NCBI GenBank assembly: GCA_963675595.2 | Contig: CAXXLZ010000002.1 | Coordinates: 2,112,001-2,176,000, forward strand | From: Thermodesulfobacteriota bacterium | GTDB lineage: Bacteria > Desulfobacterota > Desulfarculia > JACQYL01 | DNA: 64,000 nt | Direction of reading: 5' to 3' | Part shown: positions 1 to 64,000 of the stretch, piece by piece | Layout of the letters: each line of letters begins with the position of its first letter | How positions within the stretch are numbered: position 1 is the stretch's first letter | Translations under genes and position numbers: made by a program | Notes under the pieces: generated by a model | Told to the model about the DNA's origin: nothing | Seen by the model: only the letters and a program-made list of their open reading frames with translations | Database searches by the model: none

Positions 1-755
1 GTAAGGGCGGCGGTGACCCCCAACGCCGAATTGGTGAGGGCGAGCCCGGCCACGTACAAAACGCCGTGCACCACGATCCTTCCTCTCCCGGTCCCCGACC
101 GGCCGCCGAAGTAGGCGGCCGTAATGGGAATCAACGGGTACACGCAGGGAGTCAGGTTCAGGGCCACGCCACCCAGAAAGATGCCCAGTAGTGTCCACAG
201 GGCGGCCAACCCGGTGAAGGAACCGGGGGACAATGGCTGCCCGGCGCCTACCGAAGCCTGCGGCTTCGAACTCGCCGTGGGACGCCCCAGTCCTTGCCAC
301 TCGGGGAATCCCTGAGGATAGCGATATACGTTGCGGTAGCCCAATTGGACGGCCACCCGGGCCGCCGAGTCGCTGCGGACTCAGGTGAGCCCCGCTCAGT
401 AGAACACAAGGGTCCGATCCCGATCTCCTCCCAAGTAGGCTTTCAGTTCCTCTTTCTTCGTGAAACGGGCCCACCAGGTGGGTTCCATGGGGAAGTTGCC
501 CGCACCTTGGATATGTCCGGTTCGGTATTCCCATTCCTGACGCGTATCCACCAGAAGGAGTCCCTGACGGTCCTTGCGGTAGCGTTCCCAGAGTTCATCA
601 GCGTTCATCAGCCGGTAGCCGCCGGCTCGGGCTTCGGCTTCAACGTCCTCCCAAGTTGCCTGTTGTGGAGCCACGGGCCTGCTCGTGTACCACGCGATAC
701 CGGCGGCGGCCGACATGCAAAGAAGTACTATTATGATCTTATTTATCTTTTTCAT
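1..755 (-). CDS. Rhodanese (UxxxxU)-DsbD/CcdA membrane-domain fusion selenoprotein, runs off window start
   Basis: ORF 396-776 stops at TGA after LVFY. The frame continues U-AGLT-U-VRSDSAARVAVQLGYRNVYRYPQGFPEW (rhodanese C-terminal half), then LNLTPCVYPLIP (DsbD motif), with no other stop. TGAs at 396-398 and 381-383; hairpin at 348-366; GGAGA RBS before ATG 755. Confidence 0.85.
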
Positions 756-873
756 GAAGGCATCTCCACTTCGCACCGGTTCCCCGCACCTCCCTTTACT
801 CCGATGCGGAGGATCCCGGGCCGCCTCTAATTCGCCGTCTCGATAGTCGTTCGTGTCGCCCGACCGGACGTTG

Positions 874-2010
874 TCAGCGGCTTCATGTACCGCCCGCGGG
901 ACTGCACGCGGGCGCTTCCGTCGGTTTGTTCCCGAGTTCGGATACCGGTTTGTTTCCGGGTTCCGCCGCCGGTCGCTCGGACGGGGACATGGAATCGTAA
1001 AGCAGCTTGATCCGTGTGGCTCCCACGGTCATGGCCACCATCATGGCTTCCTTCAGTTCCTCTTCACCGGCTCCCAATTCCCTCGCGACCGCAAGGCAAT
1101 AGTTGGCTCATGGATCGCAGCCGGCGGCCAGGGATGCTCCGAGGGCGATCAAGTGCTTGGTCTTCCGGTCCAGAACACCGTCCGCGTAAACGCCTTCAAA
1201 AAAATCCCCATATTTGTCCAATGGATTCATGTTCGACCCCTTGTCCCTCAAAGAATAAACCGGCGGCGACTCCGCCCGGATCAACACGCCCTTGGTCACG
1301 GGGGAGGAATCGAAACCCGTTTCGGACACCAACTCCACATGCGTGAATCCCGACGCCTGAATCATTTCCAGGAAAACCTTTCCCGGTATCGCGCCGCCCA
1401 GTCAATGGTGCCATTGAGATATCCGGCCGGCCTTGTCGGAAGGCGCCTCGCCCACCAGTACCTGATCCGCGATCATCAGGCGCCCTCCGGGCCTCAGGAC
1501 CCGACGTACCTCGCGAAGCGCCGCCTTCTTATCCCCGATCAGGTTGAACACGCCGTTGGAAAGCACTACGTGGAAACTGCGGTCCGGAAAGGGCAGGTCC
1601 GTGGCGGACCCTTCCAGGAAAGTCACGTTTCCAAACCCGGTCAGGTGCCGGTTCCGCTCCGCTCGGTGCAGCATCTCGGGCGTCATGTCCACTCCGGCGA
1701 CACGCCCCTCGGAACCCGTCATGAAGGCGGCCGCCAGCGAATCCACGCCTCCGCCGCAGCCGATGTCCAGCACGGTTTCGCCTTTTTCCACCGGACCCAG
1801 AAAGAAGGGATTCCCCACACCGCAATAAGACGCTGAGACCTCGTCCGGGAGATTGCGAAGGAAATCGGGGTCATATCCCAACAATTCGAGTCCCTTCCTC
1901 CCCGTGGGATATCGAAACATGCCCTCGGGACTTCCGGCCGCCTTCGAATACCTGGCCCGGATTCCCTCATGAATTTTTTCCAGATCGTCGCCGGATAGTG
2001 TTAGTTCCAC
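874..2010 (-). CDS. ArsM-like SAM methyltransferase fused to an AhpD/CMD domain, 3 predicted Sec (378 aa)
   Basis: ORFs 1402-2010, 1108-1365 and 883-1077 share one frame and are separated only by TGA: QWHH-U-LGGA (ArsM W-x-x-C-x-x-GA position), GCDP-U-ANYC (AhpD CxxC) and GGT-U-SR-stop. SAM motif LDIGCGGG and YCGVGNP are present. A hairpin follows each TGA. Confidence 0.8.
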
Positions 2011-2158
2011 CGCTCATCCCCCATCTGTCTTACCAGCTTTGATGCCTCGGGCCGGTGTGTGCCGGTACGCCGCGCACCCCTGCGGCCGCCGTACCGGGTG
2101 CCCACAATGTGGTCCTATTCACGGGGTGTGCCGCAGGAGGACGTCGTCCCCCTGCCCC

Positions 2159-3543
2159 CATAAGCGCTAACTTAAGCCTTTTGTTTTGGTGAGGTTTATG
2201 GTACCGTTGCCGCCAAAGGAGGTGGCAATGGAGCGTCTCGTTTTTTCCGAGGAAATGGAAGACTGGGAAGTTCTCCAGGGTTTTCTTCCCGATGGCTGGC
2301 AATCCAAAGCAAGGGAACTTGGTGCCGTTGTCAGATACCGTAAGTTCGTGGACGCCGAAGGTCTGTTGCGAACGCTTCTGATCCATCTGGCGGAAGGTTG
2401 CTCACTTCGGCTGACGGCGGCCAAAGCCAGGTTCGGCAACATTACGTCGATTTCCGACGTAGCTCTCCTAAAACGACTGAATAAATGCGGAGAGTGGTTT
2501 CGGTGGATGGCCTTAGGGGTCATGGAGAAATGGTTTCGAAAGCTGCCCGCCGTTGTTTTTGGAGAGAATTCACGCATCAGGTTGATCGATGCCTCCACCA
2601 TTCAAGAACCTGGAAGTACCGGAACGACTTGGAGGGTCCATTATTCCATACAATTGCCTTCGCTGCGCTGCGACGAAGTCTATGTAACAGACCCCAAGAT
2701 CGGAGAATCCTTCACCAATTTCAAAGTCCATGGCGGTGAACTTCTTGTAGCGGATAGAGCCTATTGCACACCAAGAGGAATTCACCATGTCATAGACAAC
2801 GGCGGCGACGTCCTGGTTCGAATGAAACACCGTGTCGCCATGGTGGACAAGCAAGGGGAACGATTCCAATTACTCCCTCATCTAAGGACGTTACGTGTAA
2901 ATAAGCTTGGCGACTGGGATGCATTCGTTCCATTTGAACAACGCTTGGTTGCAGGTAGAATCTGTGCCATCAAGAAGAGCAAAGACGCCACTGAAAAAGC
3001 TCGTAAAGCGATAGAAAAAGAGGCGAGGAAAAAAGGTCGCCAAGTTACTCCGGACACCCTCGAAGCGGCGGCCTACATATTTGTTTTCACAACATTGGGC
3101 CGTGAAATCTCGCCCTCTCAGGTCCTCGAGATGTACCGAGGTCGATGGCAAATTGAACTCGCTTTCAAGCGTCTAAAGTCCATTCTCGGTTTAGGCCATC
3201 TTAGAAAGACCGACATCGAAGGAGCCAAGGCCTGGATCCATGGGAAACTACTGGTGGCTTTCTTAGTGGAGGCCATGATCGCCGCAGGCGAATCTTTTTT
3301 TCCCTGGGGATACCCACTCCAAAAAGAACCACCGTAGAAATCGATGCTTCTGGAGAGAGACCATGTTTATGTTACACCTGCTGAAACAAGCCGTGAACCC
3401 TAAACTCGGCTTGGCCGAATGCATTGCCGGCTGGGATAACATATCTTTTTATTTGCGAGAACCGCCAAGGAAACGAGCACTTCAGCGGCTGATTCCTCAG
3501 ACGGAAAGAAGCATAGCAAACAATGCTTAAGTTAGCGCTTATG
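2159..3543 (+). mobile_element. IS4-family insertion sequence, copy 1 (1385 bp)
   Basis: 19-bp terminal IR CATAAGCGCTAACTTAAGC; 11-bp target duplication CCCCCTGCCCC (2148-2158 and 3544-3554). Confidence 0.95.
2228..3337 (+). CDS. IS4-family DDE transposase
   Basis: IDAS, ADRAY and YRGRWQIELAFKRLK (YREK signature); AAGGAGG RBS before ATG 2228. Confidence 0.93.
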   Translation: MERLVFSEEMEDWEVLQGFLPDGWQSKARELGAVVRYRKFVDAEGLLRTLLIHLAEGCSLRLTAAKARFGNITSISDVALLKRLNKCGEWFRWMALGVMEKWFRKLPAVVFGENSRIRLIDASTIQEPGSTGTTWRVHYSIQLPSLRCDEVYVTDPKIGESFTNFKVHGGELLVADRAYCTPRGIHHVIDNGGDVLVRMKHRVAMVDKQGERFQLLPHLRTLRVNKLGDWDAFVPFEQRLVAGRICAIKKSKDATEKARKAIEKEARKKGRQVTPDTLEAAAYIFVFTTLGREISPSQVLEMYRGRWQIELAFKRLKSILGLGHLRKTDIEGAKAWIHGKLLVAFLVEAMIAAGESFFPWGYPLQKEPP

Positions 3544-3555
3544 CCCCCTGCCCCC

Positions 3556-4940
3556 CATAAGCGCTAACTTAAGCCTTTTGTTTTGGTGAGGTTTATGGTA
3601 CCGTTGCCGCCAAAGGAGGTGGCAATGGAGCGTCTCGTTTTTTCCGAGGAAATGGAAGACTGGGAAGTTCTCCAGGGTTTTCTTCCCGATGGCTGGCAAT
3701 CCAAAGCAAGGGAACTTGGTGCCGTTGTCAGATACCGTAAGTTCGTGGACGCCGAAGGTCTGTTGCGAACGCTTCTGATCCATCTGGCGGAAGGTTGCTC
3801 ACTTCGGCTGACGGCGGCCAAAGCCAGGTTCGGCAACATTACGTCGATTTCCGACGTAGCTCTCCTAAAACGACTGAATAAATGCGGAGAGTGGTTTCGG
3901 TGGATGGCCTTAGGGGTCATGGAGAAATGGTTTCGAAAGCTGCCCGCCGTTGTTTTTGGAGAGAATTCACGCATCAGGTTGATCGATGCCTCCACCATTC
4001 AAGAACCTGGAAGTACCGGAACGACTTGGAGGGTCCATTATTCCATACAATTGCCTTCGCTGCGCTGCGACGAAGTCTATGTAACAGACCCCAAGATCGG
4101 AGAATCCTTCACCAATTTCAAAGTCCATGGCGGTGAACTTCTTGTAGCGGATAGAGCCTATTGCACACCAAGAGGAATTCACCATGTCATAGACAACGGC
4201 GGCGACGTCCTGGTTCGAATGAAACACCGTGTCGCCATGGTGGACAAGCAAGGGGAACGATTCCAATTACTCCCTCATCTAAGGACGTTACGTGTAAATA
4301 AGCTTGGCGACTGGGATGCATTCGTTCCATTTGAACAACGCTTGGTTGCAGGTAGAATCTGTGCCATCAAGAAGAGCAAAGACGCCACTGAAAAAGCTCG
4401 TAAAGCGATAGAAAAAGAGGCGAGGAAAAAAGGTCGCCAAGTTACTCCGGACACCCTCGAAGCGGCGGCCTACATATTTGTTTTCACAACATTGGGCCGT
4501 GAAATCTCGCCCTCTCAGGTCCTCGAGATGTACCGAGGTCGATGGCAAATTGAACTCGCTTTCAAGCGTCTAAAGTCCATTCTCGGTTTAGGCCATCTTA
4601 GAAAGACCGACATCGAAGGAGCCAAGGCCTGGATCCATGGGAAACTACTGGTGGCTTTCTTAGTGGAGGCCATGATCGCCGCAGGCGAATCTTTTTTTCC
4701 CTGGGGATACCCACTCCAAAAAGAACCACCGTAGAAATCGATGCTTCTGGAGAGAGACCATGTTTATGTTACACCTGCTGAAACAAGCCGTGAACCCTAA
4801 ACTCGGCTTGGCCGAATGCATTGCCGGCTGGGATAACATATCTTTTTATTTGCGAGAACCGCCAAGGAAACGAGCACTTCAGCGGCTGATTCCTCAGACG
4901 GAAAGAAGCATAGCAAACAATGCTTAAGTTAGCGCTTATG
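3556..4940 (+). mobile_element. IS4-family insertion sequence, copy 2 (appears identical to copy 1)
   Basis: Same 19-bp IRs; 11-bp target duplication CCCCTGCCCCC (3545-3555 and 4941-4951). Confidence 0.95.
3625..4734 (+). CDS. IS4-family DDE transposase
   Basis: Protein identical to copy 1. Confidence 0.93.
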   Translation: MERLVFSEEMEDWEVLQGFLPDGWQSKARELGAVVRYRKFVDAEGLLRTLLIHLAEGCSLRLTAAKARFGNITSISDVALLKRLNKCGEWFRWMALGVMEKWFRKLPAVVFGENSRIRLIDASTIQEPGSTGTTWRVHYSIQLPSLRCDEVYVTDPKIGESFTNFKVHGGELLVADRAYCTPRGIHHVIDNGGDVLVRMKHRVAMVDKQGERFQLLPHLRTLRVNKLGDWDAFVPFEQRLVAGRICAIKKSKDATEKARKAIEKEARKKGRQVTPDTLEAAAYIFVFTTLGREISPSQVLEMYRGRWQIELAFKRLKSILGLGHLRKTDIEGAKAWIHGKLLVAFLVEAMIAAGESFFPWGYPLQKEPP

Positions 4941-4958
4941 CCCCTGCCCCCCTTCTTG

Positions 4959-4990
4959 CTCCTGCGAATCGCGCAGGCGATTCGCAGGAG
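4959..4990. repeat. Perfect palindrome (REP-like)
   Basis: CTCCTGCGAATCGC-gcag-GCGATTCGCAGGAG next to the IS target site. Confidence 0.6.
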
Positions 4991-5081
4991 CGGCATGTGC
5001 CGTCCAACCCGTTAAGACTCTAAAAGTTCTCAAAAAGGGTTCCCTCGGTCCCCCCTTCGAATGCTCACCGCATTGTCCCGA

Positions 5082-5390
5082 TTATCCTTCCATGGCTTCC
5101 GTCACCGCTGCGGAGAGAGCCCCCATTTCGGGAATGTGGTCGAAGGCAAGGCGTCCGTTGATCACCAGCGATGGAACCGGAGGTTTGTCTCCGCATAGCC
5201 GCTTGAGTTCCTCCTGCCTGGCGAGGCCCTCCCGTTCCCCCACGTCCACCACCGTCCACTCCAATCGCCCCTCGGGCAACTCTTCGGCCAATTCCTCCAA
5301 AACGGCCAATGCCAAATCACACAGCATGCATCCTTTCTTCTTGGCCACGATCTCCACGAATACCCGGCGGTTTTCCAGTGCCATAATCAT
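5082..5390 (-). CDS. Thioredoxin/glutaredoxin-like small protein (CxxC)
   Basis: GCMLC motif and VPSLVING cis-Pro motif; start at ATG 5390 or 5384. Confidence 0.75.
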   Translation of the reverse strand: MIMALENRRVFVEIVAKKKGCMLCDLALAVLEELAEELPEGRLEWTVVDVGEREGLARQEELKRLCGDKPPVPSLVINGRLAFDHIPEMGALSAAVTEAMEG

Positions 5391-5512
5391 CCCTACGGAC
5401 AATAACGCCTCTCCGAGGTTGCGTTCTCCCCCATGAGGCCTGGTTTCAAACGGTTCCCGCACATTGCGCCTCGCCGGAAGGCACGCTTTCCCCTCCCGGC
5501 GAGCTGCGGATG

Positions 5513-5767
5513 TCAGTCTTCCTCTTCCACCTTGATCCTTACGTCCGCGTAGCGGGTTCTTTTCTTGATCTGAGTGATCAGTTTTTCGGGATCCGTCTGC
5601 GAAGGATCATATTTCACTTTCGCACGTTTAAACACGGTACTGGTCTCGTACTCCAATACACCGGGTGACTCATCCAGAGCCACTTTGACCATGCCTTCTC
5701 AAGTCAGTCACTCCATCCTGGGGATGTAGAACGCCACTTCATTCACGATCGTATTTTCTCCCGACAC
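5513..5767 (-). CDS. Heavy-metal-associated (CopZ/MerP-like) selenoprotein, MxUxxU (84 aa); missing from the ORF track
   Basis: AGGAGG RBS plus GTG. Translation: ...FYIPRME-U-LT-U-EGMVKVALDESPGVLEYETSTVFKRAKVKYDPSQTDPEKLITQIKK. TGAs at 5708 and 5699 replace both Cys of MxCxxC; hairpin at 5665-5683. Confidence 0.88.
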
Positions 5768-5859
5768 GTCCGCCTCCTTTCCACGGCTTCGCATCCTGAT
5801 TCGGGGCGGTCCCCAAAAGGTCAAGCCTTCGCACATCAAGCCGTTTCGAACCCTGATGC

Positions 5860-6210
5860 TCAGAAGTTGAAGACCTGGGCTTCGGCCGCCAGCTCGATGA
5901 GATGCGGTCCTCCGTCCAGCACCATATTGGAGTAGAATTTGGCCTCGTCCACCTGACGAGCGCGGGCGCAGGGAATTCAGACTCCCACGGGGATCTCGTG
6001 CTCCACCAGGTGGGGGAAATAATCGTTGGGACAATCTCCCGTTTTGGTTTTTTCGTTGAAATCCCGGGTGGAATCCGCCCAAAGCGTTCCGTCGTCGATG
6101 AAGAACAGATTGACCGCATGCCCGGCCGCATGGGCCACTTTGGCCAGCTGGAAACAACGCGTAGCCGAGTCCACCTCGTCCCTGCTCAATACAAACAGAA
6201 ATTTCGCCAA
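5860..6210 (-). CDS. DsrE/F-like sulfur-relay selenoprotein, UxxC (116 aa)
   Basis: VNLFFIDDG DsrE motif; readthrough of TGA 5977 gives GV-U-IP-C-ARARQV...QVFNF; hairpin CTCGTC-AGGTG-GACGAG starts 16 nt downstream. Confidence 0.88.
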
Positions 6211-6264
6211 ACAGCGCCTCCTTTCTTCTCGGCCGAGACTCCGAAGAGGCCGAGGTTCATGGTT

Positions 6265-6738
6265 TCAATCGCTTGGAATGGAAGGAATCTTCCCCTCCGT
6301 TGCGAGCTTCTTGATCAAGAAACGGACTCCCGACCCGGAAACGCCCAGGTCTTCGGCAAGGCGAGCCGGATCGGCGCTTCCCTTGCTGCGCACCAAGGCG
6401 AGAACCTCCTCCTCCAGCTCTTCCAGCCAGTCCTCGAAGAGCACCAAAACTTCGGGCTCCGTAACCGCCTTCAATTGTTCGGATCGGCTCACCTTCTCCA
6501 CCAAACTTCGGCACATCTGCGTTGGATCGACACCTTCGTCCATGCATTCGGCCAGTCAACGGTGCACCATGCCGGCGGTCTTTTCATCGGCTCGCTCCCC
6601 GAAGAGTTCGACGACGAACCTGAGACGCTCCTCTTCTTCCATGAGCGCCAGACGTTTTCCGAGCAGGGAGGAAAGCAGGGGAAGCGCGTCCCGGTCTTCC
6701 ATGGAGTCCACCATCCGTTCCAAAGTCTCCAAATTCAT
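6265..6738 (-). CDS. Uncharacterised selenoprotein (UxxxC) with C-terminal winged-helix-like domain (157 aa)
   Basis: ORFs 6556-6738 and 6265-6543 are in frame across TGA 6556: GMVHR-U-LAE-C-MDEGVDPTQMC; hairpin at 6523-6542 with AGGTG loop. Confidence 0.75.
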
Positions 6739-6758
6739 GGCGTTTTCCCCGTTGCAGG

Positions 6759-7175
6759 TTAGAAGATTTTGGCCGCTTTCCCGAGATCTTCGGCGAGGGA
6801 GGAAAGGCTCGTCAGGATTTCCCCCACACGTTCATCGGCCGACCGGTAATAAATGAAGGGGCCCCGCCGCTCCACTTGCACCAGAAAGGAACGTTTCAGT
6901 TCTTTGAGATGATGCGAAACCAGGGGTTGGGAGAGGCCGAGTTCCTCCACGATTTTCGACACGCTCTTTTCCTTGCGGCTCACACATAGAAGAATTCTCA
7001 GGCGATTCTCATCGGAAAAGCACTTGGACAGGAAGGCGACACCCTGAAGGTTCAGTGAATCCACGAGCCGCGTTGCGGAATCGACGGGCATGGGCGTCTG
7101 ATTTCGAGACGGAGGTTCAAGCATGCGGGTCCGTTCGCAATGAGGGTTCAACGTAATCAACATATCAATATACAT
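6759..7175 (-). CDS. ArsR/SmtB-family transcriptional regulator (true start probably downstream, near 7124 or 7091)
   Basis: FSDENRLRIL...LSQPLVSHHLKELK...ERRGPFIYY HTH signature. Confidence 0.9.
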   Translation of the reverse strand: MYIDMLITLNPHCERTRMLEPPSRNQTPMPVDSATRLVDSLNLQGVAFLSKCFSDENRLRILLCVSRKEKSVSKIVEELGLSQPLVSHHLKELKRSFLVQVERRGPFIYYRSADERVGEILTSLSSLAEDLGKAAKIF

Positions 7176-7205
7176 TTATATATTGATCCCGCATGTCCTT
7201 GTCAA
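7164..7205 (-). promoter_or_regulatory. Sigma70 promoter overlapped by a 9-6-9 palindrome (candidate ArsR operator)
   Basis: TTGACA (7205-7200)-N17-TATATA; ATCAATATA-N6-TATATTGAT at 7164-7187. Confidence 0.65.
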
Positions 7206-7357
7206 GCCTTCTTATGCGCCCCCTTTGAACCACGGCCCTTCAACGACCCTCTCACATCTATCCGCCGATCGTACGAAGTCATTGGTAAGCATTTGAAATC
7301 TCATCGCTATTCCAAATCACACTTTCTCGGGTTCTCGACCCTTCCCAAAAGGAAACT

Positions 7358-7386
7358 TTGACATTCTCGATCTTTTGAGCTATTTT
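7358..7386 (+). promoter_or_regulatory. Sigma70 promoter of the micro-gene
   Basis: TTGACA-N17-TATTTT. Confidence 0.65.
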
Positions 7387-7419
7387 ATATCGGAATCATC
7401 AATAACAGGAGACAAAAAG

Positions 7420-7500
7420 ATGCTTACCCTGAAGTCCGTAGAGAAGAAGGTGGTGCGTCAAGGGAACAAGCCGGCTACGTGACACGGCCCTGAAGCGTAA
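7420..7500 (+). CDS. 26-aa predicted selenopeptide MLTLKSVEKKVVRQGNKPAT-U-HGPEA
   Basis: AGGAGA RBS; in-frame TGA 7480-7482; TAA 7498-7500; hairpin AACCGCC-GGTC-GGCGGTT at 7500-7517; own promoter and terminator. Confidence 0.72.
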
Positions 7501-7578
7501 ACCGCCGGTCGGCGGTTCCAAAACGGGTAAACCCCAACGGACGAGCTTCAAACCATGGACCCCGTTCCGTCGGGACCC

Positions 7579-7613
7579 AAAAAAACCCGGGATCGCTCCC
7601 GGGTTTCTTGTTT
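7579..7613. terminator. Probable bidirectional intrinsic terminator
   Basis: A-run, AAACCCGGGA-TCGC-TCCCGGGTTT, then T-rich tract, between convergent genes. Confidence 0.75.
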
Positions 7614-7638
7614 CTCAATCCCGATGCTTCACGCGCGG

Positions 7639-9360
7639 TCAATATGGACGCGACGATTCCCCCGTTTTGTCCCGCACCTCCATGGACCCGACCGCATAGA
7701 GCCGTAACGCTCCCGTCACGCCTTTAACATTCGCCTCAAAGGGCCGCAGGACTTTCACATAGTCCCGCACCGACTCCAGAACGGCCTCCGACACCACCAC
7801 TTCACCCTCCCGGGCTTCGGTTTGGATCCGCTGAGTCAGGTTCACGGCGGCGCCCACAATGCCGTATTTCGCGCGAATCTCGGAACCCACATTCCCCACG
7901 ATCACCTCACCGGTGTGCACCCCGATTCCCATGCTCAGGCTCGGCAGGCCCGGGACCTTCTCCAATTCGTTCATCATGTCCAAGGCAACCTGCATATCCA
8001 ACGCGCATCTCACCGCATCGAGGCTTCTGTCCTCCGGAACGGCGTCCAACGGATCGAAAAACACCAGCATGGCGTCCCCGATAAAATCCACGATAATGCC
8101 TTCATGTGAACGGACCACCTGGATCATTCTCGAATAATACCGGTTCAGTACTGTGATCACCGTTTCCGGCTCCATTCGCTCGCACAACGCGGTAAATCCC
8201 CTGAGGTCGGACATCAAAATAAACACTCTGCGTTTCTCTCCGCCCAACCGGGTGGATTCCGGCCGCCGCAGGAGCTTTTCGGCGACTTCACGATCCATGT
8301 AGCGGCCGAAAGTCGTTCGTATGAACTCCTGTTGCCTCAAAGACTCCACCATGGCATTGAAGCCGGCGGCCAGCCGTCCCACCTCATCGGAAGTTCGGAC
8401 CTTCACGGTTTCGCCGTAATCGCCCTCGGCCACCCGTTCCGCAGCCAGAGCGATCTCCCGAATGGAGCGCACGGTTCGAGAGGACACATATTGGATCAGA
8501 AACAGCACCATCCCGATACACAACGCGCCCAAGAGCCCGAAGTAGTTGCGAAAACGTATGATGGGCTTGAGAATCTCGTCGCCCTGCGCGAAGACCACGA
8601 CGCTCCAGGGCGCCTGCTTGAGGCGAAAGAAGCCGGCCACTTCTTCCGGAGGATGCCCTTCCCCGAAGATCGTACCGGAAGGCCTCTCTTTCATCGCCTG
8701 AAGCACCCGGGCTTCCAATGGGCTGCCGCTTCCTCCCAGCACTCGCCTTCCCGAATCTCCGGACGAAGTGTGAGCCAGGTAGCGCCCGGAAGCGTCCACC
8801 AAGCAGCCCTTCACTCCCTGCCACCAACTGCTCGCCACCAGATCGGCAATCAGATGATGCAGTTGAACGGTCACAAGAACTCTGCCGACGATGCGTCTCT
8901 GTTCGTCCAGCAACTCGGATACGAGTGTCACGCTTTCACTGCCCGTATCCGGATCCAACTCGGGAGGAGTCACCACCGACACGCGATCCTGCGTAGACAT
9001 CATCCGTCCGCCCATGTGGCGGCCGCCGAAGGCGAACATGGAAGACTCATTAGACCATTCCAGGTCCACGCTTTGAACGCCGTCCAGACTCCTGAGCTCC
9101 TCCAGCACGTGTTCTTGAGCCCTCAATCCTCCGCCCACCGGGATTCGGCGAAGCAGGGAAAGCCACTGAACGGGTTCCTCCAGACGCATGTCGACCTGAT
9201 GGGCGGCCCACCCCAGCTTGAGGATGGCGGCTTCCTTCCACTGATCCAACATGATGTTCCGCGCATAGATGAATCCCACGAATCCCGTCAGGAAAAGAAG
9301 CAGCGCCACCGGGCACAGGACCCAGATCATCAATCGCCTGCGTAGGCTTGAGGCTTTCAA
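7639..9360 (-). CDS. Class III adenylate/guanylate cyclase with periplasmic Cache-like and HAMP domains
   Basis: Two TM helices; HAMP (DEVGRLAAGFN); MSDLRGFT, FIGDAML, GIGVHTG, GAAVNLTQR. Confidence 0.9.
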   Translation of the reverse strand: MKASSLRRRLMIWVLCPVALLLFLTGFVGFIYARNIMLDQWKEAAILKLGWAAHQVDMRLEEPVQWLSLLRRIPVGGGLRAQEHVLEELRSLDGVQSVDLEWSNESSMFAFGGRHMGGRMMSTQDRVSVVTPPELDPDTGSESVTLVSELLDEQRRIVGRVLVTVQLHHLIADLVASSWWQGVKGCLVDASGRYLAHTSSGDSGRRVLGGSGSPLEARVLQAMKERPSGTIFGEGHPPEEVAGFFRLKQAPWSVVVFAQGDEILKPIIRFRNYFGLLGALCIGMVLFLIQYVSSRTVRSIREIALAAERVAEGDYGETVKVRTSDEVGRLAAGFNAMVESLRQQEFIRTTFGRYMDREVAEKLLRRPESTRLGGEKRRVFILMSDLRGFTALCERMEPETVITVLNRYYSRMIQVVRSHEGIIVDFIGDAMLVFFDPLDAVPEDRSLDAVRCALDMQVALDMMNELEKVPGLPSLSMGIGVHTGEVIVGNVGSEIRAKYGIVGAAVNLTQRIQTEAREGEVVVSEAVLESVRDYVKVLRPFEANVKGVTGALRLYAVGSMEVRDKTGESSRPY

Positions 9361-9458
9361 ATTCTACCCTCGCTTCGGGGTCGTACGGGCGCCGACGACG
9401 GTTCGCCCATTGTCTAAAGAACCCTCCACCAACTTCCAAGCCTGTTGGAAACGGCCGG

Positions 9459-10829
9459 TTACATGGCTCCGTATTTCTTGAGCTTTTTGTGCAGGGTACG
9501 ACGGGTAATACCCAAGCGCCTGGCGGTTTCGCTCTTGTTTCCTCCACTCTCTTCCAGAGTTCGGAGGATGGCTTCCTTCTCCAGCTCATCCAAAGGCAGA
9601 TCGCCGGTCGGCTGGAGTATGGTTTTATCGGGAACCTCGGCTTCCTCCCGAAGGGACAAAGGGAGATCGTCCTCGCCGATGTGTTCGCCCCTGCAAAGCA
9701 CCACGCCTCGCTCCACGGCGTTCATCAGTTCCCTCACGTTTCCCGGCCAGGCATATCGAAGCATGAGGTCCATGGCTCGAGGGGTAAACCCTCGGATGTT
9801 TTTCTTGTTCTTCTCGGCGAACCGGTCCAGAAAATGGCGACACAGTAACGGAATATCCTCCTGCCGTTCTCTCAAGGGCGGCACCCGCAAAGAAACCACG
9901 TTCAGACGGTAATAAAGGTCCTCTCGAAAATTTCCTTTCCCGATCTCCTCGGCAAGGTCCCGATTGGTGGCGGACAGAACCCGGACATCCACCTCCAACA
10001 CCTCGTCTCCGCCCACCCTCTGGACTCTTCTCTCCTGAAGCACCCGCAATAGTTTGGCCTGCATGGCCATGGAAGTCTCACCGATTTCGTCCAGAAAAAG
10101 CGTCCCGCCGTGGGCCTGCCGAAAGCGTCCTTCTCTGCGCCGATCGGCTCCGGTGAAGGCTCCCTTTTCGTGACCGAAAAGCTCGGATTCCAGCAAAGTC
10201 TCGGTGATGGCGGCGCAATTGAACGTTACAAAGGGCTTTTCCCGTCTAGGGCTGTTATAATGAATGGCGCCCGCGATAAGTTCCTTTCCCGTTCCGGACT
10301 CCCCGGTAATCAGCACGCCCGCTTCCGTGGGGGCCACCATGGCCACGGTTTCCAAGAGGTCCAGCATGACCTTGCTTCGCCCCACGATGTTCACCAGATC
10401 GAAGGTCTCTCCCAAACGCTTCCGAAGCGCGAGATTTTCTTGTTTGAGCCGGCTGTGATCCGTGGCCCTTTCGATGGCCAGTCGCAGTTCATCGAAATCC
10501 AGCGGTTTGGTCAGATAATCGTAAGCTCCCTTGCGCAGAGCATCCACGGCGGTTTCAACGGAAGAATAAGCCGTCATAATGAGCACCGGAAGAGAGGGAT
10601 TGAACTTCTTCACCTCCTCCAAGGCTTCGAGGCCGGACATGCGGACCATACGGACATCCATGAGAACCAGATCGAAGAATTCCTCATGGACCTTCTCCAC
10701 GGCCGCGGAACCGTCGTCCGCCTCCACGACTTCGTGGCCCCAGCCCCCCAGGAGTGTTCGGAGCATGGTCCGATGCCCTCGGTCGTCATCCACCACCAAT
10801 ATTTTTACCCGACTGGACAAATCGATCAC
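9459..10829 (-). CDS. zraR: Sigma54-dependent response regulator (ZraR-like)
   Basis: REC domain, GESGTGKE, GAFTGA, Fis-type HTH; the ORF track start at 11165 is over-extended. Confidence 0.85.
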   Translation of the reverse strand: MIDLSSRVKILVVDDDRGHRTMLRTLLGGWGHEVVEADDGSAAVEKVHEEFFDLVLMDVRMVRMSGLEALEEVKKFNPSLPVLIMTAYSSVETAVDALRKGAYDYLTKPLDFDELRLAIERATDHSRLKQENLALRKRLGETFDLVNIVGRSKVMLDLLETVAMVAPTEAGVLITGESGTGKELIAGAIHYNSPRREKPFVTFNCAAITETLLESELFGHEKGAFTGADRRREGRFRQAHGGTLFLDEIGETSMAMQAKLLRVLQERRVQRVGGDEVLEVDVRVLSATNRDLAEEIGKGNFREDLYYRLNVVSLRVPPLRERQEDIPLLCRHFLDRFAEKNKKNIRGFTPRAMDLMLRYAWPGNVRELMNAVERGVVLCRGEHIGEDDLPLSLREEAEVPDKTILQPTGDLPLDELEKEAILRTLEESGGNKSETARRLGITRRTLHKKLKKYGAM

Positions 10830-10926
10830 CCGATACGAAATTTTCGAACCCTGAAGGTTGAACCCGTTCACCCTTCTCGAACGCGGAGTTCCGGTCCTTT
10901 TCCACCTATGTGGAAGAGGCGCGGAA

Positions 10927-12894
10927 TCATGATGAATGCTGCCGCCGCCCCCCTTCGTGACCCTCGGATTCTCCGGGCTGAAGTCCGGTAGAGTCCTCCC
11001 CGCGGGCCGGTTCAAGCCCTGAGGTCGATCCCTGGTCGGCGTCTTCCCGAGTCTCTCCCGAACCGCCGAACTCCGCGGGTCTCCTGTGCGACATGGGAAG
11101 TACAATGGTGATGGTCGTGCCGGTGCCCGGAGCGCTTTCCACGCGAATCGATCCGCCGTGGGCATCCACGATCCTGTGCACGATGGCCAAACCCAATCCC
11201 GTGCCGTCCGACTTGGTGGTAAAGTAGGGATCGAAAATCTGCTCTCTCTCCCCTTGAGCGATTCCCTGACCCGTATCCGAGACGTCCACGAAAATGGAGG
11301 ATTGGGACGGCCTAGAGTTGACGCGCACCGTAAGGACTCCGCCTTCCGGCATGGCTTGAAGGCTGTTCAGGTACAGATTCAGAAAAACCTGGCTGAGCCG
11401 GTCCCAGTCCATGGACATCGGTGGGAGGTCCGGCTGGATTTCGGTACAAATCTCCACTCGCTTTTTCTTCGCGTCTCCCTCCACAAGGCGAAGCGAGCGC
11501 CGAATCAACTCGTCCAGTGAGCCGACTCTCAAATTCAGGGCGGTGGGACGGGCGAACTCCAGCAGTTCCCGGATGACCCGATCCAGTCTTTCCACTTCCT
11601 CGATCATCACATTGGCGGTTTCCCGATCCTGCGCATTCTCTCCGTATCTTTCCTTGAAATAAGTGGCGAAACCTTTAATGGAGCTGAGGGGGTTCCTGAT
11701 TTCATGGGCGACACCGGCCGCCAGACTGCCCACCGAAGCCAAACGCCGGCTCCGTTCCACTTCTCTTTGAAGCCGACGAACCTCGCGAAGGTCCCGAAAA
11801 ATAAATACGTAGCCCAGAAAATTGCCTCCGTCGTCCCGCAACAGAGCTCCGCTCACACTCAAGGGAACGGATTCACCCGAAGCGAGTCGCCATTCCGCAT
11901 CCTGCTCCAGAAGCCCTTCTTCGATGTCCAACCTGGAAACCAGGCTTCGGAAATCTCCCGGCAGCACCCCACGAATGGGCCGACCGATCATCTCCGAAGC
12001 ATCACATTGGATGATGGCCGCCGCACTGGAATTGAACACGGCCACGTCTCCCTGTTCATCCGTGGCCACGAGCCCCATGGGCATTTTGTCCACAACTTGG
12101 TCGGAAAAGGCTTGAACTCTCTCCAACGAACGCCTGGCGAGTCGGTATCCCTGTGCCAGCAGCAGGGTTACCAGCCCGGCGAAACCTCCCACGACCATCA
12201 CGGCGGCCAGAATCACCGCATGGCGCACCGCTTCGCGGGTGGCGGCATTGAGCGGGGAAAGGTCAAGCCCCACAAAGATGTACAGCACGGGCTCCTCGGA
12301 CGTCTGTTCTTCCGGGCCTTCCAAAGGAGGCCCGGGGCTCTCCGGGCCGGGCCGGGAACCGGGTGGTCCCCACATCATCATGTGCCCTCTCCCATGCATT
12401 CCGCCCTGAAAGGATCGCCCTCGGCGCATGGGAACGTATCTTCGATAGACTTCAAAGACCTCTCCATCTCCTTCCATCCGGGCCATGCGCCAGTGGACCG
12501 CCCTATCGTCGGTCTCTCCCGCCAAAGAAGGCAAAGGCGCCATGTCGTATGATTCCCCGATGCGAGCGGAATCACTGTCCACCAGGATCCGTCCGTCCTC
12601 ATCCGTCACCACTAAATAGGCAATACCTTTCTGTCTGGCTGTTTCCTCGAGCAGACGCTGGACCTGACTCCCCCCCCAGCCCATGTGGATCATGCCCGCT
12701 CGTGTCCCGGCCTCGAAGGAGCGAATAAGCGCTTCTCCCTTTTCCGTCATCAAACGGATGGTGTTTTCGCGGTCTCGATGGTAGCTCGTGAAGGCAATGA
12801 AAGCCGCGATAGGCAGGAGCACGAGCACCCCGGCGATAACCAACCAGGGCGAAAGCGAGATCAGAAGAGTGCGACGTGTGGAATTCTTTTTCAT
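10927..12894 (-). CDS. zraS: PAS sensor histidine kinase (ZraS-like)
   Basis: ALIRSFEAGTRAGM N-terminus, AHEIRNPL H-box, HATPase boxes; divergent from a zraP-like gene. Confidence 0.8.
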   Translation of the reverse strand: MKKNSTRRTLLISLSPWLVIAGVLVLLPIAAFIAFTSYHRDRENTIRLMTEKGEALIRSFEAGTRAGMIHMGWGGSQVQRLLEETARQKGIAYLVVTDEDGRILVDSDSARIGESYDMAPLPSLAGETDDRAVHWRMARMEGDGEVFEVYRRYVPMRRGRSFQGGMHGRGHMMMWGPPGSRPGPESPGPPLEGPEEQTSEEPVLYIFVGLDLSPLNAATREAVRHAVILAAVMVVGGFAGLVTLLLAQGYRLARRSLERVQAFSDQVVDKMPMGLVATDEQGDVAVFNSSAAAIIQCDASEMIGRPIRGVLPGDFRSLVSRLDIEEGLLEQDAEWRLASGESVPLSVSGALLRDDGGNFLGYVFIFRDLREVRRLQREVERSRRLASVGSLAAGVAHEIRNPLSSIKGFATYFKERYGENAQDRETANVMIEEVERLDRVIRELLEFARPTALNLRVGSLDELIRRSLRLVEGDAKKKRVEICTEIQPDLPPMSMDWDRLSQVFLNLYLNSLQAMPEGGVLTVRVNSRPSQSSIFVDVSDTGQGIAQGEREQIFDPYFTTKSDGTGLGLAIVHRIVDAHGGSIRVESAPGTGTTITIVLPMSHRRPAEFGGSGETREDADQGSTSGLEPARGEDSTGLQPGESEGHEGGRRQHSS

Positions 12895-13043
12895 GATGAA
12901 GCGTTGAACCGGTCCTTTGGTTTAAGGAGATGCGCGCGTCCGCGCCGTAACATGAGTCAAGGGAGCACAATACGTACCAAAAAGTAATTATACGGAACCG
13001 CGTGGAGATTCACCTTGGAGCGTCGCGCCCTGTGTCTCGCACC

Positions 13044-13103
13044 TGGATACTTGGTATCCACCTGGATACCCCTGCAAGGCCGAAGTGGATACATCTTATC
13101 CAC
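13044..13103. promoter_or_regulatory. Two palindromes, candidate enhancer sites for the ZraR-like activator
   Basis: TGGATAC-ttg-GTATCCA (13044-13060) and GTGGATA-catct-TATCCAC (13085-13103). Confidence 0.6.
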
Positions 13104-13281
13104 CCGACGTCCGAAGTGCAAAGGAAATTCGGCAGGCCGAAAATCTACATTCGCCCGCAACCAAGCGCCCCTCCAATGAAAACGTCGTCCATGCCGGCAG
13201 CCAGCACGTCTGTTGCTTTAGAGGGAAGAAAACGATTTGAAAAACAGGAAGCCATACACACCCACACAAGGAGGAACTCAA

Positions 13282-13788
13282 ATGAGAAAAGCGGCAACCA
13301 CTTTAGGCGTTCTGGCATTGGCCCTCATCCTGGCAGCCCCCGTAATGGCCGGCTGGGGTCGACATCGAAGCGGCACCGGCGTCGGCACTGGAGCTTACGA
13401 TTGTCCTTATGGCCGCGGTGCCGGGTACGCGAATCTCACCGATGAAGAAGCGACCAAGTTGGATGAACTGCGACAAAAATTTTACAACGAAACCCGAGAC
13501 ATCCGTGACAACCTGATCCTCAAGTCGCGAGAGCTCGACACGGTCATGGCGGCCGAGAATCCGGACATGGAAAAGGCCAAGCAGCTTCAGAAAGAAATCA
13601 GCGACCTCCGATCGACGCTGGATCAGAAGAGACTGGAGCACCGGCTGGAAATGCGTAAGGCCGTTCCCGACGCGGCGGACTGCCCGGGTTATGGCAGAGG
13701 GTACGGCATGGGTTACGGCGGCGGTATGCACGGCGGTATGCGCGGCGGCGGGTACATGATGCAGCAATACGGCACCGACGCGAACTAA
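13282..13788 (+). CDS. zraP: ZraP/Spy/CpxP-family periplasmic protein
   Basis: Signal peptide, NLTDEE helical core, Gly/Met/Tyr-rich tail; GGAGG RBS. Confidence 0.8.
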   Translation: MRKAATTLGVLALALILAAPVMAGWGRHRSGTGVGTGAYDCPYGRGAGYANLTDEEATKLDELRQKFYNETRDIRDNLILKSRELDTVMAAENPDMEKAKQLQKEISDLRSTLDQKRLEHRLEMRKAVPDAADCPGYGRGYGMGYGGGMHGGMRGGGYMMQQYGTDAN

Positions 13789-13840
13789 GCAAAGCTTTCG
13801 AAACAGCCCGTCAACACCGGGAGATTCCCCACCCAAGGCG

Positions 13841-13885
13841 CAAAGGTCCTCCCTCCGTTCGGAGGGAGGACCTTTGTCTTTTCTT
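13841..13885 (+). terminator. Intrinsic terminator
   Basis: 16-bp stem CAAAGGTCCTCCCTCC/GGAGGGAGGACCTTTG followed by a T-rich tail. Confidence 0.8.
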
Positions 13886-14057
13886 CGAATACAGAAGTGA
13901 ATCCAAAAACATCCCGGCAAACCCGGTCAACGGAATTCACCCCGGGATAATCCTTCGCTTCCGAAGCGCTCAGGTCGGAAGGGTCTCCGACGAGGGAATC
14001 CTCATGCGGAAGGATTCCCTCCTTATCGGTGGGAAGGCACCCGGCTTTCGTCCGTCT

Positions 14058-16511
14058 CTATTTGTCCCGGGTCGCCCCGGCTTCCGTTTCCACCGCCCCC
14101 TCGACGTCTCGTCGAATCACGTTCTTCAGGTGCTTCCGATCTTTCAGGGGATGAAATTCCACACGACGGTTTTCGGTGCGTCCCTCCGCCGTGCCGTTGG
14201 TCGCCACGGGGATGGTGAATCCGTATCCGGATACGGGTAACCGGGATCCGTCGATCCCCTTGTTCACGAGATATCGCCTTACCGCCACGGCCCTTCGAAG
14301 CGCCAAGGCTCGATTATAGCTTTCCGTTCCCACGTTGTCCGTGTGGCCCTGTACGTCCACCACCAATTCGGAATTCTTCTTCAGAATGTCCGCCACGGCG
14401 TCCAGCAGAGGATATCCGGCCCGCTTGACGACGGACTTGTCGAAATCAAAAAGCACGTTGCCCACGGACCAGCATCCACGGTCATCCACTCGCGCACCCG
14501 CGGGAGTCCCCGGACACTGATCCAGGTAATCGGCGACGCCGTCGCCGTCCGTATCCAGCGGACAACCTTCCTTATCCACAGGAGCGCAAGCGGGCGTATC
14601 CGGGCATTTATCCAGGTAATCCGGCACCCCGTCCTTGTCGGAATCCAACGGACAACCTCGCTTATCCACCGCCACGCCCGTCGGCGTATCCGGGCACTCG
14701 TCCAGATCATCGATCACGCCGTCGCCGTCCGTATCCTTCTTTTCCGCTTTCTCCGGCACACGAATGATGACCGGCACCGCTCCGCCCGAAGGCGCGGACA
14801 CGGCGGCCGGCGGCCCGGCGGCAAACTCGGCGGGTTTCCCCGGTTCTTCCACGGCCGATTTCACGGGTTCCTCGACAACCGATTCCTTGACTTCCTTTAC
14901 GCAACCCCGCTCGTCCACCACGGACTCCGGAGGCGTATCGGGACAGAGATCCCGATAGTCCGGCACTCCGTCGCCATCGGAATCCTTGGGGCATCCCAGT
15001 TCATCCACCACGGCTCCCACGGGGGTTTCCGGGCACTGATCCAGGTAATCGGGAACACCATCGCCGTCCGTGTCCTTCGGACAGCCTCGCTTGTCCACCG
15101 CCACTCCGGCGGGAGTCTTCGGACACTCGTCCAGATAGTCGTAGACACCGTCTTTGTCCTCATCCGGGGGGCATCCGTTTTCGCTCACGATAAGGCCCTT
15201 CATGGTATCGGGGCATTCATCCGATGCGTCCGCCACCCCGTCGCCGTCGGAATCCTTGGGGCATCCCAGATCGTCCACAACGATTCCCTTCGCGGTACCC
15301 GGACACAAGTCCAGGTAATCCGGGATACCGTCGCCGTCCGTATCCTTGGGACAACCCTTCTCATCCACCATGACGCCTCTCGGCGTATCGGGGCACTCAT
15401 CCAAATAATCGAACACGGTGTCCGAGTCGGCATCCTTTGGGCAACCACGTTCATCCACAGCTATGTCCTTCGGGGTGTCCGGACACACGTCACGGTAATC
15501 CGGAACACCATCGCCGTCCGCATCCATGGCGCAACCCCGGTCATCCACGGCGACTCCTTTGGGGGTTCCGGGGCACTCATCCAGGTAATCCGGAACACCG
15601 TCGCCGTCGGCGTCTTTGGGGCAACCCATCTCATCCACTTGAGCTTCCTTGGGTGTGTCCGGGCAGCGATCCAGATAATCCGGAACGCCGTCGCCATCGG
15701 AATCCTCCGGACACCCACGGGCGTCCACTTTTATGCCGGCAGGCGTATCCGGACAGACGTCTTTTGGATCGTGCACGCCGTCCATATCCGAGTCCGGAGT
15801 CTCCTGGAGGAACACCTGTTTCACATATTCCGCCATACCCTCGCTCGAATAAATGCGAATCGGATGGGTGAAAAAGCCGCATTTCACCGTCCGCGGCATT
15901 TGCTCCATGAGGACTTCGCCCGGAAACGATTCTCCCACGAACACCGTGTAGATACAGAGTCGATCCCGATATTCTTTTTCCAGCTTCCTCGCCTCTTCGA
16001 TGGGTTTGTCGTCCATCAGCTCCCCGTCGCTGAACACCAGAAGTCCCAGCTTACCGGGGGCGTCTTTGAAATCTTCCGCGGCCGCCTTGACGGCTTCATG
16101 AAGCGGACTGTCTCCCGCGGCATATTTGATCCGATCCAAGGCTTTTTCGAAGCCGTCCCGCGTATAAGCCTCGGGACCGTAAACCAGTTCCGTCCGGGTG
16201 CCGAAACGCGAAGCCCCAGCTCCGAACGTCCGAATCGCACCGGTCAATTTCAGATTCGGAATCGTTTGATTCATCCGGTTCAATACTTCTTTGGCATATT
16301 CGAATTTCGTTTGCTTGCCGAGTTTGTCTTCCATAGACAAAGAGGCATCGAAAAGAACGACGAAAGAGTCCAACTTTTGGACGTATTGCCCGGTTTCAAG
16401 AACCGGATTCAGGTCCACCGGCGTAAATCCGGCCCCGGCGGGAAAACTCAGGCCGAGGATGAGAAGAAAAACCACACCCCCACAAAATCCCCAATTACGA
16501 CTTCCAGCCAT
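14058..16511 (-). CDS. vWA domain + thrombospondin type 3 repeats + OmpA C-terminal domain protein
   Basis: Signal peptide, DASLSM MIDAS motif, DxDGDGVPDYLDxCP repeats, FDFDKS...GHTD...NRRVE. Confidence 0.9.
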   Translation of the reverse strand: MAGSRNWGFCGGVVFLLILGLSFPAGAGFTPVDLNPVLETGQYVQKLDSFVVLFDASLSMEDKLGKQTKFEYAKEVLNRMNQTIPNLKLTGAIRTFGAGASRFGTRTELVYGPEAYTRDGFEKALDRIKYAAGDSPLHEAVKAAAEDFKDAPGKLGLLVFSDGELMDDKPIEEARKLEKEYRDRLCIYTVFVGESFPGEVLMEQMPRTVKCGFFTHPIRIYSSEGMAEYVKQVFLQETPDSDMDGVHDPKDVCPDTPAGIKVDARGCPEDSDGDGVPDYLDRCPDTPKEAQVDEMGCPKDADGDGVPDYLDECPGTPKGVAVDDRGCAMDADGDGVPDYRDVCPDTPKDIAVDERGCPKDADSDTVFDYLDECPDTPRGVMVDEKGCPKDTDGDGIPDYLDLCPGTAKGIVVDDLGCPKDSDGDGVADASDECPDTMKGLIVSENGCPPDEDKDGVYDYLDECPKTPAGVAVDKRGCPKDTDGDGVPDYLDQCPETPVGAVVDELGCPKDSDGDGVPDYRDLCPDTPPESVVDERGCVKEVKESVVEEPVKSAVEEPGKPAEFAAGPPAAVSAPSGGAVPVIIRVPEKAEKKDTDGDGVIDDLDECPDTPTGVAVDKRGCPLDSDKDGVPDYLDKCPDTPACAPVDKEGCPLDTDGDGVADYLDQCPGTPAGARVDDRGCWSVGNVLFDFDKSVVKRAGYPLLDAVADILKKNSELVVDVQGHTDNVGTESYNRALALRRAVAVRRYLVNKGIDGSRLPVSGYGFTIPVATNGTAEGRTENRRVEFHPLKDRKHLKNVIRRDVEGAVETEAGATRDK
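14473..15795 (-). repeat. 13 degenerate 90-bp coding repeats (TSP3), arranged 10+3 around a Pro/Ala/Glu linker
   Basis: Counted in the translation; 30-aa period with 2 Cys each; boundaries approximate. Confidence 0.85.
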
Positions 16512-16927
16512 AACGCCTCCCTGTTTGCCTGCAAAGCAATTGTCCGTTTTATTCCGCTTTTTCGAATTCTCAACAGCTCAATGGAACAACTCCCACCGAA
16601 ATGAAGAACGGCATTTCACCGCTTCCTGAAAGCCCGCTCCTTAAACGGGATTCGGTCGCAACCGTCGCCCGCCGGGTCGGGTCCGCTCTCTCCCGATCGT
16701 GACGGGCCGCCTTACCCCGCGGTGAGCGGTTTCCATTATACGCAAACTCGTCGGCTCCGGGCATCGGGTCGGTACTGTAAAGCAAGGACTCACCCGATAC
16801 GAGTGTCGGTTTGCGACGATTTCATTATAAGGCAGGTTCTACGGGATACGGAAAGAATTCGTTCGACCGGTATGTTACATTTCCGGGCGGCAGGGAAGCA
16901 GTGATTCGATTCTTGGGGAGGCGGGGA

Positions 16928-17425
16928 TCACAATTTGAACTCGGCGCGAATTTTATACACTCGGACGGCGGGCATATTCAGGACATCTTCGATCCCGGTT
17001 CGACGCGATATCTCGTCCAGGCTCCGCCGGATGAATTCCTCCGAAGGAGCGATAAAGGTAAACCAGACATTGTAGTGATGATCGCGTTCATAGTTGTGGG
17101 TCACTCCGGGATGACGATTCACCTCTTCCACGAAGTCCTCGATTTGATCGGCGGGAACATGGGCCGCACACAGGGTGCTCGTATAGCCGATGCTTCTCGG
17201 ATTCACATTGGCACCGATTCTTCGAATCACACCAATGGACTTCAATCGAGATACGCGCTCCAACACTTCGTCTTCGGAAATCCCCAGTTGGTCACCGATA
17301 ACCTCGTACGGTCTGCTTTCCATGGGAAAACCGGACTGCATCAGATTGATCAGGTCCCGATCCACATCGTCCATGGACGCCTGGTCTCGATCGTCTTTCA
17401 CGATGGCTTGCTCCCGCGTCTCCAT
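16928..17425 (-). CDS. ahbA: Siroheme decarboxylase alpha subunit (AhbA/NirDL, Lrp/AsnC-like)
   Basis: FPMESRPY, GVIRRIG, STLCAA, VTHNYERDHHYNVWFT. Confidence 0.8.
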   Translation of the reverse strand: METREQAIVKDDRDQASMDDVDRDLINLMQSGFPMESRPYEVIGDQLGISEDEVLERVSRLKSIGVIRRIGANVNPRSIGYTSTLCAAHVPADQIEDFVEEVNRHPGVTHNYERDHHYNVWFTFIAPSEEFIRRSLDEISRRTGIEDVLNMPAVRVYKIRAEFKL

Positions 17426-17441
17426 ATCCGGCTCCCGTACC

Positions 17442-17834
17442 TTATCCCACACACTTGAGCAGCACTTTTCGTGTTCGGGGACCGTCGAATTCACAGAAGA
17501 AGATTCTCTGCCAGGTTCCCAGCACCGGTCTTCCGTCTTCCACCAGGACCAACTGGGAACACCCCACGAGAGAGGTCTTGATGTGGGCCGCGGAGTTTCC
17601 TTCGGAATGCCGATAGCCGTCTTCCAGAGGAATCCTCTTGTTCAGTTCCATGAGGATGTCCGCCTGGACCGCCGGGTCCGCCCCCTCGTTGATCGTCACT
17701 GCGGCCGTGGTGTGAGGCACGTGGAGAACACAGAACCCGTCTTTGAAACCCAACCGGGATATCTCGTTCTCCACCTGAGATGTGATGTCGACCATTTCCG
17801 CACGGCCGGCGGTTTTTACCGTGATCACGTTCAT
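17442..17834 (-). CDS. yjbQ: YjbQ/UPF0047 protein
   Basis: PHTTAAVTINE, HSEGNSAAHIK, LGTWQRIFFCEFDGPR. Confidence 0.9.
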   Translation of the reverse strand: MNVITVKTAGRAEMVDITSQVENEISRLGFKDGFCVLHVPHTTAAVTINEGADPAVQADILMELNKRIPLEDGYRHSEGNSAAHIKTSLVGCSQLVLVEDGRPVLGTWQRIFFCEFDGPRTRKVLLKCVG

Positions 17835-17850
17835 GACTCCCCTCCTCGTG

Positions 17851-19062
17851 TCAGAGAATGATGAGCGGCGATTCCCCGTCCGGCTCTCCGCCCTCGGTTC
17901 TCTCAGACTCGATCGCGCGCATACCGATGGACACATCCAGCAACGTGACCAGGAAGGGGTTTTCCGGTACGAACACGTGTTCCCCGGTAAGGTCCAAGGC
18001 CGTGGCCAAGGCGACCTTCGCCCTCTCCCGTTCGCCTTTCAGCAAAAAAATGAACGCGGTCTCCTCCAGCCTGCGCCGGAATTCGTATCTCCTCTCCGGC
18101 GTGAACAGCTCGCCCACCGCCTCGAGAAGGAGGTCCGAGATGCGCTGTTTTTGTTGCGGTTCGCTCAGCGCCAGAACGCTGGTTTCAATCTCCTCCATCC
18201 GCCGGATGTAGGGCTCCAGCTCCTCTTCCTCCAGAAGCCATAGCCGGCAAGGATTTTTGTCGAGGAGGGTCTCCGAGTCCTTCAGATAAAATGCGTTCCC
18301 TTCCACGGTTTCCTTTGGGATCCACTCGTACACCTCGGATTCCTTCCGATCGATCTTCTCTCTCTCGATACGGCTTCTCCAATCACCCAAATCCCCCGGT
18401 AGAGTCCCGCCGGCACGTTCCGTCGCTTCCAATGCCTCTTTGAACAGGTACACCCCGTGCTCCCAGGGAATCGGAATCACCTCCGACGCCTGTTCCCCAT
18501 TGAACCCCTTGACGAAGGCTCTGAAATCGGATCGGGTCATTTCCATGGCGTGGAAATCCGTGAGTTCCACTCCCGGTTTCACCACGGCCACCGCGACCTT
18601 CAGACCCACGGCCGGCCTGGGGGTCGCCAGCATCAACAGTGCGATTCCCGCCGTATCGATTTCGCTTTCGTAGGCGACGGACTCCGGTTTTTCGACCTTG
18701 CGAAAGACTCCGCCGCTTTTGCCTTGCGGTGTCTCCCCTTTGGAGAAGCCTTTCTGCTCCAGGATGTGAAGCGCTCTTCGGACGCTCTTTTTCAGATCCT
18801 TTTCCGAAACGAGGAGTTCCAACTCGGCCAGGAGGCCCGCCGACCGGGCGGACGGAGCTTCAAGAGCCGCTCGAACCGCGTGGAGCGCAGAGGGTCGCGA
18901 CGCCCCGAGCCGATCCAGGAGTTCTTCCCGCTCCGCCGGCGTTTCAAGTCCCTCGCCATCGGACAACATCCTGCGAAAGGATTCGACCAGCTCGGACTCC
19001 GACGCGGAAAGGTCGGGCAGCGAGGCGGCTGTCTTTTTCTTCGTCATGATCGTGAATTCCAT
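17851..19062 (-). CDS. Hypothetical protein
   Basis: About 400-aa ORF in operon context; start uncertain. Confidence 0.7.
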   Translation of the reverse strand: MEFTIMTKKKTAASLPDLSASESELVESFRRMLSDGEGLETPAEREELLDRLGASRPSALHAVRAALEAPSARSAGLLAELELLVSEKDLKKSVRRALHILEQKGFSKGETPQGKSGGVFRKVEKPESVAYESEIDTAGIALLMLATPRPAVGLKVAVAVVKPGVELTDFHAMEMTRSDFRAFVKGFNGEQASEVIPIPWEHGVYLFKEALEATERAGGTLPGDLGDWRSRIEREKIDRKESEVYEWIPKETVEGNAFYLKDSETLLDKNPCRLWLLEEEELEPYIRRMEEIETSVLALSEPQQKQRISDLLLEAVGELFTPERRYEFRRRLEETAFIFLLKGERERAKVALATALDLTGEHVFVPENPFLVTLLDVSIGMRAIESERTEGGEPDGESPLIIL

Positions 19063-19107
19063 CGGGCGACGCGAGCAACCGTTTCGCAACGCGCCTTCAC
19101 CCGAGAT

Positions 19108-21447
19108 TCAGAATTTGAGTTCAAAACCCATGGCAAGTACCAGGCCGCTCAGATCAAAGTCCTCCGACCCGAATCGATCGATGATCTCGTAGCGGCCTTC
19201 CATCACCAGGAAAGACTCCTTGACACCGGTGGCTTTGTACAGAGTGTGGGCGTCCTCCGGGGAAAATCGGTTCAGAAGAAGCCGCAGCCCCAAAGAACCA
19301 TGATATCCCACGGTGAATCCATCGACATTGTCTTCCCGATTATCGATGTCCTCCCGATAGTAGAGGCCTTGGACTCCTCCGTCCACATACGGCACCAACA
19401 GCTGGTTTTCCAGGTAGTCGAATCGGTATCGAATGGTGAATTCCGCGGGCGCGATCCACAAAGTGGAGTCCTGGCCGCTCTTTCTTCCCGAGGCCGTCAA
19501 GGCCTCCGCGGTTAGATGCTTAAACCCGGCGCCCACGGTGGTTTCAAAATTGGTTCGATTTACCCAGGTGACGGTGAACGACGTGGCGAGCCCGCCGTCC
19601 CCGTAAGTGTCCTCCACCCGTCCTTGGGTGGGCTTGTAGTATCCTCCCTTGACTCCGAGCATGATGCCCGTGATGCCGTAGTCATCCAGTGCGTAAGCGG
19701 AACCGCAGACCGCCGTCCAAGCCAGGAGCAGGATCGCCGCAATTCGCCCGGCCTTGGGACCTTTTCCGCGAATACCGGCAACCAGAGCGACGATGATCAG
19801 GATCAGCATGAGTCCCCACATCCGTCCTCGAGCCGTGGTGTCGATGAAGCATCCCCCACCCGAGGGGATGGCGCCCGGAACCGCTTCGGGAACCTGAGAG
19901 ACCTCGCCGCCGGGCTCACTCTGGTTCAACGCCTTGTCCAAAGCCGACACCGTGGCGTAGTAGGTCACACCGTTTTCCAGCCCTTTCAAATCATAAACCG
20001 TGACGTTTCCCGTATCCACCTGGTTTTCCAATTGGCCGGAAACCGTACCGTACGCCACCCGATACCCGCCGATGCCCGACCCCGAATCCGAGGCGGAATC
20101 CCACCGAAGTCGCAGCAAGCCGTCGCCGGGCTCGGCCCGCAGATTCTCCGGGGTGGAAGGCGCCACCGTGTCCAGATACACCTTGGTCGCCATGCGACCT
20201 GTGAGCTCGGTGTTCGCGGGGTCCACATACACGAACACATAGTAGTCTTGATCACCTGAAGTGAAGTCTTCGGAAGTCAGGATTTCGGATACGGTTCCGC
20301 CTGCCTCCATGGTGCCCGTCCGAACGGTTTCCCCGGACCCTTTGGTTCCGGTGCCGCCTACTTCGATTTGGTATGAACCGGCCGAGTCGGAAGTCCACGT
20401 GATGGTGGTTTCGTTGTTCTTACCATTGTTGATCGCCTCGGGGACCGCATCTTGAACGGTCACTTGGGGACCGTCCGTGAGTACGCTCACCGTGCCGTCG
20501 CCGCTGTTCACGACCAGCAGGTACCTTCCGCCGGGCGACAAGGCCAGCCCTTTCGGCTCGTCTCCCACCGCTACGTCTCCGAGTTCCAACGAGAAATCCG
20601 ACAGCCTGACCACATCGACACTGTCGTCCAGTTGATTGGTGACAAAGAGGAATTCGTTGTCCGGGTCCAACGCGACCGCGTAGGGTTGGTTCCCCACGGT
20701 CACGGCATCTACGAACGTGGCATCGGAAAGCTTCATCTTGGCTACGGCGTCCTCCCCTGCGAGGGCGAAGTAGGCAAACTCTCCCGCGGAATCCAAGACG
20801 AGCCCTCTGGGCGAGGCCCCCACCACCGCCGAGCCCGTGAGGGTGAATTCCTTCACGTCGATCACGGCGCCCGTGCCGAAACCCTCGCTGCTCACCACCA
20901 GAGAATCTCCGTCCGGGGTGATGCTCAAGCCGAAGGGCAAAGCGCCTTCACCCAGGGCCACGGCCTCCCTCAGAGTGAAGTCCGAGGTCTTATACGCCGC
21001 AAGGGTGTCTTCGTTGCGGGCGGCCACGAAAATCTCCTCGCCATCGGAGCTCAGGGCAAGCCCCAAGGGAAAGAGCCCGCTCGCGAAATGGGAGGAAACC
21101 GTGAAATCGGCGGTTTCGATGACCGACACCGTACTATCCAGGGAATTGGCAACGTAGAGCAGGTTCTCGGAAGAACTCAATATCAATCCGATGGGCTCGG
21201 TTCCCACCTCCAGTTCGCCGTCCGGGGCAAACCGGTAGAGGTCGATGCGGCTTATGGTACCGTCACCCGTGTTGGTGACGTAGGCATATCGCCCGTCGTC
21301 GGCGACCACGAGCATGGACGGTTTCTCCCCCACGCTCAGAGTGTAAACGACCCGGTTGGGAAACCCGAGCGCCGCGGTGGAGGGGAGGCACAACATCGCC
21401 GTAACGACGAGAAGAAAAATTGCCCCGGGAAATCTCACGATGTTCAT
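19108..21447 (-). CDS. YVTN/YncE beta-propeller + FN3 + GGGCFI sorting signal + outer-membrane beta-barrel fusion
   Basis: YVTN-type repeats, FN3 (LENGVTYYATVSALD), SGGGCFID plus TM, second signal-like segment, barrel ending in FELKF. Confidence 0.8.
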   Translation of the reverse strand: MNIVRFPGAIFLLVVTAMLCLPSTAALGFPNRVVYTLSVGEKPSMLVVADDGRYAYVTNTGDGTISRIDLYRFAPDGELEVGTEPIGLILSSSENLLYVANSLDSTVSVIETADFTVSSHFASGLFPLGLALSSDGEEIFVAARNEDTLAAYKTSDFTLREAVALGEGALPFGLSITPDGDSLVVSSEGFGTGAVIDVKEFTLTGSAVVGASPRGLVLDSAGEFAYFALAGEDAVAKMKLSDATFVDAVTVGNQPYAVALDPDNEFLFVTNQLDDSVDVVRLSDFSLELGDVAVGDEPKGLALSPGGRYLLVVNSGDGTVSVLTDGPQVTVQDAVPEAINNGKNNETTITWTSDSAGSYQIEVGGTGTKGSGETVRTGTMEAGGTVSEILTSEDFTSGDQDYYVFVYVDPANTELTGRMATKVYLDTVAPSTPENLRAEPGDGLLRLRWDSASDSGSGIGGYRVAYGTVSGQLENQVDTGNVTVYDLKGLENGVTYYATVSALDKALNQSEPGGEVSQVPEAVPGAIPSGGGCFIDTTARGRMWGLMLILIIVALVAGIRGKGPKAGRIAAILLLAWTAVCGSAYALDDYGITGIMLGVKGGYYKPTQGRVEDTYGDGGLATSFTVTWVNRTNFETTVGAGFKHLTAEALTASGRKSGQDSTLWIAPAEFTIRYRFDYLENQLLVPYVDGGVQGLYYREDIDNREDNVDGFTVGYHGSLGLRLLLNRFSPEDAHTLYKATGVKESFLVMEGRYEIIDRFGSEDFDLSGLVLAMGFELKF

Positions 21448-22310
21448 TGCTCATCTCCCCAGTTCAGCTTGGTGCGCAGTATCTTGAAGTAGTCGGCCCA
21501 CGGAGACTTGACCAGCAGCACTTTGTTCTTGGCTTTCATGACCTTGACGATATCTCCAGACTCCAGATCCAGTCCGACCTGACCATCGAAAGTCAGGGTC
21601 ACGTCTTGTGCTTTTTCGCCGATACAGATCTCAATGGCGCACGAATCCGGCAAAATGATCGGTCGGTTGGACAGAGTGAACGGACAGATGGGGGTTAGGA
21701 CGACACAGTCCAGGGTTGGATACAGAATCGGGCCTCCGGCGGAAAGATTATAAGCCGTGGAACCGGTCGGAGAGCTGACGATGAGCCCGTCCGAACGAAA
21801 GCTGTTGAGGAACAGGCCGTCCACATAAGTATGAAGGCGGATCATTCGGGCGAGAGCGGCCTTGTTGATGACGGCGTCGTTCAACACGGAGTATTCCGCC
21901 AGCTGCTTGTTCTTCCGGAAAACCGCCGTGTTGAGGATCGTTCGGGCTTGGGTCTCAAAATCACCCGTAAGGACCCGTTCCATGGTCGGATAGAGCTCGC
22001 CGATGGAGATTTCGGTCAGGAAACCGAGCCCGCCCAGGTTGACGCCGAGGATGGGCGCTTCGCACCGGTTCTTGCGTACGGCGCTGAGCAAGGTTCCATC
22101 GCCGCCCAGTACCACGATCAGGCCGACATCGGGCAGACAAACCTCGCCCCCCACAAAACCGCCGACCCCGGGTTCCGCATTCTCGAAAAGGGAAGCCTGC
22201 ACGTTGCGGGATTCCAGCCACTTTCCGAGGGAGGTTCCGATGGCCACGGCATCCGGATGATTCCACTTCACCACGATGGCCACCCGGCTGATGTCGGCGT
22301 CCTTTTCCAT
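21444..22310 (-). CDS. nadK: NAD kinase
   Basis: LGGDGT, LGFLTE, DGLIVSSPTGSTAYNLSAGGP. Confidence 0.95.
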   Translation of the reverse strand: MEKDADISRVAIVVKWNHPDAVAIGTSLGKWLESRNVQASLFENAEPGVGGFVGGEVCLPDVGLIVVLGGDGTLLSAVRKNRCEAPILGVNLGGLGFLTEISIGELYPTMERVLTGDFETQARTILNTAVFRKNKQLAEYSVLNDAVINKAALARMIRLHTYVDGLFLNSFRSDGLIVSSPTGSTAYNLSAGGPILYPTLDCVVLTPICPFTLSNRPIILPDSCAIEICIGEKAQDVTLTFDGQVGLDLESGDIVKVMKAKNKVLLVKSPWADYFKILRTKLNWGDEQ

Positions 22311-22476
22311 GCCTCAGCTATATTACAGGGCAAAAGACTAGTCAAGGGAAGGGGTTAGGGTGACACCGGCCGGTATTGACACCCGGGACCCGCGGATATA
22401 GAATGTAATTCTTTGTATGCTATTTCGGATTGCGTTCCGATCCGGAAGCTCCCCACGTAGTTTATAAGGTGGTCCC

Positions 22477-24477
22477 ATGAAATCGAAATGGCCGTCCTTT
22501 TTTCTTCTTCTTTGGATCGGCGTGCTGATAACCCTACCCGCGGCGGCCCAGGATAAACGAATCTCCGCGCCCTTCGGTGCGAACGACTCCCTCGATGAAG
22601 TCCGCGACAAGATTTCAGCCAACGGCTTTGGCTTCACCGTGGGCCATAACTGGGTGTTCGACATGTCGCCCGAAGAAAAGAAGGCGTTCTACAGTCGTCA
22701 CGCCCCATTGGTCCCGGCGATTTTTCAGGCCGACCCGGGAATGGGCCCCCTGGCTCTTGTCAAGCCCGCAAGCCTGCCGTCTTCCTTCGACTGGAGAAGC
22801 CAGGGAGGACATTCCTACATCGGTCCCATCCGCAACCAGGGAAGCTGCGGCTCTTGTTACGCGTTCGGGGCCGCGGCCGCGGCCGAAGGAACGTACAACA
22901 AGGCCACCGGCAGGTACGACGGAAACGTCGTCGACTTCTCCGAATCCTTCATCGCCTGGTGTCTGGGAACTTACGGTCCCTACTCTTATTACTTCGACGG
23001 CTGCAACGGAGCGGATTACTCGTATTCGGAGCTGGAAGCCCTGACGGTCGAGGGCATCACCTATGAATCCTACTTCCCATACTCCGTATACGATCCCGGA
23101 AGCTGCACCCACTGGAGCGATCCCGTGGTGACGTTCGACTCCTGGTACCGGGTACCGTGTAACGATATCGACGCGATCAAGACGGCCATCATGACCTATG
23201 GCGTCGTGGATGCCGCAGTGATGGTGGATTCGGCGTTTGAAGGCTACAGCAGCGGAATCTACGAGAACACCAATACCCAATGCAGCGGAAATCCCTGCTC
23301 CTACACCACGACGAACCATGCCATCTCTCTGGTGGGCTGGAACGACAACGGCGATGCGGAAAACAACGGATACTGGATTCTCCGCAACAGCTGGGGAACG
23401 AGTTGGGGGGAAAGCGGTTACATGAGAATCAAGTACCGCTCCGCCGCGGTGGGATGCTCGGTTGCCTACCTGATGTACGCCTGCAGTTCCACGACACTCA
23501 CCCCGACCATCCAGGCCCCCCAATCAGGTTTCTCGCTTCCCCCGGGAACGGCCCAGCAAGTCGGTGTTTCTCTCGCCGACCAGTGCGGAACCACCATTAC
23601 CGGCGCGCAGGTGACGGCCCAATTCAGCAACGGAGATTCGTCCCTTACCCTCTACGACGACGGCGCACACAACGACGGAAGCGCGGGAGACGGGGTCTAC
23701 GCAAATACCTGGAACGCGACCGGAGAGTCCGACAACGTGACGGTGACCGTCTCGGCCTCGAAAACGGGATACACCCTCGGGCAGGCGACCGTATCCGGCA
23801 GTGTGGGAGACGTGACCACGTATACCATGAAAGAGATCTCTTCTTTCGACTGGCAGGATATCTCCTCATCGGGCGCCGTGCTGATTTCCGATGGCGATGA
23901 CGTGCAGGCTTCCTTATCCATCGGATTTCCCTTCCAGTTTTTCGGCAAGCAATACTCTTCCCTGATCGTGGGGTCCAACGGGCTTATGACGCTCAGCGGC
24001 GGCACCGTGGCATCGAGTTACACCAATGCGTCCATGCCCTCCAGTGCGTCACCCAATGCGATCATCGCGCCCTACTGGGACGATTTAAACATCAGGTCGG
24101 GAACAGGTCGTGTGATCTATCGGCTGTCGGGGTCCTCGCCCGCTCGAAGGCTGGTGATCACCTGGGAAGACGTCTCCCACTACAGTAATTATTGGGGATT
24201 GATCACCTTCCAGGTCGTGCTGTACGAAGCGGACAGCACGATCCGGTTCCTTTACCAAGACGTGCAATTCGGTGACGGTTCCTTGGACTACGGCTTGTCC
24301 GCCACCGTTGGAATCGAGGATGAAACCGGCGGGACGGCGTCTCAATTTTCTTACAACCGGGCCGCGCTGAAAAACGGCCTGACCATCGAATTCAGTCCCT
24401 CCGGCGGTTCTTCGCCCAATGTGCCCATCGGAAAAAGTATCCTCGGGGCGATCCGGTTGCTTATGGAAGACGAATAG
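22477..24477 (+). CDS. Secreted papain-like (C1A) cysteine peptidase with C-terminal beta-rich domains
   Basis: NQGSCGSCYAF, NHAISLVG, WILRNSWG; LYDDGAHNDGSAGDGVY module; IAPYWDDL module. Confidence 0.9.
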   Translation: MKSKWPSFFLLLWIGVLITLPAAAQDKRISAPFGANDSLDEVRDKISANGFGFTVGHNWVFDMSPEEKKAFYSRHAPLVPAIFQADPGMGPLALVKPASLPSSFDWRSQGGHSYIGPIRNQGSCGSCYAFGAAAAAEGTYNKATGRYDGNVVDFSESFIAWCLGTYGPYSYYFDGCNGADYSYSELEALTVEGITYESYFPYSVYDPGSCTHWSDPVVTFDSWYRVPCNDIDAIKTAIMTYGVVDAAVMVDSAFEGYSSGIYENTNTQCSGNPCSYTTTNHAISLVGWNDNGDAENNGYWILRNSWGTSWGESGYMRIKYRSAAVGCSVAYLMYACSSTTLTPTIQAPQSGFSLPPGTAQQVGVSLADQCGTTITGAQVTAQFSNGDSSLTLYDDGAHNDGSAGDGVYANTWNATGESDNVTVTVSASKTGYTLGQATVSGSVGDVTTYTMKEISSFDWQDISSSGAVLISDGDDVQASLSIGFPFQFFGKQYSSLIVGSNGLMTLSGGTVASSYTNASMPSSASPNAIIAPYWDDLNIRSGTGRVIYRLSGSSPARRLVITWEDVSHYSNYWGLITFQVVLYEADSTIRFLYQDVQFGDGSLDYGLSATVGIEDETGGTASQFSYNRAALKNGLTIEFSPSGGSSPNVPIGKSILGAIRLLMEDE

Positions 24478-24603
24478 GCCCGAGGCCGTACATTCGGCCG
24501 CAGGCGGCACAAGGCTATTGACTGAAGGCCGAAAGGGTTTTATGTAGGTCGGACGTCTCCGCCAACGGGGAGACATCACCCGAAACTACAAGATTGAAGG
24601 CTA

Positions 24604-25364
24604 TGGAACGAATCGGAAGAAACGACCTTTGCCCCTGTGGCAGCGGGAAAAAATTCAAGAAGTGCCACATGGGCCGAGAGCACGAGTTGGTTCTGCGGAA
24701 GTCGGAAAGGCTTCCGGAAGACGCGGGAAAGCGCATCAGCGAACTGCCGGAGGTCCGATACGGCCGCACCGGCGAAATTCTCGAGCGACTGGACATCGAA
24801 TCTCTGACGGGCAGACGCATGGGCATCAAGTTCGTCGACTATGCCCGCTATCGGGATTTGGGTTTCATGGGTCAGGAGCCCCCCGAAGGCGACCGGGAAG
24901 CCGCGCTCATGATCAATCCCAAGAAAACGGAAAAGTCGGACCCGGACAACGTCTACATCGCGGTCACTCCCGGTGTGGGCGACTCAACCTTGATCCATCA
25001 AATGGCTCATGTGTTGGACTATCTCGGAGGGTCCCGCTTCATTCCGGGCAGCGGTACCGAAATCAGTATGCAGACCGGAATACCCATCGAGCATCTGGAT
25101 CACCCCAAGGAATTCGCCGATTGGCTGGACTACCTCAAGCAAAAATTCGAGGTGGAATTGGACGCGGAGGACGCCATTGTCTCGTTCCTCAATGAAAACG
25201 AACGGCTGCTCACCGCGGATCAGATACGGACGCTGGACCGTGCCGGTCTGCTGGTCCACTCGGAAAGAATTATGAGGTTCATGCGGGACGCCGGGTCGCA
25301 AATCGACGAGTTGATCCGGCACCGAAAAGGTTACATCGGGCCGCAAAAGGGCACGAAGCACTAG
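24604..25364 (+). CDS. SEC-C motif protein
   Basis: GRNDLCPCGSGKKFKKCH at the N-terminus. Confidence 0.8.
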
Positions 25365-25554
25365 CCGAGCTTTCCGCCGCCCTCCCGACAACCGAGGCCC
25401 GGTGGAACCGACGCCTACAGACAATGGAAACACGAAGCGCGGCCTCCGCGAGAGAAACGGAGCCGCCCTTCCTTCCTTACAAGGCTCCGCGCACGATCCG
25501 GTGTCAGCAGAGAACCGTTTATCGTTTCCCTCGAGCCCGCCTGTGAAATCCGGT

Positions 25555-27003
25555 CTATCTCTTCCAGAATTCGGGAACGAACAAGAGCAACACCGATAGA
25601 ATTTCCAGTCTCCCCGCCAGCATGAGGAAGCTCAGAAGCCACTTGGCCGCTGCGGGGAACTCCGAATAGTTGCCTGTCGCTCCCACCATACCGAAGCCCG
25701 GCCCGATGTTGTTCAGGGTCGCGGCCACCGCCTCGAAACTCGTGACAAAGTCGAAGCCGAACGCGCCGATGATGAGGGAGCCCAGCGCGAAGAGCATGAT
25801 ATAAATCACGAAAAAACCCACGATGGCGTGAATTAATCCGTCATCGATCACCTCGCCGCTTACCCTGACGCTTCTGACCATCCTCGGGTGCACCACCCTG
25901 AACAACTCTCGGTAGGCGACTTTCACCAGGATAATAACCCGGATGTTTTTGATCCCGCCGCCCGTGGAACCGGCGCAGCCTCCCACAAACATGAGAACGG
26001 TCAACAACACTTTGCAGAAGGCGGGCCACTGCTCGGAGTCCGCCGTGGCAAATCCCGTCGTGGTCAAGATGGAGACTACTTGAAAAGCCCCGTATCGAAA
26101 GGCATCCAAGATGCTTTCGTACACATCCGTCAGAAAGAGATTCAGCGTCACGGCCAGAGAGGCCAGAAGAGTAAGCCCCAGGTAGAACTGGAATTCCCTG
26201 CTCTTGAAGTAGGTGACGTGTCTCCTGAAGATCAGATGATAGTGCAGCGTGAAATTGGCTCCGGCGGCAAACATGAAAAAAATCACCACCGAATCGATAT
26301 AAACACTGTCATAAAAGGCGATGCTGGTGTTTTTTGTGGAGAAGCCTCCGGTGGCCATGGTGGCGAAAGTATGGTTGCACGCGTCGAACAGGCTCATGCC
26401 CCCTAAGAGCAGCAATACGGTTTCCGCCGCGGAAAGGGCGAGATACACAACCCAGAGCCATTGAGCGGTCCCTTTGATCCTGGCGCCGAGTTTATCCACC
26501 GAAGGACCCGGCAACTCTCCTTTCAACATCTGCATCCCGCCCAAAGCCAGATTCGGAAGAATCGCCACCATGAGCACGACGATGCCCATGCCGCCGAACC
26601 AATGCGTCAGGCTTCTCCAGAAAAGAATCCCCTTGGGAATCGATTCGATATCCGTGAGAATGCTCGCTCCGGTGGTGGTATACCCGCTCATGATTTCAAA
26701 GAAGGCGTCCGTGAATCCAAAATGACCGCTGAAGACGAGCGGAAGCGTGGAAAACAGGCTGACCCCGATCCACCCCAGGGATGCGATGGCGTAACCTTCC
26801 CGAATACCGATTTCCTGGTCGAGATGCTTCTCACGAAAGAAGAGAGCGCCGGCCACGCCGCAGGTCGCGGTGACGATCACACCCAAAACGAAGGGAAAAA
26901 TGTCTTCCCGGAAGTAGAGCGCCCAGAGTCCCCCGGTGGTCATTCCCAGGGCGATGACGATCAAAGCGTATGAAATGAGGCATAGAACAGGACGGATTTT
27001 CAC
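25555..27003 (-). CDS. trkH: Trk K+ uptake membrane protein
   Basis: SGYTTTGAS, ATGGFS, TTTGF, NNIGPG, GRLE. Confidence 0.95.
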   Translation of the reverse strand: MKIRPVLCLISYALIVIALGMTTGGLWALYFREDIFPFVLGVIVTATCGVAGALFFREKHLDQEIGIREGYAIASLGWIGVSLFSTLPLVFSGHFGFTDAFFEIMSGYTTTGASILTDIESIPKGILFWRSLTHWFGGMGIVVLMVAILPNLALGGMQMLKGELPGPSVDKLGARIKGTAQWLWVVYLALSAAETVLLLLGGMSLFDACNHTFATMATGGFSTKNTSIAFYDSVYIDSVVIFFMFAAGANFTLHYHLIFRRHVTYFKSREFQFYLGLTLLASLAVTLNLFLTDVYESILDAFRYGAFQVVSILTTTGFATADSEQWPAFCKVLLTVLMFVGGCAGSTGGGIKNIRVIILVKVAYRELFRVVHPRMVRSVRVSGEVIDDGLIHAIVGFFVIYIMLFALGSLIIGAFGFDFVTSFEAVAATLNNIGPGFGMVGATGNYSEFPAAAKWLLSFLMLAGRLEILSVLLLFVPEFWKR

Positions 27004-27021
27004 GGAGGAAGGGTCTCCCGG

Positions 27022-28371
27022 CTATTCCATAAACAACTTTTCCACGGCATGGATGGATTCGCGAAGGGCAAAGACGAGAACCCGGTCTCCCGCCTGTACC
27101 GAGGTGTCCCCTTTGGGAATAATGACCCGATCTCCACGAACGATGGCCCCCAACAGGGCTCCTCGGGGAAACCTCAAGGAGCGGAGCGCCGCGCCCACGA
27201 TGCGGGACGGCTCCTGAGCCACGATCTCCAGCACTTCTGCGTTCTCTCCCTTGAGAGCCGCCACGGACATCACTTTGCCTTTTCGGATAAACTGCAAAGT
27301 GGCGTCAATGGCTGCAAGGTGAGTGCTCACCACCATGTCGATTCCCAGAGAAGAAATCAGCGGAATATAGCTGAATTTCCGTACCCGGGTAATCGTCATG
27401 GGGACTCCGAGTTGCTTGGCCAGCAGAGAGATGAGCACGTTCCGCTCTTCATCCCCCGTGGCGACCACCATGATGTCCGCTTCGTTGATCCGCTCCTCGA
27501 GGAGCAATTCCGGATCCGTGGCGTCCCCGTGAAGCACGAGTCCGCGCTCCAACAACATGGCCAGTTCCCGACAACGGTTTTCGTCGGCATCGATGATCCG
27601 CACGTTGTAAGAGGTCTTGTCAAGACTGACCGCCAGACTCTTGCCCAGTTGTCCGGCGCCGGCGACCACCACGCTCTTCACGGGCTCGACCCGCAAACCC
27701 AGCGCTTTGGCGACTTCCTTTTTGTTCCTGTCGTCGCTCACCACGTACACCAGGTCATCGGGCAGAATTACGTCCTGCCCGCCCGGCACGATCATCTGCC
27801 GACCGCGGATGATCGCCGCCACGAGCAATTTGTCGGCAAGGCCCGTTTCCCCCAAGTCCGCAAGCTTTCTGTGAGCCAGCACCACGTCGGGTTTCACCTT
27901 GACCCCGATGAGATGCACCCTGCCTTCACAAAAACGGAGTACGTCGGCGGCATCGGGAGTCTCGAACATGGCCAGTATCTTTCCCACCACCTCGGATTCG
28001 GGACTGATGATCTGGTCGATGTTGAAGGCTTCCTGCTTGAACAACTCCTTGTGCTGAAGATATTCCTGGTTCCGGATTCTGGCGATTTTGACGGTCTTCT
28101 TGGAAACCATGTTGGCGAACAGGCACGCCATAAGGTTCACTTCGTCGCTGTCGGTAACGGCCACCAGGATGTCCGCTTGATGGATACCCGCTCTGATAAG
28201 AAGCGATGGACTGCTTCCCGTGCCTTCAAGGACCTCCACGTCGAGCGTGTCTTTGACCCTCCGGATCATTGCGGGATTCCGGTCTATAATCACCACATCC
28301 TTGTTTTCCCGGGACAGTCGGTCCGCGATGCGATATCCCACCTCACCGGCGCCGACGATGATCGCTTTCAA
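27022..28371 (-). CDS. trkA: Trk K+ uptake NAD-binding protein
   Basis: Two RCK units (GAGEVG, GAGQLG); TTG start with GAGG RBS. Confidence 0.93.
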   Translation of the reverse strand: MKAIIVGAGEVGYRIADRLSRENKDVVIIDRNPAMIRRVKDTLDVEVLEGTGSSPSLLIRAGIHQADILVAVTDSDEVNLMACLFANMVSKKTVKIARIRNQEYLQHKELFKQEAFNIDQIISPESEVVGKILAMFETPDAADVLRFCEGRVHLIGVKVKPDVVLAHRKLADLGETGLADKLLVAAIIRGRQMIVPGGQDVILPDDLVYVVSDDRNKKEVAKALGLRVEPVKSVVVAGAGQLGKSLAVSLDKTSYNVRIIDADENRCRELAMLLERGLVLHGDATDPELLLEERINEADIMVVATGDEERNVLISLLAKQLGVPMTITRVRKFSYIPLISSLGIDMVVSTHLAAIDATLQFIRKGKVMSVAALKGENAEVLEIVAQEPSRIVGAALRSLRFPRGALLGAIVRGDRVIIPKGDTSVQAGDRVLVFALRESIHAVEKLFME

Positions 28372-28780
28372 CTGGTCACCTCGCTGTTCGGTCGGCCCGG
28401 CCGCGCGCCCTGCCGAAAATCCACCGTTCCGGAACAACAGCCGGCGGAATCCATCATCGAAATGTCCCCATCGTCGAATCGGCGGGAACGGCGAAAAGGA
28501 AGACCACTGTGCATCAATCCTCCTGAGAGTCTATGAGACAAAGGAATCGTTGGTCGATTGGAGAAAGGGAAGGTCCTTGGGTATCCGGGAGTCGTTCCGC
28601 CATGCGCCGCACCGGACATGCGACAGCGCGAAGGTATCCCGCCTCCGGCCTCAAGTCAAGTGAAGGGCTCCGCTCCAGTGTTCGTCTCCCCGGCCCGGCC
28701 GGAGGTTCTCCGGAGGCAGTACTCCGGAAGAGACCGGCTGAAGGAGGGATTCGCCTCGCCGGAAGCGGACCCGGTCGGCT

Positions 28781-29200
28781 TCATTCGGAAGGGGAAGCGT
28801 CTTCGGCGGTGCCGGAGGAAGAGGGAGATCGCGGACCTTGGGAGCCGCCGGCCAACACCTCTTTTATCTTGGCTTCCAGTTGATCGATATCCAGAGGTTT
28901 GGTCAGATAGTCGAACGCACCCAGTGTAATGGCCTCGTGAGCCGTCTGAACCGTCGGGTAACCGGTAAGAATAAGCGCCTTCAGGTCGGGCCGATCCTTC
29001 CTGAGTTCCTCCAGTACCTGAATTCCCGTGGTTTCCTTCAACTTCAGATCGAGAACGGCCAAGTCCACCTCGTGCGCCCTCGCATAGTCGAGGGCATCCT
29101 TTGCCTCGGTAAAGGAAACCACCTCATAGGAAGGACGGAGGATCCTTTCCATGAGCATACAGGCGTCCTTTTCATCGTCCAGGATGAGTATCCGCTTCAT
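28781..29200 (-). CDS. Single-domain response regulator
   Basis: ILILDDE, LDLKL, LTGY, YLTKP. Confidence 0.9.
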   Translation of the reverse strand: MKRILILDDEKDACMLMERILRPSYEVVSFTEAKDALDYARAHEVDLAVLDLKLKETTGIQVLEELRKDRPDLKALILTGYPTVQTAHEAITLGAFDYLTKPLDIDQLEAKIKEVLAGGSQGPRSPSSSGTAEDASPSE

Positions 29201-29268
29201 GGGACTCCCCTTTCAAGGGCCTGCCTTAATAGGTCCGGGCCCCGATATCCGATTTGACCGTGCACCGT

Positions 29269-31146
29269 CTAAACGGATGCGCCTCGAAAGGCCTTGGCCA
29301 AGCCCGCCATGGAAACGGCCTTAATCTCTCTCGCGCACGCGGGACACAGATTTCTATGCAGTTTCACCGCTTGGTCCGCGTCCGCCACTTTGTCCACGTA
29401 ATCGATGTACTTGGCGGGAGCGTAATATTCTCCACAACTCTCACACCTGCTCAACTCGAGTCTGGCCAGCACCGTACCGCACTGCTCGATCCGCCGCTCT
29501 CCATTTTCGTCGACGGCTTTCAGACAACCTTGCGGGCAAATGTTCACGCAGGTGGCACACCCGATGCAATGCTCCCCGGGCCTGAGCAAATCCGTGAGCA
29601 ACATCCGGTCTTCCGTGGCTCCCATGAATTGAAGAGCACCCACTCCGACCTTGCTGCGACATACGTCCGCGCAATCCCCGCACCCGATACAAAGATCGCA
29701 CCGCAAGCAACGACGGGCTTCCAGTCGTGCGGTTTCCTCGTCAAAGCCCAACTCCACCTGCTCGAAGGAGTGTTTTCTTTGTTCCGGCGACAGCTTGGGC
29801 ACCTCGTGAGGCGGAATTTTCACTTTGTCGGCGGCGTCCAGATGGACAGGTTCCACCCGCATTCTGGGAACGGCTTCGGCAATTCTTTCCGGCATGGGCT
29901 GTCCCCTGAGGAAAGCGTCGATCCCGGCGGCGGCCCGCTTGCCCGCACCGATGGCCTCCACCACGGTCGCGGGGCCGGAGACCGAATCCCCTCCGGCGAA
30001 TACGTCCGGAACCGAGGTTTGCATGGAAGCCGGCACCACCATGATGGTTCCCCAGCGAGTGGTGTCCAGACCGGCGTCCGTTCCCAACCAGGAAAGGTCC
30101 GGCGCCTGACCGATGGCCGCGATCACCGCGTCGGCCTCAATGACGTGGTCGCTGCCGCGGATGGGAACAGGTCTGCGTCTTCCCGAAGAATCCGGCTCCC
30201 CTAGTTCCGCCTTCAGGCATTCAACACCCGTGACCTTGCCTTTCTCCCCCACGATCCGAACGGGGATGGTCAGGTAGTGGAATTGGACACCCTCTTCTTC
30301 GGCCTCCTCCACTTCCTCTCTGAGAGCGGGCATCTCATCCCGAGTTCTCCGGTATACCACCCGGACGTCCTCACTCTCCAATCGAACGGAGATGCGCGCC
30401 GCATCCATGGCGGCATTGCCGCCGCCCACGACCACCACACGTTCTCCCGCTTTGTCCCGTTCACCCAGAACCTGGCGATTGAGAAAAGTCACCGCATCCC
30501 ACACCTGCGGGAACTCCCTTTCTCCCGGAATCCCCAATCGGTGTCCCCGGTGCGCCCCGATTCCGATAAAGAACGCCTTGAACCCCTCGCGTCTTAGCTG
30601 TTCGATGGTGAAGTCGCCTCCAATGGGGGAATTGTAGCGGATTTCCACGCCCATTCTTTCCATGCGGGCCACTTCCTTGAGAATGACTTCCCGGGGCAGC
30701 CGGTATTCGGGAATTCCTACGGCCATCATCCCACCGGGCACGGGCAACGCCTCGAACACAACGACTTGATATCCCTTTTCGGTGAGGTAATAGGCGGCGG
30801 TCAGACCCGCCGGTCCCGCTCCGACCACGGCCACACGTTCCAGCATTTTGTCGGGAGGACGATATACGGTTTCATCCGTCATCCGGTCCACGTACTCGGC
30901 CACGAAGCCCTTGAGGGACTTGATGGCGATGGGTTTGTCCTGAAAGCCGCGCACACAGGCCCGTTCGCAGGGGTGAGGGCAAACCAGCCCACAGACCCAG
31001 GGGAACGGATTGTCCCTTCGGATCAAATCCACGGCCTCCCGGTACCTTCCATGAGCGATGAGCGCCACGTAGCTCGGCACGTCGATGCCGGCGGGACAAG
31101 CCAACTGGCACGGAGCGGAGATCAATTGTTGATTCGGAGTCAGCAT
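29269..31146 (-). CDS. GltD/SudA-like FAD/NAD(P)H oxidoreductase with C-terminal 2x[4Fe-4S] ferredoxin domain
   Basis: PCQLACP, VCGLVCPHPCERAC, GAGPAG, GGGNAAMD..YRR, CIGCGDC, CIGCATCVNICP. Confidence 0.9.
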   Translation of the reverse strand: MLTPNQQLISAPCQLACPAGIDVPSYVALIAHGRYREAVDLIRRDNPFPWVCGLVCPHPCERACVRGFQDKPIAIKSLKGFVAEYVDRMTDETVYRPPDKMLERVAVVGAGPAGLTAAYYLTEKGYQVVVFEALPVPGGMMAVGIPEYRLPREVILKEVARMERMGVEIRYNSPIGGDFTIEQLRREGFKAFFIGIGAHRGHRLGIPGEREFPQVWDAVTFLNRQVLGERDKAGERVVVVGGGNAAMDAARISVRLESEDVRVVYRRTRDEMPALREEVEEAEEEGVQFHYLTIPVRIVGEKGKVTGVECLKAELGEPDSSGRRRPVPIRGSDHVIEADAVIAAIGQAPDLSWLGTDAGLDTTRWGTIMVVPASMQTSVPDVFAGGDSVSGPATVVEAIGAGKRAAAGIDAFLRGQPMPERIAEAVPRMRVEPVHLDAADKVKIPPHEVPKLSPEQRKHSFEQVELGFDEETARLEARRCLRCDLCIGCGDCADVCRSKVGVGALQFMGATEDRMLLTDLLRPGEHCIGCATCVNICPQGCLKAVDENGERRIEQCGTVLARLELSRCESCGEYYAPAKYIDYVDKVADADQAVKLHRNLCPACAREIKAVSMAGLAKAFRGASV

Positions 31147-31183
31147 GACTTCACGCCTATCGTATAATTTCCATGGGTCAATC

Positions 31184-31690
31184 TTACCCGGCCCGCAACG
31201 ACACGATTTGTTCCCGTTCCCGAAGGCGATCTTCGGTAAGTTCTTCCTTGGGATCCAGGAAGAGGCAGCCCGTGATGCATTTCGTTACGCAGGCGGGTTT
31301 GAGTCCTTCATCAATGCGATCTTTGCACAGGTCGCATTTGACGGCTTTTCGAGTCTCGGGATTCCACTGAGGCACGCCCCATGGACAGGCATACATGCAC
31401 ATTTTGCAGCCGATGCATTTCTCCTGGTCCACGAAGACGATGCCGTCCTTCGCTCTTTTCTGCATGGCCCCGGTGGGACACACCGGCACACACCAAGGAC
31501 GCTCGCAGTGAAAACACGCGATAAAGGAAAAAGCCATTCGAGGAACCTGCCCCACCCACTTGGGTCCCACTTGGTAGATGCGGCACAGCCTGGGACCTTC
31601 GGGCAGGTTCTTGTTCGCTTTGCAGTGCACTTCGCACGAGTAACAGCCGATGCAGCGATCGATATCCTGGTAGAGAACATATTGGCTCAT
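31184..31690 (-). CDS. DmsB/PsrB-like four-cluster Fe-S subunit
   Basis: CIGCYSCEVHC, CFHCERPWCVPVCP, CIGCKMCMYACP, KCDLC. Confidence 0.92.
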   Translation of the reverse strand: MSQYVLYQDIDRCIGCYSCEVHCKANKNLPEGPRLCRIYQVGPKWVGQVPRMAFSFIACFHCERPWCVPVCPTGAMQKRAKDGIVFVDQEKCIGCKMCMYACPWGVPQWNPETRKAVKCDLCKDRIDEGLKPACVTKCITGCLFLDPKEELTEDRLREREQIVSLRAG

Positions 31691-33792
31691 GCGGCTTTCT
31701 CCCGCTCCCCGGCGATCTTGCGTACGGTCACCGTGGGTTCCGAAAATGCGATTCCGCCTCCGGCGGGATCATAGAGGTTCAGACATCCTTTGGCCAGCCG
31801 CTGGTCGGCGAACCCGACTCCGAAAGCTCTTTTGAGCAAGGGAACGGTGCGACCGAATCCGTGGACCGTAAACACGCATTCCGGATGAATAAACGGCGTG
31901 GTCAACGCCTTCGCTCGGGCCTTGACGCCACCGGCCGTGATCTCCACCTCGTCCCCCGTTCGAATGTTCAGCGTCTGTGCGACGCCTTGATTGATCCAAA
32001 GGGGATTTTCCGGGAAAATCTCATGAAGCAGCGGGTTGTTCTGCGTATGCCCATGGGCGTGTATGGCGTGCCGTCCGAAGACGAGCCGGAACGTCCCGGC
32101 GGGAAGCTGGGGCCGGTCCCGGTAGGGTGCGAGAAACGGCATACCGGCATCTTCGAAGACCTGGGAGACGAATTCGATCTTTCCGGAAGGTGTTTTGAGT
32201 TTGAGGTCGTTGTCGCGATCAAACAGAATCGCCTTGTCGGCCAGATCCACGAATCCCTTCTCATCGAAATCCCGTATGGTCAGGCCGGTGCCTTCCAGTT
32301 GATGCGCCCACAGCTCCTCGACGGTCTCGTAGGGCAAATGCTCTCCCACTCCCAGACGGTCGGCGAGTTGTTTGAAAATCCACCATTCCGGTTTACTGTC
32401 ATACAGGGGTTCAATGGCTTTTCGACGGACGATGAACCTGGGAACCTTTCCTTTTTGAACCGCGATGGGACTGTCTTTTTCAAGATAACCGGACAGCGGA
32501 AGAATGACGTCCCCATACCATGTGGTCTCACCGAATTTCGCATCCAAGGCCACGATCAGCTCGAGTTTATCCAAGGCCGCACGCTGGGCTTCGCGATCCG
32601 GAAATCCCGTCAGCGGATCGTGACGATACGCAATGTAGGCCTTTACCGGATAAGGGTCTTCATCGAGGATCGCGGGATAGAATAATTGAAACAATCCGGG
32701 TCCCGCATCGATGTGGGGATACTTCCAACCCGCTCCGTCGGCCCGTTTCACCTGCGGCTTGGGTATCGAGGCCGCGAGGTCCTTGAGTCCGGGCTTGCCG
32801 TAGTCCTTGGGCGCCTTGGCGACGATCTGGCCCCCTTCCACTTCCACGTTGCCCATCAAAACATTCAGAATATGGAGGGTTCGGCTGGCGTAGAACGAAT
32901 CCAGATATCGGGCCAGCATCCAACCGGGATGAAATACGACCTTGGGCCGATCTTCGCCGAGTTCCGCCGCGAAATCCACGATTTCACCGGCCGCGACTCC
33001 GGTTTCCTTCTCCGCCCATTCCGGGGTGTACGGTTGAACGAATTCCGCGAGACGGTCGAAGTCTTGGGTCCATCGTTCGACGAAGTCCTTATCGTAGCGG
33101 CCGTCGCGGATGACGGCATGAATCAGCGCCAGGTTGAGGGCGTAGTCCGTCCCCGGGCGAATCATCACGAACCGACTCGCCTTGCTGCCCGTAACGGTCT
33201 GTCGCACGTCCACATAAGTCAGTTTCATGCCCGCCGTGACGGCTTCCATGAGTTCCTTGGCTTCCTTGACCTTTAGGGACTCGAGCATGTTGCGGCCGTA
33301 AAGGACCAAGTGACGGCACTTCTTCATGTCGTAGAGGAAGTCTTTCCGCCCCAGGCCGTAAACGGAAAGGCTCGCATGATGTACGTTGCGTCCGCAGGAA
33401 GCATCGTGATTCGTGAAATTGGGAGACCCCACCGCTTTGAGGAAAGCTTTGGGAAGGTCCAGGAACGGACCGCCTCGGCAGCTCAGGAAGAGTGTTCCCG
33501 GGCCGTGTTTTTGAACTAGACCGGAGAGTTTGTCGGCCACATAATCCAACGCGGTCTCCCAGGTCACACGCTTCCACTGGCCGCCTCCACGCAATCCCTG
33601 TCGGATCATGGGCCCTTGGGGACGTTCTTCCTCATAGTGAAAGGAAAGCCCGGCGGAACCTTTCCCGCACAAGGACCCGCCCAGGATAAAGGGGTTCCCT
33701 TCAATCCAGCGCGCCACGCCGTCCTCGACTTCCACACGGATGGGACAGCGGACGGTACACATGCCGCACATACTGTAGACGCTTCTGCTCAT
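31687..33792 (-). CDS. Mo/W-bisPGD oxidoreductase catalytic subunit (PsrA/PhsA-like), no Tat signal
   Basis: CGMCTVRC..LCGKG cluster motif; NHDASC putative Cys ligand; IRPGTD. Confidence 0.88.
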   Translation of the reverse strand: MSRSVYSMCGMCTVRCPIRVEVEDGVARWIEGNPFILGGSLCGKGSAGLSFHYEEERPQGPMIRQGLRGGGQWKRVTWETALDYVADKLSGLVQKHGPGTLFLSCRGGPFLDLPKAFLKAVGSPNFTNHDASCGRNVHHASLSVYGLGRKDFLYDMKKCRHLVLYGRNMLESLKVKEAKELMEAVTAGMKLTYVDVRQTVTGSKASRFVMIRPGTDYALNLALIHAVIRDGRYDKDFVERWTQDFDRLAEFVQPYTPEWAEKETGVAAGEIVDFAAELGEDRPKVVFHPGWMLARYLDSFYASRTLHILNVLMGNVEVEGGQIVAKAPKDYGKPGLKDLAASIPKPQVKRADGAGWKYPHIDAGPGLFQLFYPAILDEDPYPVKAYIAYRHDPLTGFPDREAQRAALDKLELIVALDAKFGETTWYGDVILPLSGYLEKDSPIAVQKGKVPRFIVRRKAIEPLYDSKPEWWIFKQLADRLGVGEHLPYETVEELWAHQLEGTGLTIRDFDEKGFVDLADKAILFDRDNDLKLKTPSGKIEFVSQVFEDAGMPFLAPYRDRPQLPAGTFRLVFGRHAIHAHGHTQNNPLLHEIFPENPLWINQGVAQTLNIRTGDEVEITAGGVKARAKALTTPFIHPECVFTVHGFGRTVPLLKRAFGVGFADQRLAKGCLNLYDPAGGGIAFSEPTVTVRKIAGEREKAA

Positions 33793-33966
33793 AAACAAAT
33801 CACCCGTCCGATTACTCGCCCGGCGCCGTTTACCCTACCTTCAACATGGGAAAATCGGAAACCATCCGTAGGATCGCCGCACAGCCGAAGAATCTGGACT
33901 TTTCAAGATGAAGAAACAATTAGTTTTAGAACAACTCAAGAACTGTAGCCCCGGCGAGTGCCTCTG

Positions 33967-35802
33967 TCAAATTTTCTCCCCATTCCGTTCCACCTCCCCG
34001 GAGCGGGCCGAAGCCGGCAGACTGATGCGAAACACCGCCCCGCCTTCGGGCCGGTTGGCGGCTTCCAGGGTGCCTCCGTGGCTTCCCACGATATCGCGGC
34101 TTACGTTAAGTCCCAAGCCGGTGCCGAAACCTTCTTTGGTGGTGAAAAAAGGCGAAAATATGTTCCTTATCAGCTCCTCGGGAATCCCCGGACCCGTGTC
34201 CGCGATGGTCACCACCACAACGCCGGTTTCCGGATCCTGTTCGGTGGTCACGATCACTTCCCCTTTGCGACCAATGGCCTGGGCGGCGTTGTTCAACAGG
34301 TTCAGGTACACCTGCCGCATTTCGTCGGCATCCATCAATACCGGTTTCAGATCTGCGGCAAAATTCCGGACGATCCGGATGCCGTCCAAAGACATACGAT
34401 GCTCCACAAGCCTCAAAGCTTCCTCAAGATGCCTGTTGACATCCAGGTGCGCCTTCTCGCGAGTCATTGTCCGAGTGTAGTCCAACAGGCCGGCAACAAT
34501 CCTTTGGCACTGTTTGGCATTCCGTTCAATTTTCCCCAGGTCCTGGTGGGCCGGCGCCGATTCCGGGGTCTCGCGTAACAGGAGCTGGCTGTATCCCAAA
34601 ATGATGTTCAGCGCATTGTTCAACTCATGAGCCACCCCGGCGGTCAACTGTCCCATGGCCGCCATCTTCTCGAGACGACGCCATCGATCTTCCCGCTCGA
34701 CCCGCTCGTCCTCCGCCTCTCCGCCCTCTTCCGTTCCTTCGGAGGCGGCCATGATGTCGACCAGTTTCTCTCCGTCCACGTAATCTTTGGTCAAATAGGT
34801 GGTGATATGGGCCATCTTTTTGGTCAAACGGCTCATTTTTTTCGCATTTCGAATAATGGCGTCCACATCCCGCTGCGCCTCGTCCTCGGTAGCCAGGGCT
34901 CGTTTCAGAAGCTGCGCATTGCCCAACACCGTGAACATGGGGGTGTTGAGTTCATGTGCCACGGCGGAAGCCATTTCCATTATGCCGCCGAGCTTCTCCT
35001 GGGTCCTTTTCATCTCCTCGATCTTCAGTTTGTCCGTAACGTTGGTCAACGTCTCGATGAGGTATTCCGGCGTGCCGTCGGCTCCGAAAACCGGCGAGGC
35101 GGATATTTCCATATCCCAGGGTTCCGCCGCTTCAGGGGAACGGAACTTCCTGGCGAGCACCACGGGACTCCCGTCCCGCTTGATCCGTTTCCAGGGACAG
35201 GGATACGCATCCGATACGGGCACCACGCATCTGAAGCCGTCGCTAAAGAAAGGCTCCAGAACTTGGTGACATCTCTTGCCCAGGATCTGCTCCGCGGTCA
35301 GGCGAGTGTCTTCCATGAACCTCTTGTTGGCCATGACCACGCGATACGCCCGATCGATGACCACCAGTTGCGTATTGAGGCTGTCGATGACTTTTTGCAG
35401 GAAATCTCGCGCGCCTTCCAGCTCCCCAAGGTGGCGCTCCCGCTCCCGATCACGTTCCAACTGCAAGTCCCGAAAAAAACCATAATAAAAAGACAGAGAG
35501 GCCACCACGATGAAGATGGTGGTATTCACACTCCCGCTGATCGGCGACAAGGCTCCCCAGATATCGGGCTTGCCCGTCAACAGAAGTACGTTTCTCAACA
35601 GGTGTCCCAAGGCCCGACTCACCGCGAACGCGGCCAGACTGCAGGAGAAGAGGAAAAGGTAAAGGTAGAAGTATCCCCGACGCCGGAGTTTAAAAGCCAC
35701 GTAGAAGATCCACAAAGCGATGCCCAGCATCGCCGCGGACCCCAGGGTGTCTATCCAGAAAACGGGCGCCATGGGCAGGGCGGGGAGCACAACGCACCTC
35801 AA
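33967..35802 (-). CDS. Membrane PAS histidine kinase with two HisKA boxes
   Basis: AVAHELNTP and GVAHELNNA, single HATPase domain; start uncertain. Confidence 0.85.
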   Translation of the reverse strand: MRCVVLPALPMAPVFWIDTLGSAAMLGIALWIFYVAFKLRRRGYFYLYLFLFSCSLAAFAVSRALGHLLRNVLLLTGKPDIWGALSPISGSVNTTIFIVVASLSFYYGFFRDLQLERDRERERHLGELEGARDFLQKVIDSLNTQLVVIDRAYRVVMANKRFMEDTRLTAEQILGKRCHQVLEPFFSDGFRCVVPVSDAYPCPWKRIKRDGSPVVLARKFRSPEAAEPWDMEISASPVFGADGTPEYLIETLTNVTDKLKIEEMKRTQEKLGGIMEMASAVAHELNTPMFTVLGNAQLLKRALATEDEAQRDVDAIIRNAKKMSRLTKKMAHITTYLTKDYVDGEKLVDIMAASEGTEEGGEAEDERVEREDRWRRLEKMAAMGQLTAGVAHELNNALNIILGYSQLLLRETPESAPAHQDLGKIERNAKQCQRIVAGLLDYTRTMTREKAHLDVNRHLEEALRLVEHRMSLDGIRIVRNFAADLKPVLMDADEMRQVYLNLLNNAAQAIGRKGEVIVTTEQDPETGVVVVTIADTGPGIPEELIRNIFSPFFTTKEGFGTGLGLNVSRDIVGSHGGTLEAANRPEGGAVFRISLPASARSGEVERNGEKI

Positions 35803-35942
35803 CGAACTTTGATTCGGCCGGCTTCCATTGAAGGAAGCAGCGGGGTTCCCGATTCCATTGCCTGTTAAGCCCGGCAGATTCCATGGTTCTTGGACATCAA
35901 CCGAGTGCCCATCCGGAGTCTCCTATCCCATGGACGAAATAC

Positions 35943-36428
35943 TCATTGGGGCCGGGATCGGCTCGAATCCTTTTCACCATTCCGGACCCCGGAATGATAA
36001 ATCTTGTTCAGTCCCAGACCCAGCAGCAATGCCCCGGGAACACACAACAGATGATCCATCTTACCAAAATAGAACAGGAGCTCCACAGGAGACCGCGGGA
36101 CGAAGTAGCTGGGCAGACTCGGCACGTCGCCCAGGAACTGATCGGGCGTCAGGCTTGCGTGGACCCAATGGGTCAAAGCGGTATTGATACTCCAGAGTGC
36201 GAAAAAGATGAAGGACGCTCGAATAAGGCGCCAACCGGGCCCCACGCGCCTCCGAGTCCTGAACCACACGTAAAGCATTCCGGCCAGAAACGCCATGTGC
36301 CCGATCTGGTGAGCATAAAGCCCTTCCGGCGCTCCGTGAGGCTGTAGGGCCCACGCGGGACCGCAGGCGACAACCGCTTGGAGAGCCACCCCAAAAGGCA
36401 CCCAAAATCGAATACGTGCACTTCTCAC
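35943..36428 (-). CDS. Small membrane protein with several His residues
   Basis: Signal-like N-terminus, QPHGAPEGLYAHQIGH, about 3 TM segments; co-oriented in the cluster. Confidence 0.7.
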   Translation of the reverse strand: MRSARIRFWVPFGVALQAVVACGPAWALQPHGAPEGLYAHQIGHMAFLAGMLYVWFRTRRRVGPGWRLIRASFIFFALWSINTALTHWVHASLTPDQFLGDVPSLPSYFVPRSPVELLFYFGKMDHLLCVPGALLLGLGLNKIYHSGVRNGEKDSSRSRPQ

Positions 36429-36431
36429 GGA

Positions 36432-39281
36432 TCAACCGTACTTCTCAACCTGGACCTTGATGTATTTGAGAGGCGGCGTCCCCCCCATGGGATCGGTGAC
36501 GTTCGGGGGCATGATTCCCGGCGTATTCACACCACCGAACTGGGAGTACTTGGGGTCCGCTTCAAGGCCCCTCCAATGCCCGAATCCCCCGGCCGAAGCC
36601 ACGACCCCTCTGGCGATTCCCCAGGTCACCATGGCTTTCTGAACTCGTTCCCCCCAAGGGCTTCGAACCAGAATCAGGTCGTCCTCCTCGATGCCGCGCA
36701 CCTTGGCGTCCTGAGGGTTCATCCAGAGAGGATTCCTCCCCTGCAATTTCATCAAATAGACGTTGTTGAAAGTAGAAGAGTGCTCATGTTCAAAGACGCG
36801 AAAATTACCGAAAATAAGGGGATACTCCTCATCCGGACCCAAGGCGGCTTCCGGCGGCTTATAGTCGGGCAATGGGTCCACGCCTTTTTCTTCCGCAACC
36901 GGATTCTTGAAATTGTACTTTCCGGTCTTGGTCTTGCCTGAAGACCCGTAGCCTTCCGGAGGATTCATCGCTCCCCATTTCTTGTATTTATAGAATTCAT
37001 GGGTGTCCGTGACGATGAACCCTTTCTCCTTGAGTTCCTCCAAGGACCAGGGGGTTCCGCGGAGCTGATTCCTTTGCGCCTCCTCGATATCCTGCCAGGG
37101 GAAATGTTCCCCGTATCCCATACGACGGGCCAGTTCCATGAAAATCCACCAACTGGGGCGCGAGTCGTACAGCGGTTCCACGGCCTTTTGCCAGTAGGTA
37201 ATGAAGGCGTCGTAAAGCCAGTCCGATCGAACCTGACTCTGCTCCAGGTAAGTCGCATCCGGCAGGACGACCTCGCAGAGCAGTGAAGCGTTACCCAGGA
37301 AAGCATCGATGGAGACGGAGAACTTGAGCGCTTTGAACGCGGAGACCACGGCGTCTTGGTTCCCCCAGGACAATACGGGATCGCCGAAGTAGTTCACCAG
37401 GGCCTCCAGGCGACCTTCAGCCACGTTCTTCGGAAAATGAGCCGGAGCCCAACCGGACCACATGGACAGTTTGCTCAACTTATCCTTGGACGCGTTGGAA
37501 GGGGGTTTGGTCTGTCCTTCGCCCCACGCGCTTTTGAGCTTCCGTTTGAACGGGAGGCTCGGACCGCCGGGAGCGTCGAAAGTCCCCAGTAGGCCGTTGA
37601 GCGCCTGGACCGCCTGAGTTCCGTACATCCCGTTGGGCGTTTGCGCCACGCCGGTCCAACTGATCACGCCGCAATGCCGCGCGTCGGACATCTCCACCGC
37701 GATGCGTTCCAGGGTGGCCGCAGGCACGCCGCAAATGTCTTCAGCCCACCGGGGAGTCCTTTCGACTCCGTCTTCCTCCCCCAGAAGCCGCTTCCTGAAA
37801 TCATCAAAACCGAAGGTCCATTCCTCTACGAACTCTTTATTGTACAATTCACCTTTGACCAGTGTGTGGCACATGGCCAATGCCGCGGCACCATCGGTGC
37901 CCGGCTTCAGGGGTACCCATTCCGTGGCCGCAGCCGCCGTCTCGGAACGCCTGGGATCGAACACCACGAGCTTGGCTCCCCTGTCCAGAGCCGCCTTAAA
38001 CATGGCCGTCTTTCTTTGACCATAGCTGGTGGCCAGCTCGTTGTTCCCAAACAAAACGATATAGTCCGAATCTTGGTAGTGGATCCAGGGTCTCTTATCG
38101 TTCAGGTTGTGCTCATTGGCCATCCGGTTCGAATTGTCGCACATCGGGCGGTGAGTCGTCTTATGAGCCCCATAGTGATCAAAAAGGCCTTCATGGAGCC
38201 AGTCGTTGAAGTCGTTCCCCCGCATGTAACCCACTTTGGCGGGATCCAGAGCTTTCAGTCGGGCCGCCGTAAGATCCAAGGCTTCGTCCCAGGAGGCTTT
38301 GCGAAAACGCTCTCCTTCCCTGATGAGAGGCGTCTTGATCCGGTAGGCGCTGTAAAGGTGATTGGCGGCGGCGGCTCCTTTGGGACAGAGTCTTCCTCCT
38401 CCCTTGGGATCCCCCGGAAGACCGCCGAGAGAAAGGACGATTCCGTCGGTCACCTTGGCCGTCTGACCGCATATGGCCCCGCAAATGTAACAATGGGTGG
38501 GAATTTTCACTTCAGGAAGCGGATCTCGAACACCGGAGGCCAAAGTCAGGTAGCTTTCGCCCAGCCCAAGTTCGGACACAACTCCATAGAGAGCGCTCAG
38601 CGCTTCAAGCAGCCCTTGGTCCGGTTGCCTTCCGGCCTGGAGGTCGAAGGCCAATATCCGTTCGTGAAATAGAAAGCTCATGGTGAACTCGGCCAGACCT
38701 TTATAAAAGTCCGACCGGGCGCTGTTGGAGAGTACGGCGCAGAACTCGATCACCCAACCCATAAGATGATCCCGCAAGAAATCGATCTGCTGCTTCCTGA
38801 GATCGGACGCCTTTTCCGGTTCTTCGTGCCCGGCTTCGAGAAGTCGCCGAAGCAATTCGAGTTCCACCGCGATGTGATCGTCCAGGTCCTTGAACTCCGG
38901 CGACTTATGCATACCTGCTTTGTGAAGGGCCTTGCGGACTTTGAAAACAGGTTCTCCCATGACCACGGGTTCACGATTCACGTACACGGACTCATAGGGG
39001 AACACCGGGTTGATTCCCGCATTAAGGAATAAATCGGCGTATTCGTAGGAAAGCTCTTTAAAGACTTCCTCGCAGGACGCGCCCCCAAAGGTTCGAACCA
39101 GCTTCTCGAAGGACGACGCCAAGTCGCGGATGGTACAACCGGATAAGAACGTTTGAACGCTGTCACGAAACTTCGCGGCGGACAGACTTTCCACCAACTC
39201 TCGGGACAACTGGTCATGGTAGAGCACGGAAAGAAGCTGGTAAACGCTCGCTCTTTCCAGGTCCAGGGAAGACGGTTCCAT
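36432..39281 (-). CDS. TorD/DmsD chaperone domain fused to a Mo-bisPGD oxidoreductase
   Basis: PYESVY and DDHIAVELE (TorD); HCYICGAIC..LCPKG, THRPMC, LKPGTD; GAGGAGG RBS. Confidence 0.88.
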   Translation of the reverse strand: MEPSSLDLERASVYQLLSVLYHDQLSRELVESLSAAKFRDSVQTFLSGCTIRDLASSFEKLVRTFGGASCEEVFKELSYEYADLFLNAGINPVFPYESVYVNREPVVMGEPVFKVRKALHKAGMHKSPEFKDLDDHIAVELELLRRLLEAGHEEPEKASDLRKQQIDFLRDHLMGWVIEFCAVLSNSARSDFYKGLAEFTMSFLFHERILAFDLQAGRQPDQGLLEALSALYGVVSELGLGESYLTLASGVRDPLPEVKIPTHCYICGAICGQTAKVTDGIVLSLGGLPGDPKGGGRLCPKGAAAANHLYSAYRIKTPLIREGERFRKASWDEALDLTAARLKALDPAKVGYMRGNDFNDWLHEGLFDHYGAHKTTHRPMCDNSNRMANEHNLNDKRPWIHYQDSDYIVLFGNNELATSYGQRKTAMFKAALDRGAKLVVFDPRRSETAAAATEWVPLKPGTDGAAALAMCHTLVKGELYNKEFVEEWTFGFDDFRKRLLGEEDGVERTPRWAEDICGVPAATLERIAVEMSDARHCGVISWTGVAQTPNGMYGTQAVQALNGLLGTFDAPGGPSLPFKRKLKSAWGEGQTKPPSNASKDKLSKLSMWSGWAPAHFPKNVAEGRLEALVNYFGDPVLSWGNQDAVVSAFKALKFSVSIDAFLGNASLLCEVVLPDATYLEQSQVRSDWLYDAFITYWQKAVEPLYDSRPSWWIFMELARRMGYGEHFPWQDIEEAQRNQLRGTPWSLEELKEKGFIVTDTHEFYKYKKWGAMNPPEGYGSSGKTKTGKYNFKNPVAEEKGVDPLPDYKPPEAALGPDEEYPLIFGNFRVFEHEHSSTFNNVYLMKLQGRNPLWMNPQDAKVRGIEEDDLILVRSPWGERVQKAMVTWGIARGVVASAGGFGHWRGLEADPKYSQFGGVNTPGIMPPNVTDPMGGTPPLKYIKVQVEKYG

Positions 39282-39382
39282 GGATTTCCTCCTCACTGCG
39301 ATAATCCCAACCTGCCCGATCAGCGGATACCGAGGTCAAATCGATAAGGGCATCCACCATCGAGCCACTCCTGAAAGTCCGA

Positions 39383-39778
39383 TCAATCGGTGAGCTGCAG
39401 GCCGTGCTTGACTTGCTTTTTCGAAGCCGCCAGGACTTTCTTCACTTTGCTTTCCAGTTCGTCGATGTCAATGGGCTTCACCAGGTACTCTTGAGCCCCC
39501 AGCGTAATGGATTCCTTCGCCGTTTCCACTGTCGGGTAGCCCGTCAGCATGATTGCCTTCAGGTCCGGATGACGTTTTTTCAGTTCCGACAACACCTCCA
39601 CGCCGGACATGCGGGTGAGCTTGATATCCAAAATGGCCAGATCAAAAGACTCCCCGTCCGCGTATTCCAACGCACGGTCCTCGTCGGTAAATGTTTTGAC
39701 TTCATGCTTTGACGACAAAATTCTTTCAATGAGATCACAGGCGTCCTTTTCGTCATCCACCACCAGGATGCGTGCCAT
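39383..39778 (-). CDS. Single-domain response regulator (paralog of 28781-29200)
   Basis: ILVVDDEKDAC, LDIKL, LTGYPTV, YLVKP. Confidence 0.9.
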   Translation of the reverse strand: MARILVVDDEKDACDLIERILSSKHEVKTFTDEDRALEYADGESFDLAILDIKLTRMSGVEVLSELKKRHPDLKAIMLTGYPTVETAKESITLGAQEYLVKPIDIDELESKVKKVLAASKKQVKHGLQLTD

Positions 39779-40090
39779 GTCCCCTCCCTGAAGGCCAAGG
39801 TTCGTATGTTGAACGGATCAAACCGATTTTTAGACTAATGGGGTGGTAATTCGAAGTCAACAAAGAACAAGCCGGCTGGTCGGGCCATACGGCGGTGGGA
39901 TTATCCGGAACAAATAATGTATATTACGGTCTTCTTGACGGATCCACTGATCCAAAGCACTCGTCGGCTCAGCTTCCCTCGACGACCCTGCCGAAAACTC
40001 GGCAGACCGCATGATCCCCTGGTCCCCTCCTCCGGAGAGCGCGCGCCGACGGCCGATCCCGAGACTCACCTCAATGTGTACAGCGGATGC

Positions 40091-40492
40091 TCACCTCCCG
40101 CGGCACGTCAGTGCGTTATCGGTTTCCACAAACCCCTGGGCGATCCCCACCACATTGCGGAGTTCCTCGGGAGAAAACGGTTTGGGAAGATAGTTGTGCG
40201 CCCCGTTCTCCAATGCATAGCGTCGATCCTTTTCACCATCCTTAACCGACACCAGGATCACGTAGATGAAGGGGCCGTCCGATTGTTGCCTGAGCTTTCG
40301 ACAAATTTCCACACCGTCCATGACCGGCATGACCCAATCCAAAATGGCGATTCGCGGCGGGTCCTCCACGGAGAGCCGGTTCCAGGCCTCCCCGCCGTCG
40401 GCCGCGGCCTCGACCTCGTAACCCCATTCTTCCAGATAGCCCTTCAGCATGCGAAGCAGGGTGGAACTGTCCTCCGCTACCAGCACTCTCAT
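40091..40492 (-). CDS. Single-domain response regulator
   Basis: VLVAEDS, LDWVMPVMDG, YLPKPF. Confidence 0.85.
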   Translation of the reverse strand: MRVLVAEDSSTLLRMLKGYLEEWGYEVEAAADGGEAWNRLSVEDPPRIAILDWVMPVMDGVEICRKLRQQSDGPFIYVILVSVKDGEKDRRYALENGAHNYLPKPFSPEELRNVVGIAQGFVETDNALTCRGR

Positions 40493-40801
40493 GGATTCCC
40501 CCTTTCCGATTCTCTCCATTATCGGGTGTTTCCGGCCTGCAAGGCCGATCCGCTCGGATCGGGATTCAGCTTCCCTGAACCTCGCTTCTCACCGGGATTC
40601 GGTCGGACGTCTCCATTCTACTGCGCCCGCCCGTTCGTCACAACCCTACGCTCAAGAGCCGAGGAACGCAGGTCCCCACGCTCTTACGGCATTTGAATCG
40701 CCGATATCCGCGCGGGTTTCAATCATCCAGGTCGATCTTGACATTCCACGAAGGTTGTTCTACAAAATTTCTTACAAACACCTGAAAAAGGAGAAATCCC
40801 C

Positions 40802-40978
40802 ATGGAGTCCCAACAACTGGTGGAAGCGATGGGAAAATTGGAAGCCAAAGGAATCACTCTTGAGCAGTTCCAAGAAGAAACCAAGATTCCGGCCAACATA
40901 ATTCGCCTTTACGCGGTTGGTGGTCTCGTTCCCGACCGAATCGTCAAGAAGATGGAAGAACTCGTCGCCAAAGAGTAG
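40802..40978 (+). CDS. 58-aa small protein, below the ORF-track cutoff
   Basis: MESQQLVEAMGKLEAKGITLEQFQEETKIPANIIRLYAVGGLVPDRIVKKMEELVAKE; AAGGAGA RBS; TTGACA-N17-TACAAA at 40738-40766. Confidence 0.7.
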   Translation: MESQQLVEAMGKLEAKGITLEQFQEETKIPANIIRLYAVGGLVPDRIVKKMEELVAKE

Positions 40979-41166
40979 AATCCCCTTCAGTCGTTCCCGG
41001 GGGGACATCTCATCGATGCTTCCGGCGGTCGTCCTCCCCCGCTTTTCATCACTTCAGACGGCCGGCTTCGACTCTCCGGGCTTATGGTCACTCCGTCGGG
41101 GAGCGATTGCGCCGACTCTTTTTGCCGGCCGTGAATCAATCCCCTCTCCTTGGCCTTGTTGCGCCG

Positions 41167-42522
41167 TCAGGGAACCGCGGCACCCAGCACCGACCACCCC
41201 CCGGCATAAAAGATCCCCGCGACGCATCCCGTGGATGCCGTGGCCAGCACGGCGGCCCAAAGGGCCACGAAGCCCAGACGGCTCAGGTCCGGGAGCCGAT
41301 TGGGAGCCAACGCTCCGATCCCTCCCACGAAAACGGCGACCGAGGCCACGTGAGTGAATCCGCACAGCGCATAAGAAGCGATAACCACTGAGCGTGCCTC
41401 CGTAATCGCCCCGGACTTGATGTACCCGGCCAAGTGAAGATAAGCCGGAATCTCCGTGAGCACCACGCGCTCTCCCAGAAGAGAGGCCACGGCCCACGTA
41501 TCCGCCGCCGGGACTCCCATAAGCCTTGTCATGGGCCAGGAAACCAACGTAAGAAAGTACTTGAGGGAAAAGGTTTGCGGATCCATGTGCAACCATTGCC
41601 CCACCTCCCCCAGAATTCCGTCGATCAACGCCACCAAGCCCAGAAAGGCCACGAGCAAGGCGGAAATCCCGGCCACTTGTTTCACTCCGTCCATGGCCCC
41701 GGCAATGATAGCTTCCAGCAATCCCGGCTTTCCCTCGACCAGGGTTTTCGGCACCGTGCCCAGAGTTTCCGGCACTTCGGTTTCCGGCAAAATGATCTTC
41801 GAAATTACTACGGCTGCGGGAGCGGAAAGTACGGAAGCGGACACCAGATGCCCCGCAATCTGCGGGAACGCTCCACGGAGCGCCCCCACATAAATCGCCA
41901 TGGTGGAACTTGCCACGGTGGCCATGCACGCGGTGAGCAACGTAAGCAGCTCGGACCGCGTCATGCCGTCCAGAAACGGACGCACCGCTCCGGCCGATTC
42001 CACACCCACAAAAATGGTGGACGCGGTTCCCACAGATTCGACCCCACTGGTTCCCAATAGACGAACGAAGGCTTTGGAGAAGAGTCTGACCACGAAGGGC
42101 ATGACACCCACGTGATACAGCAGGGCCATGAAAGCCATGAAGAAAATGATGGTGGGCAGGTATTGGATCGCCAAAATGAATCCCGGACTCTGAGGCCGGC
42201 CGGGTTCCACGGCCAGAGGCCCAAAAAGGAACCGAACCCCTTCCATGGAATATCCGAGGAGACTCACCACTCCCTGGTTCAAGCCCCATAAAAGCTCTCG
42301 TCCCGCCTCCGAATGGAACACGAAGGCGCCCAGGGCCAACTGCATTCCCGTTCCGACCAACACCAACTTCCAGGGAAAGCGGCGCTTGTAATAAGAAGTG
42401 ACCCATGCAACAGCCTGAAGGATCGCGAAGCCCCCGAGACTTACCAGATTGAGTTTTACCAATGTGTGCATCCCGTTTTCAGGTAACCGGTAAAAGGACT
42501 TCCGAAAGAGTTCGTGTCGCAC
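41167..42522 (-). CDS. nupC: CNT/NupC-family nucleoside transporter
   Basis: FLFGPL, LPTIIFF, IFVG, MATVAS, YALCGF; start may be at 42471. Confidence 0.85.
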   Translation of the reverse strand: MRHELFRKSFYRLPENGMHTLVKLNLVSLGGFAILQAVAWVTSYYKRRFPWKLVLVGTGMQLALGAFVFHSEAGRELLWGLNQGVVSLLGYSMEGVRFLFGPLAVEPGRPQSPGFILAIQYLPTIIFFMAFMALLYHVGVMPFVVRLFSKAFVRLLGTSGVESVGTASTIFVGVESAGAVRPFLDGMTRSELLTLLTACMATVASSTMAIYVGALRGAFPQIAGHLVSASVLSAPAAVVISKIILPETEVPETLGTVPKTLVEGKPGLLEAIIAGAMDGVKQVAGISALLVAFLGLVALIDGILGEVGQWLHMDPQTFSLKYFLTLVSWPMTRLMGVPAADTWAVASLLGERVVLTEIPAYLHLAGYIKSGAITEARSVVIASYALCGFTHVASVAVFVGGIGALAPNRLPDLSRLGFVALWAAVLATASTGCVAGIFYAGGWSVLGAAVP

Positions 42523-42610
42523 ACCCCGGCGGAAGTCGAGCCTATCAAAGCATTATGCCGAAAGCGATTCCCTTTTTGTGGACTTTTTAAGACGATAAAG
42601 GAGACGGCCT

Positions 42611-43420
42611 GTGACGTCGTATGTTCACGGATACTCGGACCGAGAAGCCGTCCGCTTGGCGGACCAAGCCGGCACACTGGCGGATATGCTGCATGTGGAT
42701 ACGCTTTATCCTCCCGGTGACCGTGTCCTGGAGATCGGATGCGGCACCGGAGCCCAAACCGTGATCCTGTATGACCAGTCCCCCAACACCCGATTCCTGT
42801 CCGTCGACCGTTCCAGGGACTCCCTCACCGCCGCCGTCGCCAAATGTGGAGGCCGAGGCATTCCCGGCGCGCCATTCGTTCAGGCCGACCTTTTCCAATT
42901 GCCCTTCAAAGATCAAACCTTCGATCATGTCTTCGTGTGCTTCGTGCTGGAACACCTGCCGGACCCACAAAGCGCGTTGGTTCATCTGGCAAGGGTACTG
43001 AAGCCCAACGGGTCCGTCACCGCAATTGAGGGAGACCATGGCTCCTTTTACTGCCACCCCGAAACGGAGGAGGGGAAAAGCGTCGTTAAATGCCTGATCC
43101 GAGCCCAAGCCCATTTGGGAGGAGACTCCCTCATCGGTCGCAGACTCTACCCTCTTCTCACGGAGGCCGGTTTTCACGACGTTCAGGTATCGCCGAGAAT
43201 CGTGTACGTAGACTCCAGCCGGCCCGCCTTGGTGGAAGGGTTCAGCAAGAACACGTTCATCGCCATGGTGGAAGGGGTGAAAGACCAGGCCCTCGCCATG
43301 AACATGGTCACCCCCGAGGTCTGGCGAAAGGGAATCGCCGACCTCTACCGCGCCACCGAGGACGACGGCACCTTCTGCTATACGTTCTTCAAGGCCGTCG
43401 GACGGAAAGTGGGCCCTTGA
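42611..43420 (+). CDS. Class I SAM-dependent methyltransferase
   Basis: YVHGYS, VLEIGCGTG, FDHVFVCFVLEHL. Confidence 0.88.
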   Translation: MTSYVHGYSDREAVRLADQAGTLADMLHVDTLYPPGDRVLEIGCGTGAQTVILYDQSPNTRFLSVDRSRDSLTAAVAKCGGRGIPGAPFVQADLFQLPFKDQTFDHVFVCFVLEHLPDPQSALVHLARVLKPNGSVTAIEGDHGSFYCHPETEEGKSVVKCLIRAQAHLGGDSLIGRRLYPLLTEAGFHDVQVSPRIVYVDSSRPALVEGFSKNTFIAMVEGVKDQALAMNMVTPEVWRKGIADLYRATEDDGTFCYTFFKAVGRKVGP

Positions 43421-43475
43421 GCCCGTCCAAATCCTACGTACATGTCCGCCGCGTGATCACCATTGCGGACGTCTC

Positions 43476-44648
43476 TCAGTCCGTGTCCGTCAGCCTTGCT
43501 CGAACCTCCTCCGCAATGGCCAGGCAGGCCGTAAGTCCCGGACTGTCCATGCCGAGCAGATGCAGAACGCCCGGAACCTTCGGCGAGTGGTGGAATACGA
43601 AGTCGGAGGAGTCTCTGAGCCTCGCCTGGATGCCCGCTTGGTGAAGATGCAGATCCCGCGCCTCAAGGCCGGGAAAAAACTTATGGACAAAACCATGAAA
43701 GAATTCCGGGGGTTTCAGCCCGGAGGACAAATCGTCGGTTCGCGTCACCGGCCCCAACCAGGGCCCCACGGTCACGGTGTCCGAAACGCGCACTCCTGAA
43801 GAATCGGTTTCGAGAGTCGGGGTCAAGTGCACGCCCACAGTGAAATGGCTCCCTCCGGGCGTTTCCACCCGGGTGGGAACGGGATACACGTTCATCCCGC
43901 GCAGAAAAAGCTCGGAACGGCGATTTCGATAAAAAAGCGCCCATTCACCCCTGACCGGATCCGGAACATAGGAAGATTCGGGATCGATTCTACGGGCCAG
44001 TTCGGGCGCTGCGACTCCGGCGGCGTTTACCAGATATCGTGTGGTTAATCGCTCCACACGCCCGTCTCGTCGACGCAAATCGACGAACAACAAACCATGC
44101 CGGTATTCCACCTCCGTCACGGTCGTTCCCGTGAGAACGTGTGCACCCGCGTTCTCCGCCGACGTCGCCAGCTTGCGAACCAAAGAGGTTGGTTCCACGA
44201 TCCCGGAAGTGGGAACGAATAGGGCTCCGCTGCCGCGAACGTTGGGCTCCATTTCCCGGATTTCCCCCGCGGACAGGAGCCGCACTCCGCGGACGCCGTT
44301 CTCCTCCGCTCGAACGCGGTAGAAGTCCAGCACCCTTTCCTCCGCCGGTTCACAGGCAACAACCAGCTTGCCCGTCCTCAGAACGGGTACGCCGTGGCGC
44401 TCACAAAAATCGTACAGGAGTCGGTTGCCTTCCACACAAAGACGAGCTTTTAAAGGCCGCGTCTCCCGATCGTAATAGATCCCGGCGTGTACCACTCCCG
44501 AGTTGCGCGAGGACTGATTATCTCCTCGGGTAATTCCCTGATTCCTCTCAAAAAGAAAGACCCGCTCGAATCGATCGGCCAGGGTTCGGGCCACCGCACA
44601 GCCGACGACCCCTCCGCCCACCACCGCTACATCGACATCAACGGACAT
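43476..44648 (-). CDS. FAD-dependent oxidoreductase (LhgO/L-2-hydroxyglutarate oxidase-like)
   Basis: GGGVVG, SSRNSGVVHAGIYY, DSPGLTA. Confidence 0.85.
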   Translation of the reverse strand: MSVDVDVAVVGGGVVGCAVARTLADRFERVFLFERNQGITRGDNQSSRNSGVVHAGIYYDRETRPLKARLCVEGNRLLYDFCERHGVPVLRTGKLVVACEPAEERVLDFYRVRAEENGVRGVRLLSAGEIREMEPNVRGSGALFVPTSGIVEPTSLVRKLATSAENAGAHVLTGTTVTEVEYRHGLLFVDLRRRDGRVERLTTRYLVNAAGVAAPELARRIDPESSYVPDPVRGEWALFYRNRRSELFLRGMNVYPVPTRVETPGGSHFTVGVHLTPTLETDSSGVRVSDTVTVGPWLGPVTRTDDLSSGLKPPEFFHGFVHKFFPGLEARDLHLHQAGIQARLRDSSDFVFHHSPKVPGVLHLLGMDSPGLTACLAIAEEVRARLTDTD

Positions 44649-44806
44649 TCCAACGCCTTTCCGCCATCATTGCGCTTCGTACCGAGTCACGGTACTTGGA
44701 AACGCACACCCCCGTAAATCCCAAGTAACGAACCGTACATGGAATTACCTCAAAGAGCCGAGAGGTGAATCGTAACACGGCGGGTCGGGCTTCTTTCACC
44801 GGTCCG

Positions 44807-45598
44807 CTAGATTTCGCCGATGAACCAAGCCCAAGCCATGCCCATGTATTCATAGAACGCACGTTGTGATTTATACAGTTGCCCGGCATCGACCTGAAAG
44901 AGGCTCGCACGAAGTCCTTCCCGATTCCGGCTGAGGTAGTCCGTGGGAGCCGCGATGGGGTTCATTCCCGCTTTCCTGAAAATCATCATGGCTCTCGCCA
45001 TGTGCGAAGCGGAGGAAACCAGGAAAAAAGGTTCCAAACCCACCACGACGAAGATGTCCTCCGCCTCGCCGTGGGTATCCTGTCCCTCCGACCGGACCAC
45101 CATATCCTTTTCAGGCACGCCCAGGCCCCGAGCGGCCTCCGCCGTGATCAGGGCGCCGGCCCTCGAACTGAACACGGCCCCGCCGGAGACGATCAGACGA
45201 CTGCCGGGAAGTTCCCGATAAAGACGGATTCCCTCGGCCAAACGGGTCACGGAAACCTCCGACAACTGACTCAGAGGAGAAAGGCCGGGGTCGGGCCAGT
45301 GCCCTCCTCCCAGGACCGCAACCCACCGCACGGGCCGTTCCGAGTACGATAGAGCCACCTCCGCAGCCTTGCCTGCCGGCACGGCGGGATACATGGTTTC
45401 CAGGGGAGAAATCAAGCGGTCCGCCACAGGCGAATAGCTCAGAACACACAAAAGAAGGGCTCCAAAGATCAACAGCCCCCTGCCCCACTTCTGTTTCCGG
45501 GTGAACGTGATTAGAATGAATCCCAATAAAATGAATTCCACGCCCAGTGCGAGAGGAAATAGAAGGCTGCTTACGATCTTTTTTAAGAATAACATCAT
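44807..45598 (-). CDS. elyC: ElyC/YdcF (DUF218) envelope protein
   Basis: VLGGG, RLAEG, VSGG, SASHMARA, YEYMG. Confidence 0.75.
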   Translation of the reverse strand: MMLFLKKIVSSLLFPLALGVEFILLGFILITFTRKQKWGRGLLIFGALLLCVLSYSPVADRLISPLETMYPAVPAGKAAEVALSYSERPVRWVAVLGGGHWPDPGLSPLSQLSEVSVTRLAEGIRLYRELPGSRLIVSGGAVFSSRAGALITAEAARGLGVPEKDMVVRSEGQDTHGEAEDIFVVVGLEPFFLVSSASHMARAMMIFRKAGMNPIAAPTDYLSRNREGLRASLFQVDAGQLYKSQRAFYEYMGMAWAWFIGEI

Positions 45599-45912
45599 AG
45601 GTCCTCCGCACTTGTGGCGGTACTTTCGACGCGTACCGAGAGAAGACCGAAGGGACCGGCTGTTATGCCGGAAGTGAGGCGGTTTGTGATCCGCCGACGC
45701 CACCATACTGCGCAGCCGTGACCCGCTTCGTCAAGGCGAAGCTGCATCGCCGAGATTGGGAGCGATTTCCGGGGCCGTCCTCTTTTTTTCCGGATATCTC
45801 AAGATCACTACGCGCTGAATGAACGCTTTAGATTGACCGAACCCCATGAAAACGTTTATAAAATAGTAGATATGGATCGGGGGATGATTTCCATGTTTGA
45901 TTTTGCGGAAGA

Positions 45913-46869
45913 ATGATGACCATCAATGCGAACTTGAAAACACCGAATGACCTGATCTTCGGCCCTGTGGCTTCCAGACGACTGGGATATTCTTTGGGCG
46001 TGGACATTATTCCGAGGAAGACTTGCTCCCTGGACTGTGTCTACTGTGAAGTCGGCAAGACCACCCGGCGCACGCTCGAAATCGCACCTTACATCACGGC
46101 GGAAACCGTGCTGGAAACACTTGAACGCTGCCTGAAAGACGAAAAACCCCGTCTTGACTTCATTACCGTCACCGGATCGGGAGAGCCGACGCTGAATTCC
46201 GACCTCGGCGGCATAGTACGGGGAATCAAACGGTTGTCTCAAGTCCCGGTGGCCATCCTCACCAACGCCACTCTCTTGTATTTGGAGGAGGTTCGGGAAG
46301 CCGTTTCAGAGGCCGAGGTTTTGGTCCCGTCCCTTGATGCGGCCACGGGCAAAGCCTTCAGAGCGGTGAACCGCCCCCATCCCGATCTGGACCTCGAACG
46401 GATTCTCGAGGGATTGATCAGACTTCGAAAGACCTACAAAAAGCAAATCTGGTTGGAGACATTGTTCGTCCGGGGCATGAACGACTCACCTTCCGACCTG
46501 GTCGCACTCAAAGCCGCCGCCGAGCGGATATCGCCGGATCGGATTCAAGTGAACACCGTGGTTCGTCCTCCCACATTATCCGAAGCACACCCCCTGGACG
46601 CCGAGGAACTCGAAAAATGCAGGGCGTTCCTGGGGCCGAAAGCTGAATTGATCGTTTCTTTTGCCAAGGAGGAAGCCGGCAGGGAGAACCCCGGCTCCGA
46701 AGACTCGGTGATCGAGATGATCCGTCGTCGACCCTGCGGTCTGGAAGAGATATCGGCGGCGTTGAATATTCCAAGAGCAACGCTCGAACCCATGATGGGT
46801 CGGCTCGTGCTGAACGGTAAAGCCGTCCGGCGCGTACACCGTGGAATTTCCTTTTATCAATCGGAATGA
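45913..46869 (+). CDS. Radical SAM protein
   Basis: FGPVASRRLGYSLG, CSLDCVYC, GSGEPTL. Confidence 0.88.
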   Translation: MMTINANLKTPNDLIFGPVASRRLGYSLGVDIIPRKTCSLDCVYCEVGKTTRRTLEIAPYITAETVLETLERCLKDEKPRLDFITVTGSGEPTLNSDLGGIVRGIKRLSQVPVAILTNATLLYLEEVREAVSEAEVLVPSLDAATGKAFRAVNRPHPDLDLERILEGLIRLRKTYKKQIWLETLFVRGMNDSPSDLVALKAAAERISPDRIQVNTVVRPPTLSEAHPLDAEELEKCRAFLGPKAELIVSFAKEEAGRENPGSEDSVIEMIRRRPCGLEEISAALNIPRATLEPMMGRLVLNGKAVRRVHRGISFYQSE

Positions 46870-46945
46870 ACTCATTGGGAACCCCGGCCCGAGGCGAAAT
46901 GCGCCGCACGCTCGGGGGCCCGTCCACCAAGGATCAAAAAACACG

Positions 46946-49900
46946 ATGCAAAGTGCAGGAATCCGTTGTTCCAGTCCACTCCATGTGGGCGTCGATGTCG
47001 GCTCGGTGAGCGTCAACGTGGTTGCCGTGAATCAGGCCGGGGAGATCGTTTTCGAGGCACCTTACCGGCGGCATTTCGGTAGAATTCACCCCATGATTCT
47101 GGAATTACTCGGAGATGTCCGGGCATGGGCCGGGGAGACGCCCATTCGATCGGTTTCCTTTACAGGCAACCACGGCCAAGTTGCGGCCGAGTTGTCCGGG
47201 GCTCCCTACGAATTCGAAACCATTGCGCAGGTGGAAGGCTGCGTGGCCGTGATGCCGGGCGTGCGCAGCATTATCGGCATGGGCGGACAGGAAACCGCCC
47301 TGTTTCAGCTCGACTATCACGGATCGGATTGGGAACTCCGTGAGTTCAACATGAACGGACCGTGTGCATCAGGTACGGGTTCCTTCATCGACCAGCAGGC
47401 GGAGAGGCTCGCCACTTCCATATATGATGAAGCCAGGGAGTGGGCTCCGGAAAGAATAGAAACCGTTCTGAGGGATTTCATCGCCCTGGGCATGAAAGCG
47501 GAAGCCCCAAGCCAAGTGGCTTGCCGATGCACGGTGTTCACCAAGTCGGACATGATCCACCTGCAGAACAAGGGAGAAAGTCTCGAGAACATCATTGCGG
47601 GTCTTCACGAAGGAAATGCGGCCAACTATATCAGCACCATCGTTTCCACGCGGAAAATGGTCGAACCCATCGCCTTTATCGGAGGCATGTCCCTCAACGA
47701 ACTACAGGTTTTGTCCTTCCGGAAATACTACCCGAACCTGAAGATTCCCCCCCATCCCACGAGTCTCGGGGCCCTGGGCGTAGCCCTCGTCGCCGCTCGC
47801 CGAAATATCGAAAGTCCTTTGGACCTGGATGGGCTGAAATCGGATTCGGAGAGCAGAGAAAAATCGTTTTCATTCGCACCGCCCCTGAAGATCGAGAAAA
47901 CACAATTTCCCGAAGACAACCGCATCACGGCCATGTTCGACTCCAAATCGGTCGTGGACGTCTTCCTCGGCATCGACATCGGTTCCACCACCACCAAATA
48001 CGCCATGATCGACACCACCAACCGGGTCGTTCGAAAGCATTATGTTCACACTCGTGGAAAGCCGATCCAGGTCACCCAGGAATTGTGCAGACACATCGTG
48101 GAGCACGCCGGGCCTCATGTACACATCCTGGGCGTCGCCACCACGGGTTCCGGAAGAAACGTGGTGGGAGACTTCATCAATGCGGATGTGATCATCGACG
48201 AAATCACGGCTCACGCCAGGGGAGCCGTACAGGTCGATCCCAAGGTGGACACCATTTTCGAAATCGGCGGGCAGGATTCCAAATACATCTATATCCACGA
48301 CGCACATCCTCTCGATTTCGACATGAACAAGGTCTGCGCCGCCGGCACCGGAAGTTTCCTGCATGAACTCGCCAACAAGAACCGAATCAACATTGTAGGT
48401 GAATTCCAGGAAATGGCGCTCTCCTCTCCCCATCCGATTCTCTTGGCCGAGCGTTGTACGGTGTTCATGGAATCCGACCTGGTGTCCTTCGCACAGAAAG
48501 GGGCCAACAAACCGGACCTGATCGCCGGGCTGAGTTACGCCATCGTTCACAACTACCTGAACCGCGTGGTGGGGAAAAGGAAGATCGGAAATCACATCAT
48601 GTTCCTCGGGGGCCCCTCCTTGAATAAGGCCGTGGTGGCCGCTTTCGAGCAGGTCACCGGACAGACGTTGGTGGTCCCCAAACATCGTGAAGTCATGGGA
48701 GCTTTCGGAGCCGCTCTCATCGCCAAAGACAGAATGCAGCGAGCCCCCTACGTCTCGAACTTCCGGGGAGCGTCCGAGATCGTCCAAGACCGACTCACGC
48801 ACGAGGAGCGTATCTGCCGAGTCGACCCGAACTGCCATAACCAGTGCAAACTCAAGGTCTATACCTTCAGCGGCCGAAAGAGCGTCTGGGGAGGTGAATG
48901 CGGCCGTTATGAGGCCTCCCGATCGGACCGCCGCAAGGAAGAGAACTACTTCGACCTACGGAATCGGATATTCCTCGATCACCTGGAACCTTCGGCGGTA
49001 AGGCTGAAGACCGGCGCCCCTCGTCCCGTACGAAGCGGAGCCCCGACCGTGGGCATTCAGCAGGCTTTGACCTTTTACAGTCTGGGCGTTTTCTGGACTC
49101 ACTTCTTCAAACACCTGGGTTGCAGCGTGCTCCTGACCCCTCCCACGGACTACCGCATATCCCGTTCAGGCATCGAGGCCACCAACACCGAAACCTGCTA
49201 CCCGGTGAAGGTGTCCCACGGCCACGTGAAACATCTGGCCGAGCACGCGGATTTCCTATTTCTGCCCAACATGATCAACATGAAGACGCCACATCCCGAA
49301 GAGGCGGGCTTCCTGTGCCCTTTGGTGGAGTCAAATCACTTTATGGTCAAGAGCGCCCTGGGACTAAGCGACCGCAGAATCCTCTCTCCCACGGTGGAGC
49401 TGCGCCTCGAGGCTTCACGAGTCGTGGAGGACCTCCATCGAAGTCTCGGCGCCAAGCTCGGATGCAGCCGGGAACGGGTGAGGACCGCCTTCGAAGCGGC
49501 TTCGGAAGCACAGGACGCGTTCGAAAAAGCCGTTTTGGCCGAAGGACGCCGGGTGTTGGGATCCATCACTCCGGAAGACTTCGTGGTATTGGTTACCGGA
49601 AGGCCCTACAACCTGCACGATGAGCGCCTGAACCTGAAGTTGGGACACCAGTTGGCCAAAACGGGCATCAAAGGAATCCCCATGGATTTCCTGGACACCG
49701 ACGCGGAAGACCTGTCGGATTTTCCGGACATGTATTGGGGGTTGGGAGCCAAGATACTTCGGACGGCCAGAGTGGTCGCGAGAACACCGGATTGGTTCGG
49801 GCTGCACCTGACCAATTTCAGTTGCGGGGCCGACTCGTTCATCGAGCATTTTTACAAGTACCTCATGGGGGACAAACCTTGTTTGATCCTCGAACTGGAC

Positions 49901-50029
49901 GAACATAGCGCCGTAGCCGGGATGATGACCCGGATCGAGGCGTTCAAGAACGTCATGTCCAATGTGCTGTGCCGGACGGAACCTACCGAGGACCGCTCCG
50001 CCGCAGGAGGATCGCGAATCGCGGGTTGA
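46946..50029 (+). CDS. 2-hydroxyacyl-CoA dehydratase activase-like protein (two BadF-type ATPase domains plus C-terminal domain)
   Basis: GVDVGS and GIDIGSTTTK, CASGTGSF and CAAGTGSF, IGGQDSK, CYPVK, GRPYN. Confidence 0.9.
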   Translation: MQSAGIRCSSPLHVGVDVGSVSVNVVAVNQAGEIVFEAPYRRHFGRIHPMILELLGDVRAWAGETPIRSVSFTGNHGQVAAELSGAPYEFETIAQVEGCVAVMPGVRSIIGMGGQETALFQLDYHGSDWELREFNMNGPCASGTGSFIDQQAERLATSIYDEAREWAPERIETVLRDFIALGMKAEAPSQVACRCTVFTKSDMIHLQNKGESLENIIAGLHEGNAANYISTIVSTRKMVEPIAFIGGMSLNELQVLSFRKYYPNLKIPPHPTSLGALGVALVAARRNIESPLDLDGLKSDSESREKSFSFAPPLKIEKTQFPEDNRITAMFDSKSVVDVFLGIDIGSTTTKYAMIDTTNRVVRKHYVHTRGKPIQVTQELCRHIVEHAGPHVHILGVATTGSGRNVVGDFINADVIIDEITAHARGAVQVDPKVDTIFEIGGQDSKYIYIHDAHPLDFDMNKVCAAGTGSFLHELANKNRINIVGEFQEMALSSPHPILLAERCTVFMESDLVSFAQKGANKPDLIAGLSYAIVHNYLNRVVGKRKIGNHIMFLGGPSLNKAVVAAFEQVTGQTLVVPKHREVMGAFGAALIAKDRMQRAPYVSNFRGASEIVQDRLTHEERICRVDPNCHNQCKLKVYTFSGRKSVWGGECGRYEASRSDRRKEENYFDLRNRIFLDHLEPSAVRLKTGAPRPVRSGAPTVGIQQALTFYSLGVFWTHFFKHLGCSVLLTPPTDYRISRSGIEATNTETCYPVKVSHGHVKHLAEHADFLFLPNMINMKTPHPEEAGFLCPLVESNHFMVKSALGLSDRRILSPTVELRLEASRVVEDLHRSLGAKLGCSRERVRTAFEAASEAQDAFEKAVLAEGRRVLGSITPEDFVVLVTGRPYNLHDERLNLKLGHQLAKTGIKGIPMDFLDTDAEDLSDFPDMYWGLGAKILRTARVVARTPDWFGLHLTNFSCGADSFIEHFYKYLMGDKPCLILELDEHSAVAGMMTRIEAFKNVMSNVLCRTEPTEDRSAAGGSRIAG

Positions 50030-50066
50030 CGGCGAATCCGCTAATTCCATTCGAGGATAATAATCT

Positions 50067-51440
50067 ATGCAGTCGGAACAGGTCGCCAGGGACTTCAGCA
50101 TCTTTCACAACCGAGTGGGCAATTTCAACGTCAAGGGGAAGACGCTGCTCCTTCCCGAGATGAATCCCTTGTCTTCACACCTTTTGGCCGCCGTGTTTCG
50201 GAGCTTCGGCGCCAATGCGGCGGTTATGGAAACCTACGAGGGACTTCAGCTCGGCAAGGAATATACCTCGGGCAAGGAATGTTTCCCCTGCCAGATCACT
50301 TTGGGCGACGTGCTGCATTACCTGAACCGAGAAAAGGAACGACTGGGAAGTGCCTTCAGCGCCCGGGATTATGTGTATTTCATGCCCGGAACCGACGGAC
50401 CCTGCCGTTTCGGCATGTACAACAAGTTCCAGAGAATCGTTCTGGACACTCTTGGAGAGTACAAAGACGTTCGGATAGCGGCTATTTCCACCAAAGACGC
50501 TTATTCCATAGGGAACCTGATCGACGCGGACAAGAGCCGATCGTTCCGCAAGGCGGCATACTGTTCCGTGGTCATTGGAGACATATTGGAAAGGGCGCTC
50601 TGGAGAGTCCGGCCTTACGAAACCCGAAAGGGCTCGGCCACGGAACTCGCTTACCGGGGCCGACGCTATCTGGAAGCCAAGCTGTTGGAACACTCGAAGG
50701 ATTTGAAGTTCGGCCCCGTGTTCAGAGCATTGGATGAAGTGGTCGCCGAGATGTCCAAACTTTCGGACACGCATAGAGATGCCAAACCGTTGATCGGCAT
50801 CGTCGGCGAGATATACGTTCGAACTCACGTACGTTCCAACCAAAACCTGATTGAAACGCTGGAACGTTACGGGGCTGAGGTGGTCAACGCGTCTCTGGCC
50901 GAATGGATCAACTATACCACCTACGATAAGCTGCGCACCGAAAAGAAGACCTTGACGCATCAGCTCCGCACTCGGGATTTCCCGGCTGTCGCCCGCTCGT
51001 TCAAAGGACTTCTCAACCTCGCCGGGGACATGTTGTATCAGGACTTCCGGCACCAACAGCTGTACCGAAGGACCAAGAACCGCTTCGATATCCACTCCGA
51101 TCATCGCGTGGCCAAGTTGGACAAACGTCTCCAGCGATCCGGACTGTTCAGTTTCGATATCGGCGGAGAGGCTTGTCTCAGCATAGCGGGCGCGGTGGAA
51201 TACATGGAACATGGTTTCAACGGCGTCGTGAACGTGTATCCGTTCACGTGCATGCCGAGTACGATCACCTCGTCCGTATTGAAGCCCTTGTTAAGCCGAT
51301 TGCGGTTTCCTTACCTCGACGCGCCTTATGACGGCACCTACCAACCGGGCCGGGAGGCGGCCATCAGGACCTTCATGTACCAGGCGCGGCAGCATTTCGA
51401 CAGGACCCGAAACGGTAACGGGCGTCTCGGGTCCGACTGA
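50067..51440 (+). CDS. CoA-activase-associated protein
   Basis: GKECFPC, GPCRFGMY, IVGEIYVR, PFTCMP. Confidence 0.82.
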   Translation: MQSEQVARDFSIFHNRVGNFNVKGKTLLLPEMNPLSSHLLAAVFRSFGANAAVMETYEGLQLGKEYTSGKECFPCQITLGDVLHYLNREKERLGSAFSARDYVYFMPGTDGPCRFGMYNKFQRIVLDTLGEYKDVRIAAISTKDAYSIGNLIDADKSRSFRKAAYCSVVIGDILERALWRVRPYETRKGSATELAYRGRRYLEAKLLEHSKDLKFGPVFRALDEVVAEMSKLSDTHRDAKPLIGIVGEIYVRTHVRSNQNLIETLERYGAEVVNASLAEWINYTTYDKLRTEKKTLTHQLRTRDFPAVARSFKGLLNLAGDMLYQDFRHQQLYRRTKNRFDIHSDHRVAKLDKRLQRSGLFSFDIGGEACLSIAGAVEYMEHGFNGVVNVYPFTCMPSTITSSVLKPLLSRLRFPYLDAPYDGTYQPGREAAIRTFMYQARQHFDRTRNGNGRLGSD

Positions 51441-51794
51441 AACGGATTCGTACATTTTTTGGGGTGGATTCGGGAAAACCTTCGTCCATGGAAGGAGTCA
51501 ACCTCCCCTCAGGACCTGTCTCAGCGGGTTGCCTCACCTCGGATGTGAGGTATGAAACCGAGCATGATCTTGAGCACTGCGGCACCGCAACCACCCTCAC
51601 TTTCATCACCCGGTACGCGCCCCTCTCCAACCACCGCCGGCTCGGAAGGATTGGAGAGAATGCAGGGAACGAACCCGAGGAAACGGGTTCGTGCTTGAAA
51701 GATTATCGAAATTATTCTCCGACACCGCTCACAGCCGACGAACCGCACCGGCGGGGGTTCGTCCGGATGAGCCGGTTTCGCAAGGTGAAAACCA

Positions 51795-53282
51795 ATGGCC
51801 AAGAAAATGTTGATCAACGCCATCGACCCTGAAGAGTGTCGCGTGGCCGTCATGGAGAATAATCTCCTGGAGGAATTCTACTTGGAAAGCTCCTCCACCG
51901 AACAACTCAAAGGAAACATCTACAGAGGACGGGTCTCCAATATCGAACCCAGTCTGCAGGCCTGTTTCGTCGACTTTGGAGACCCTCACGACGGTTTTCT
52001 GCAAATCGATGAGATTCACCCTGAATACTTCCAGGAACACGACGAAAGGACTGCCAAGCGTGGTGAAATCAAACGCCTGATCGAGCCGGGCCAGGAATTG
52101 CTGGTCCAGGTCGTGAAGGACGCTTCAGGTCAGAAACGCCCCACTCTAACCACTTACCTCAGCATCGCGGGCCGCTACACGGTGCTCATGCCGGGACGCA
52201 CCAGTGGAGGCGTCTCACGCAAAATCGAAGATGAAAAGGAACGGGAACGTCTAAAGGAAATCCAGAAGGAACTGCCCGTTCCCGAAGAAATCTCCATCAT
52301 TCTTCGCACCGCCGCTTCCGGGAAATCCAAACGGGAACTGCTGCACGAAGGCAAAACCGTATTGCGCCTTTGGGAAGAAATCCGCCAGAGAGGCCAGGAA
52401 GCGGTGGCGCCCGCCTTGATCTACAAAGAACAGGACCTTGCCATTCGATTTATTCGTGATCATTTTTCGCCGGAAATTAAGGAAATCATTATCGACGACA
52501 AGGAAATGTATAGAAGAGCCGTTGAATTCATCAAGATCATCTCCCCTCGGCAAAGAAACCAGGTCAAACTGTACAAGGGCAAGGAACCGCTTTTTGCCAG
52601 GTACAATCTGGAAAACCAGATCGAGTCCATCTTCCAGAACCGGGTATCGCTCAAGTCCGGCGGCAGCATCGTCATCGCCCCAACCGAGGCCTTGATTTCG
52701 GTTGACGTCAATTCGGGGAAAGCCACTCGGGAACAGGACCTGGAGGAGACGGCGTACAAGACCAATCTGGAAGCGGCGGAGGAAATCGTCCGTCAACTCA
52801 GGCTACGCGATTTGGGAGGGTTGGTGGTCATTGATTTCATCGACATGCGCGACGCCCGGCATCGAAAGGAAGTTCTGAAACGACTCAGGGACAGCCTGAA
52901 AAAGGACCGCGCCCGAACCCGAAGTTCGGGAATCTCCAAGTTCGGACTCGTGGAGCTGTCTCGGCAGAAAATGGGCCTTCCTCTCCAACAGAGGACCTAT
53001 GTGAACTGCCCGACCTGCGGGGGTAAAGGCGTTGTCAAGACGCCGGTGGGGGTGGCCCTGGACCACCTCCGTAAGATTTGGCTCACCGTAAGTTCCAACC
53101 AATTGAGCGAGCTCTCCGTCCGCCTTCCCGTGGAAGTGGCCACTTATCTCCTTAATCAAAAACGTCACGTTCTGTCCGAGCTCGAAAGCAAGCACAACGT
53201 TTCCATTCGCATTTTGCCGGAGCCGTCCTTCGCTCATGGAGATATCGACCAGGAAGCCTCAAAGAAGGAGTCCGGACAATAG
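51795..53282 (+). CDS. Ribonuclease E/G family
   Basis: KGNIYRG, FVDFG, VDVNSG, LRDLGGLVVIDFIDM, CPTC. Confidence 0.93.
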   Translation: MAKKMLINAIDPEECRVAVMENNLLEEFYLESSSTEQLKGNIYRGRVSNIEPSLQACFVDFGDPHDGFLQIDEIHPEYFQEHDERTAKRGEIKRLIEPGQELLVQVVKDASGQKRPTLTTYLSIAGRYTVLMPGRTSGGVSRKIEDEKERERLKEIQKELPVPEEISIILRTAASGKSKRELLHEGKTVLRLWEEIRQRGQEAVAPALIYKEQDLAIRFIRDHFSPEIKEIIIDDKEMYRRAVEFIKIISPRQRNQVKLYKGKEPLFARYNLENQIESIFQNRVSLKSGGSIVIAPTEALISVDVNSGKATREQDLEETAYKTNLEAAEEIVRQLRLRDLGGLVVIDFIDMRDARHRKEVLKRLRDSLKKDRARTRSSGISKFGLVELSRQKMGLPLQQRTYVNCPTCGGKGVVKTPVGVALDHLRKIWLTVSSNQLSELSVRLPVEVATYLLNQKRHVLSELESKHNVSIRILPEPSFAHGDIDQEASKKESGQ

Positions 53283-53497
53283 GCTCCACTGCAGAGAACA
53301 TAGAACCTGTATTCGCGGAAGAAGAAGGTGTGAACCGATTGTGTGATCCGATGGAAGGAATGTTCCGCGCTCCCGTGCGCGAGAGAACGATGCGGAGTGA
53401 AAATTCCTGTTTTGGTTCGATATTTTCTGTGGTACAGTAGAACAATCGACTCTGTCTGAGCGGGTGACTCGTTTCAGCTCGAACAAAAGGAGACCGC

Positions 53498-53776
53498 GTG
53501 AATAAGTCACAACTGGTCGAAAAATTGGCCAAAGATGAGGGACTCACGATTCAGGCGGCCGAATCGGTGGTCAATCAGTTCTTCGGAGAGATCGAAACAG
53601 CGTTGATGCTGGATGAACGCGTGGAGATTAGAGGCTTCGGCAGTTTCAAAGCCAAGCATTACGAAGGTTATACGGGGCGCAATCCCAAGACCGGAGACCC
53701 CATCCGGGTACGGCAGAAACGCCTGCCCTTTTTTAAGCCGGGAAAAGACCTGAAAGAGCGGGCCGACGTTATGTAA
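53498..53776 (+). CDS. ihfB: Integration host factor beta/HU family
   Basis: RVEIRGFGSF, GRNPKTG, PFFKPGKDLKER. Confidence 0.85.
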   Translation: MNKSQLVEKLAKDEGLTIQAAESVVNQFFGEIETALMLDERVEIRGFGSFKAKHYEGYTGRNPKTGDPIRVRQKRLPFFKPGKDLKERADVM

Positions 53777-54246
53777 CCGTCGGTGAGCCCGGAAGGCCGT
53801 CAAGAAAGAGGGTGACGTCCGGTGTCCGCCGGGGTCGTACGTCCCTCGGCCGGAGTCCTTTGTCGTATTCCGAACAGGCGTCCGATGTCGCGCCGAGGCG
53901 CTTCCCGTTTGGTCACACATCTTCCCCCTTACAACGAAGCATGTTTGGAATCATGATCGAGGCTCCGTGAGCTTCGCTATACCTCTTTGTTGATCCGCCC
54001 GGTTCCGTAAACGCTCTCGTCGATCCATGTCCGCACTGTTAAGGCTCCCTTCACAAGAGCTCCCGATCAAATCGGCGATCCCGTCCACCGAAGGCCTAAG
54101 GCCTCACGTTAAGGGGCCCCGTCGCGAGCGCTCCCCAATGTGAACCCCACGCCCCGGCGGTATCGTGCCGCTTTGGATACCACCGGAGCGCGGGCCGACG
54201 ACTTGTCGGACGATCATTCGAGAATGGGCATGGAGCCCGTCCGGCC

Positions 54247-55566
54247 TCAGAAGTTATAAATCGTGCTGATCTGCAGACGGTTCTCGTGGTTTTCGCCTTC
54301 AATGGAATCCGTATCGAAGAAGGAAACCTGGAGCCTCGTCTGTTTGAGCAGACGATATGTTACTCGCCACTTGTGGCCCTCGCGATTCGTTCCGTAGAAA
54401 TCACCGTCCGAGAACAGACCCAGGACCGAGTCCGACTCGATGTGTTTGTACATATATTCGAACTTCCACTCTCCCTGCTTTTTGTCCGAGCCGAAGTCGA
54501 TCCCCGTTCCCCAGGCGGTATCCCGATCATCCGGAACGTCTTCCGCCGTGTTCACCAAGTAGTCTCCCCACAGCCGCAGCGGGAAACCCGCCACCTTGAA
54601 CTTGCAGTCTCCTATGACTTCAGCGACCTTGAAATCATAGGCAAGAATGGAGCTGCCGGACTCATCGGTAACCGTGGTGTTTCCTTTGGCACGGTCCGAT
54701 TGCCCCAGTCTGCTCTTCTCCAACTCGCTATAGTCGTAATAGCTTCCGGCAAGACGCACCTCCACCGGAGCCACATTCACGTTCACGCCCGCTTGCCAGA
54801 GCACCAGCATGGCATCCTTGTCGAGGTTGCTTTCCGTGATGAACATCTGCCCCAACTTCGCGAAAGGCTGCACCGTGTTCCAACCTTTGTAGGTATACAG
54901 CTCATAGAAACCTTCGGGGTTCACGTCGGGGTCCCAGGTGATGTCGCTGTGAAGGAAGGGATTCTTGAATTTTCCGAATCCCAGTTCAAACCCGTCGAGC
55001 CAATCGGGTCGATAGTCGCTCCAGGCTCTGGCGATGAAGACGGCCTTGTTGTCGAATTCATCCTTCAAAGTCTGGTTGCTGGTTTGTCCGAGCTGACTGT
55101 CGCTGGTGCTCAACATATAGTGAACGGCGATTTCGTCCGTAAGGTCGGAATCACCATACAGCCTTAACCGGATCCGGAATCGATTCCGGTCGTCGATGTC
55201 CTTCCCCTTGCTTTCGCGCGCGTACATCCCCTCGTAACGTAGGCGCAGGTCACCGGAGATTTTCAGCTTCTTGGCCCATTCCAAAGGTTTGATGGACTCC
55301 TGAATTTCGGACTTCACCTGTTGTATCTGCTGCTCTTGAGCCGCTCGCTCTTTCTGTTGGTTTTCACCATAATCCTGCAATTGTTGCTTAAGCCGCTCGA
55401 TCTCTTCCTGCTGCCGCTGAACCGTGGACTGCAACTGCTCGATTCGATCAAGGACGGAGTTGATGTCCGGGGGGGCCGCGATCGCCGGCGAGCTGTTTAA
55501 TGAAACAGCCAACCATGCGCAGAGCAAGACAAGGGAACCTGATATTCGAACAACCCTGAAACTCAT
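54247..55566 (-). CDS. Putative porin with N-terminal coiled coil
   Basis: Signal peptide, GDLRLRYE, RFRIRLRL, WDPDVNPEG, C-terminal YNF. Confidence 0.82.
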   Translation of the reverse strand: MSFRVVRISGSLVLLCAWLAVSLNSSPAIAAPPDINSVLDRIEQLQSTVQRQQEEIERLKQQLQDYGENQQKERAAQEQQIQQVKSEIQESIKPLEWAKKLKISGDLRLRYEGMYARESKGKDIDDRNRFRIRLRLYGDSDLTDEIAVHYMLSTSDSQLGQTSNQTLKDEFDNKAVFIARAWSDYRPDWLDGFELGFGKFKNPFLHSDITWDPDVNPEGFYELYTYKGWNTVQPFAKLGQMFITESNLDKDAMLVLWQAGVNVNVAPVEVRLAGSYYDYSELEKSRLGQSDRAKGNTTVTDESGSSILAYDFKVAEVIGDCKFKVAGFPLRLWGDYLVNTAEDVPDDRDTAWGTGIDFGSDKKQGEWKFEYMYKHIESDSVLGLFSDGDFYGTNREGHKWRVTYRLLKQTRLQVSFFDTDSIEGENHENRLQISTIYNF

Positions 55567-55749
55567 GGATACCTCCTATTGAACGAGAAGATGCCGGCGT
55601 ACATGGTACGTCCCATGACTGTGATTTATTTCACAATACTGACAAATGTCCTCCTTTCCGGCTGTTATGGAAATGCCTTTCCGTCGGCTGTGTGCGTCGG
55701 GGATTCCCGACGCTTCACAGTCGTTTATCGATGGATTTCGACTTGGGGG

Positions 55750-55765
55750 AGCAAGGCGCGTGCCA
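55750..55765 (-). promoter_or_regulatory. Sigma54 promoter upstream of the porin
   Basis: TGGCACGCGCCTTGCT matches the TGGCAC-N5-TTGCW consensus. Confidence 0.75.
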
Positions 55766-55926
55766 TATCCGGTTCAGAGTTGGGCAAACGTAATACTTTG
55801 ATCTCACTTGATATTGTCCAGACAAGCCTCACAAGTGTCGCCCGCCGCATTGCCCGCCCCGGCGGAATTTTTTACAACCTGTAACGAAAACCGGCTCCCC
55901 CTTCCCTTGGTATCGATCCACAGACT

Positions 55927-58900
55927 TCAGGCGGCTCGAAACTCCTCACCGGACGACTCCCCCGATTCCACATCCTTCCGTCCACTTGCCGCGCCCACAT
56001 CGTGACATCCCGGCAATTCCCCGGGCACCCGGCCACCGCCGCCGACCCCGACAGGTTCGACCTCTCTTGTAGGCGGCGGTACCGAATCCACCAAGCGCCC
56101 TATGGCATTCAGATAACTTTCCGACCGGTCCAAATAGAATGCCAGAGGGCGAGCGAAATTCTTCCCCACCAAGCCGTTGATCAACAGCAAGCTGACTTCA
56201 CGTTTCCGCTGCAGGAGGGCCTGCGAAGTTAACAGAATCTCCCGCTCCTCATCCGACAAGCCTGCGATCAACGCGCGAAGGGCCGTGTGAGCCCTGGGCT
56301 GGTACATCCAGAAATACAGCATGTCCAGGGCGTTCACGATGACGATCTTCTCCAAGTCCCTGATTTCCGCGTTTCGGCGATGACCGTTCTTTGCTGCGGA
56401 TTTCAGCAAATCGGAAGCCTGATCCTCGGGGAAGAGCATCTCCAATCGTGCATACACATCGAACAATTCGGCCAGTTTGGTTCCGTAATCCCGAAGCCTG
56501 AGCCGCACGTTGACGTACCGATCCGCCGTGCCTTCGATAACGCCCGCCACCAAATCGGAGGCCCCTTTGGAAATGATGGCCGCCCATCTTTGCAGCACGG
56601 CGTCAACAGCGGCCGTTCCAGCGAAGGCTAAAATGCTCCCCGCCGCTGAGTTGATCACCACTGCAATGGGAATCGACAGAACGCTCCTGAAGAAATTGCC
56701 GACAGCCGCGCTTTTCGGCAGTCCCCTGAAGAGATTGTGTGCGGATAGGTAGCAGCCGTTGGCCAAAGCCATTGCCGCATACATGAGAACCGGACCGGTG
56801 CTTGTGTTGACGCCGAAAGTCCCGTCAAGAAGCCGGGTTTTGACGACATAATCCAGGAGGGGGACCGAGAACCCGGTGAACAGCAGAGAGTCGGTAATTC
56901 GCTCCCAACTCACGTAATCGTTCCAGCGTAAGAGAGAGGAACTTCTGATACCGCCGCCGCCCAGAACCGACTGAAGAACGTTTCGAATTCCCGTAATACC
57001 AAACCATATGGGAGCACCGAGATAGGCCAACAGCCACCAATCCTTGGTCAGCAGGAACGTGGCGAAGGCGGGGATGAAACCGACCGCCACTTTGATCAGG
57101 TTCTTTATCCCGGTATTCAAATACCGCGGGCCGGGGACACGGCTTCTACTCAAGCGAGGCGCCTCAAGATCGAATCCGTTGGTTGATCCGGCGGTAATGC
57201 CCCCAAGTGTGATTACATTGCCCCGGCGTACCAATTGAGCCGAATCTTCGGCTTCCGACCAGTCTTCCTTCTTTTCGTAACCCAGGAATGCGGGAAGGGG
57301 AAATCGCCTGAGCAAACCCGGCACACGATCACCGACTCCGCCGCCGGAGCGGCGAGGTACATAAGTCACGCGTTTGAGGGCCTGAATTCGTATCGGAATG
57401 ATTTCACGGCCGGTCCCACGAAGCATTTCTTCTCCTCGCAGCCGCCCGCCTGGAAGCGTTTCGAGCACGGCGAGCCCCATGCCGTGAAATCCGGGCATCC
57501 GGCCCGTGGAATCACTGCCGATACGGGCCTTCAACTTCCTCGCAGCATACATCACCTTGAAGGCGCCGATGTCGTGCAGGATCACTTTGAGCTTCCCGAT
57601 GCGTTCTTCGTGTCCTTGCACGCCGCGTTTTTCGACCTTTTCAAGGGCGGCGGTTATAATCCTTTTGAGTTTGACCGCATTCCCTTCATTCAAGGCTTGT
57701 TGAAGCGCATTGATCTGTGGAATGTCCTCCATGCGCCCGCATCGATAGTCTTTCAGATTGAACAGCTCGAGGCGGCTGATCAGACCCCGGCAATCGTACA
57801 GAATTTCGATGACGTCTTCGATCCGAAGATTCGTGAGATTCAGCGTGATCCTGAAAGCCGAATGCAGTTGTCTCAACCGCTCGATCAATTCGTGAGGGCC
57901 GAGACTCGGGAACTCGGACTCACCCTCGGAGGAACCCGATTGGGAATGCACCGCCGGACCGGAGGAAACGAGGAATTGCTCCATAATGGAATAGGCGTCC
58001 AGCCTGTTCATCTCCTCCACTTGACGAATGATGGTGCCGCGTTCTTCCCGGCTTGCGGCTTGATAAAGCGTTCTCAGCCGTTCAAACCGAGCACGCAACA
58101 GAGGCAGAAGCGACGCATGAATGTATTCCGCCAAATGCAGTTCCGATGCCTGACCCGTTCCGACGAAGGCGGAGAACGCCTCAGGGGACAACGGCGGCAA
58201 ATCGACTCCGTACCTGCGGTTGATTTCCGGCCTGTGCCGGGTGTTGAATTCGTTGAGCAAGTTGATGATGTGCGTCGTTCGACGGTCGGAAACGCGACGT
58301 CCTTCCTCCATGAACGAGGTAACGGTGTCTTCGGCGAGGAAACAAAGGAAGGCCTGGGTGTCGGGGAAGCCCCGTGGAACCCAGATGAGCTGGATATGTT
58401 TATCGTGAAACCGCGCCTTGAATTCTATCCCGATCTTGACCGTGACCCCCATGATACGAGCGGCTTCGAGTAGTTCGACCGCGAATTTGGGCTCCAGGTA
58501 GTTGTAGTAGATCACCCGAATTCGCCGAATCCCCTTGATCCAGGCATCCATGATCAGGTGGCTTGAAGATTTCCGCCCTTTGGTGTTGACGTCGTGGACA
58601 TGATCGTCAAAGGACAACTGATTCCACGCTTCAGGCATTTCGAGCAGATGATACTTCTCAAGGAACCTCCTGATGATTCTGGGTTTTCCCCCGGCCGCGA
58701 CACGGAAATCATGGGCGAGTTCCAATTCCTTCCGCTCTTCTCCCGTGGTTCTGACCAAGTCCTTCATGATTTGCAGAAGCACCCTTGCCGTGTTCTTGGG
58801 CATGGGCCCCAATGCGGCATGCACCACTTCGTCACGGAGAATTCCGAGAGCGGCGAGACGGTCGTCCACTGCCCCGGCTTCTAAGGAATGAAGAAGATGA

Positions 58901-59076
58901 GCGGCGGCGTAGGCGATGCGCAACCCCTTGGTTTCGACCATTTCCTTAATGCCGTGGGGATGCAGATGGGGATAAAGAAGGCGCCGATCCGCCTCCCGGG
59001 ATTTGCTCCTCGCCCGAACATCGTTCACGATGTTGAGAAGTTGTCGGTCTCGCTTATCGAAATATAGGCTCGGCAT
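55927..59076 (-). CDS. Large uncharacterised protein with PHP-like motifs and C-terminal membrane segments
   Basis: DDHVHD, IGIEF, IGSDSTG; hydrophobic helices in the last third. Confidence 0.75.
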   Translation of the reverse strand: MPSLYFDKRDRQLLNIVNDVRARSKSREADRRLLYPHLHPHGIKEMVETKGLRIAYAAAHLLHSLEAGAVDDRLAALGILRDEVVHAALGPMPKNTARVLLQIMKDLVRTTGEERKELELAHDFRVAAGGKPRIIRRFLEKYHLLEMPEAWNQLSFDDHVHDVNTKGRKSSSHLIMDAWIKGIRRIRVIYYNYLEPKFAVELLEAARIMGVTVKIGIEFKARFHDKHIQLIWVPRGFPDTQAFLCFLAEDTVTSFMEEGRRVSDRRTTHIINLLNEFNTRHRPEINRRYGVDLPPLSPEAFSAFVGTGQASELHLAEYIHASLLPLLRARFERLRTLYQAASREERGTIIRQVEEMNRLDAYSIMEQFLVSSGPAVHSQSGSSEGESEFPSLGPHELIERLRQLHSAFRITLNLTNLRIEDVIEILYDCRGLISRLELFNLKDYRCGRMEDIPQINALQQALNEGNAVKLKRIITAALEKVEKRGVQGHEERIGKLKVILHDIGAFKVMYAARKLKARIGSDSTGRMPGFHGMGLAVLETLPGGRLRGEEMLRGTGREIIPIRIQALKRVTYVPRRSGGGVGDRVPGLLRRFPLPAFLGYEKKEDWSEAEDSAQLVRRGNVITLGGITAGSTNGFDLEAPRLSRSRVPGPRYLNTGIKNLIKVAVGFIPAFATFLLTKDWWLLAYLGAPIWFGITGIRNVLQSVLGGGGIRSSSLLRWNDYVSWERITDSLLFTGFSVPLLDYVVKTRLLDGTFGVNTSTGPVLMYAAMALANGCYLSAHNLFRGLPKSAAVGNFFRSVLSIPIAVVINSAAGSILAFAGTAAVDAVLQRWAAIISKGASDLVAGVIEGTADRYVNVRLRLRDYGTKLAELFDVYARLEMLFPEDQASDLLKSAAKNGHRRNAEIRDLEKIVIVNALDMLYFWMYQPRAHTALRALIAGLSDEEREILLTSQALLQRKREVSLLLINGLVGKNFARPLAFYLDRSESYLNAIGRLVDSVPPPTREVEPVGVGGGGRVPGELPGCHDVGAASGRKDVESGESSGEEFRAA

Positions 59077-59950
59077 GATCGGGCGTCCTTTTCAACGGCG
59101 GCTTCGAAAGGTGAGCCGCACGAATAACTCCATGGGATGTTGCCGGATTCATGCCGGCCTGCGGATAAGTGAGCGAAGGTGATTTCAATAGTTAGAACAG
59201 CATGTTGGATAAACAACGGTATCGGTCGCGTTCGGAAGAACGTACCGCTTTTTTACATGTTGTCAATTTTTCGTAACATATGGGAGATGTGTGGGTGGGA
59301 GCGGCCGGCAAGCCTCACTATACGGTCTTTCCAAAAGACTCGATCACGTCCCTTGCGTCAAAGATGAAAGCGAACCCTGACTACGCCCGACGGATTGAGC
59401 GGGATATCGAATTCGAGAAACGGGAGATCAAGTTTTCGAAGACACAGGGAAAGCTCCCCAAGAAAAGCCGGGGAGATTCGGAAGAGATCATCCAACGTAT
59501 CGTATCGATCCTCAGGATTCTTGAAACCGAAGGACCGGCGTCTTTCGCAGGAGCCAAGATCGCAAATAAGCTTGTCTCGATTGCGGGTTCGGAACATAAT
59601 ATCGAAAAACGGCTCAAGAACCCCGAATTTGCCGATTCGAATCTTGAAGAACGTCCTACCGGACATCTGAACCTTTTTCTCACATACGGTCCCGGCCGGG
59701 GGCGAAGAAACAACCCCTGTCGGTTTCGGCGGGCTTTCTTGACACCGTTCGTGGCGTATATCCTGCAAAATCGGTCGTCGGACCGACTGTATTTCGGCCG
59801 GATACATAACTCGGAATCCTGGATTTCCCTATAGGACAATGCTCAAGACGGCTTGGCCAAGACCATCAAACGCTTCCCAGGCATATGCCGGTGGTGGATG
59901 CAGTGGTCCAAAGGCGATTGCGGAAACGTTTTAAGGAGTAACGACGGACC

Positions 59951-62086
59951 ATGAACCATGTGATCCACAACGGCATCGTGAATTTTGTCTGGGGCATCGC
60001 CGACGACGTGTTGCGCGATGTCTACGTGCGCGGCAAGTACCGCGACGTGATCCTGCCGATGACGGTTATTCGCCGTCTCGACGCGCTCTTGGAGCCGAGC
60101 AAGGAGCAGGTGCTCGGTATGAAGAAGCGGCTTGACGAGGCCGGCATCGCCAACCAGCACGCGGCGCTGTGCCAAGCCTCCGGCGAAGCGTTTTACAATG
60201 TATCGCCTTTTACCCTGCGCGACCTGAAGAACCGAGCCAAGCTTCAGCAGCTCAAGGCCGATTTCGAAGCCTACCTGGAAGGCTTTTCGCCCAACGTCCA
60301 GGAGATTCTCGACAAGTTCAAGTTCCGCAACCAGATCCCGACGCTGATCGAGGCGGACATTCTTGGCCATTTGATCGAGAAGTTCCTCGACCCCCGCATC
60401 AACCTTGCGCCCAAGCCGGTTACGGACGTGGACGGCAACGAGCTGCTCCCGGCGCTCGACAACCACTCCATGGGCACCGTCTTCGAGGAGCTGATCCGCC
60501 GCTTCAACGAGGAGAACAACGAAGAGGCCGGTGAGCACTTTACGCCCCGCGACGTGGTTAAGCTCATGGCCGACCTGATCTTCCTGCCGGTGGCCGACGA
60601 CATCGAGTCCGGCACCTATCTCGTCTATGACGGAGCCTGCGGCACCGGCGGCATGCTGACCGTGGCGGAGGAGCGTCTGGCCGAACTGGCCCGGAGTCAC
60701 GGCAAGGATGTCTCCATCCACCTCTTCGGACAGGAGGTGCAGCCCGAAACCTACGCCATTTCCAAGGCCGACCTGCTGCTCAAAGGCGAAGGAGCCGAGG
60801 CCGAAAACATGAAATACGGTTCCACGCTCTCCGGCGACGCCTTCCCGTCGCAGGAATTCGACTTCATGCTCTCCAATCCGCCCTACGGAAAAAGCTGGAA
60901 GACCGATCTGGAGCGCCTGGGCGGCAAGAACGACATCAGGGACCCGCGCTTTGTCACTCAATACGCCGGCGACCCGGAATACAGGATGATCACCCGCTCC
61001 TCGGACGGGCAGCTCATGTTCCTGGTCAACAAGCTCTCCAAGATGAAGCACACCACCCGCCTCGGCAGCCGCATCGCCGAGGTCCACAATGGCTCGTCTC
61101 TCTTTACCGGCGACGCCGGTCAAGGCGAGAGCAACATCCGCCGCTGGATCATCGAGAACGACCGGCTGGAGGCCGTCATCGCCCTGCCTGAGAACATGTT
61201 CTACAACACCGGCATCGCCACCTACATCTGGGTGCTGACCAACCGCAAGAGCGAAGATCGCCGGGGCAGGGTCCAGCTCATCGACGCCACCGAGTGGTTC
61301 GTGCCGCTACGGCGCAATCTCGGCAAGAAGAACTGCGAGTTCTCCGAGGAGCACATCCGGGCCATCTGCGAGCTGATGGCCAATCCGGAGGAAACCGAGA
61401 AATCCAAAATCTTCCCCAACGAGGCCTTCGGCTATTGGAAGGTAACGGTGGACCGTCCGCTCCGTCTCGCCGTTGATCTGAGCCCGACCCGGCTGGAACG
61501 GTTCGAGCGGACCTGTGTCAGAGCCAAGGAGGCACCACTTGCCGACCTGGCCCGCCGCGTGGCCGAACCCCTTGGAGCCGGTCCGCACCTGGATTTCAAC
61601 GCCTTCATGGACGCCTGCGACGACGACGCGGCCAAGCACGGCGTCAAGCTCACCGCCAAGCGGAAAAAACTGCTGCTAAGCGAACTCTGCGACACCCGCG
61701 AACACGCCGCGCCGGTCTTGAAGAAGGTTCACAAGCCGGGCAAGGCCACGCCCGACCCCATCCACGGCCTGTTCCAAGCCGAAGTGAACGGCAAGACCCG
61801 CGTGGTCGAATACGAGCCGGATACCGCCCTGCGCGACGGCGAGCAGGTGCCGCTGCCGGAAGAAGGCGGCATTGAGGCGTTCTTTCGGCGGGAGGTGCTG
61901 CCCTACACCCCGGATGCCTGGATCGACCCGGACAAGACGCTGGTGGGCTACGAGATCTCCTTCACCCGCCATTTTTACCGGCCCGCGCCCATGCGCACCC
62001 TGGAGGAGATCAAGGCCGACATCTACGCCCTGCAACAGGAAACCGAAGGCCTGCTGGAGCAGATTGTCGGGGAGGCGGAATCATGA
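59951..62086 (+). CDS. hsdM: Type I R-M methyltransferase subunit
   Basis: GEHFTPRDVV, YDGACGTGGML, NPPY, MFYNTGI. Confidence 0.95.
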   Translation: MNHVIHNGIVNFVWGIADDVLRDVYVRGKYRDVILPMTVIRRLDALLEPSKEQVLGMKKRLDEAGIANQHAALCQASGEAFYNVSPFTLRDLKNRAKLQQLKADFEAYLEGFSPNVQEILDKFKFRNQIPTLIEADILGHLIEKFLDPRINLAPKPVTDVDGNELLPALDNHSMGTVFEELIRRFNEENNEEAGEHFTPRDVVKLMADLIFLPVADDIESGTYLVYDGACGTGGMLTVAEERLAELARSHGKDVSIHLFGQEVQPETYAISKADLLLKGEGAEAENMKYGSTLSGDAFPSQEFDFMLSNPPYGKSWKTDLERLGGKNDIRDPRFVTQYAGDPEYRMITRSSDGQLMFLVNKLSKMKHTTRLGSRIAEVHNGSSLFTGDAGQGESNIRRWIIENDRLEAVIALPENMFYNTGIATYIWVLTNRKSEDRRGRVQLIDATEWFVPLRRNLGKKNCEFSEEHIRAICELMANPEETEKSKIFPNEAFGYWKVTVDRPLRLAVDLSPTRLERFERTCVRAKEAPLADLARRVAEPLGAGPHLDFNAFMDACDDDAAKHGVKLTAKRKKLLLSELCDTREHAAPVLKKVHKPGKATPDPIHGLFQAEVNGKTRVVEYEPDTALRDGEQVPLPEEGGIEAFFRREVLPYTPDAWIDPDKTLVGYEISFTRHFYRPAPMRTLEEIKADIYALQQETEGLLEQIVGEAES

Positions 62087-63498
62087 AGCTGGCCCCCTAT
62101 CCGGAATACAAGGAATCCGGCAGCCCTGCGGCACCGAAGATTCCTGGCCAATGGGCGGTTCATCGTTGCCGATACCTATTCCGCGAAGTGGATGAACGTT
62201 CTCAAGACGGACAAGAAATCCATCTGTCGATGACCCAGAAGCATGGACTGATCGACAGCTCAAAAATCGACAAATGGCGCTTGCAGTCAGAATCATATAC
62301 AGGTGGAAAAGTATGCCAGAATGGCGATTTGGTTCTGAATAGACTGAAGGCCCACTTAGGTGTCTTTGCCCATGCAAAGCAGTCTGGTGTGGTTAGCCCT
62401 GACTATACGGTTCTCCGACCAGTTACCAACGATAATCCGAGGTTTTTTGAGCTCCTTTTTAGAAGCCCCCATTTCATCACGGAGTTCACCAAATCAACTA
62501 AAGGAATCGTTAAAGGATTCTGGAGGCTTTACACGGACGATTTTTATTCAATTCGTGCCGTTGTACCTCCGCCAGAAGAACAACAATATATTCTCAGATT
62601 TATCGATTCGCACACTGCACGGGCCAACAAGTTCATCCGCAACAAACGGCGGCTCATCGAACTCCTCAAGGAGCAGAAGCGGAACGTCATCAACCAGGCC
62701 GTGACCCGGGGGCTTGATCCCAAGGTCAAGTTCAAGCCCAGCGGCGTGGAATGGATCGGAGATATTCCGGAGCATTGGGATGCCAGACGGCTCCGCACGC
62801 TGGCGGCGGTCAGGGCAAGTGGCGTCGACAAGAATACAAAAGAGGATGAAGTCCCGGTCATGCTATGCAACTACGTGGACGTTTACAAGAACGACCGCAT
62901 CACCGCCGCTCTCGATTTCATGAAAGCCACCGCCACGCGGGAAGAAATTCGCGCTTTTGAGCTGAAGGCGGGTGACGTAATCATCACCAAGGATTCCGAA
63001 AGTTGGGACGACATCGCGATTTCTACCTTCGTGCCCGAGGCCATGCCGGGCGTCGTTTGCGCCTATCACTTGGCTCTGATCAGACCGTATTCAGGAGAAA
63101 TCGAAGGCGAGTTTCTGTTTCGGGCGTTCTCTTCCGACCCGGTAGCAGACCAGTTCCGGATTGCCGCGACCGGCGTAACTCGCTTCGGCTTGGCGCAAGG
63201 TTCAATCAAGGGGGCATTCTTTCCGTTGCCGCCTTTGGAAGAGCAGCGAGCCATTATTGCTCACATCAATGAGAAGTGCGCAGAGATCAGCCATGCGATT
63301 TCAAGGGCCGAGCGCGAGATCGAGCTGATGCGCGAATACCGCACCCGGCTGATTTCCGACGTGGTCACCGGCCAAGTGGATGTGCGCGGCATCGATATGC
63401 CGGAGCCTGCCGAGGAAGAGCCGACCGCGCCGGAGGAGGACAACGAAGAGCCCGATGACGTGATCGATGACGAGGAGGACATGGAGGTCGAGGAGTGA
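62083..63498 (+). CDS. hsdS: Type I R-M specificity subunit
   Basis: PPPEEQ and PPLEEQ repeats, KPSGVEWIGDIPEHW, LISDVVTG; ATGA overlap with hsdM. Confidence 0.93.
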   Translation: MKLAPYPEYKESGSPAAPKIPGQWAVHRCRYLFREVDERSQDGQEIHLSMTQKHGLIDSSKIDKWRLQSESYTGGKVCQNGDLVLNRLKAHLGVFAHAKQSGVVSPDYTVLRPVTNDNPRFFELLFRSPHFITEFTKSTKGIVKGFWRLYTDDFYSIRAVVPPPEEQQYILRFIDSHTARANKFIRNKRRLIELLKEQKRNVINQAVTRGLDPKVKFKPSGVEWIGDIPEHWDARRLRTLAAVRASGVDKNTKEDEVPVMLCNYVDVYKNDRITAALDFMKATATREEIRAFELKAGDVIITKDSESWDDIAISTFVPEAMPGVVCAYHLALIRPYSGEIEGEFLFRAFSSDPVADQFRIAATGVTRFGLAQGSIKGAFFPLPPLEEQRAIIAHINEKCAEISHAISRAEREIELMREYRTRLISDVVTGQVDVRGIDMPEPAEEEPTAPEEDNEEPDDVIDDEEDMEVEE

Positions 63499-64000
63499 CC
63501 GTTGATCGACCAACCGAATATCTCATTGGGCTTGTTCATGAACTGCGCAAGCTGCCCGTCGAAACCGAATGGGTGGAATTCAAGCATAACCGGGCCGAGC
63601 CGGAGGAGATCGGCGAGTATCTCTCGGCCCTGGCCAACTCTGCGGCGTTGCTGGGGAAAGTCAATGCGTACATGGTCTGGGGGGTGGATGACGACACCCA
63701 CGACATTATCGGCACCACTTTCAACCCTGCGGAATGCAAAATCGGTAATGAGGAGTTGGAAAGCTGGCTGCTTCGGTTGCTGGATCCCAAAATCAATTTT
63801 CGTTTCCATGCGCTGGAAATCGACGCCAAGGCGGTGGTTCTGCTGGAGATCGGCGCGGCCTTCCGACACCCGGTGCGATTCAGGCGCCGGGAGTTCATTC
63901 GCGTCGGCTCCTACAAGAAAAAACTGAAGGACTATCCGGAGAAAGAGCGGGCGCTCTGGCGGGTATTCGATCAGGTACCCTTCGAGCGCGGAATCGCCGC
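63495..64000 (+). CDS. AlbA_2/Schlafen-like domain protein, partial (runs off window end)
   Basis: GTGA overlap with hsdS; ETEWVEFKHN...IGEYLSALANSA...MVWGVDD. Confidence 0.8.
   Translation, partial: MTVDRPTEYLIGLVHELRKLPVETEWVEFKHNRAEPEEIGEYLSALANSAALLGKVNAYMVWGVDDDTHDIIGTTFNPAECKIGNEELESWLLRLLDPKINFRFHALEIDAKAVVLLEIGAAFRHPVRFRRREFIRVGSYKKKLKDYPEKERALWRVFDQVPFERGIA

Follow-up and report, generated by a model that had tools for sequence, protein, structure and literature searches.

A probable lineage-specific, enlarged copy of the Tso selenoprotein locus in a Thermodesulfobacteriota genome

The selenoprotein cluster at the start of the analyzed window (64,000 nt of contig CAXXLZ010000002.1) is very probably an enlarged version, particular to this lineage, of an already known locus, Tso ("three selenoprotein operon"). 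As a unit, the cluster is not new: Tso was already described in 2025, and an excerpt of a 2026 review (PMC13188914) credits the operon to Haft and Tolstoy (2025, mSystems 10:e0141724). The original prediction did not know the unit as a described one and is superseded on this point by the review excerpt and by NCBIfam, the library by which NCBI names proteins. Its models name TsoR, TsoA, TsoB, and the ArsM/AhpD selenoprotein, all above the cutoffs. The expectation that standard annotation would call these genes pseudogenes may likewise be outdated at NCBI, as curated NCBIfam "exception" models exist.

Identity and extent of the locus

All four Tso genes exceed their curated cutoffs (TsoR, NF045707; TsoA, NF045695; TsoB, NF045694; TsoC, NF045708), and selenocysteine (Sec, U) falls at the family motif positions LULAxC, UxxxxU, and NEPxGxxU. 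The minus-strand order is tsoR, tsoA (1 Sec), DsrE-like (1), HMA (2), thioredoxin (Trx)-like (Cys form), two insertion sequence (IS) copies, ArsM-like/AhpD (3), tsoB (2), a GcvH-related gene, and tsoC (1), i.e., ten Sec codons in six genes when the U peptide described below is set aside. This bears out the predicted order, which opens with an ArsR-type gene and has the two identical IS copies mid-cluster. The genes had been named correctly, but the limits of 1-7520 were too narrow: the remainder of tsoB (~1.0 kb), followed by the GcvH-related gene and tsoC (150.9 bits against an NF045708 cutoff of 45), sits before the window start. A GcvH-related gene also lies between tsoB and tsoC in 3 of 35 fetched loci, and further selenoprotein genes adjoin, as the review excerpt says of Tso. 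The present locus differs in that four genes and the two IS copies part tsoA from tsoB, which are adjacent, with nothing interposed, in all 23 other loci containing both. The features in the window are as follows.

1..755, minus: 5' part of tsoB (whole gene, 594 codons; NF045694 seleno_TsoB, 954.8 bits at full length, cutoff 805)
348..366, minus: tsoB SECIS-like hairpin (7-bp stem, loop CGGGU), beginning 17 nt past the second UGA
857-870, 1081-1096, and 1368-1386, minus: ArsM/AhpD hairpins, GGU loops
874..2010, minus: ArsM-like methyltransferase/AhpD(CMD)-domain selenoprotein (NF041537 ArsM_AhpD_UU, 515.7 bits, cutoff 510)
2159..3543, plus: IS4-family IS copy 1 (1385 bp, 22-nt terminal inverted repeats, transposase 2186-3337)
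3556..4940, plus: IS4-family IS copy 2, identical to copy 1
5082..5390, minus: thioredoxin/glutaredoxin-like gene, Cys form (G-C-M-L-C), with weak Pfam Glrx-like and Glutaredoxin matches
5513..5767, minus: HMA-domain selenoprotein (84 codons; Pfam HMA, 40.2 bits)
5665-5683, minus: HMA hairpin (7 bp, loop UGGAU rather than GGU)
5860..6210, minus: DsrE-like selenoprotein, Sec78 (TGA 5977-5979, U-I-P-C; Pfam DsrE, 62.9 bits)
5944-5960, minus: DsrE hairpin, loop AGGUG
6265..6738, minus: tsoA, LULAxC-motif selenoprotein, Sec61 (TGA 6556-6558; NF045695, 195.2 bits, cutoff 170)
6524-6541, minus: tsoA hairpin, bulged, loop AGGUG
6759..7175, minus: tsoR, ArsR/SmtB-type regulator (NF045707, 144.2 bits, cutoff 115)
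7162..7187: AT-rich palindrome ATCAATATA-n6-TATATTGAT, candidate TsoR operator
7358..7606, plus: small divergent unit (promoter-like site 7358-7386, AGGAG 7408-7412, ORF 7420-7500, terminator-like hairpin 7583-7606)
7500-7517, plus: U peptide hairpin (7 bp, loop GGUC), SECIS-like

The long tsoR ORF opens at 7175, and homologues align from residue 37-46, so ATG 7091 is its likely start. None of the Cys residues of TsoR is conserved: among 36 homologues, 2 share C52 and 11 share C64. TsoA carries U-L-A-E-C with an invariant C65 and a near-invariant C76. Its C-terminal domain is winged-helix-like (Pfam HTH_24, 24.1 bits), and PDB matches to Lrp/AsnC N-terminal domains are weak (E, 0.04 to 0.5). 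The window contains the signal-anchor-like N terminus of TsoB, its rhodanese domain, and the start of its DsbD-like membrane domain. The membrane and C-terminal thioredoxin (W-C-S-P-C) parts of TsoB match the DsbD/CcdA conduits (261 bits, below the DsbD cutoff of 330), but a two-Sec rhodanese domain replaces the N-terminal DsbD-alpha.

UGA codons read as selenocysteine

We read the UGAs as selenocysteine because a short hairpin, mostly with a GGU loop, follows each in-frame UGA and because the genome encodes SelA, SelB, SelD, and tRNA-Sec. All ten predicted TGA coordinates are correct (nine read TCA on the plus strand, and that at 7480 reads TGA), and read-through fuses the ORF fragments into the proteins that had been named. 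The claim of ten in-frame UGAs in six genes stands for nine TGAs in five genes, which have independent support for Sec, but not for the tenth (7480, in the U peptide), which shows local signals only and is without a homologue. The Sec machinery is complete: selA (621 bits), selB (404 bits), selD (386 bits; carrying a TGA of its own), and tRNA-Sec (77 bits, anticodon tca). A strict hairpin rule, to which 0.88% of the genome's 213,288 TGA triplets conform, holds at 7 of 11 candidate sites and fails at 4, and two true-stop controls were negative under it.

At the TGA columns, homologues have Cys or TGA and never Trp, and the sequence 3' of the TGAs is conserved. None of the three findings named in the original prediction as refuting it (no Sec machinery, TGAs aligning to Trp or non-Cys residues, no conservation past the TGAs) was thus obtained. 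In the 35 fetched loci, TGA occupies the U61 column in 38/38 other tsoA genes, U16 in 26/26 tsoC genes, and U120 and U125 in 23/23 tsoB genes (24/24 in the tsoB alignment); across 401 phylum genomes, 41 of 46 TsoA-family matches have exactly one TGA. In an alignment to solved rhodaneses, TsoB U120 (TGA 396-398) falls on the catalytic Cys, and the loop that contains U125 (TGA 381-383) is longer by two residues. Covariation backs the SECIS-like hairpins of TsoA (pair 23-36: AU25/GC13/GU1 in 39 sequences) and TsoB (RNAalifold, 24 sequences; pair 39-51, GC16/AU6/CG2; pair 42-48, CG23/UA1; no broken pairs). It is therefore extremely improbable that these TGAs simply terminate translation and that the genes are pseudogenes or independent small ORFs. 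A table-11 ORF list does split the genes at the TGAs, and a large protein set yielded only a distal piece of the HMA gene, 59 residues long; this reading is nevertheless contradicted by TGAs that dozens of genomes share at the same columns, with conserved flanks on both sides, by the pairing with Cys, by the covarying hairpins, and by the complete Sec machinery.

The 26-codon divergent ORF is a different case, and the U peptide as a sixth selenoprotein gene is unsupported. A real selenopeptide gene standing on its own at 7420-7500 (MLTLKSVEKKVVRQGNKPAT-U-HGPEA) is unlikely, despite an array of local signals: a promoter-like site matching at 10 of 12 positions, AGGAG 8 nt 5' of the ATG, a GC-rich 7-bp hairpin 20 nt past the UGA with the GGUC loop of the locus's AhpD and C-terminal hairpins, and a terminator-like hairpin 65 nt further downstream. 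The hairpin is not a repeated element, and only 15 of the 872 TGAs genome-wide that are preceded by a Shine-Dalgarno (SD) sequence and ATG have such a hairpin, with a stem of at least 7 bp in 3. However, chance alone would let about 7.7 of these 872 sites pass, a number covering all 6 with a short post-TGA extension, and only five residues follow the U. This promoter, SD, and hairpin combination is thus expected by chance at genome scale. No homologue of the peptide was found in its own genome, the 35 Tso loci, or 400 phylum genomes (best E, 0.08), and the exact-peptide pattern had no match in metagenome contigs.

The genes and IS copies between tsoA and tsoB

The interposed genes form a DsrE(U)-HMA(UxxU)-Trx-ArsM/AhpD(3 U) module. 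The DsrE-like protein shares the DsrE fold and U-I-P-C at the family's Cys position with the UxxC family in the excerpt of PMC13188914. Orthologues at 62 to 77% identity use Sec or Cys interchangeably: of 30 loci, 14 have TGA and 16 have Cys at position 78, and in named loci these counts are 55 and 25 of 80. Here the gene lies inside Tso, whereas in the 80 named loci it is mostly without other cluster genes in the fetched flanks (at most 8 kb a side) and stands beside Tso genes in one (L179) only.

The HMA gene starts at GTG 5767, with GGAGG 5 nt upstream, and encodes M-E-U-L-T-U (TGA 5708-5710 and 5699-5701). Aligned to solved domains of ATP7B and CopA, both U residues fall on the metal-ligating Cys pair of M-T-C-x-x-C. 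The protein resembles the MerP-CopZ type of NF041115 (UxxU_metal_bind) in its HMA fold and in having Sec at both ligating positions, but its score of 39.3 bits against a cutoff of 95 places it outside that curated family. As neither 300 other phylum genomes nor a 5.8-billion-protein set yielded a close homologue, its Sec reading rests on the domain alignment and the UGGAU-loop hairpin. The Trx-like protein scores 51.9 bits with NF047660 (HUIPC_Trx), below the cutoff of 105, and its orthologues (61 to 68% identity) come after DsrE(U) in three loci (L093, L096, and L106).

The ArsM/AhpD protein has Sec at positions 203 (TGA 1402-1404), 301 (TGA 1108-1110, C-D-P-U), and 376 (TGA 883-885), the last in a C-terminal U-S-R tail ending at stop TGA 874-876. 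It agrees with its family in its two domains, U-x-x-G at the ArsM catalytic Cys, AhpD C-x-x-U, and a C-terminal third Sec; the table of PMC13188914, as excerpted, gives the family three Sec. A scan of 301 genomes gave four full-length fusions, all with two TGAs within the model, and three of the four have the tail U-x-x-TGA; a conserved tail, C-T-A-U-P-T-K/Q-S-S-S-G-U, occurs in two further loci. In solved ArsM, the residue matching U203 is the Cys of "geCLGGAl". Unlike canonical ArsM, the domain has Gly153 in place of one As(III)-binding Cys (that of "isnCvinl"), the "GCGNP" Cys is displaced by two residues, and the AhpD domain and Sec tail are added. Since one canonical As(III)-binding Cys is missing and another shifted, arsenite may not be the substrate.

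DsrE(U)-(Trx)-ArsM/AhpD(UU) occurs apart from Tso in five loci (L096, L106, L199, L210, and L220). The module would thus be a separate unit elsewhere that was placed between tsoA and tsoB in the present lineage.

The two IS copies (transposase NF033592 transpos_IS4_1, 139 bits, antisense to the operon) lie 12 nt apart, and this spacer repeats the flanking target CCCC(C)TGCCCC, which is therefore triplicated. The genome has 12 further full-length and 5 partial matches at 99.8 to 100% identity. In runs X3 and X4, labelled as other organisms, contigs carry an IS-free joint from 2148 to 4941 (2,792 nt skipped, 11 nt shared), and single contigs of both have the same composite gene order minus the IS. 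Given the identical copies, the triplicated target, and the IS-free joint in both runs, we take the IS pair to be a recent insertion in the present strain. Among the 14 coding differences listed, in a listing that stops short of 30 further differences, 10 are synonymous and 4 non-synonymous, which we count as purifying selection.

Regulation and function

TsoR, as an ArsR/SmtB-type repressor, would control the operon via the AT-rich palindrome, to which its binding is predicted. With as many as 2 mismatches allowed, a related motif, ATATAAA-n2-8-TTTATAT, lies 5' of tsoR in 24 of 35 regions, versus 96 of 4,397 control windows from the same loci. With the IS copies in place, the distal genes are probably cut off from the tsoR promoter: Trx and ArsM/AhpD are separated by 2.8 kb of IS DNA and a spacer of ~290 nt with a perfect 15-bp-arm hairpin (4958-4991), which argues against a single transcript in the present strain. 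The cluster could also be two or three independent adjacent units (tsoR-tsoA, DsrE-HMA-Trx[-ArsM/AhpD], and tsoB-gcvH-tsoC), a possibility that we regard as doubtful. The module standing alone elsewhere, the lack of the cluster's other genes in the fetched flanks of most DsrE(U) orthologues, several loci with tsoR-tsoA but neither tsoB nor tsoC in the fetched span, and the IS-bearing gap between Trx and ArsM/AhpD all favor such a division. Yet all genes are costranded, the gaps from tsoR to tsoA, DsrE, HMA, and Trx are short (20 to 65 nt), the same composite order stands IS-free on single contigs of two other runs, and an ArsM-type selenoprotein (L068) or DsrE(U) (L179) adjoins Tso genes elsewhere.

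Read from domain names alone, the role of the cluster may be soft metal(loid) or chalcogen handling. TsoA, always paired with TsoR, would offer a Sec/Cys/Cys site; TsoB may be a DsbD-type membrane conduit supplying reducing equivalents to the two-Sec rhodanese domain and an exported thioredoxin domain; and in TsoC, DsrE, HMA, and ArsM-like/AhpD the selenols would bind a soft metal(loid) or chalcogen substrate strongly or attack it as nucleophiles. The metal(loid) setting proposed in the original prediction is plausible, given the ArsR/SmtB regulator, the ArsM-like and HMA domains, and ACR3/ArsP/ArsE-like genes downstream. Its co-regulated scheme of capture, methylation, and reduction is so far a hypothesis. 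Directly downstream lie a second ArsR, an ArsP_1 permease, an ArsE-family thioredoxin, a DGC protein, and ACR3 (374.9 bits). A tentative alternative, which we do not favor but consider realistic, is that the system serves sulfur/selenium species or oxidative/thiol stress (persulfide/selenide trafficking and peroxide reduction) instead of arsenic or heavy metals. The rhodanese, DsrE/TusD-like, AhpD/CMD, thioredoxin-fold, and DsbD-like proteins are sulfur-transfer/redox folds, the ArsM-like domain is short of a canonical arsenite-binding Cys, and the sulfite sensor BigR is a relative of TsoR (41.8 bits); against this stand the HMA domain, the regulator type, the neighboring arsenic-related genes, and the arsenite methyltransferases that are the methyltransferase's best PDB relatives. 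No Sao family member reaches its cutoff at the present locus, which differs in this from the Sec-assisted organometallic (SAO) system (Haft and Gwadz 2023, cited via the excerpt of PMC13188914). The two are alike in being multi-selenoprotein operons tied to metal(loid) chemistry, and the downstream ArsP_1 permease is distantly related to SaoE (100.5 bits, cutoff 325).

A catalogued selenoprotein operon in enlarged form

All ten in-frame TGA codons listed in the original prediction are TGA on the strands claimed, and the fragmented ORFs, which translation table 11 gives as a string of short ORFs, join into the proteins that it named once TGA is read through. Gene callers without selenoprotein models split every selenoprotein gene of this locus. 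Pfam assigned the following domains to the joined proteins, the regulator, and two repeated ORFs.

TsoB, the first protein: Rhodanese and DsbD_TM
ArsM-like/AhpD, the second protein: SAM methyltransferase and CMD (AhpD-like)
HMA protein, the third: HMA
DsrE protein, the fourth: DsrE
U-L-A-E-C protein (TsoA): HTH_24 at the C-terminus
Regulator (TsoR): ArsR-type HTH_5
Two repeated ORFs (the IS copies): a DDE transposase in each

The prediction did not know these genes as a described unit; the system is in fact catalogued as Tso ("three selenoprotein operon"), and NCBIfam names TsoR, TsoA, TsoB, TsoC, and ArsM_AhpD_UU. The window corresponds to G000:C2:2112001-2176000 in the genome (G000), and the 12 kb preceding its start were also examined. 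There, tsoB runs on to a total of 594 codons that include a DsbD-like membrane region and a thioredoxin domain with W-C-S-P-C; next come a GcvH-related gene (NF045810, 204 bits) and then tsoC. All four tso genes exceed the curated NCBIfam cut-offs, i.e., TsoR (144.2 bits versus 115), TsoA (195.2 versus 170), full-length TsoB (954.8 versus 805; the window part alone gave E = 3e-110), and TsoC (NF045708; 150.9 versus 45). Selenocysteine (Sec, U) falls at the family motifs, which read R-U-L-A-E-C in TsoA (LULAxC), U-A-G-L-T-U in TsoB (UxxxxU), and N-E-P-N-G-R-P-U in TsoC (NEPxGxxU). A table in a 2026 review lists TsoA, TsoB, TsoC, TsoX, TsoY, an ArsM/AhpD selenoprotein with three Sec, and UxxU metal-binding and DsrE-like selenoproteins (PMC13188914). 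Judged by its sequence, the locus is an enlarged, IS-interrupted new member of the catalogued Tso neighbourhood, and this composite arrangement may already be described in Haft & Tolstoy 2025 or its supplements. A solitary TsoX gene (NF045809, 109.4 bits versus a cut-off of 52; H-S-G-N-A-R-U-I-A-C) lies ~360 kb from the Tso locus at G000:C2:2475728-2475973 (minus strand; 1492-1752 of the fetched region L258), adjoining a transposase-like ORF; no TsoY gene was detected in this genome.

The recoded positions are conserved. Exactly one TGA occurs in 41 of the 46 TsoA-family matches from 401 phylum genomes, and the five without TGA are weak, partial, and start at model position 44 or later. Comparison by tblastn of the window's proteins with up to 20 kb around each of 35 TsoA loci gave TGA in every gene at the columns of TsoA U61 (38/38), TsoB U120 and U125 (23/23), and TsoC U16 (26/26). 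Solved rhodaneses have their catalytic Cys at the column of TsoB U120, and the TsoB active-site loop, which contains U125, exceeds theirs by two residues. Of 30 loci, 14 have TGA and 16 have Cys at DsrE position 78; among 80 named Desulfobacterota-type loci the counts are 55 and 25, respectively. In solved ATP7B and CopA domains, the two Cys of M-T-C-x-x-C stand at exactly the columns of the two U in the HMA motif M-E-U-L-T-U. The pairing of TGA with Cys that the prediction had anticipated was thereby recovered, as the DsrE, HMA, ArsM, rhodanese, and C-terminal tail UGAs align with Cys or UGA. The genome encodes selA, selB, selD, and a tRNA-Sec (anticodon tca). None of the findings named beforehand as contrary (i.e., missing Sec machinery, TGAs aligned with Trp or other non-Cys residues, or no conservation downstream of the TGAs) was encountered. 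The selD gene (G000:C2:3335545-3336462) itself contains one in-frame TGA, which makes SelD a selenoprotein in this genome.

Rfam scans detected no SECIS and no other RNA family, either permissively in 1-9500 or at gathering thresholds in the whole 64-kb window, and the MFE z-scores of the 63-nt stretches 3' of each UGA ranged from -1.9 to +0.25. Because Rfam has no usable bacterial SECIS model and the folding energies were uninformative, we defined a hairpin rule that required 5 or more uninterrupted pairs, a 4- to 6-nt loop with GGU in it, and a start 10 to 26 nt after the U of UGA. Its limits were our own choice, drawn from the bacterial SECIS literature. Against a background of 1,877 of 213,288 TGA triplets in the genome (0.88%), the rule was passed by 7 of 11 candidates (TsoB U125, ArsM U203, AhpD U301, tail U376, DsrE U78, TsoC U16, and U21 of a small divergent ORF), and both true-stop controls were negative. 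The sites that missed it were TsoA, with a bulged hairpin and the loop AGGUG; the two HMA UGAs, with a common 7-bp hairpin and the loop UGGAU; and TsoB U120, which has its hairpin, 3' of U125, in common with that codon. RNAalifold found compensatory changes and no broken pairs at pair 39-51 of the TsoB hairpin (GC16/AU6/CG2; 24 sequences) and pair 23-36 of the TsoA hairpin (AU25/GC13/GU1; 39 sequences). Selenocysteine is a well-supported reading of nine window TGAs in five genes and of the TsoC TGA, which would place ten Sec codons in six contiguous genes when tsoC, outside the window, is counted.

A module within the operon and a pair of insertion sequences

The contiguous order tsoR-tsoA-tsoB-(gcvH-related)-tsoC is not found here: order and strand are kept, with 5.5 kb (four genes and two IS) between tsoA and tsoB. 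Contiguity as a defining trait of Tso is our generalization from 23 other loci, there being no published rule; in each of the 23, where both genes occur, tsoB lies next to tsoA across a gap of <400 nt. The interval here holds DsrE(U), HMA(UxxU), a Cys-type Trx-like gene, the two IS copies, and ArsM/AhpD. A DsrE(U)-(Trx)-ArsM/AhpD(UU) string forms a unit of its own, apart from Tso, in five fetched loci (L096, L106, L199, L210, and L220), adjoining DUF2284, thioredoxin, and hybrid-cluster protein genes in L210. Its standalone occurrence suggests that this lineage nested one catalogued module inside another. Looser links occur elsewhere: in L068 the Tso genes adjoin an ArsM-type selenoprotein gene, and in L179 a DsrE(U) gene follows tsoB-tsoC-gcvH. 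The DsrE(U) context in Desulfacinum infernum (L224) offered no clue to function.

The HMA protein scored 39.3 bits against UxxU_metal_bind (NF041115), below the curated cut-off of 95. A search of 300 other phylum genomes found no close relative of its gene, yielding six distant Cys-type HMA domains, and a set of 5.8 billion proteins returned only the window's own 59-residue fragment. The Trx-like protein scored 51.9 bits against HUIPC (NF047660), below the cut-off of 105, and carries G-C-M-L-C in place of the H-U/C-I-P-C of the HUIPC thioredoxin-like (seleno)proteins.

The ArsM-like/AhpD protein passes ArsM_AhpD_UU (NF041537) by a narrow margin (515.7 bits versus a cut-off of 510), with two TGAs inside the model range. 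The model ends ~35 residues before TGA 883, which could on that ground be taken for the true stop; four observations on the tail overturned this reading. A U-x-x-TGA tail occurs in three of four full-length fusions among 301 genomes (U-S-R here, U-D-N, and U-P-R). The orthologues in L199 and L220 have the common tail C-T-A-U-P-T-K/Q-S-S-S-G-U and that in L210 the variant F-T-U-A-T-K-S-G-S-G-U, so sequence is conserved past the tail TGA. At the column of U376, L199 has Cys. On the basis of the tail pattern, the conserved tail, this Cys, and the three Sec given in the review table, we accept that the gene would encode three Sec and stop at TGA 874-876.

The substrate of this protein is a separate matter. 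U203 occupies the column at which solved arsenite methyltransferases have the Cys of 'geCLGGAl', and so matches one of the conserved As(III)-binding cysteines, a set that is otherwise incomplete here. Unlike the solved ArsM/AS3MT enzymes, the protein has Gly153 at the Cys of 'isnCvinl', and the Cys of 'GCGNP' is displaced by two residues. Both features count against a simple reading as arsenite methylation, and the name "arsenite methyltransferase" may not match the substrate of the ArsM/AhpD group. At window positions 1552-1554 (codon 153), Gly (S-N-G-V) is present throughout the ArsM/AhpD selenoprotein group, whereas the solved enzymes have a conserved Cys (S-N-C-V).

The interval is further split by an insertion sequence.

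2159-3543 and 3556-4940, two tandem copies of an IS4-family element, 1,385 bp each, identical, with 22-nt inverted repeats

The element has an IS4-type DDE transposase (NF033592, 139.4 bits versus a cut-off of 115), terminal inverted repeats, and a target-site duplication. The copies are 12 nt apart, and a target of ~10-12 nt, CCCC(C)TGCCCC, occurs three times, at both ends and between them; the second copy seems to have entered the target duplication made by the first. The element is active, and the genome holds 12 further full-length and 5 partial matches at 99.8-100% identity. In contigs of two other public runs, position 2148 is joined directly to 4941 in an otherwise identical composite gene order; these runs carry coded labels of other organisms. 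The identical copies and the IS-free contigs indicate a recent, strain-specific insertion. Of the coding differences listed for these relatives against the window, 10 of 14 are synonymous; 30 further differences lie beyond those listed. In one of the runs (X4), 15 listed substitutions fall within 44 nt (812-855), just 3' of the tail hairpin (857-870), and no listed change affects that hairpin or the U-S-R-stop codons. The transposase genes are antisense to the operon, and the IS pair probably uncouples arsM/ahpD-tsoB-gcvH-tsoC from upstream transcription; the IS-free and IS-split alleles are a natural pair in which dependence of the distal genes on the tsoR promoter could be examined. The spacer that separates the Trx-like gene from the IS target contains, at 4958-4991, a perfect inverted repeat with 15-bp arms (GCTCCTGCGAATCGC / GCGATTCGCAGGAGC) that is not followed by a U-run.

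Regulation and possible function

An AT-rich palindrome lies at 7162-7187. A related motif was found 5' of tsoR in 24 of 35 regions, compared with 96 of 4,397 control windows, which include windows overlapping the same sites; this enrichment fits a candidate TsoR operator. TsoR (6759-7175) has no conserved Cys, C52 being present in 2 and C64 in 11 of 36 homologues. TsoA always follows TsoR; its U61 and C65 are invariant, its C76 is nearly so, and its C-terminus is winged-helix-like (Pfam HTH_24, 24.1 bits; weak Lrp/AsnC matches in PDB). The lack of a conserved Cys in the regulator, the constant pairing, the Sec/Cys/Cys site, and the winged-helix-like segment make TsoA a possible partner of TsoR. 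TsoA may be its ligand-binding partner and, on a bolder reading, could serve as the Sec-bearing sensor of the Tso system throughout the family. The tsoR-tsoA pair looks like the conserved core, because across the loci concerned (L062, L063, and L079) it occurs as tandem duplicates in some genomes and without tsoB or tsoC in the fetched span in others. TsoB resembles DsbD (261 bits), with a di-Sec rhodanese domain in place of the alpha domain, and this likeness suggests that it would import reducing equivalents to an exported selenol site.

Genes of an arsenic-resistance type lie directly downstream of the operon.

G000:C2:2101100-2111750 (1106-9748 of the own-genome region L023), minus strand, before the window start, region downstream of tsoC

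This region encodes a second ArsR/SmtB regulator, an ArsP_1-type permease distantly related to the SaoE/SO_0444 efflux proteins, an ArsE-family thioredoxin-like protein, a DGC-domain protein, an Fe-S protein, and ACR3 (374.9 bits versus 282.8). It also contains a thioredoxin gene, a DsbD-TM-like ORF, and genes for a second ArsE-like fusion and a CoA-disulfide-reductase-like flavoprotein. One string adjoining such genes combines Tso with DsrE-Trx-ArsM/AhpD, both of them catalogued selenoprotein modules. The association hints at Tso function, possibly the handling by selenols of a soft metal(loid) or chalcogen substrate, with TsoB importing the reducing power.

The 26-codon ORF and other candidate sites

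Of the six window genes for which Sec had been predicted, five were borne out; the sixth, the 26-codon ORF at 7420-7500 (plus strand, TGA at 7480), has no homologue, and its signals are at chance level. It has a promoter-like site (10/12 matches; 5 such sites in 7.7 kb versus 2.6 expected), AGGAG upstream of the ATG at a distance of 8 nt, and, 20 nt past the UGA, a perfect 7-bp hairpin (loop GGUC) that is not a repeat; a terminator-like hairpin lies downstream of it. No homologue of the peptide was found in the own genome (tblastn with short-query settings), among small divergent ORFs 5' of tsoR in 35 Tso loci, or in 400 phylum genomes, where the top matches were judged by eye to be noise, and a degenerate exact-peptide pattern gave 0 matches in metagenome contigs. 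Genome-wide, 872 TGAs have an ATG with a strong Shine-Dalgarno sequence 10 to 60 codons upstream, and 15 of these pass the hairpin rule, where chance would give ~7.7. The 15 include at least three known Sec sites (TsoX, TsoC, and ArsM U203); six, the small ORF among them, have a short post-TGA extension, a number fully within chance expectation. The small ORF is retained as a candidate because it adjoins a selenoprotein operon. That it is an orphan gene for a selenopeptide, equipped with a promoter and terminator of its own and a SECIS just past its stop, seems unlikely; if true, it would be among the shortest selenoprotein genes known, beside the candidate operator of a selenoprotein operon. 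A gene for a membrane HAMP-domain adenylate/guanylate cyclase (7639-9360, minus strand) converges on the small ORF, and the two have in common a bidirectional terminator-like hairpin at 7583-7606.

SECIS-like TGAs at 18039, 28524, 28534, 38978, and 61873 in the window were rejected, their translation being out of frame and Arg/Pro/Gly-rich. Outside the window, TGAs at G000:C1:1696030 (plus strand) and G000:C2:3312675 (minus strand) have a strong Shine-Dalgarno sequence and ATG upstream, a SECIS-like hairpin, and 237 and 148 open codons downstream, respectively, and may mark further selenoprotein genes with an N-terminal Sec.

Follow-up and report, generated by a model that had tools for sequence, protein, structure and literature searches.

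The closest described relatives of the gene analyzed here belong to a named selenoprotein family. TsoB has an NCBIfam model, NF045694 (seleno_TsoB), and the table of a 2026 review (PMC13188914) lists it with the motif UxxxxU and two selenocysteine (Sec) residues. The same review describes Tso, the "three selenoprotein operon", and credits both the family and the operon to Haft & Tolstoy 2025 (mSystems 10:e0141724); its table also lists single-domain rhodanese selenoproteins as "form 1", with the motif UxxS. NCBIfam and the published literature already cover the TsoB family together with its UxxxxU motif and operon, and the Tso system belongs to sulfate-reducer-type bacteria.

The alpha domain of DsbD is an N-terminal Ig-like domain that carries a Cys pair and serves as a docking domain for DsbC, DsbG or CcmG. 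Sud of Wolinella is a periplasmic rhodanese with a single Cys, and the active-site loop of canonical sulfurtransferases is short. Both Sud and E. coli PspE resemble TsoB in being exported rhodanese folds that act on envelope sulfur species or thiols, but they differ from it in that they have one Cys and a short loop of the canonical kind, and lack both Sec and an electron supply of their own. According to the part of PMC5403849 that deals with these proteins, DsbD, ScsB and CcdA take electrons from cytoplasmic thioredoxin and convey them into the envelope, and PspE interacts with the Dsb network.

The window, by which we mean the whole 64-kb stretch of DNA that was analyzed, contains the 5' part of a gene of this kind at its left edge (Table 1). 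When the DNA to the left of the window is added, the frame runs for another 1026 nt past the edge and is closed by a TGA stop at codon 595, so that the full gene comprises 594 codons (contig positions 2110974-2112755; 8974-10755 in L002). The translated protein scores 954.8 bits against NF045694, for which the cut-off is 805, with residues 6-575 aligned to profile positions 2-571 of 572, and a six-frame search of the genome with the same model returns 942.7 bits with two TGA codons inside the match. This identifies the gene as tsoB, which belongs to the named rhodanese/DsbD fusion-like selenoproteins, and the copy found here is genuine and intact. The initial annotation of this DNA had treated the protein as new; that claim falls, since NF045694 and PMC13188914 already name the family TsoB. 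With the other members of the family, the protein shares a full-length match above the cut-off, the UxxxxU motif with two Sec residues, the order of its domains, and TsoC, TsoA and TsoR as neighbors. Automated gene calls that use translation table 11 still break tsoB into two ORFs, here a 119-aa rhodanese fragment and a 461-aa DsbD-like ORF that begins at an internal GTG. A search for tRNA genes in the 64-kb window found none.

Table 1. Features of the tsoB locus, in window positions.
Feature	Position	Strand	Remarks
tsoB, 5' part, codons 1-251	1..755	minus	ATG-opened frame (ATG at 755-753) that leaves the left edge
GGAG, Shine-Dalgarno-like	764..767	minus	8 nt before the tsoB ATG; read from the sequence
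N-terminal signal peptide or signal anchor, residues 1-25	681..755	minus	from hydropathy
Rhodanese domain, residues 52-154	294..602	minus	PF00581, 60 bits (cut-off 22.2)
First in-frame UGA (UGA1), predicted Sec120	396..398	minus	at the position of the rhodanese catalytic Cys
Second in-frame UGA (UGA2), predicted Sec125	381..383	minus	inside a 2-residue enlargement of the active-site loop
Hairpin 1, GAGUC / loop CGCAGC / GACUC, 5 bp	367..382	minus	candidate SECIS for UGA1
Hairpin 2 (that of the initial annotation), 6-7 bp, loop CGGGU	348..366	minus	SECIS-like
Start of the DsbD transmembrane core, residues 187-251 in the window	1..197	minus	PF02683
IS4-family element, two tandem copies	2159-3543 and 3556-4940	plus	NF033592, 139.4 bits (cut-off 115)
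tsoA, LULAXC-motif selenoprotein	6268..6738	minus	NF045695, 195.2 bits (cut-off 170); one TGA
tsoR, ArsR/SmtB-type regulator of the Tso operon	6762..7175	minus	NF045707, 143.3 bits (cut-off 115)

The initial annotation had read the visible part of the gene as an N-terminal signal or transmembrane segment, an exported rhodanese with a UxxxxU motif, a linker, and then a DsbD domain beginning around LTPCVYPLIP, in a gene that continues outside the window. This description is borne out by the complete protein. Its first residues, MKKINK, are followed by a hydrophobic stretch; the Kyte-Doolittle peak of 1.92 lies at residues 7-25 with three Lys residues preceding it, and residues 2-25 are helical in an AlphaFold model. 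Pfam detects both Rhodanese and DsbD_TM in the protein, and the two TGA codons fall at codons 120 and 125. The DsbD_TM match (PF02683) spans residues 187-398 with 149.2 bits and contains the LTPCVYPLIP segment, in which the Cys of LTPC is the first redox Cys of the core, Cys204 (codon at 144-146). Leftward extension completes the 594 residues and adds a C-terminal thioredoxin domain, matched by thioredoxin families of Pfam at residues 463-571 with about 54 bits, such that Rhodanese, DsbD_TM and Trx lie in one protein. There are eight hydrophobic segments between residues 183 and 456, and a topology prediction from hydropathy and positive-inside counts of Lys and Arg places both soluble domains, the rhodanese and the thioredoxin domain, outside the cytoplasm. 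Cys204 in helix 1, Cys320 in helix 4, and Cys490 and Cys493 of the CxxC motif are invariant in 26 of 26 orthologues. These results show that TsoB consists of a signal peptide or anchor, an exported rhodanese, an eight-helix core of the DsbD type and a thioredoxin domain that resembles DsbD-gamma.

The AlphaFold model of TsoB has a mean pLDDT of 70.8 and a pTM of 0.50, with pLDDT values of about 80-94 in the soluble domains and of about 50-57, i.e., low confidence, for residues 180-370 in the membrane core. In a Foldseek comparison with the PDB, the C-terminal domain of the model fits DsbD-gamma best: the top 10 matches are all DsbD-gamma chains with TM scores of 0.77-0.80, and among them is 1vrs, the title of which describes a disulfide-linked complex of the N- and C-terminal domains of DsbD. 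PDB rhodaneses align over residues 52-154. In this alignment, U120 is matched to the catalytic Cys of the FYC motif in 6mxv, 3d1p and 1uar, and the active-site loop is two residues longer than that of solved rhodaneses, as seen from the gap against 6mxv and 3d1p. U125 is carried by this extension, and the short loop of canonical rhodaneses is absent from TsoB. Like E. coli-type DsbD, TsoB has a transmembrane core with two Cys residues, a C-terminal gamma thioredoxin domain, and soluble domains that are predicted to lie outside. It differs from the DsbD subfamily (NF001419 / PRK00293) in scoring 261.1 bits against a cut-off of 330, with a match to residues 184-575 only, and in carrying, instead of the alpha domain, a rhodanese that holds a Sec pair. 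Since the alpha domain is replaced by a rhodanese, the end acceptor of TsoB is likely to reside in the same protein and to be an active site of the enzyme type.

When TGA is read as Sec, the loop of the rhodanese domain becomes FY-U-AGLT-U-VRS. Of 401 genomes of the phylum that were searched with NF045694 at its cut-off, 26 carry an over-cut-off TsoB, and each of the 30 places at which such a TsoB occurs contains exactly two TGA codons (30/30). The loop FY-U-AGL[T/A]-U-VRSD is common to all 26 of the orthologues that were extracted. Among 80 named relatives from Syntrophobacteraceae, Desulfobacteraceae, Desulfobulbaceae, Desulfomonile, Desulfacinum, Nitrospirota and others, a strict pattern finds U at both sites in 58, and three more have a variant U-x4-U, for a sum of 61/80; the remaining 19 loci either match in the DsbD part only or lie outside the pattern. 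No Cys occurs at either Sec site in the 26 + 61 genomic copies of tsoB. Likewise, no fused Cys form was found in a word-based search with residues 1-180 against 5.8 billion predicted proteins; this search returned four proteins, three of which are truncated C-terminal ORFs. Mis-called second halves of tsoB are present in the protein database as C-terminal ORFs of 453-461 aa. Thus, fused orthologues with two TGA codons are the rule, rather than the invariably separate domains with non-TGA stops that would have spoken against the initial annotation. The decoding machinery for Sec is present in the genome, with selB at 404.2 bits (cut-off 242), selA at 621 bits (cut-off 268) and tRNA-Sec at 77 bits (cut-off 47). 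Judged by comparison of sequences, these data show that both in-frame UGAs of tsoB are selenocysteine codons.

The same genome encodes exported single rhodaneses that are paralogues of the TsoB domain and have loops of equal length, with either C-x4-C (in L005 and L006) or C-x4-U (in L006 and L008) at the two sites. In common with TsoB, these proteins have N-terminal export signals and an enlarged loop in which a second chalcogen residue stands five positions on and is followed by x-R/L-S; they differ from it in that the catalytic residue is Cys, no more than one Sec is present, and a fused DsbD core is missing. Going by the motif given in the table of PMC13188914, we read them as candidate members of "form 1". 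There is a weak hint of a fusion of rhodanese and a thioredoxin fold in the L006 paralogue, the AhpC-TSA_2 match of 20.1 bits being below the cut-off of 27.

The initial annotation reported one hairpin downstream of the TGA codons, at 348-366, at distances of 14 nt from the second TGA and 29 nt from the first. These coordinates agree with ours, and the hairpin itself (hairpin 2 in Table 1) is supported by compensatory changes; the part of the claim that does not stand is that there is only one, as a second conserved hairpin is probably present at 367-382. Pairing was counted in 78 distinct sequences (a smaller version used 26 sequences), and pairs are numbered below by alignment column. Hairpin 2 is paired in 99.6% of cells. 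Its pair 42-54 is GC in 59 sequences, AU in 13, CG in 4 and other in 2, and its pair 45-51 is CG in 73, UA in 4 and UG in 1, such that the compensatory changes fall at two third-codon positions, i.e., at synonymous sites. The hairpin is also kept where the peptide changes from AARVA to AARLA or AASLA, and it appears in both the MFE and the centroid folds.

Hairpin 1 starts 13 nt after UGA1, includes the G and the A of UGA2, and abuts hairpin 2. It is paired in 96.7% of cells in the 78 sequences, with pair 27-34 being CG in 73, GC in 3 and UG in 2; the flip from CG to GC is a single compensatory event, found in three related sequences of the Nitrospirota type. Pair 24-37 is unpaired in 8 of the 78, and the hairpin is missing from the MFE fold of the single sequence. 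Codon usage points in the same direction as the pairing. Among 138 columns of the 26 orthologues in which the residue is invariant and a choice of codon exists, the only ones that use a single codon, besides the two TGAs, are Val126 (GTC) and Asp129 (GAC), and in hairpin 1 the third base of either codon pairs with the first base of the other. By folding energy, the 54-nt stretch cannot be told apart from shuffled sequences (z = -0.31, with 75 of 200 shuffles folding as well). Given that the folding energy of this GC-rich single sequence is not unusual, the case for the hairpins is built on comparison among orthologues and not on energy. An alternative hairpin of the MFE fold immediately after UGA1 (columns 13-18/23-28) was rejected: it is paired in 76.7% of cells, a value that 441 of 500 shuffles reach, and two of its pairs fail to form in 59 and 46 of the 78 sequences.

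The bacterial SECIS (bSECIS) consensus, as given in PMC13188914, has an apical loop of 3-9 nt, an upper stem of 4-16 bp, a G within the first two loop positions, and a loop located 16-37 nt after the UGA. Both tsoB hairpins lie within these limits. Their loops are 6 and 5 nt long and have G as the second base, and, counted to the start of the loop, hairpin 1 is 18 nt downstream of UGA1, and hairpin 2 is 21 nt downstream of UGA2 and 36 nt downstream of UGA1. Hairpin 2, a candidate SECIS for UGA2, possibly acts for UGA1 as well, and one element could then cover the two UGAs at 21 and 36 nt, though we consider this less likely. We favor the reading with two elements, in which tsoB probably has two tandem SECIS-like hairpins and each UGA would be served by its own hairpin, starting 13-14 nt downstream. 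Because hairpin 1 contains UGA2, it would have to melt before the second Sec is inserted. The two Sec codons of tsoB are only 15 nt apart.

The usual gene order elsewhere is the compact TsoR-TsoA-TsoB-TsoC. In 25 orthologous loci with flanks of 1.5 kb, TsoA lies directly upstream of TsoB in 21 and TsoC is present in 21, and in 58 named loci with flanks of 3 kb, TsoC is found in 47, TsoR in 36 and TsoA in 29, counting matches that cover at least half of the query. The locus described here has the same members, as tsoA, tsoC and tsoR all score above their cut-offs (tsoA also at 188.8 bits in the genome search). The tsoC gene, with one TGA, is located two genes downstream of tsoB and scores 150.9 bits (cut-off 45). 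This locus differs from other TsoB loci in that tsoR-tsoA is separated from tsoB, with tsoA about 5.5 kb upstream, and in that a GcvH-related gene (213.6 bits; cut-off 150) precedes tsoC. A GcvH-related gene lies between tsoB and tsoC in 2 of the 25 loci and in 4 of the 58. The interval between tsoA and tsoB holds three further genes, two of them with a TGA (a DsrE-like ORF with TGA, a U-x-x-U ORF of the heavy-metal-associated type and a thioredoxin-like ORF), as well as a gene for an ArsM/AhpD selenoprotein and the two IS4 copies, which have 22-nt terminal inverted repeats. Since the IS4 copies and other genes lie between tsoA/tsoR and tsoB, the tso genes of this genome are co-located rather than contiguous.

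An arsenic island stands beside this copy of tsoB, and it comprises the ArsM/AhpD selenoprotein, ACR3, ArsC, a second ArsR and an ArsE-like thioredoxin. DsrE-like and GcvH-related proteins are associated with sulfur relay, and they are neighbors of tsoB in a minority of loci. The clues to the substrate are divided, with TsoR and the arsenic island pointing to a metal or metalloid and the rhodanese, DsrE-like and GcvH-related proteins pointing to a sulfur or selenium relay.

By analogy, TsoB would be a DsbD in which the N-terminal Ig-like domain has been swapped for a rhodanese, and an electron relay of the DsbD type would fit its architecture and topology. Reducing equivalents from cytoplasmic thioredoxin would cross the membrane by way of Cys204 and Cys320, pass to Cys490 and Cys493 of the outward-facing thioredoxin domain, and from there reach the pair formed by Sec120 and Sec125. 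Sec120 may then act as the nucleophile that takes a chalcogen or metalloid species, such as sulfane sulfur, selenium or an oxyanion of the arsenic type, and Sec125 would resolve the adduct of Sec120 through a Se-Se bond, which the relay would re-reduce. Because the rhodanese occupies the very position of the alpha domain in DsbD, a relay that leads to the Sec pair is the simplest reading, and we infer from the same analogy that Sec120 and Sec125 may form a diselenide that receives its electrons through the DsbD part. A diselenide is expected to be harder to reduce than a disulfide, and so its reduction by a CxxC thioredoxin domain is not self-evident.

Taken as a whole, the explanation in which this gene is tsoB, a rhodanese with a Sec pair that is fed by a DsbD-like relay and decoded with the help of two hairpins, is the best that we can offer, and we regard it as reasonably probable. 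Counted against it are the low model confidence in the membrane core, the expected difficulty of reducing a diselenide, the fact that TsoB falls below the DsbD subfamily cut-off and is without the DsbD alpha domain, the fact that hairpin 1 amounts to one compensatory event plus codon invariance, is weakened in a few sequences and is missing from the single-sequence MFE fold, and a gene context that points several ways (ArsR-type, arsenic, DsrE-like, GcvH-like). A more specific version, in which TsoB is a self-contained, outward-facing selenoenzyme whose Se-Se or Se-X-Se center ends a relay of the DsbD type and whose mRNA is decoded through two abutting SECIS elements, is put forward tentatively, with the odds somewhat against it.

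The alternative that fares best gives the Sec pair the main role of binding soft metals or metalloids, namely As(III), Hg(II), Sb, Te or Se, and not that of a catalytic redox pair. TsoB would then be a trap or chaperone that faces the periplasm within a resistance system under ArsR/SmtB control, and its DsbD part would do no more than keep the selenols reduced. TsoR, as an ArsR/SmtB metalloregulator, is in line with this, as are the arsenic island that adjoins this copy of tsoB, the UxxU protein of the heavy-metal-associated type in the same cluster, and ArsM_AhpD, which is found next to tsoB in 5 of the 58 named loci. However, arsenic genes are missing from most neighborhoods of tsoB, with ACR3 and the UxxU metal-binding type each occurring in 1 of the 58. 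Moreover, Sec120 stands exactly at the catalytic position of the rhodanese and the loop is still followed by Arg-Ser, which suggests that the domain acts chemically on a bound anion and does not simply chelate, and a complete relay of the DsbD-gamma type would be costly if it served for mere maintenance. We consider a metal-binding role of this kind unlikely.

It might instead be proposed that the DsbD and thioredoxin parts reduce other proteins of the envelope while the tethered rhodanese works as an independent sulfur or selenium transferase. Ordinary homologues of DsbD and CcdA serve several periplasmic partners, according to the material on them in PMC5403849, and the free exported C-x4-C and C-x4-U rhodaneses of this same genome need no fused DsbD. 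Such a division of labor nevertheless sits poorly with the retention of the fusion and both Sec residues together (30/30 and 61/80), as neither a split form nor a Cys form was seen in those sets. Furthermore, the rhodanese takes the place of the alpha domain that, going by the title of 1vrs, is the domain reduced by gamma in DsbD, and the genome has separate CcdA/DsbD-like genes for general duties. On balance, two independent functions in one chain appear rather improbable. The remaining alternative, that the TGAs are ordinary stops and the locus makes an exported rhodanese fragment of 119 aa plus a DsbD-like protein of 461 aa on its own, is strongly disfavored and scarcely credible: although table-11 ORF calling yields exactly these two ORFs and the database contains C-terminal ORFs of this kind, the fragment would stop one residue before the catalytic position, every orthologue keeps the reading frame, the motif and both TGAs, the hairpins downstream of the TGAs are conserved and show compensatory changes, the genome has the machinery to decode Sec, paralogues have Cys at these positions, and the curated family model is a selenoprotein model.

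To what is already published on the family, the present analysis adds evidence for two abutting SECIS hairpins in tsoB, the exported C-x4-C and C-x4-U paralogues as Cys/Sec pairs at both sites, and the layout of an expanded tso locus that is interrupted by IS4 elements in this genome. TsoB is one of few bacterial proteins with two Sec residues a few residues apart and, as far as the family table of PMC13188914 goes, the only reported DsbD-type electron conduit that is fused to a rhodanese. The layout with two hairpins would offer a compact natural test case for SelB-dependent decoding of closely spaced UGAs. If TsoB is indeed a self-contained selenoenzyme that faces outward, then cytoplasmic thioredoxin could drive the reduction of chalcogens or metalloids outside the cytoplasm. 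If the relay to the Sec pair operates as proposed, it would show how anaerobes bring very strong reducing chemistry to the cell envelope, and it would help to find out which compounds the Tso operon detoxifies or metabolizes.

The gene next to tsoB in the selenoprotein cluster encodes an arsenite methyltransferase/AhpD-domain fusion, whose product scores 515.4 bits against a family cut-off of 510. Its in-frame TGAs lie in WHH-U-LGG and CDP-U-ANYC (U, selenocysteine read from TGA), and a reading with table 11 breaks the gene into two ORFs. Two more TGAs, closely spaced, occur at the C-terminal end of the ORF in GGT-U-SR-U. Since a review gives three selenocysteines for the ArsM/AhpD fusion family (PMC13188914), one of these two TGAs may encode the third. 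An IS4-family element, present as two copies in tandem, interrupts the cluster, with tsoR and tsoA on one side and arsM/ahpD and tsoB on the other. The two copies lie 12 nt apart, have terminal inverted repeats of 22 nt, and encode identical transposases of 383 amino acids each.

Small ORFs of the cluster and other features in the source genome
Feature	Location	Strand	Family or motif
ArsM/AhpD fusion selenoprotein	window 874-2010	-	NF041537
IS4-family element, first copy	window 2159-3543	+	
IS4-family element, second copy	window 3556-4940	+	
Thioredoxin-like ORF	window 5085-5462	-	
Heavy-metal-associated-type ORF	window 5516-5794	-	two TGAs
DsrE-like ORF	window 5863-6264	-	one in-frame TGA, GV-U-IPC
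Arsenic-type island, downstream of tsoC	L002 1-8000 (G000:C2:2102001-2110000)	as tsoC	
Exported rhodanese	L005:1522-2052	-	C-x4-C
Exported rhodanese	L006:1363-2403	+	C-x4-U
Exported triple rhodanese	L008:1108-2466	+	C-x4-U

In the heavy-metal-associated-type ORF, the TGAs (ME-U-LT-U-EG) occupy the position of the usual CxxC. Its top NCBIfam matches are MerTP, NF041115 and MerP, and the match to NF041115 (UxxU metal-binding (seleno)protein) reaches 39 bits, under the cut-off of 95. The thioredoxin-like ORF is related to the HUIPC motif thioredoxin-like (seleno)protein family (51.9 bits, under the cut-off of 105) and has cysteine, without a TGA. The DsrE-like ORF has no NCBIfam match at E <= 0.001; a similar ORF adjoins tsoB in one of the 58 named loci (L080).

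The island to the left of the window encodes a second ArsR regulator, a thioredoxin-coupled ArsC, ACR3, ArsE-like thioredoxins, a permease akin to efflux proteins of the SO_0444/SaoE type, and two exported thioredoxins on either side of a CcdA-like membrane protein.

In one other genome, G360, the TsoB match (G360:C14:444866-446519) is split into two overlapping pieces, covering model positions 4-291 with two TGAs and 278-554 with one, as might result from a frameshift in this copy or from an error in its assembly.

The exported rhodanese paralogues found elsewhere in the source genome have the same enlarged loop as TsoB. In the L006 paralogue, the rhodanese precedes a stretch that contains a CSTC motif and matches AhpC/TSA_2 weakly, and an additional C-x4-C rhodanese lies directly upstream. 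The triple-rhodanese protein carries a CxxCH motif at its N-terminus.

Follow-up and report, generated by a model that had tools for sequence, protein, structure and literature searches.

Repressors such as BigR, SqrR and the As(III)-sensing ArsR proteins are ArsR-type regulators that act on an AT-rich inverted repeat and read their signal by cysteine chemistry, and the operons that they control contain rhodanese, DsrE or TauE-type genes. In Cys-based sensors of the ArsR/SmtB type, the conserved ligand cysteines are located in the repressor itself. SdpR is an ArsR-family repressor that is controlled by another protein, SdpI, and not through a ligand site of its own, and ArsD is a small protein, encoded beside arsR, whose three cysteines bind metalloid.

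A 2026 review (PMC13188914), in the part of its text accessible to us, tabulates the selenoprotein families TsoA (LULAxC), TsoB, TsoC, TsoX and TsoY, expands 'Tso' as 'three selenoprotein operon', and gives Haft & Tolstoy 2025 (mSystems 10:e0141724) as the source of TsoA, a paper that also stands in the reference list of PMC13326102. The accessible text of this review and of the related papers searched contained no experiment on TsoA. Here we describe a locus in a 64,000-nucleotide stretch of DNA (the window) that had been flagged, from the letters of the sequence alone, as encoding a candidate new selenoprotein family.

Family assignment of the read-through frame

Two ORFs on the minus strand of the window, 6738..6556 (60 aa) and 6543..6265 (92 aa), share one frame, and the sole break between them is the TGA at 6558-6556. 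The earlier note had described two ORFs in frame over one TGA giving a UxxxC arrangement, and the read-through frame agrees with this description: its product is a protein of 157 aa, ...GMVHR-U61-LAE-C65-MDEGVDPTQM-C76..., in which the peptide spanning the Sec site is MVHR-U-LAECMDEGVDPTQMCR. The gene starts 20 nt behind tsoR on the same strand, and Shine-Dalgarno-like sequences are found upstream of Met1 in most relatives. The coordinates of the features are collected in Table 1.

The same note had regarded the gene as a candidate for a new family and had proposed a comparison with selenoprotein HMM collections. This comparison returned a known family, NCBIfam NF045695 ('LULAXC motif selenoprotein TsoA'), which the read-through product matches with 195.2 bits against a cut-off of 170 (E 6.4e-58) over model positions 1-143 of 144; the score above the curated cut-off and the listing in the 2026 review together refute the novelty of the family. 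A profile search of the whole genome with the TsoA model likewise gave a match of 188.8 bits with 1 TGA inside it. Like curated TsoA, the protein passes the equivalog cut-off over the whole model with Sec at the motif position, has TsoR encoded upstream and TsoB and TsoC encoded on the same strand, and comes from a host range, the Desulfobacterota, with which its relatives are labelled. It differs from curated TsoA in that the TGA of codon 61 lies within a motif that opens R-U-L-A-E-C and not L-U-L-A-x-C, a replacement of the first motif Leu also seen in one of the 30 fetched loci (L026) and, among the further loci, in 6/79 motif matches. It also carries a six-residue C-terminal tail (PSIPSD) that is absent from the family consensus, and its gene is separated from tsoB by genes for DsrE-like, HMA-like, Trx-like, two IS4-family transposase and ArsM/AhpD proteins. 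We judge it very likely, at roughly 90% or more, that the gene is tsoA, a member of the known TsoA family, and that it encodes a selenoprotein.

Table 1. Position and basis of the features discussed; numbers are window positions except for tsoC.
Feature	Position	Strand	Basis
tsoA CDS, 157 aa plus stop TGA 6267-6265, one Sec codon inside	6265..6738	minus	read-through and NCBIfam NF045695
Probable Sec61 codon, in-frame TGA	6556..6558	minus	same alignment column in 30/30 loci; 81/81 further copies
SECIS-like element, lower stem CUGGC/GCCxx plus apical hairpin 6542-6523	6508..6555	minus	covariation, 30 + 79 sequences
Invariant core V58-x2-U61-L-A-x-C65-x2-E-G-x-D-P-x2-M75-C76, candidate Se/S ligand or redox site	6511..6567	minus	30-sequence alignment
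C-terminal winged-helix-like three-helix domain, about residues 100-151	6286..6441	minus	Pfam HTH_24, AF2, structural overlay
tsoR, ArsR/SmtB-type regulator	6759..7124 (ORF up to 7175; start uncertain)	minus	NF045707, model starts at ORF residue 42
Putative tsoR promoter/operator, TTGACA 7205-7200, 17-nt spacer, TATATA 7182-7177	7162..7205	minus	sequence reading
DsrE-like selenoprotein gene, U78 in VGV-U-IPC	5860..6210	minus	Pfam DsrE 62.5 bits; directly downstream of tsoA
tsoB N-terminal part, rhodanese/DsbD fusion, FY-U-AGLT-U	3..755, runs off window start	minus	NF045694
tsoC	C2:2110067-2110324, just outside window	same strand as tsoA	143.5 bits, 1 TGA

Decoding of UGA61 and the SECIS-like hairpin

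TsoA matches were present in 41 of the 401 genomes sampled from the phylum; 36 of these genomes hold 41 full-length matches, every one with exactly one TGA (41/41), and the five stop-free matches in this sample cover the C-terminal part alone. Alignment of 30 fetched loci placed the TGA in the identical column in 30/30. A scan of one genome per species revealed 298 relatives, and among the best 80 of these 298 loci, nearly all of which are labelled Desulfobacterota, a TGA occupies the Sec position in 81/81 copies (79/79 motif matches together with L056 and L097, which were read individually). Halves encoded as separate genes in different frames, which the earlier note had named as a sign against a single gene, were never seen, one shared frame being kept throughout; the second such sign, a start of its own for the downstream ORF, is at odds with codon 66, the gene callers' start of that half, being ATG in just 17 of the 30 loci (CTG in 12/30 and GTG in 1/30). 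The residues from the TGA to the next Met are invariant in the 30-sequence alignment. Examination of the Sec machinery, which covered SelB and tRNA-Sec, revealed both in the same genome, SelB with 404.2 bits (cut-off 242.25) and tRNA-Sec with 77 bits (cut-off 47).

Bacterial SECIS elements are hairpins placed shortly after the UGA with a G in the apical loop. In the window, a hairpin starts 13 nt past the TGA with TGGACGA (6542-6536), followed by the loop AGGTG (6535-6531) and TCGATCCA (6530-6523); as RNA it reads UGGACGA-AGGUG-UCGAUCCA with one bulged A, and thus both the spacing from the UGA and the G-containing AGGUG loop are those of a bacterial SECIS. The position and sequence first reported for this hairpin were exact, as was the observation that its loop is shared with that of the DsrE-like gene, whose hairpin is CTCGTC-AGGTG-GACGAG. 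Across the 30 loci the 20-nt hairpin is almost frozen, synonymous sites included, and its upper helix is 98.6% paired. One pair, 26:39, compensates perfectly (AU in 19, GC in 11, unpaired in 0 of the 30 loci) in that a non-synonymous Asp/Gly switch goes together with a synonymous GAT/GAC switch, and both states occur inside one taxonomic family of the sample. Pairing was 96.7% in the real structure versus 18-37% in controls in which the partner was slid by 1-3 columns. In the further loci, pair 26:39 is AT in 47 and GC in 32 of 79, and the loop is AGGTG in 75 and AGGTA in 4 of 79, while the divergent TsoA-like locus L119 has a hairpin at the same offset with another stem (GGAUUC/GAAUCC) and a GGUG-containing loop. 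Taken alone, the window hairpin is no stabler than shuffled sequences (z = -0.30; 64/200 shuffles fold at least as well), and an Rfam search gave no match to a SECIS family; the support for the element, as judged from these alignments, is comparative and not thermodynamic.

As the frame is conserved on both sides of the TGA, the SECIS-like hairpin is conserved and SelB and tRNA-Sec are present, UGA61 is most likely decoded as selenocysteine, in line with the original reading of the locus as a selenoprotein gene with a SECIS-like hairpin, which the conservation of the TGA and the covariation in the hairpin both back. That the TGA is a true stop, which would make the locus a decayed gene or a pair of separate small genes beside an incidental hairpin, we regard as extremely improbable: gene callers do annotate the halves apart, databases contain N-terminal fragments of 58-60 aa, cut off at the TGA, besides the C-terminal ones described below, and the window has an in-frame ATG at codon 66, but every full-length copy in both samples keeps the frame and has its TGA at exactly this place, the stretch between the TGA and the next Met does not vary, codon 66 is other than ATG in 13/30 loci, the synonymous sites of the hairpin are frozen while one pair compensates, and the genome contains the Sec machinery.

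A Cys homologue that aligns with the Sec position is usual for selenoproteins, but it is not required. Searching for single-ORF Cys homologues, as had been suggested for this locus, produced none in the databases searched. In the word-index search, the 120 matches listed of 385 included no Cys form of TsoA; 118/120 are C-terminal fragments of 86-94 aa, and the remaining 2 are full-length and carry W at the Sec position. The profile search, from which 29 sequences were fetched of 150 listed from 410 matches, likewise gave no Cys form among those fetched, which comprise fragments ending or starting at the TGA and 2 full-length W entries. Neither the 41 full-length matches from the 401 phylum genomes nor the 81 further copies include a Cys form. 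Four entries considered as Cys or Trp forms (P0006, P0007, P0125 and P0142) were rejected: their W sits exactly at the TGA position, which is consistent with gene calls made under a TGA=W code.

The TsoA protein, its gene neighbours and its Sec-free relatives

Residues V58, U61, L62, A63, C65, E68, G69, D71, P72, M75 and C76 are invariant in the 30 TsoA sequences, as are L98, L100, F101, W104, E109, E111 and a few residues in the last domain; in the 80 further loci, C76 is replaced by S in one (L097). The C-terminus had been described as resembling a winged helix-turn-helix, and a resemblance of this kind was seen in both sequence and model. Pfam HTH_24 matches residues 106-151 with 24.1 bits (gathering score 21.9), and VIA-align overlays the three helices of the modelled domain on Z-alpha, IclR, ROK, AsnC/Lrp and AntR winged helices with an rmsd of 1.3-2.3 A over 50-60 residues and Z-scores of 5.6-7.5, values to be read with the tool's own note that Z below 8 is common for unrelated small helical domains. 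The alignment-based AF2 model is all-helical (pLDDT 74.2, pTM 0.44) and is confident for residues 1-45 and 100-150, with a pLDDT of 87-91 in the C-terminal domain, which consists of helices only; pLDDT falls below 50 in segments 47-53, 58-62 and 64-66, the surroundings of the Sec. The neighbours listed by a wide structural search concern the C-terminal domain (residues 94-157), in which the last 55-60 residues find the matches. Foldseek against the PDB gave a best E-value of 0.14, with nothing at E 0.001 or better, and a sequence-profile search of the PDB yielded no match with E below 0.2. The TsoA consensus stops right after the third helix, suggesting that there is no wing, and the AF2 model has no strand. 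TsoA is acidic, with a median pI of 4.65 overall and 4.94 for its last 50 residues, versus a median pI of 8.53 for TsoR. As modelled, TsoA is an acidic all-helical protein composed of an N-terminal helical part, a U-L-A-x-C...M-C core and a short winged-helix-like C-terminus.

The regulator encoded upstream matches NF045707 ('ArsR/SmtB-type metalloregulator TsoR') with 143.3 bits against a cut-off of 115. That it lacks an obvious CxC metal site had been pointed out from the window alone, and this extends to its relatives: no Cys is invariant across 30 TsoR sequences, 13/30 have no Cys at all, and the sole invariant His residues are a pair in the recognition helix. Inverted repeats at 7162-7187 overlap the TATATA box of the putative tsoR promoter. 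The palindrome noticed earlier at 7164-7187 coincides in part with a recurrent inverted repeat, the 20-bp element ATAT(A/C)AA-N6-TT(T/G/A)ATAT, which lies upstream of tsoR in 55/107 loci against a background of 7 matches in the 334,353 nt of remaining locus sequence. A scan with consensus promoter rules did not list this minus-strand tsoR promoter, as its rule demands a T at the last -10 position.

An upstream tsoR on the same strand within 200 nt of tsoA is found in 108/110 loci, and tsoB directly follows tsoA within the fetched flank in 22/29 relatives. In this genome, tsoA and tsoB lie approximately 5.5 kb apart owing to the inserted genes and two IS copies. The DsrE-like gene has its Sec TGA at 5979-5977, an ArsM/AhpD selenoprotein gene is encoded on the same strand (NF041537, 513.4 bits versus 510), and the cluster also holds an HMA/MerP-like gene with U-x-x-U. 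The part of tsoB in the window matches model positions 2-247 of 572 of NF045694 with 368.4 bits, which is below the cut-off for the whole protein because just part of the gene is in the window, and the TsoC scores are 143.5 and 150.9 bits (cut-off 45). In one genome the order tsoR-tsoA-tsoR-tsoA-tsoB-tsoC occurs at two places, the pair being duplicated as a unit. Another genome contains a sub-threshold tsoR/tsoA pair twice; a DsrE gene and a TauE/SafE gene come after each pair, and in the first copy they flank a CGGC-domain gene. No tsoB or tsoC was found in the fetched region around these pairs.

The profile search also revealed TsoA relatives without Sec (for example P0148, P0164 and P0179), which have runs of Met in place of the U-x3-C segment; one, from a Candidatus Aminicenantes MAG, is named 'MarR family transcriptional regulator'. 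Like TsoA, these proteins have the (G/F)-N-P-M-E-M-C and A-T-P-E-x-x-x-L-F-E-E-W blocks and a C-terminal winged-helix-like domain, but unlike TsoA they have neither Sec nor U-x3-C. With 54-80 bits they stay below the cut-off of the TsoA model, and no Pfam or NCBIfam family of their own was found. Protein Atlas clusters place them in several phyla, and the clusters of one of them are made up of hypothetical proteins, a small fraction of which carry FeoC, HTH_24 or MarR labels. Of three stop-free copies from within the phylum, two have before them an ArsR gene that matches the TsoR model best (77.7 and 88.5 bits), and the third follows a TetR-type gene.

Possible roles of TsoA beside TsoR

The role that we favour for TsoA, while placing it somewhat below even odds, is that of the sensing subunit of a two-protein switch with a ligand-blind TsoR; the earlier note had raised co-regulation with the adjacent ArsR as a possibility, and this idea remains plausible. 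TsoR would be an ArsR-type repressor without conserved Cys or another obvious ligand set, and would bind its own promoter at the AT-rich inverted repeat that covers the -10 region. With Sec61, Cys65 and Cys76, TsoA would capture the signal, perhaps a thiophilic metal, a metalloid or a reactive species of sulfur or selenium, and would act on TsoR via its winged-helix-like domain such that the operon, which in this genome would include the DsrE-like, HMA-like, ArsM/AhpD, TsoB and TsoC selenoprotein genes, is derepressed. We favour this role because the tsoR-tsoA pair moves and duplicates together, heads operons with different cargo and is kept in the Sec-free relatives. The argument draws on gene order, composition (including the lower pI of TsoA than of TsoR) and missing residues. 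Against it, one of the three in-phylum Sec-free relatives follows a TetR-type gene, and any two genes that share an operon would be expected to be neighbours just as tsoR and tsoA are. BigR, SqrR and the As(III)-sensing ArsR proteins carry their sensing Cys residues themselves, whereas TsoR conserves none and the candidate residues U, C and C are found on the separate TsoA; the match of TsoR to the BigR model is weak (40.9 bits, cut-off 155). TsoR scored 50.5 bits on the SdpR model, for which the cut-off is 100. Neither SdpI nor ArsD is related to TsoA in sequence, and we cite these as precedents only and claim no membership.

TsoA could instead be a cytoplasmic carrier or chaperone and not a regulator, in which case Sec61, Cys65 and Cys76 would bind a metal, metalloid or chalcogen species and pass it on either to TsoB, a rhodanese/DsbD-like membrane protein, or to TsoC, with the winged-helix-like domain serving as a docking module. 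The frequent position of tsoB directly after tsoA is consistent with this role, as are the richness of the cluster in trafficking-type proteins (DsrE-like, HMA/MerP-like with U-x-x-U, rhodanese), the acidity of TsoA, which would be unusual for a DNA binder, and the Met-rich relatives, as Met-rich composition is frequent in metal-handling proteins. We nevertheless consider a carrier rather unlikely, as tsoR-tsoA also occurs without tsoB and tsoC ahead of DsrE/CGGC/TauE genes, is doubled ahead of a single tsoB-tsoC, and the Sec-free relatives retain an ArsR-type neighbour.

Less probable still is the primary reading of the earlier note, in which TsoA would bind DNA autonomously, its winged helix touching an operator independently of TsoR, and would use Sec to sense redox state or metal. 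The HTH_24 match just above its gathering score, the overlay of the fold on DNA-binding winged helices and a consensus third helix that bears K and R are compatible with DNA binding, but the protein is acidic both overall and in its last 50 residues, its consensus and model lack a beta wing, overlay scores of this size are shared by unrelated small helical domains, and a dedicated ArsR-type regulator adjoins it in nearly all loci.

As a selenoprotein discovery the locus adds nothing, since the family was named and published in 2025 and is covered by a curated model whose cut-off this copy passes; it is a clean positive control, in which a real Sec gene, its SECIS-like hairpin and a putative operator were recognised from raw sequence. 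Returning to TsoA as the sensing partner of TsoR, we offer, as a tentative and on balance doubtful generalisation, that TsoR and TsoA may represent a two-protein metallo- or redox regulator in which the partner is Sec-based in Desulfobacterota and Met-rich elsewhere in several phyla, and in which the repressor would have lost all sensing residues of its own. If true, the Sec forms would be a single branch of a class of regulator partners that is both widespread and uncurated. Should TsoA sense for TsoR, the pair would show a new way to build a switch of the ArsR type, and selenocysteine would have a regulatory role here, which is rare.

Neighbouring genes around tsoA

Directly downstream of tsoA lies a gene for a DsrE-like selenoprotein, whose SECIS-like hairpin (CUCGUC-AGGUG-GACGAG) carries the AGGUG loop. 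DsrE-like genes likewise stand downstream of tsoA-like genes in another genus (locus L116). The HMA/MerP-like ORF of the same cluster has two in-frame TGAs that would give U-x-x-U at the usual CxxC position and probably encodes a double selenoprotein. Its start is uncertain, and it scores below the cut-off of the 'metal-binding (seleno)protein' model NF041115 (39 bits vs 95), as well as below threshold on the MerP and CopZ models. The thioredoxin/glutaredoxin-like ORF falls short of the cut-off of the 'HUIPC motif thioredoxin-like (seleno)protein' model (51.9 bits vs 105) and is a Cys form rather than a Sec form. In the arsenite methyltransferase/AhpD-domain selenoprotein gene, TGAs were found at codons 203 (U-L-G-G) and 301 (C-D-P-U).

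Features of the tso cluster and of locus L119 (G326:C109), which holds a divergent TsoA-like gene and a TsoX gene
Feature	Position	Strand	Motif or model
DsrE-like selenoprotein gene	window 5860..6210	-	VGV-U-IPC
HMA/MerP-like ORF	window 5516..5794	-	M-E-U-L-T-U-E-G
Thioredoxin/glutaredoxin-like ORF	window 5082..5462	-	C-M-L-C
IS4-family transposase ORF, copy 2	window 3583..4734	+	NF033592, 139.4 bits vs 115
IS4-family transposase ORF, copy 1	window 2186..3337	+	NF033592, 139.4 bits vs 115
Arsenite methyltransferase/AhpD-domain selenoprotein gene	window about 883..2010	-	NF041537, 513.4 bits vs 510
TsoA-like and TsoX genes	L119 124..381 and 1420..1980	-	TsoA and TsoX models

Insertion and duplication in tso clusters

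Two identical IS4-family transposase ORFs of 383 aa each, arranged in tandem at a spacing of ~1.4 kb, are flanked by the thioredoxin-like gene and the arsenite methyltransferase/AhpD-domain selenoprotein gene and split the tso cluster. The ORF listing of L003, a locus in the window's own genome (contig C2), has a second ArsR-like reading frame just after tsoC on the same strand (about 838..1150, -), which includes ...HETRLMLVDALREKDLCVGELAERLGVGQPTVSKHL... Genome G051 has four tsoA copies distributed over two loci, L114 (G051:C11) and L115 (G051:C29), both with the gene order tsoR-tsoA-tsoR-tsoA-tsoB-tsoC, and two tsoC-like genes are present at L115.

Divergent and Met-rich TsoA relatives

The TsoA-like gene at L119 (93.4 bits on the TsoA model) encodes the motif Y-U-I-N-E-C, with Ser in place of the conserved C76, and is bordered by an ArsR-type gene on one side and by the TsoX selenoprotein gene (HSGNPN-U; 131.1 bits vs 52) on the other. 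In the Met-rich TsoA relative at L120 (G203:C90), the reading frame is crossed by a TGA at position 1600 of the locus (M-M-E-K-U-M-Q-M-C). The conserved Cys comes four residues after this TGA, which is followed at a distance of ~18 nt by a hairpin whose loop is AGGU. The Met-rich relative may represent a separate Sec-containing branch; alternatively, the TGA may truly terminate translation, with a start codon just downstream of it.

Follow-up and report, generated by a model that had tools for sequence, protein, structure and literature searches.

A conserved mini-gene that most likely encodes a 26-residue selenium-containing peptide

Organization of the locus

The stretch of DNA analyzed here (the window, 64,000 nucleotides) carries at 7358-7616 an independent small gene, whose promoter, AGGAGA site, reading frame, TGA, hairpin and terminator lie where a first-pass annotation, made from the letters of the sequence, had placed them:

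7358-7386, + strand: sigma-70-type promoter (TTGACA at 7358-7363, 17-nt spacer, TATTTT at 7381-7386; 10 of 12 consensus positions)
7407-7412, + strand: Shine-Dalgarno sequence AGGAGA, 7 nt 5' of the ATG
7420-7500, + strand: small ORF of 26 codons plus stop, MLTLKSVEKKVVRQGNKPAT-U-HGPEA-stop, with the TAA at 7498-7500
7480-7482, + strand: in-frame TGA, codon 21, presumably read as selenocysteine (Sec)
7500-7517, + strand: SECIS-like hairpin (5' arm 7500-7506, GGUC loop 7507-7510, 3' arm 7511-7517)
7518-7582, + strand: 3' untranslated spacer, not conserved among family members (six downstream sequences compared)
7583-7616, + strand: intrinsic-terminator-like hairpin (10 pairs at 7583-7606, then a T-rich tail; A-run on the 5' side)

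Transcription of the small gene probably starts at about 7393. The SECIS-like hairpin has a perfect 7-bp stem (-11.6 kcal/mol) that starts 17 nt after the TGA, its first base being the last base of the TAA stop. The ORF is followed by the terminator and then by a convergent cyclase gene (7639-9360), leaving no downstream gene within the transcription unit of the small ORF. Because of the A-run on its 5' side the terminator-like hairpin is probably bidirectional and shared with the cyclase gene.

Homologues and their distribution

The whole arrangement recurs in at least five other distinct loci, three in related genomes and at least two in metagenomes, and is thus more than chance. At least six distinct members are known (the window, genomes G002, G003 and G004, and metagenome loci L063 and L144); these are only six sequences from a narrow clade, and in all that follows the counts are small and the members related. 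Exact-pattern scans matched 4 of 95 genomes of the class and, in a sample of the phylum, 1 of 401 genomes, which was the window's own genome. The exact 24-letter pattern ACNTGACAYGGNCCNGARNNNTAR gave 11 matches in 185,579 species genomes, three of them true homologues and eight due to chance. In the metagenomes L063, L079 and L144 were true and 117 were chance occurrences or other genes, among the at least 120 matches to the pattern, and further members may exist beyond the matches listed. A recurrent metagenome frame ("..EAQAT*HGPER..") that was considered as a larger protein with the same motif turned out to be an ordinary stop with the beginning of a dapA-like gene behind it. A covariance model (R1) run over the class returned the same four genomes as the pattern scan; of its 11 weak matches (E 0.014-0.1) eight were inspected, and none was a homologue. 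Genome G001, which belongs to the same family and is 95% complete, is without the peptide gene.

Collections of known families hold no relatives of this gene. Pfam and NCBIfam, the latter searched at E up to 10, have no family for the four of six members scanned, and Rfam 15 gave no match in the whole window at gathering thresholds and only weak terminator-like matches within 7100-7800 at E up to 10. A profile search of 1.84 billion protein representatives yielded three matches at E up to 0.001; these were long proteins of repetitive sequence, and no homologue was among them. The first-pass annotation had proposed a search for homologues with Cys or Sec at position 21: the presumed Sec form is found in all six members, and a Cys form, with TGY at the TGA position, was found neither in five genomes of the order nor in the profile search, an absence only weakly shown because ORFs so short are rarely called. 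Nearly all selenoprotein families have a Cys homologue (PMC13188914), so that with none found the usual support from a Sec/Cys pair is gone here; such pairing is a supporting rather than a defining feature of selenoproteins.

Conservation of the reading frame

The expression signals are common to all of the members. Each of the six has TTGACA-N17-TAnnnT in an equivalent position, its -35 box 62-67 nt 5' of the start codon, and a GGAGG-like Shine-Dalgarno site precedes each start, which is ATG or GTG. The start is in frame with the TGA in every member even though the upstream part varies in length (20, 25 or 26 codons), and a TAA or TAG follows exactly five codons past the TGA in all six. The TGA itself is kept throughout, none of the six having TAA, TAG or a Cys codon at its position. 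The five further homologues encode peptides of 26-32 residues, and the six members share a conserved N-terminus (ML.[ILV][KR].[VI]E.K), a variable linker of 10-16 residues, and an invariant core, A-T-U-H-G-P-E-x-stop, where x is A, K or S. Across the seven codons of A-T-U-H-G-P-E variation is restricted to four third positions, all synonymous and two of them after the TGA, while near the start Leu2 is written as CTT, CTG or TTG and position 7 (Val or Ile) is written with five different codons. At both ends of the peptide, synonymous changes have left the amino-acid sequence conserved.

Third-position periodicity equally fits one antisense frame and by itself does not fix the coding strand. The opposite strand is stop-free for 52-64 codons in all six loci, and the frame that shares the periodicity reads ..YASGPC[QH]VA.. 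and ..FFST... It is nonetheless highly improbable that there is no gene on the + strand and that the conservation derives from an antisense ORF or from chance. The antisense frame has a stop inside the conserved region in the window and in locus L018, shows no conserved start, Shine-Dalgarno site or promoter, and would have to cross the covarying hairpin described below as well as the unconserved 3' UTR, whereas on the sense strand all six members have a promoter, a Shine-Dalgarno site, a start and a stop; the antisense reading was rejected on the grounds of its broken frame and its lack of conserved expression signals. Against chance stands the yield of the 24-letter pattern, since among its 11 matches only the three with a full upstream ORF come from relatives.

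Other features of the unit are less regular. Terminators comparable to that of the window follow the small ORF in loci L017 and L063, and a simple scan found none in L016, L018 and L144. A 5'-UTR hairpin was dropped as a family feature, being present in only two or three of the six members. At the level of strain variation, contigs from other public runs show no differences at 7379-7652 as compared to 16 differing positions within 7289-7378, which is weak evidence for the gene because the contigs are shallow and this DNA may itself come from one of the runs.

The SECIS-like hairpin and the selenocysteine machinery

Published criteria for a bacterial SECIS are an apical loop of 3-9 nt on a stem of 4-16 bp, G in the first two loop positions, a UGA-to-loop distance of 16-37 nt, and a fold energy of at most -7.5 kcal/mol (PMC13188914). 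All four hold for each of the six members, which have loops of 3-5 nt with GG, stems of 6-9 bp, energies of -10.0 to -12.1 kcal/mol, and a UGA-to-loop spacing of 24 nt without exception. Pairing in the stem is standard in 36 of 36 cells, and three of the six pairs are changed on both sides. The alignment was fitted to a model derived from four of the six sequences; its covariation score is 0.611 compared to 0.257 in shuffles, a value reached by 1 of 500 shuffles; with the 3' partner slid along, the score is at most 0.200.

Other Sec genes of the window supply a local comparison. The GGU of the loop lies at +28 from the UGA in the small ORF versus +21 to +27 in the homology-supported Sec genes of the window. 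The first-pass annotation had placed an identical GGTC loop behind two TGAs of the neighboring operon, and this is only partly borne out. The TGA at 1110 of an AhpD-like gene, 6 kb from the small ORF, is followed by an exact GGTC apical loop; the other TGAs lack one. Loops containing GGU follow the TGAs of the DsrE-like (5979) and ArsM-like (1404) genes, and after those of a U-x-x-U metal-binding gene (5710, 5701) GGTC occurs outside any predicted loop.

The machinery needed for decoding is present. All five genomes of the order have a SelB (TIGR00475) that scores above the curated cut-off, and tRNA-Sec is found in the genome from which the window comes. There is also precedent for the position of the element, since a bacterial SECIS hairpin located 3' of the stop codon is described for a C-terminal Sec (10.1101/2022.07.06.499078).

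UGA normally signals stop, and if it did so here the product would be a Lys-rich peptide of 20 residues, and the sequence and hairpin behind it would constitute a 3' element acting, for example, in RNA stability or protein binding. That only two synonymous sites follow the TGA leaves some room for such a reading, which we nevertheless judge improbable: the second in-frame stop lies exactly five codons on in 6 of 6; variation past the TGA follows the codon frame, being confined to the Gly and Pro third positions, the one free codon (A/K/S) and the choice of TAA or TAG; the hairpin satisfies every SECIS criterion at a fixed 24-nt spacing and, being without a U-tail, is not a terminator; and the genomes that carry the peptide gene also carry SelB.

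The stand-alone transcription unit for a 26-aa selenopeptide proposed in the first-pass annotation therefore stands up well to comparison, since homologues exist, each has its own promoter, the TGA is present in 6 of 6, and both the frame and a SECIS-fitting, covarying hairpin are conserved. Absence of homologues or of coding-type conservation, and homologues with TAA or TAG at the TGA position, had been named in advance as results that would speak against it; homologues with coding-type conservation were found, and none has TAA or TAG there.

Proposed expression and product

The conserved mini-gene most likely makes a 26-aa selenium-containing peptide. From the DNA we infer Sec insertion, expression of the gene, and whatever function the peptide has, and the steps would be as follows. 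The strong sigma-70-type promoter and the Shine-Dalgarno site would direct translation of the 26-codon ORF, and the UGA at codon 21 would be recoded to selenocysteine by SelB with Sec-tRNA(Sec). SelB would be recruited by the short hairpin that lies wholly in the 3' UTR, its apical loop 24 nt past the UGA, so that with the UGA in the ribosomal A site the hairpin should still be outside the ribosome and able to present SelB. After Sec the five codons H-G-P-E-A would be read before termination. The product would be a basic selenopeptide of 26 residues, consisting of the conserved N-terminal segment, the variable linker, and the C-terminal A-T-U-H-G-P-E. In our reading the peptide itself would be the functional product, a free small selenoprotein displaying a Sec-His pair on a flexible tail suited to redox or soft-metal chemistry, with an N-terminal segment that probably serves for docking to a partner.

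That the gene is genuinely Sec-recoded is very probable. For the explanation as a whole we estimate a probability of roughly 0.7. Taking recoding as given, a free functional selenopeptide has about an even chance, a precursor modified by unlinked enzymes would be distinctly less likely, and a regulatory or other role would take up the remainder. The best reading is a stand-alone selenopeptide family, new and of narrow distribution, whose SECIS lies in the 3' UTR.

Could the recoding event rather than the peptide be the point of the unit? Such a unit might sense selenium or Sec decoding, the ribosome stopping either at the UGA or at the TAA and the melting of the hairpin altering the fate or activity of the short RNA, with the peptide incidental; in a variant of this idea the RNA would be a decoy that titrates SelB. 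The retention of TGA in 6 of 6 with no Cys form found is what would be expected if the recoding event itself matters, and the geometry is suggestive in that the hairpin abuts the second stop, so that a ribosome at the TAA would have to unwind it and one at the UGA would not. Selenium-dependent control by translation coupled to a UGA has in addition been reported in Treponema primitia (PMC3892789). Several features nonetheless make a sensing role quite improbable. The window, L017 and L063, where terminators follow the ORF, have no downstream gene in the same unit, and a same-strand downstream gene of the kind that a leader-peptide attenuator would control is found only at L144 (DUF169, about 280 nt away). 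The 3' UTR past the hairpin is not conserved among the six members, and hence no conserved effector RNA is visible. Moreover, the synonymous changes at both ends of the peptide indicate conservation at the amino-acid level, and the distance from the N-terminal motif to the C-terminus varies by up to 6 residues, unlike that of a ribosome-tunnel arrest peptide.

Resemblance to formate dehydrogenase

The U-H-G-P core of the peptide is common to E. coli FdhF (formate dehydrogenase H), in which it bears the selenium ligand. The likeness extends to the nucleotides, as had been noted in the first-pass annotation and is confirmed against the E. coli K-12 gene: fdhF and the small ORF agree in all of the first 11 nt counted from the UGA (TGACACGGCCC), and both apical loops are GGUC. 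FdhF and the peptide also both have an Ala two or three residues before U. U-H-x-P is the listed Sec motif of formate dehydrogenase alpha and formylmethanofuran dehydrogenase B (PMC13188914). However, FdhF is a 715-residue molybdoenzyme with the SECIS inside its coding region and the loop starting 18 nt after the UGA (24 nt in the small ORF), and the peptide has no pterin-binding domain. At 26 residues and with no Pfam domain the peptide is not a formate dehydrogenase alpha despite its U-H-x-P motif, and only the site resembles one. On the best reading the U-H-G-P core would copy the Sec motif of formate dehydrogenase. An origin from the formate dehydrogenase genes of the same genome was considered and is not supported: the formate dehydrogenase-type genes have U-H-S-A, U-H-A-P and U-H-S-S rather than U-H-G-P at their Sec sites, and no other TGACAYGGNCC site in the genome lies in a formate dehydrogenase-like frame.

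A bolder extension, which we consider tentative and unlikely, is that the peptide is the ribosomal precursor or the working form of a small molecule or cofactor that is built on selenium and has not been known before. The formate dehydrogenase loop that ligates the metal would be imitated by the Sec-His-Gly-Pro tail, which would serve either as a substrate for unlinked enzymes or as a direct ligand for Mo, W or another soft metal. The peptide could then not do without Sec, as is suggested by the fact that no Cys form was found, and its synthesis would depend on selenium supply by way of the UGA and the SECIS in the 3' UTR.

Comparison to C-terminal selenocysteine proteins and to peptide precursors

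SaoC in its Sec forms and the families named "UXX-star" and "KCU-star" resemble the peptide in that Sec lies at the C-terminus or close to it and the SECIS 3' of the stop. In these families and in the peptide alike, a Sec only a few residues from the end places the SelB-recruiting hairpin outside the ORF. In SaoC, whose average length is 158 residues, a UGA-UAG is followed by a GGU-loop hairpin (10.1101/2022.07.06.499078); "UXX-star" and "KCU-star" are family names listed in a table of PMC13188914. The families with C-terminal Sec are, however, tails of proteins of ordinary size, whereas here the whole protein is 26-32 residues, with no NCBIfam match and no Cys form found. The peptide does not fall within the UXX-star/KCU-star models (NF041114, NF041211, NF033934), as there is no NCBIfam match and Sec stands six residues from the end instead of three or one.

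Small ribosomal peptides with an encoded Sec are represented by the SbtA "selenobacteriocin" or thio(seleno)oxazole precursors (TIGR04081; radical SAM maturase SbtM). SbtA sits beside its maturase. PqqA and MftA resemble the peptide in being encoded by very small ORFs that have their own strong expression signals and specify an invariant core at the C-terminus; they lie in operons with maturases, work with a PqqD-type recognition domain, and contain no Sec. The peptide differs from PqqA and MftA in that PqqD is absent from two of the genomes that carry it, and from SbtA in having a single Sec in A-T-U-H-G-P-E, no HMM match and no adjacent enzyme. TIGR04081 is the only Sec-containing RiPP precursor family found on record, its SbtA having an SGUG motif and two Sec residues (PMC13188914). 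The peptide does not belong to it, since none of the four of six members scanned matches the model and the motif is T-U-H-G, not SGUG.

The first-pass annotation had suggested that the peptide is a RiPP precursor. In such a scheme the N-terminal segment would be a leader, an enzyme encoded elsewhere would modify the A-T-U-H-G-P-E core (e.g. at Sec or His), and the RiPP or cofactor would be released. The leader-core look of the sequence is real, in that a conserved N-terminal motif, a variable linker and an invariant C-terminal core succeed one another, a layout compatible with precursors and not specific to them; the small ORF also has a strong promoter of its own, and TIGR04081 furnishes one recorded case of a Sec-containing precursor. 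The enzymes do not fit as well. As the annotation correctly noted, no maturase lies next to the small ORF in the window, and the loci of the homologues, when examined as it had advised, extend this, a maturase-like neighbor being found at 0 of 6 loci and the neighbors differing between families. Profiling for maturases covered MNIO, PqqD and YcaO; among the five genomes of the order an MNIO of the MbnB/TglH type (PF05114) occurs in none, a PqqD-type domain (PF05402) in three but not in carriers G003 and G004, and YcaO (PF02624) in all five including the non-carrier G001. For the four of six members scanned, moreover, neither TIGR04081 nor another NCBIfam model gave a hit at E up to 10. With no adjacent maturase and with MNIO, PqqD and YcaO not co-occurring, a RiPP is a possible but unsupported, and in our estimate unlikely, product of this gene. 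The other functions that had been guessed for it, a metal-binding peptide or a selenium store or sensor, likewise gained no support.

Significance

The peptide family appears to be undescribed, having no relatives in Pfam, NCBIfam, or the main tables of the selenoprotein-family lists and literature checked. If Sec is inserted, the peptide of 26 residues would be smaller than any selenoprotein family in those lists. The use of Sec by every known member is unusual, and suggests either a chemistry in which sulfur cannot replace selenium or a role for the recoding event itself. The value of the finding would be lower if the peptide were a clade-restricted accessory of no measurable phenotype. As it stands the unit is a natural minimal UGA-plus-SECIS cassette, and its peptide is short enough for synthesis and for redox or metal-binding assays. 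The selenoprotein pipelines consulted need Cys/Sec pairs or a minimum ORF length, one of them setting a threshold of 200 nt in one step (PMC13326102), and a gene with no Cys homologue and an ORF of 81 nt is expected to be missed by them; more such short Sec genes may therefore exist.

Structure and conservation of a probable selenopeptide gene

The first-pass annotation described a stand-alone transcription unit for a 26-residue selenopeptide, and all of the elements that it named are present at the locus on reading of 7200-7750 together with a consensus scan.

Features of the unit and its flanks in the window
6759-7175, minus strand: ArsR-family gene, divergent from the small ORF (neighbour analysis)
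7358-7363, plus strand: promoter -35 hexamer TTGACA (consensus scan)
7381-7386, plus strand: promoter -10 hexamer TATTTT, 17-nt spacer from the -35
7407-7412, plus strand: AGGAGA ribosome-binding site (sequence reading)
7420-7500, plus strand: small ORF, ATG at 7420, MLTLKSVEKKVVRQGNKPAT-TGA-HGPEA-TAA (translation)
7480-7482, plus strand: in-frame TGA of the small ORF (translation)
7500-7506 paired with 7511-7517, plus strand: perfect 7-bp hairpin with GGTC loop (sequence reading)
7583-7606, plus strand: terminator-like hairpin, 10 pairs, T-rich tail (consensus scan)
7639-9360, minus strand: HAMP-cyclase gene, convergent to the small ORF (neighbour analysis)

The first base of the 7-bp hairpin is the final A of the stop codon. 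The terminator-like hairpin has an A-run on its opposite side and thus probably also ends the convergent cyclase gene. Rfam has no family at the small-ORF locus.

When 40 related genomes were searched at the DNA level, three matches came up, short yet significant and centred on the TGA and hairpin, each of which is a homologous small ORF, and the same three were recovered by a core-pattern scan of 185,579 species (one genome each). Eight further matches in that scan were set aside as chance, the upstream ORF being missing. Among the matches listed from a metagenome scan (at least 120) were two new variants, at loci L063 and L144, and one further copy of the form found in G002, a carrier genome of the order. 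Six distinct peptides of 26-32 residues are known (U, selenocysteine).

Peptides of the family
MLTLKSVEKKVVRQGNKPATUHGPEA
MLKIRRIEKKIVQSGSKPATUHGPEK
MLEIKSVEVKVVKINHKPATUHGPES
VLTIKTVEKKRTKPVDTKKAVYVATUHGPEA
VLKIKKVEKKRTKPMDSGKAVYAATUHGPEA
MLKVKRVEKKQIIVTVGKKKTTYAATUHGPEA

All six loci have TTGACA-17 nt-TAnnnT 62-67 nt upstream of the start codon and a GGAGG-like site before it; the start codon is in frame with the TGA despite 20, 25 or 26 upstream codons, and the second stop, TAA or TAG, comes exactly five codons past the TGA. The A-T-U-H-G-P-E core is invariant, its only variable columns being four third positions, all synonymous, two of them 3' of the TGA; several synonymous codons are also in use for Leu2 and for the Val or Ile at position 7. 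One antisense frame has equal third-position periodicity, so that periodicity by itself does not fix the coding strand, but this frame is interrupted by a stop in two of the six loci and lacks both a conserved start and a promoter, and the sense strand is therefore taken as coding. On these comparative grounds the small ORF is a conserved gene rather than a chance ORF. Homologues, coding-type conservation and a TGA at the putative Sec site in every member support the proposed selenopeptide gene, at a probability of about 0.8.

Of 95 genomes in the class, 4 carry the exact core pattern, every one from the window's order; in an even sample of the phylum it turned up in 1 of 401 genomes, the window's own. 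Four of the order's five genomes carry the gene, in single copy; the fifth (G001, 95% completeness) has no core pattern, and no Cys (TGY) form occurs in the five. A covariance-model search gave no extra member that survived inspection, and a profile searched against 1.84 billion protein representatives, among which ORFs this short are seldom called, gave no homologue of any length.

The hairpin as a probable SECIS element

A stem of 6-9 bp begins within one base of the stop codon at all six loci, and its apical loop (GGUC, CGGGA, CGGGC, GGC, CGGGA and UGGAU) begins exactly 24 nt 3' of the UGA, with fold energies of -10.0 to -12.1 kcal/mol. The hairpin is not a terminator, because no U-tail follows it. 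The published bacterial SECIS consensus, as given in PMC13188914, has four constraints, all satisfied by the six hairpins. When aligned with a covariance model made from four of the six sequences, all 36 stem cells are standard pairs, three of six pairs are altered on both sides, and the covariation score is 0.611 versus 0.257 in shuffles (1 of 500 as high) and at most 0.200 in a control with the 3' partner slid. With an alignment fitted to its own model and a small set of related sequences, this covariation is good support, not proof, that the hairpin behaves as a SECIS.

In the window's homology-supported selenoprotein genes (ArsM-like, AhpD-like and DsrE-like), a loop that contains GGU lies 21-27 nt from the UGA; by the same measure the GGU of the small ORF lies at 28 nt. 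All five of the order's genomes encode SelB, and the window's own has tRNA-Sec. There is precedent for a bacterial SECIS that follows the stop codon after a C-terminal Sec (10.1101/2022.07.06.499078). UGA recoding via a SelB-binding hairpin is of a known kind; new are a product of 26-32 residues, a SECIS wholly within the 3' UTR and a stand-alone unit with no Cys counterpart found. The peptide family matched nothing in NCBIfam, Pfam or Rfam, and, supplementary tables apart, no mention of it was found in selenoproteome reviews and database papers.

Gene neighbours and function

The gene neighbours differ from locus to locus.

Neighbours of the small ORF
Window: ArsR and cyclase
L016 and L063: MlaD/ABC auxiliary lipoprotein and DUF2333
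L017: TraB family and DUF2333
L018: chemoreceptor and unknown ORF
L144: acyl-CoA dehydrogenase and DUF169

A convergent DUF2333 gene always follows the small ORF in L016 (9160-10443), L017 (9208-10584) and L063 (3507-4784), the members from a second family of the order; missing in the window, L018 and L144, it probably marks synteny of relatives rather than a functional link.

The suggestion that the peptide is a RiPP precursor came with the remark that no maturase lies next to it, and indeed none adjoins the small ORF at any of the six loci. MNIO is found in none of the order's five genomes, PqqD is missing from two carriers and YcaO occurs in the non-carrier too, so that, from the profiles of these three families, the RiPP reading has no positive support. 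Likewise unsupported are the selenium-store and sensor ideas: the obligatory TGA fits a pure sensor, but the amino-acid-level conservation of both peptide ends, the unconserved 3' UTR and the absence of a downstream gene fit it poorly. The product is most likely a free selenopeptide, of which the Sec-His tail would be the active part.

Likeness to formate dehydrogenase

The peptide's U-H-G-P core coincides with the formate dehydrogenase Sec motif, and the match to E. coli fdhF named in the first-pass annotation holds: both the GGUC loop and the 11 nt that begin with the UGA are identical. U-H-x-P is a motif listed for formate and formylmethanofuran dehydrogenases in PMC13188914. The window's genome has three formate-dehydrogenase-type genes with in-frame TGA (G000:C2:4120443-4123505, 3228665-3229723 and 19182-20246; contexts ARI-U-HSAT, CART-U-HAPT and CARL-U-HSST), and GGGCU or GGUCU loops follow two of the three TGAs. 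Because these Sec sites read differently from U-H-G-P, recent descent of the peptide from them is not shown.

Other features of the window

A C[AG]AT box or one-base variant stands at two fixed places in the promoters of all six loci (window, L016, L017, L018, L063 and L144), 4 nt past the -35 hexamer and 13 nt past the -10 hexamer (window 7368-7371 and 7400-7403), and may be an operator for a common regulator, or chance.

Window 383-7175 (minus strand) is a selenocysteine-rich neighbourhood, every TGA-containing gene of which sits close to an ArsR regulator or on its downstream side; protein names are from translation reading, with a Pfam check for ArsR only. It holds a rhodanese-like gene (two in-frame TGAs, 398 and 383), an ArsM-like methyltransferase (..WHH-U, TGA at 1404), an AhpD-like gene (C-D-P-U, 1110), a DsrE-like gene (GV-U-IPCA, 5979) and a small HMA-like metal-binding gene (M-E-U-L-T-U, 5710 and 5701). 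Between the ArsM/AhpD-like genes and the ArsR operon stand two identical 383-residue ORFs in tandem (2186-3337 and 3583-4734, plus strand, 1397 bp apart), which by eye look like an IS4-type DDE transposase. At 14058-16619 (minus strand) an ORF of ~820-850 residues has many D-x-D-G-D-G-V-P-D-Y-x-D-x-C-P-D-T-P-type repeats and a C-terminal end that looks OmpA-like in translation.
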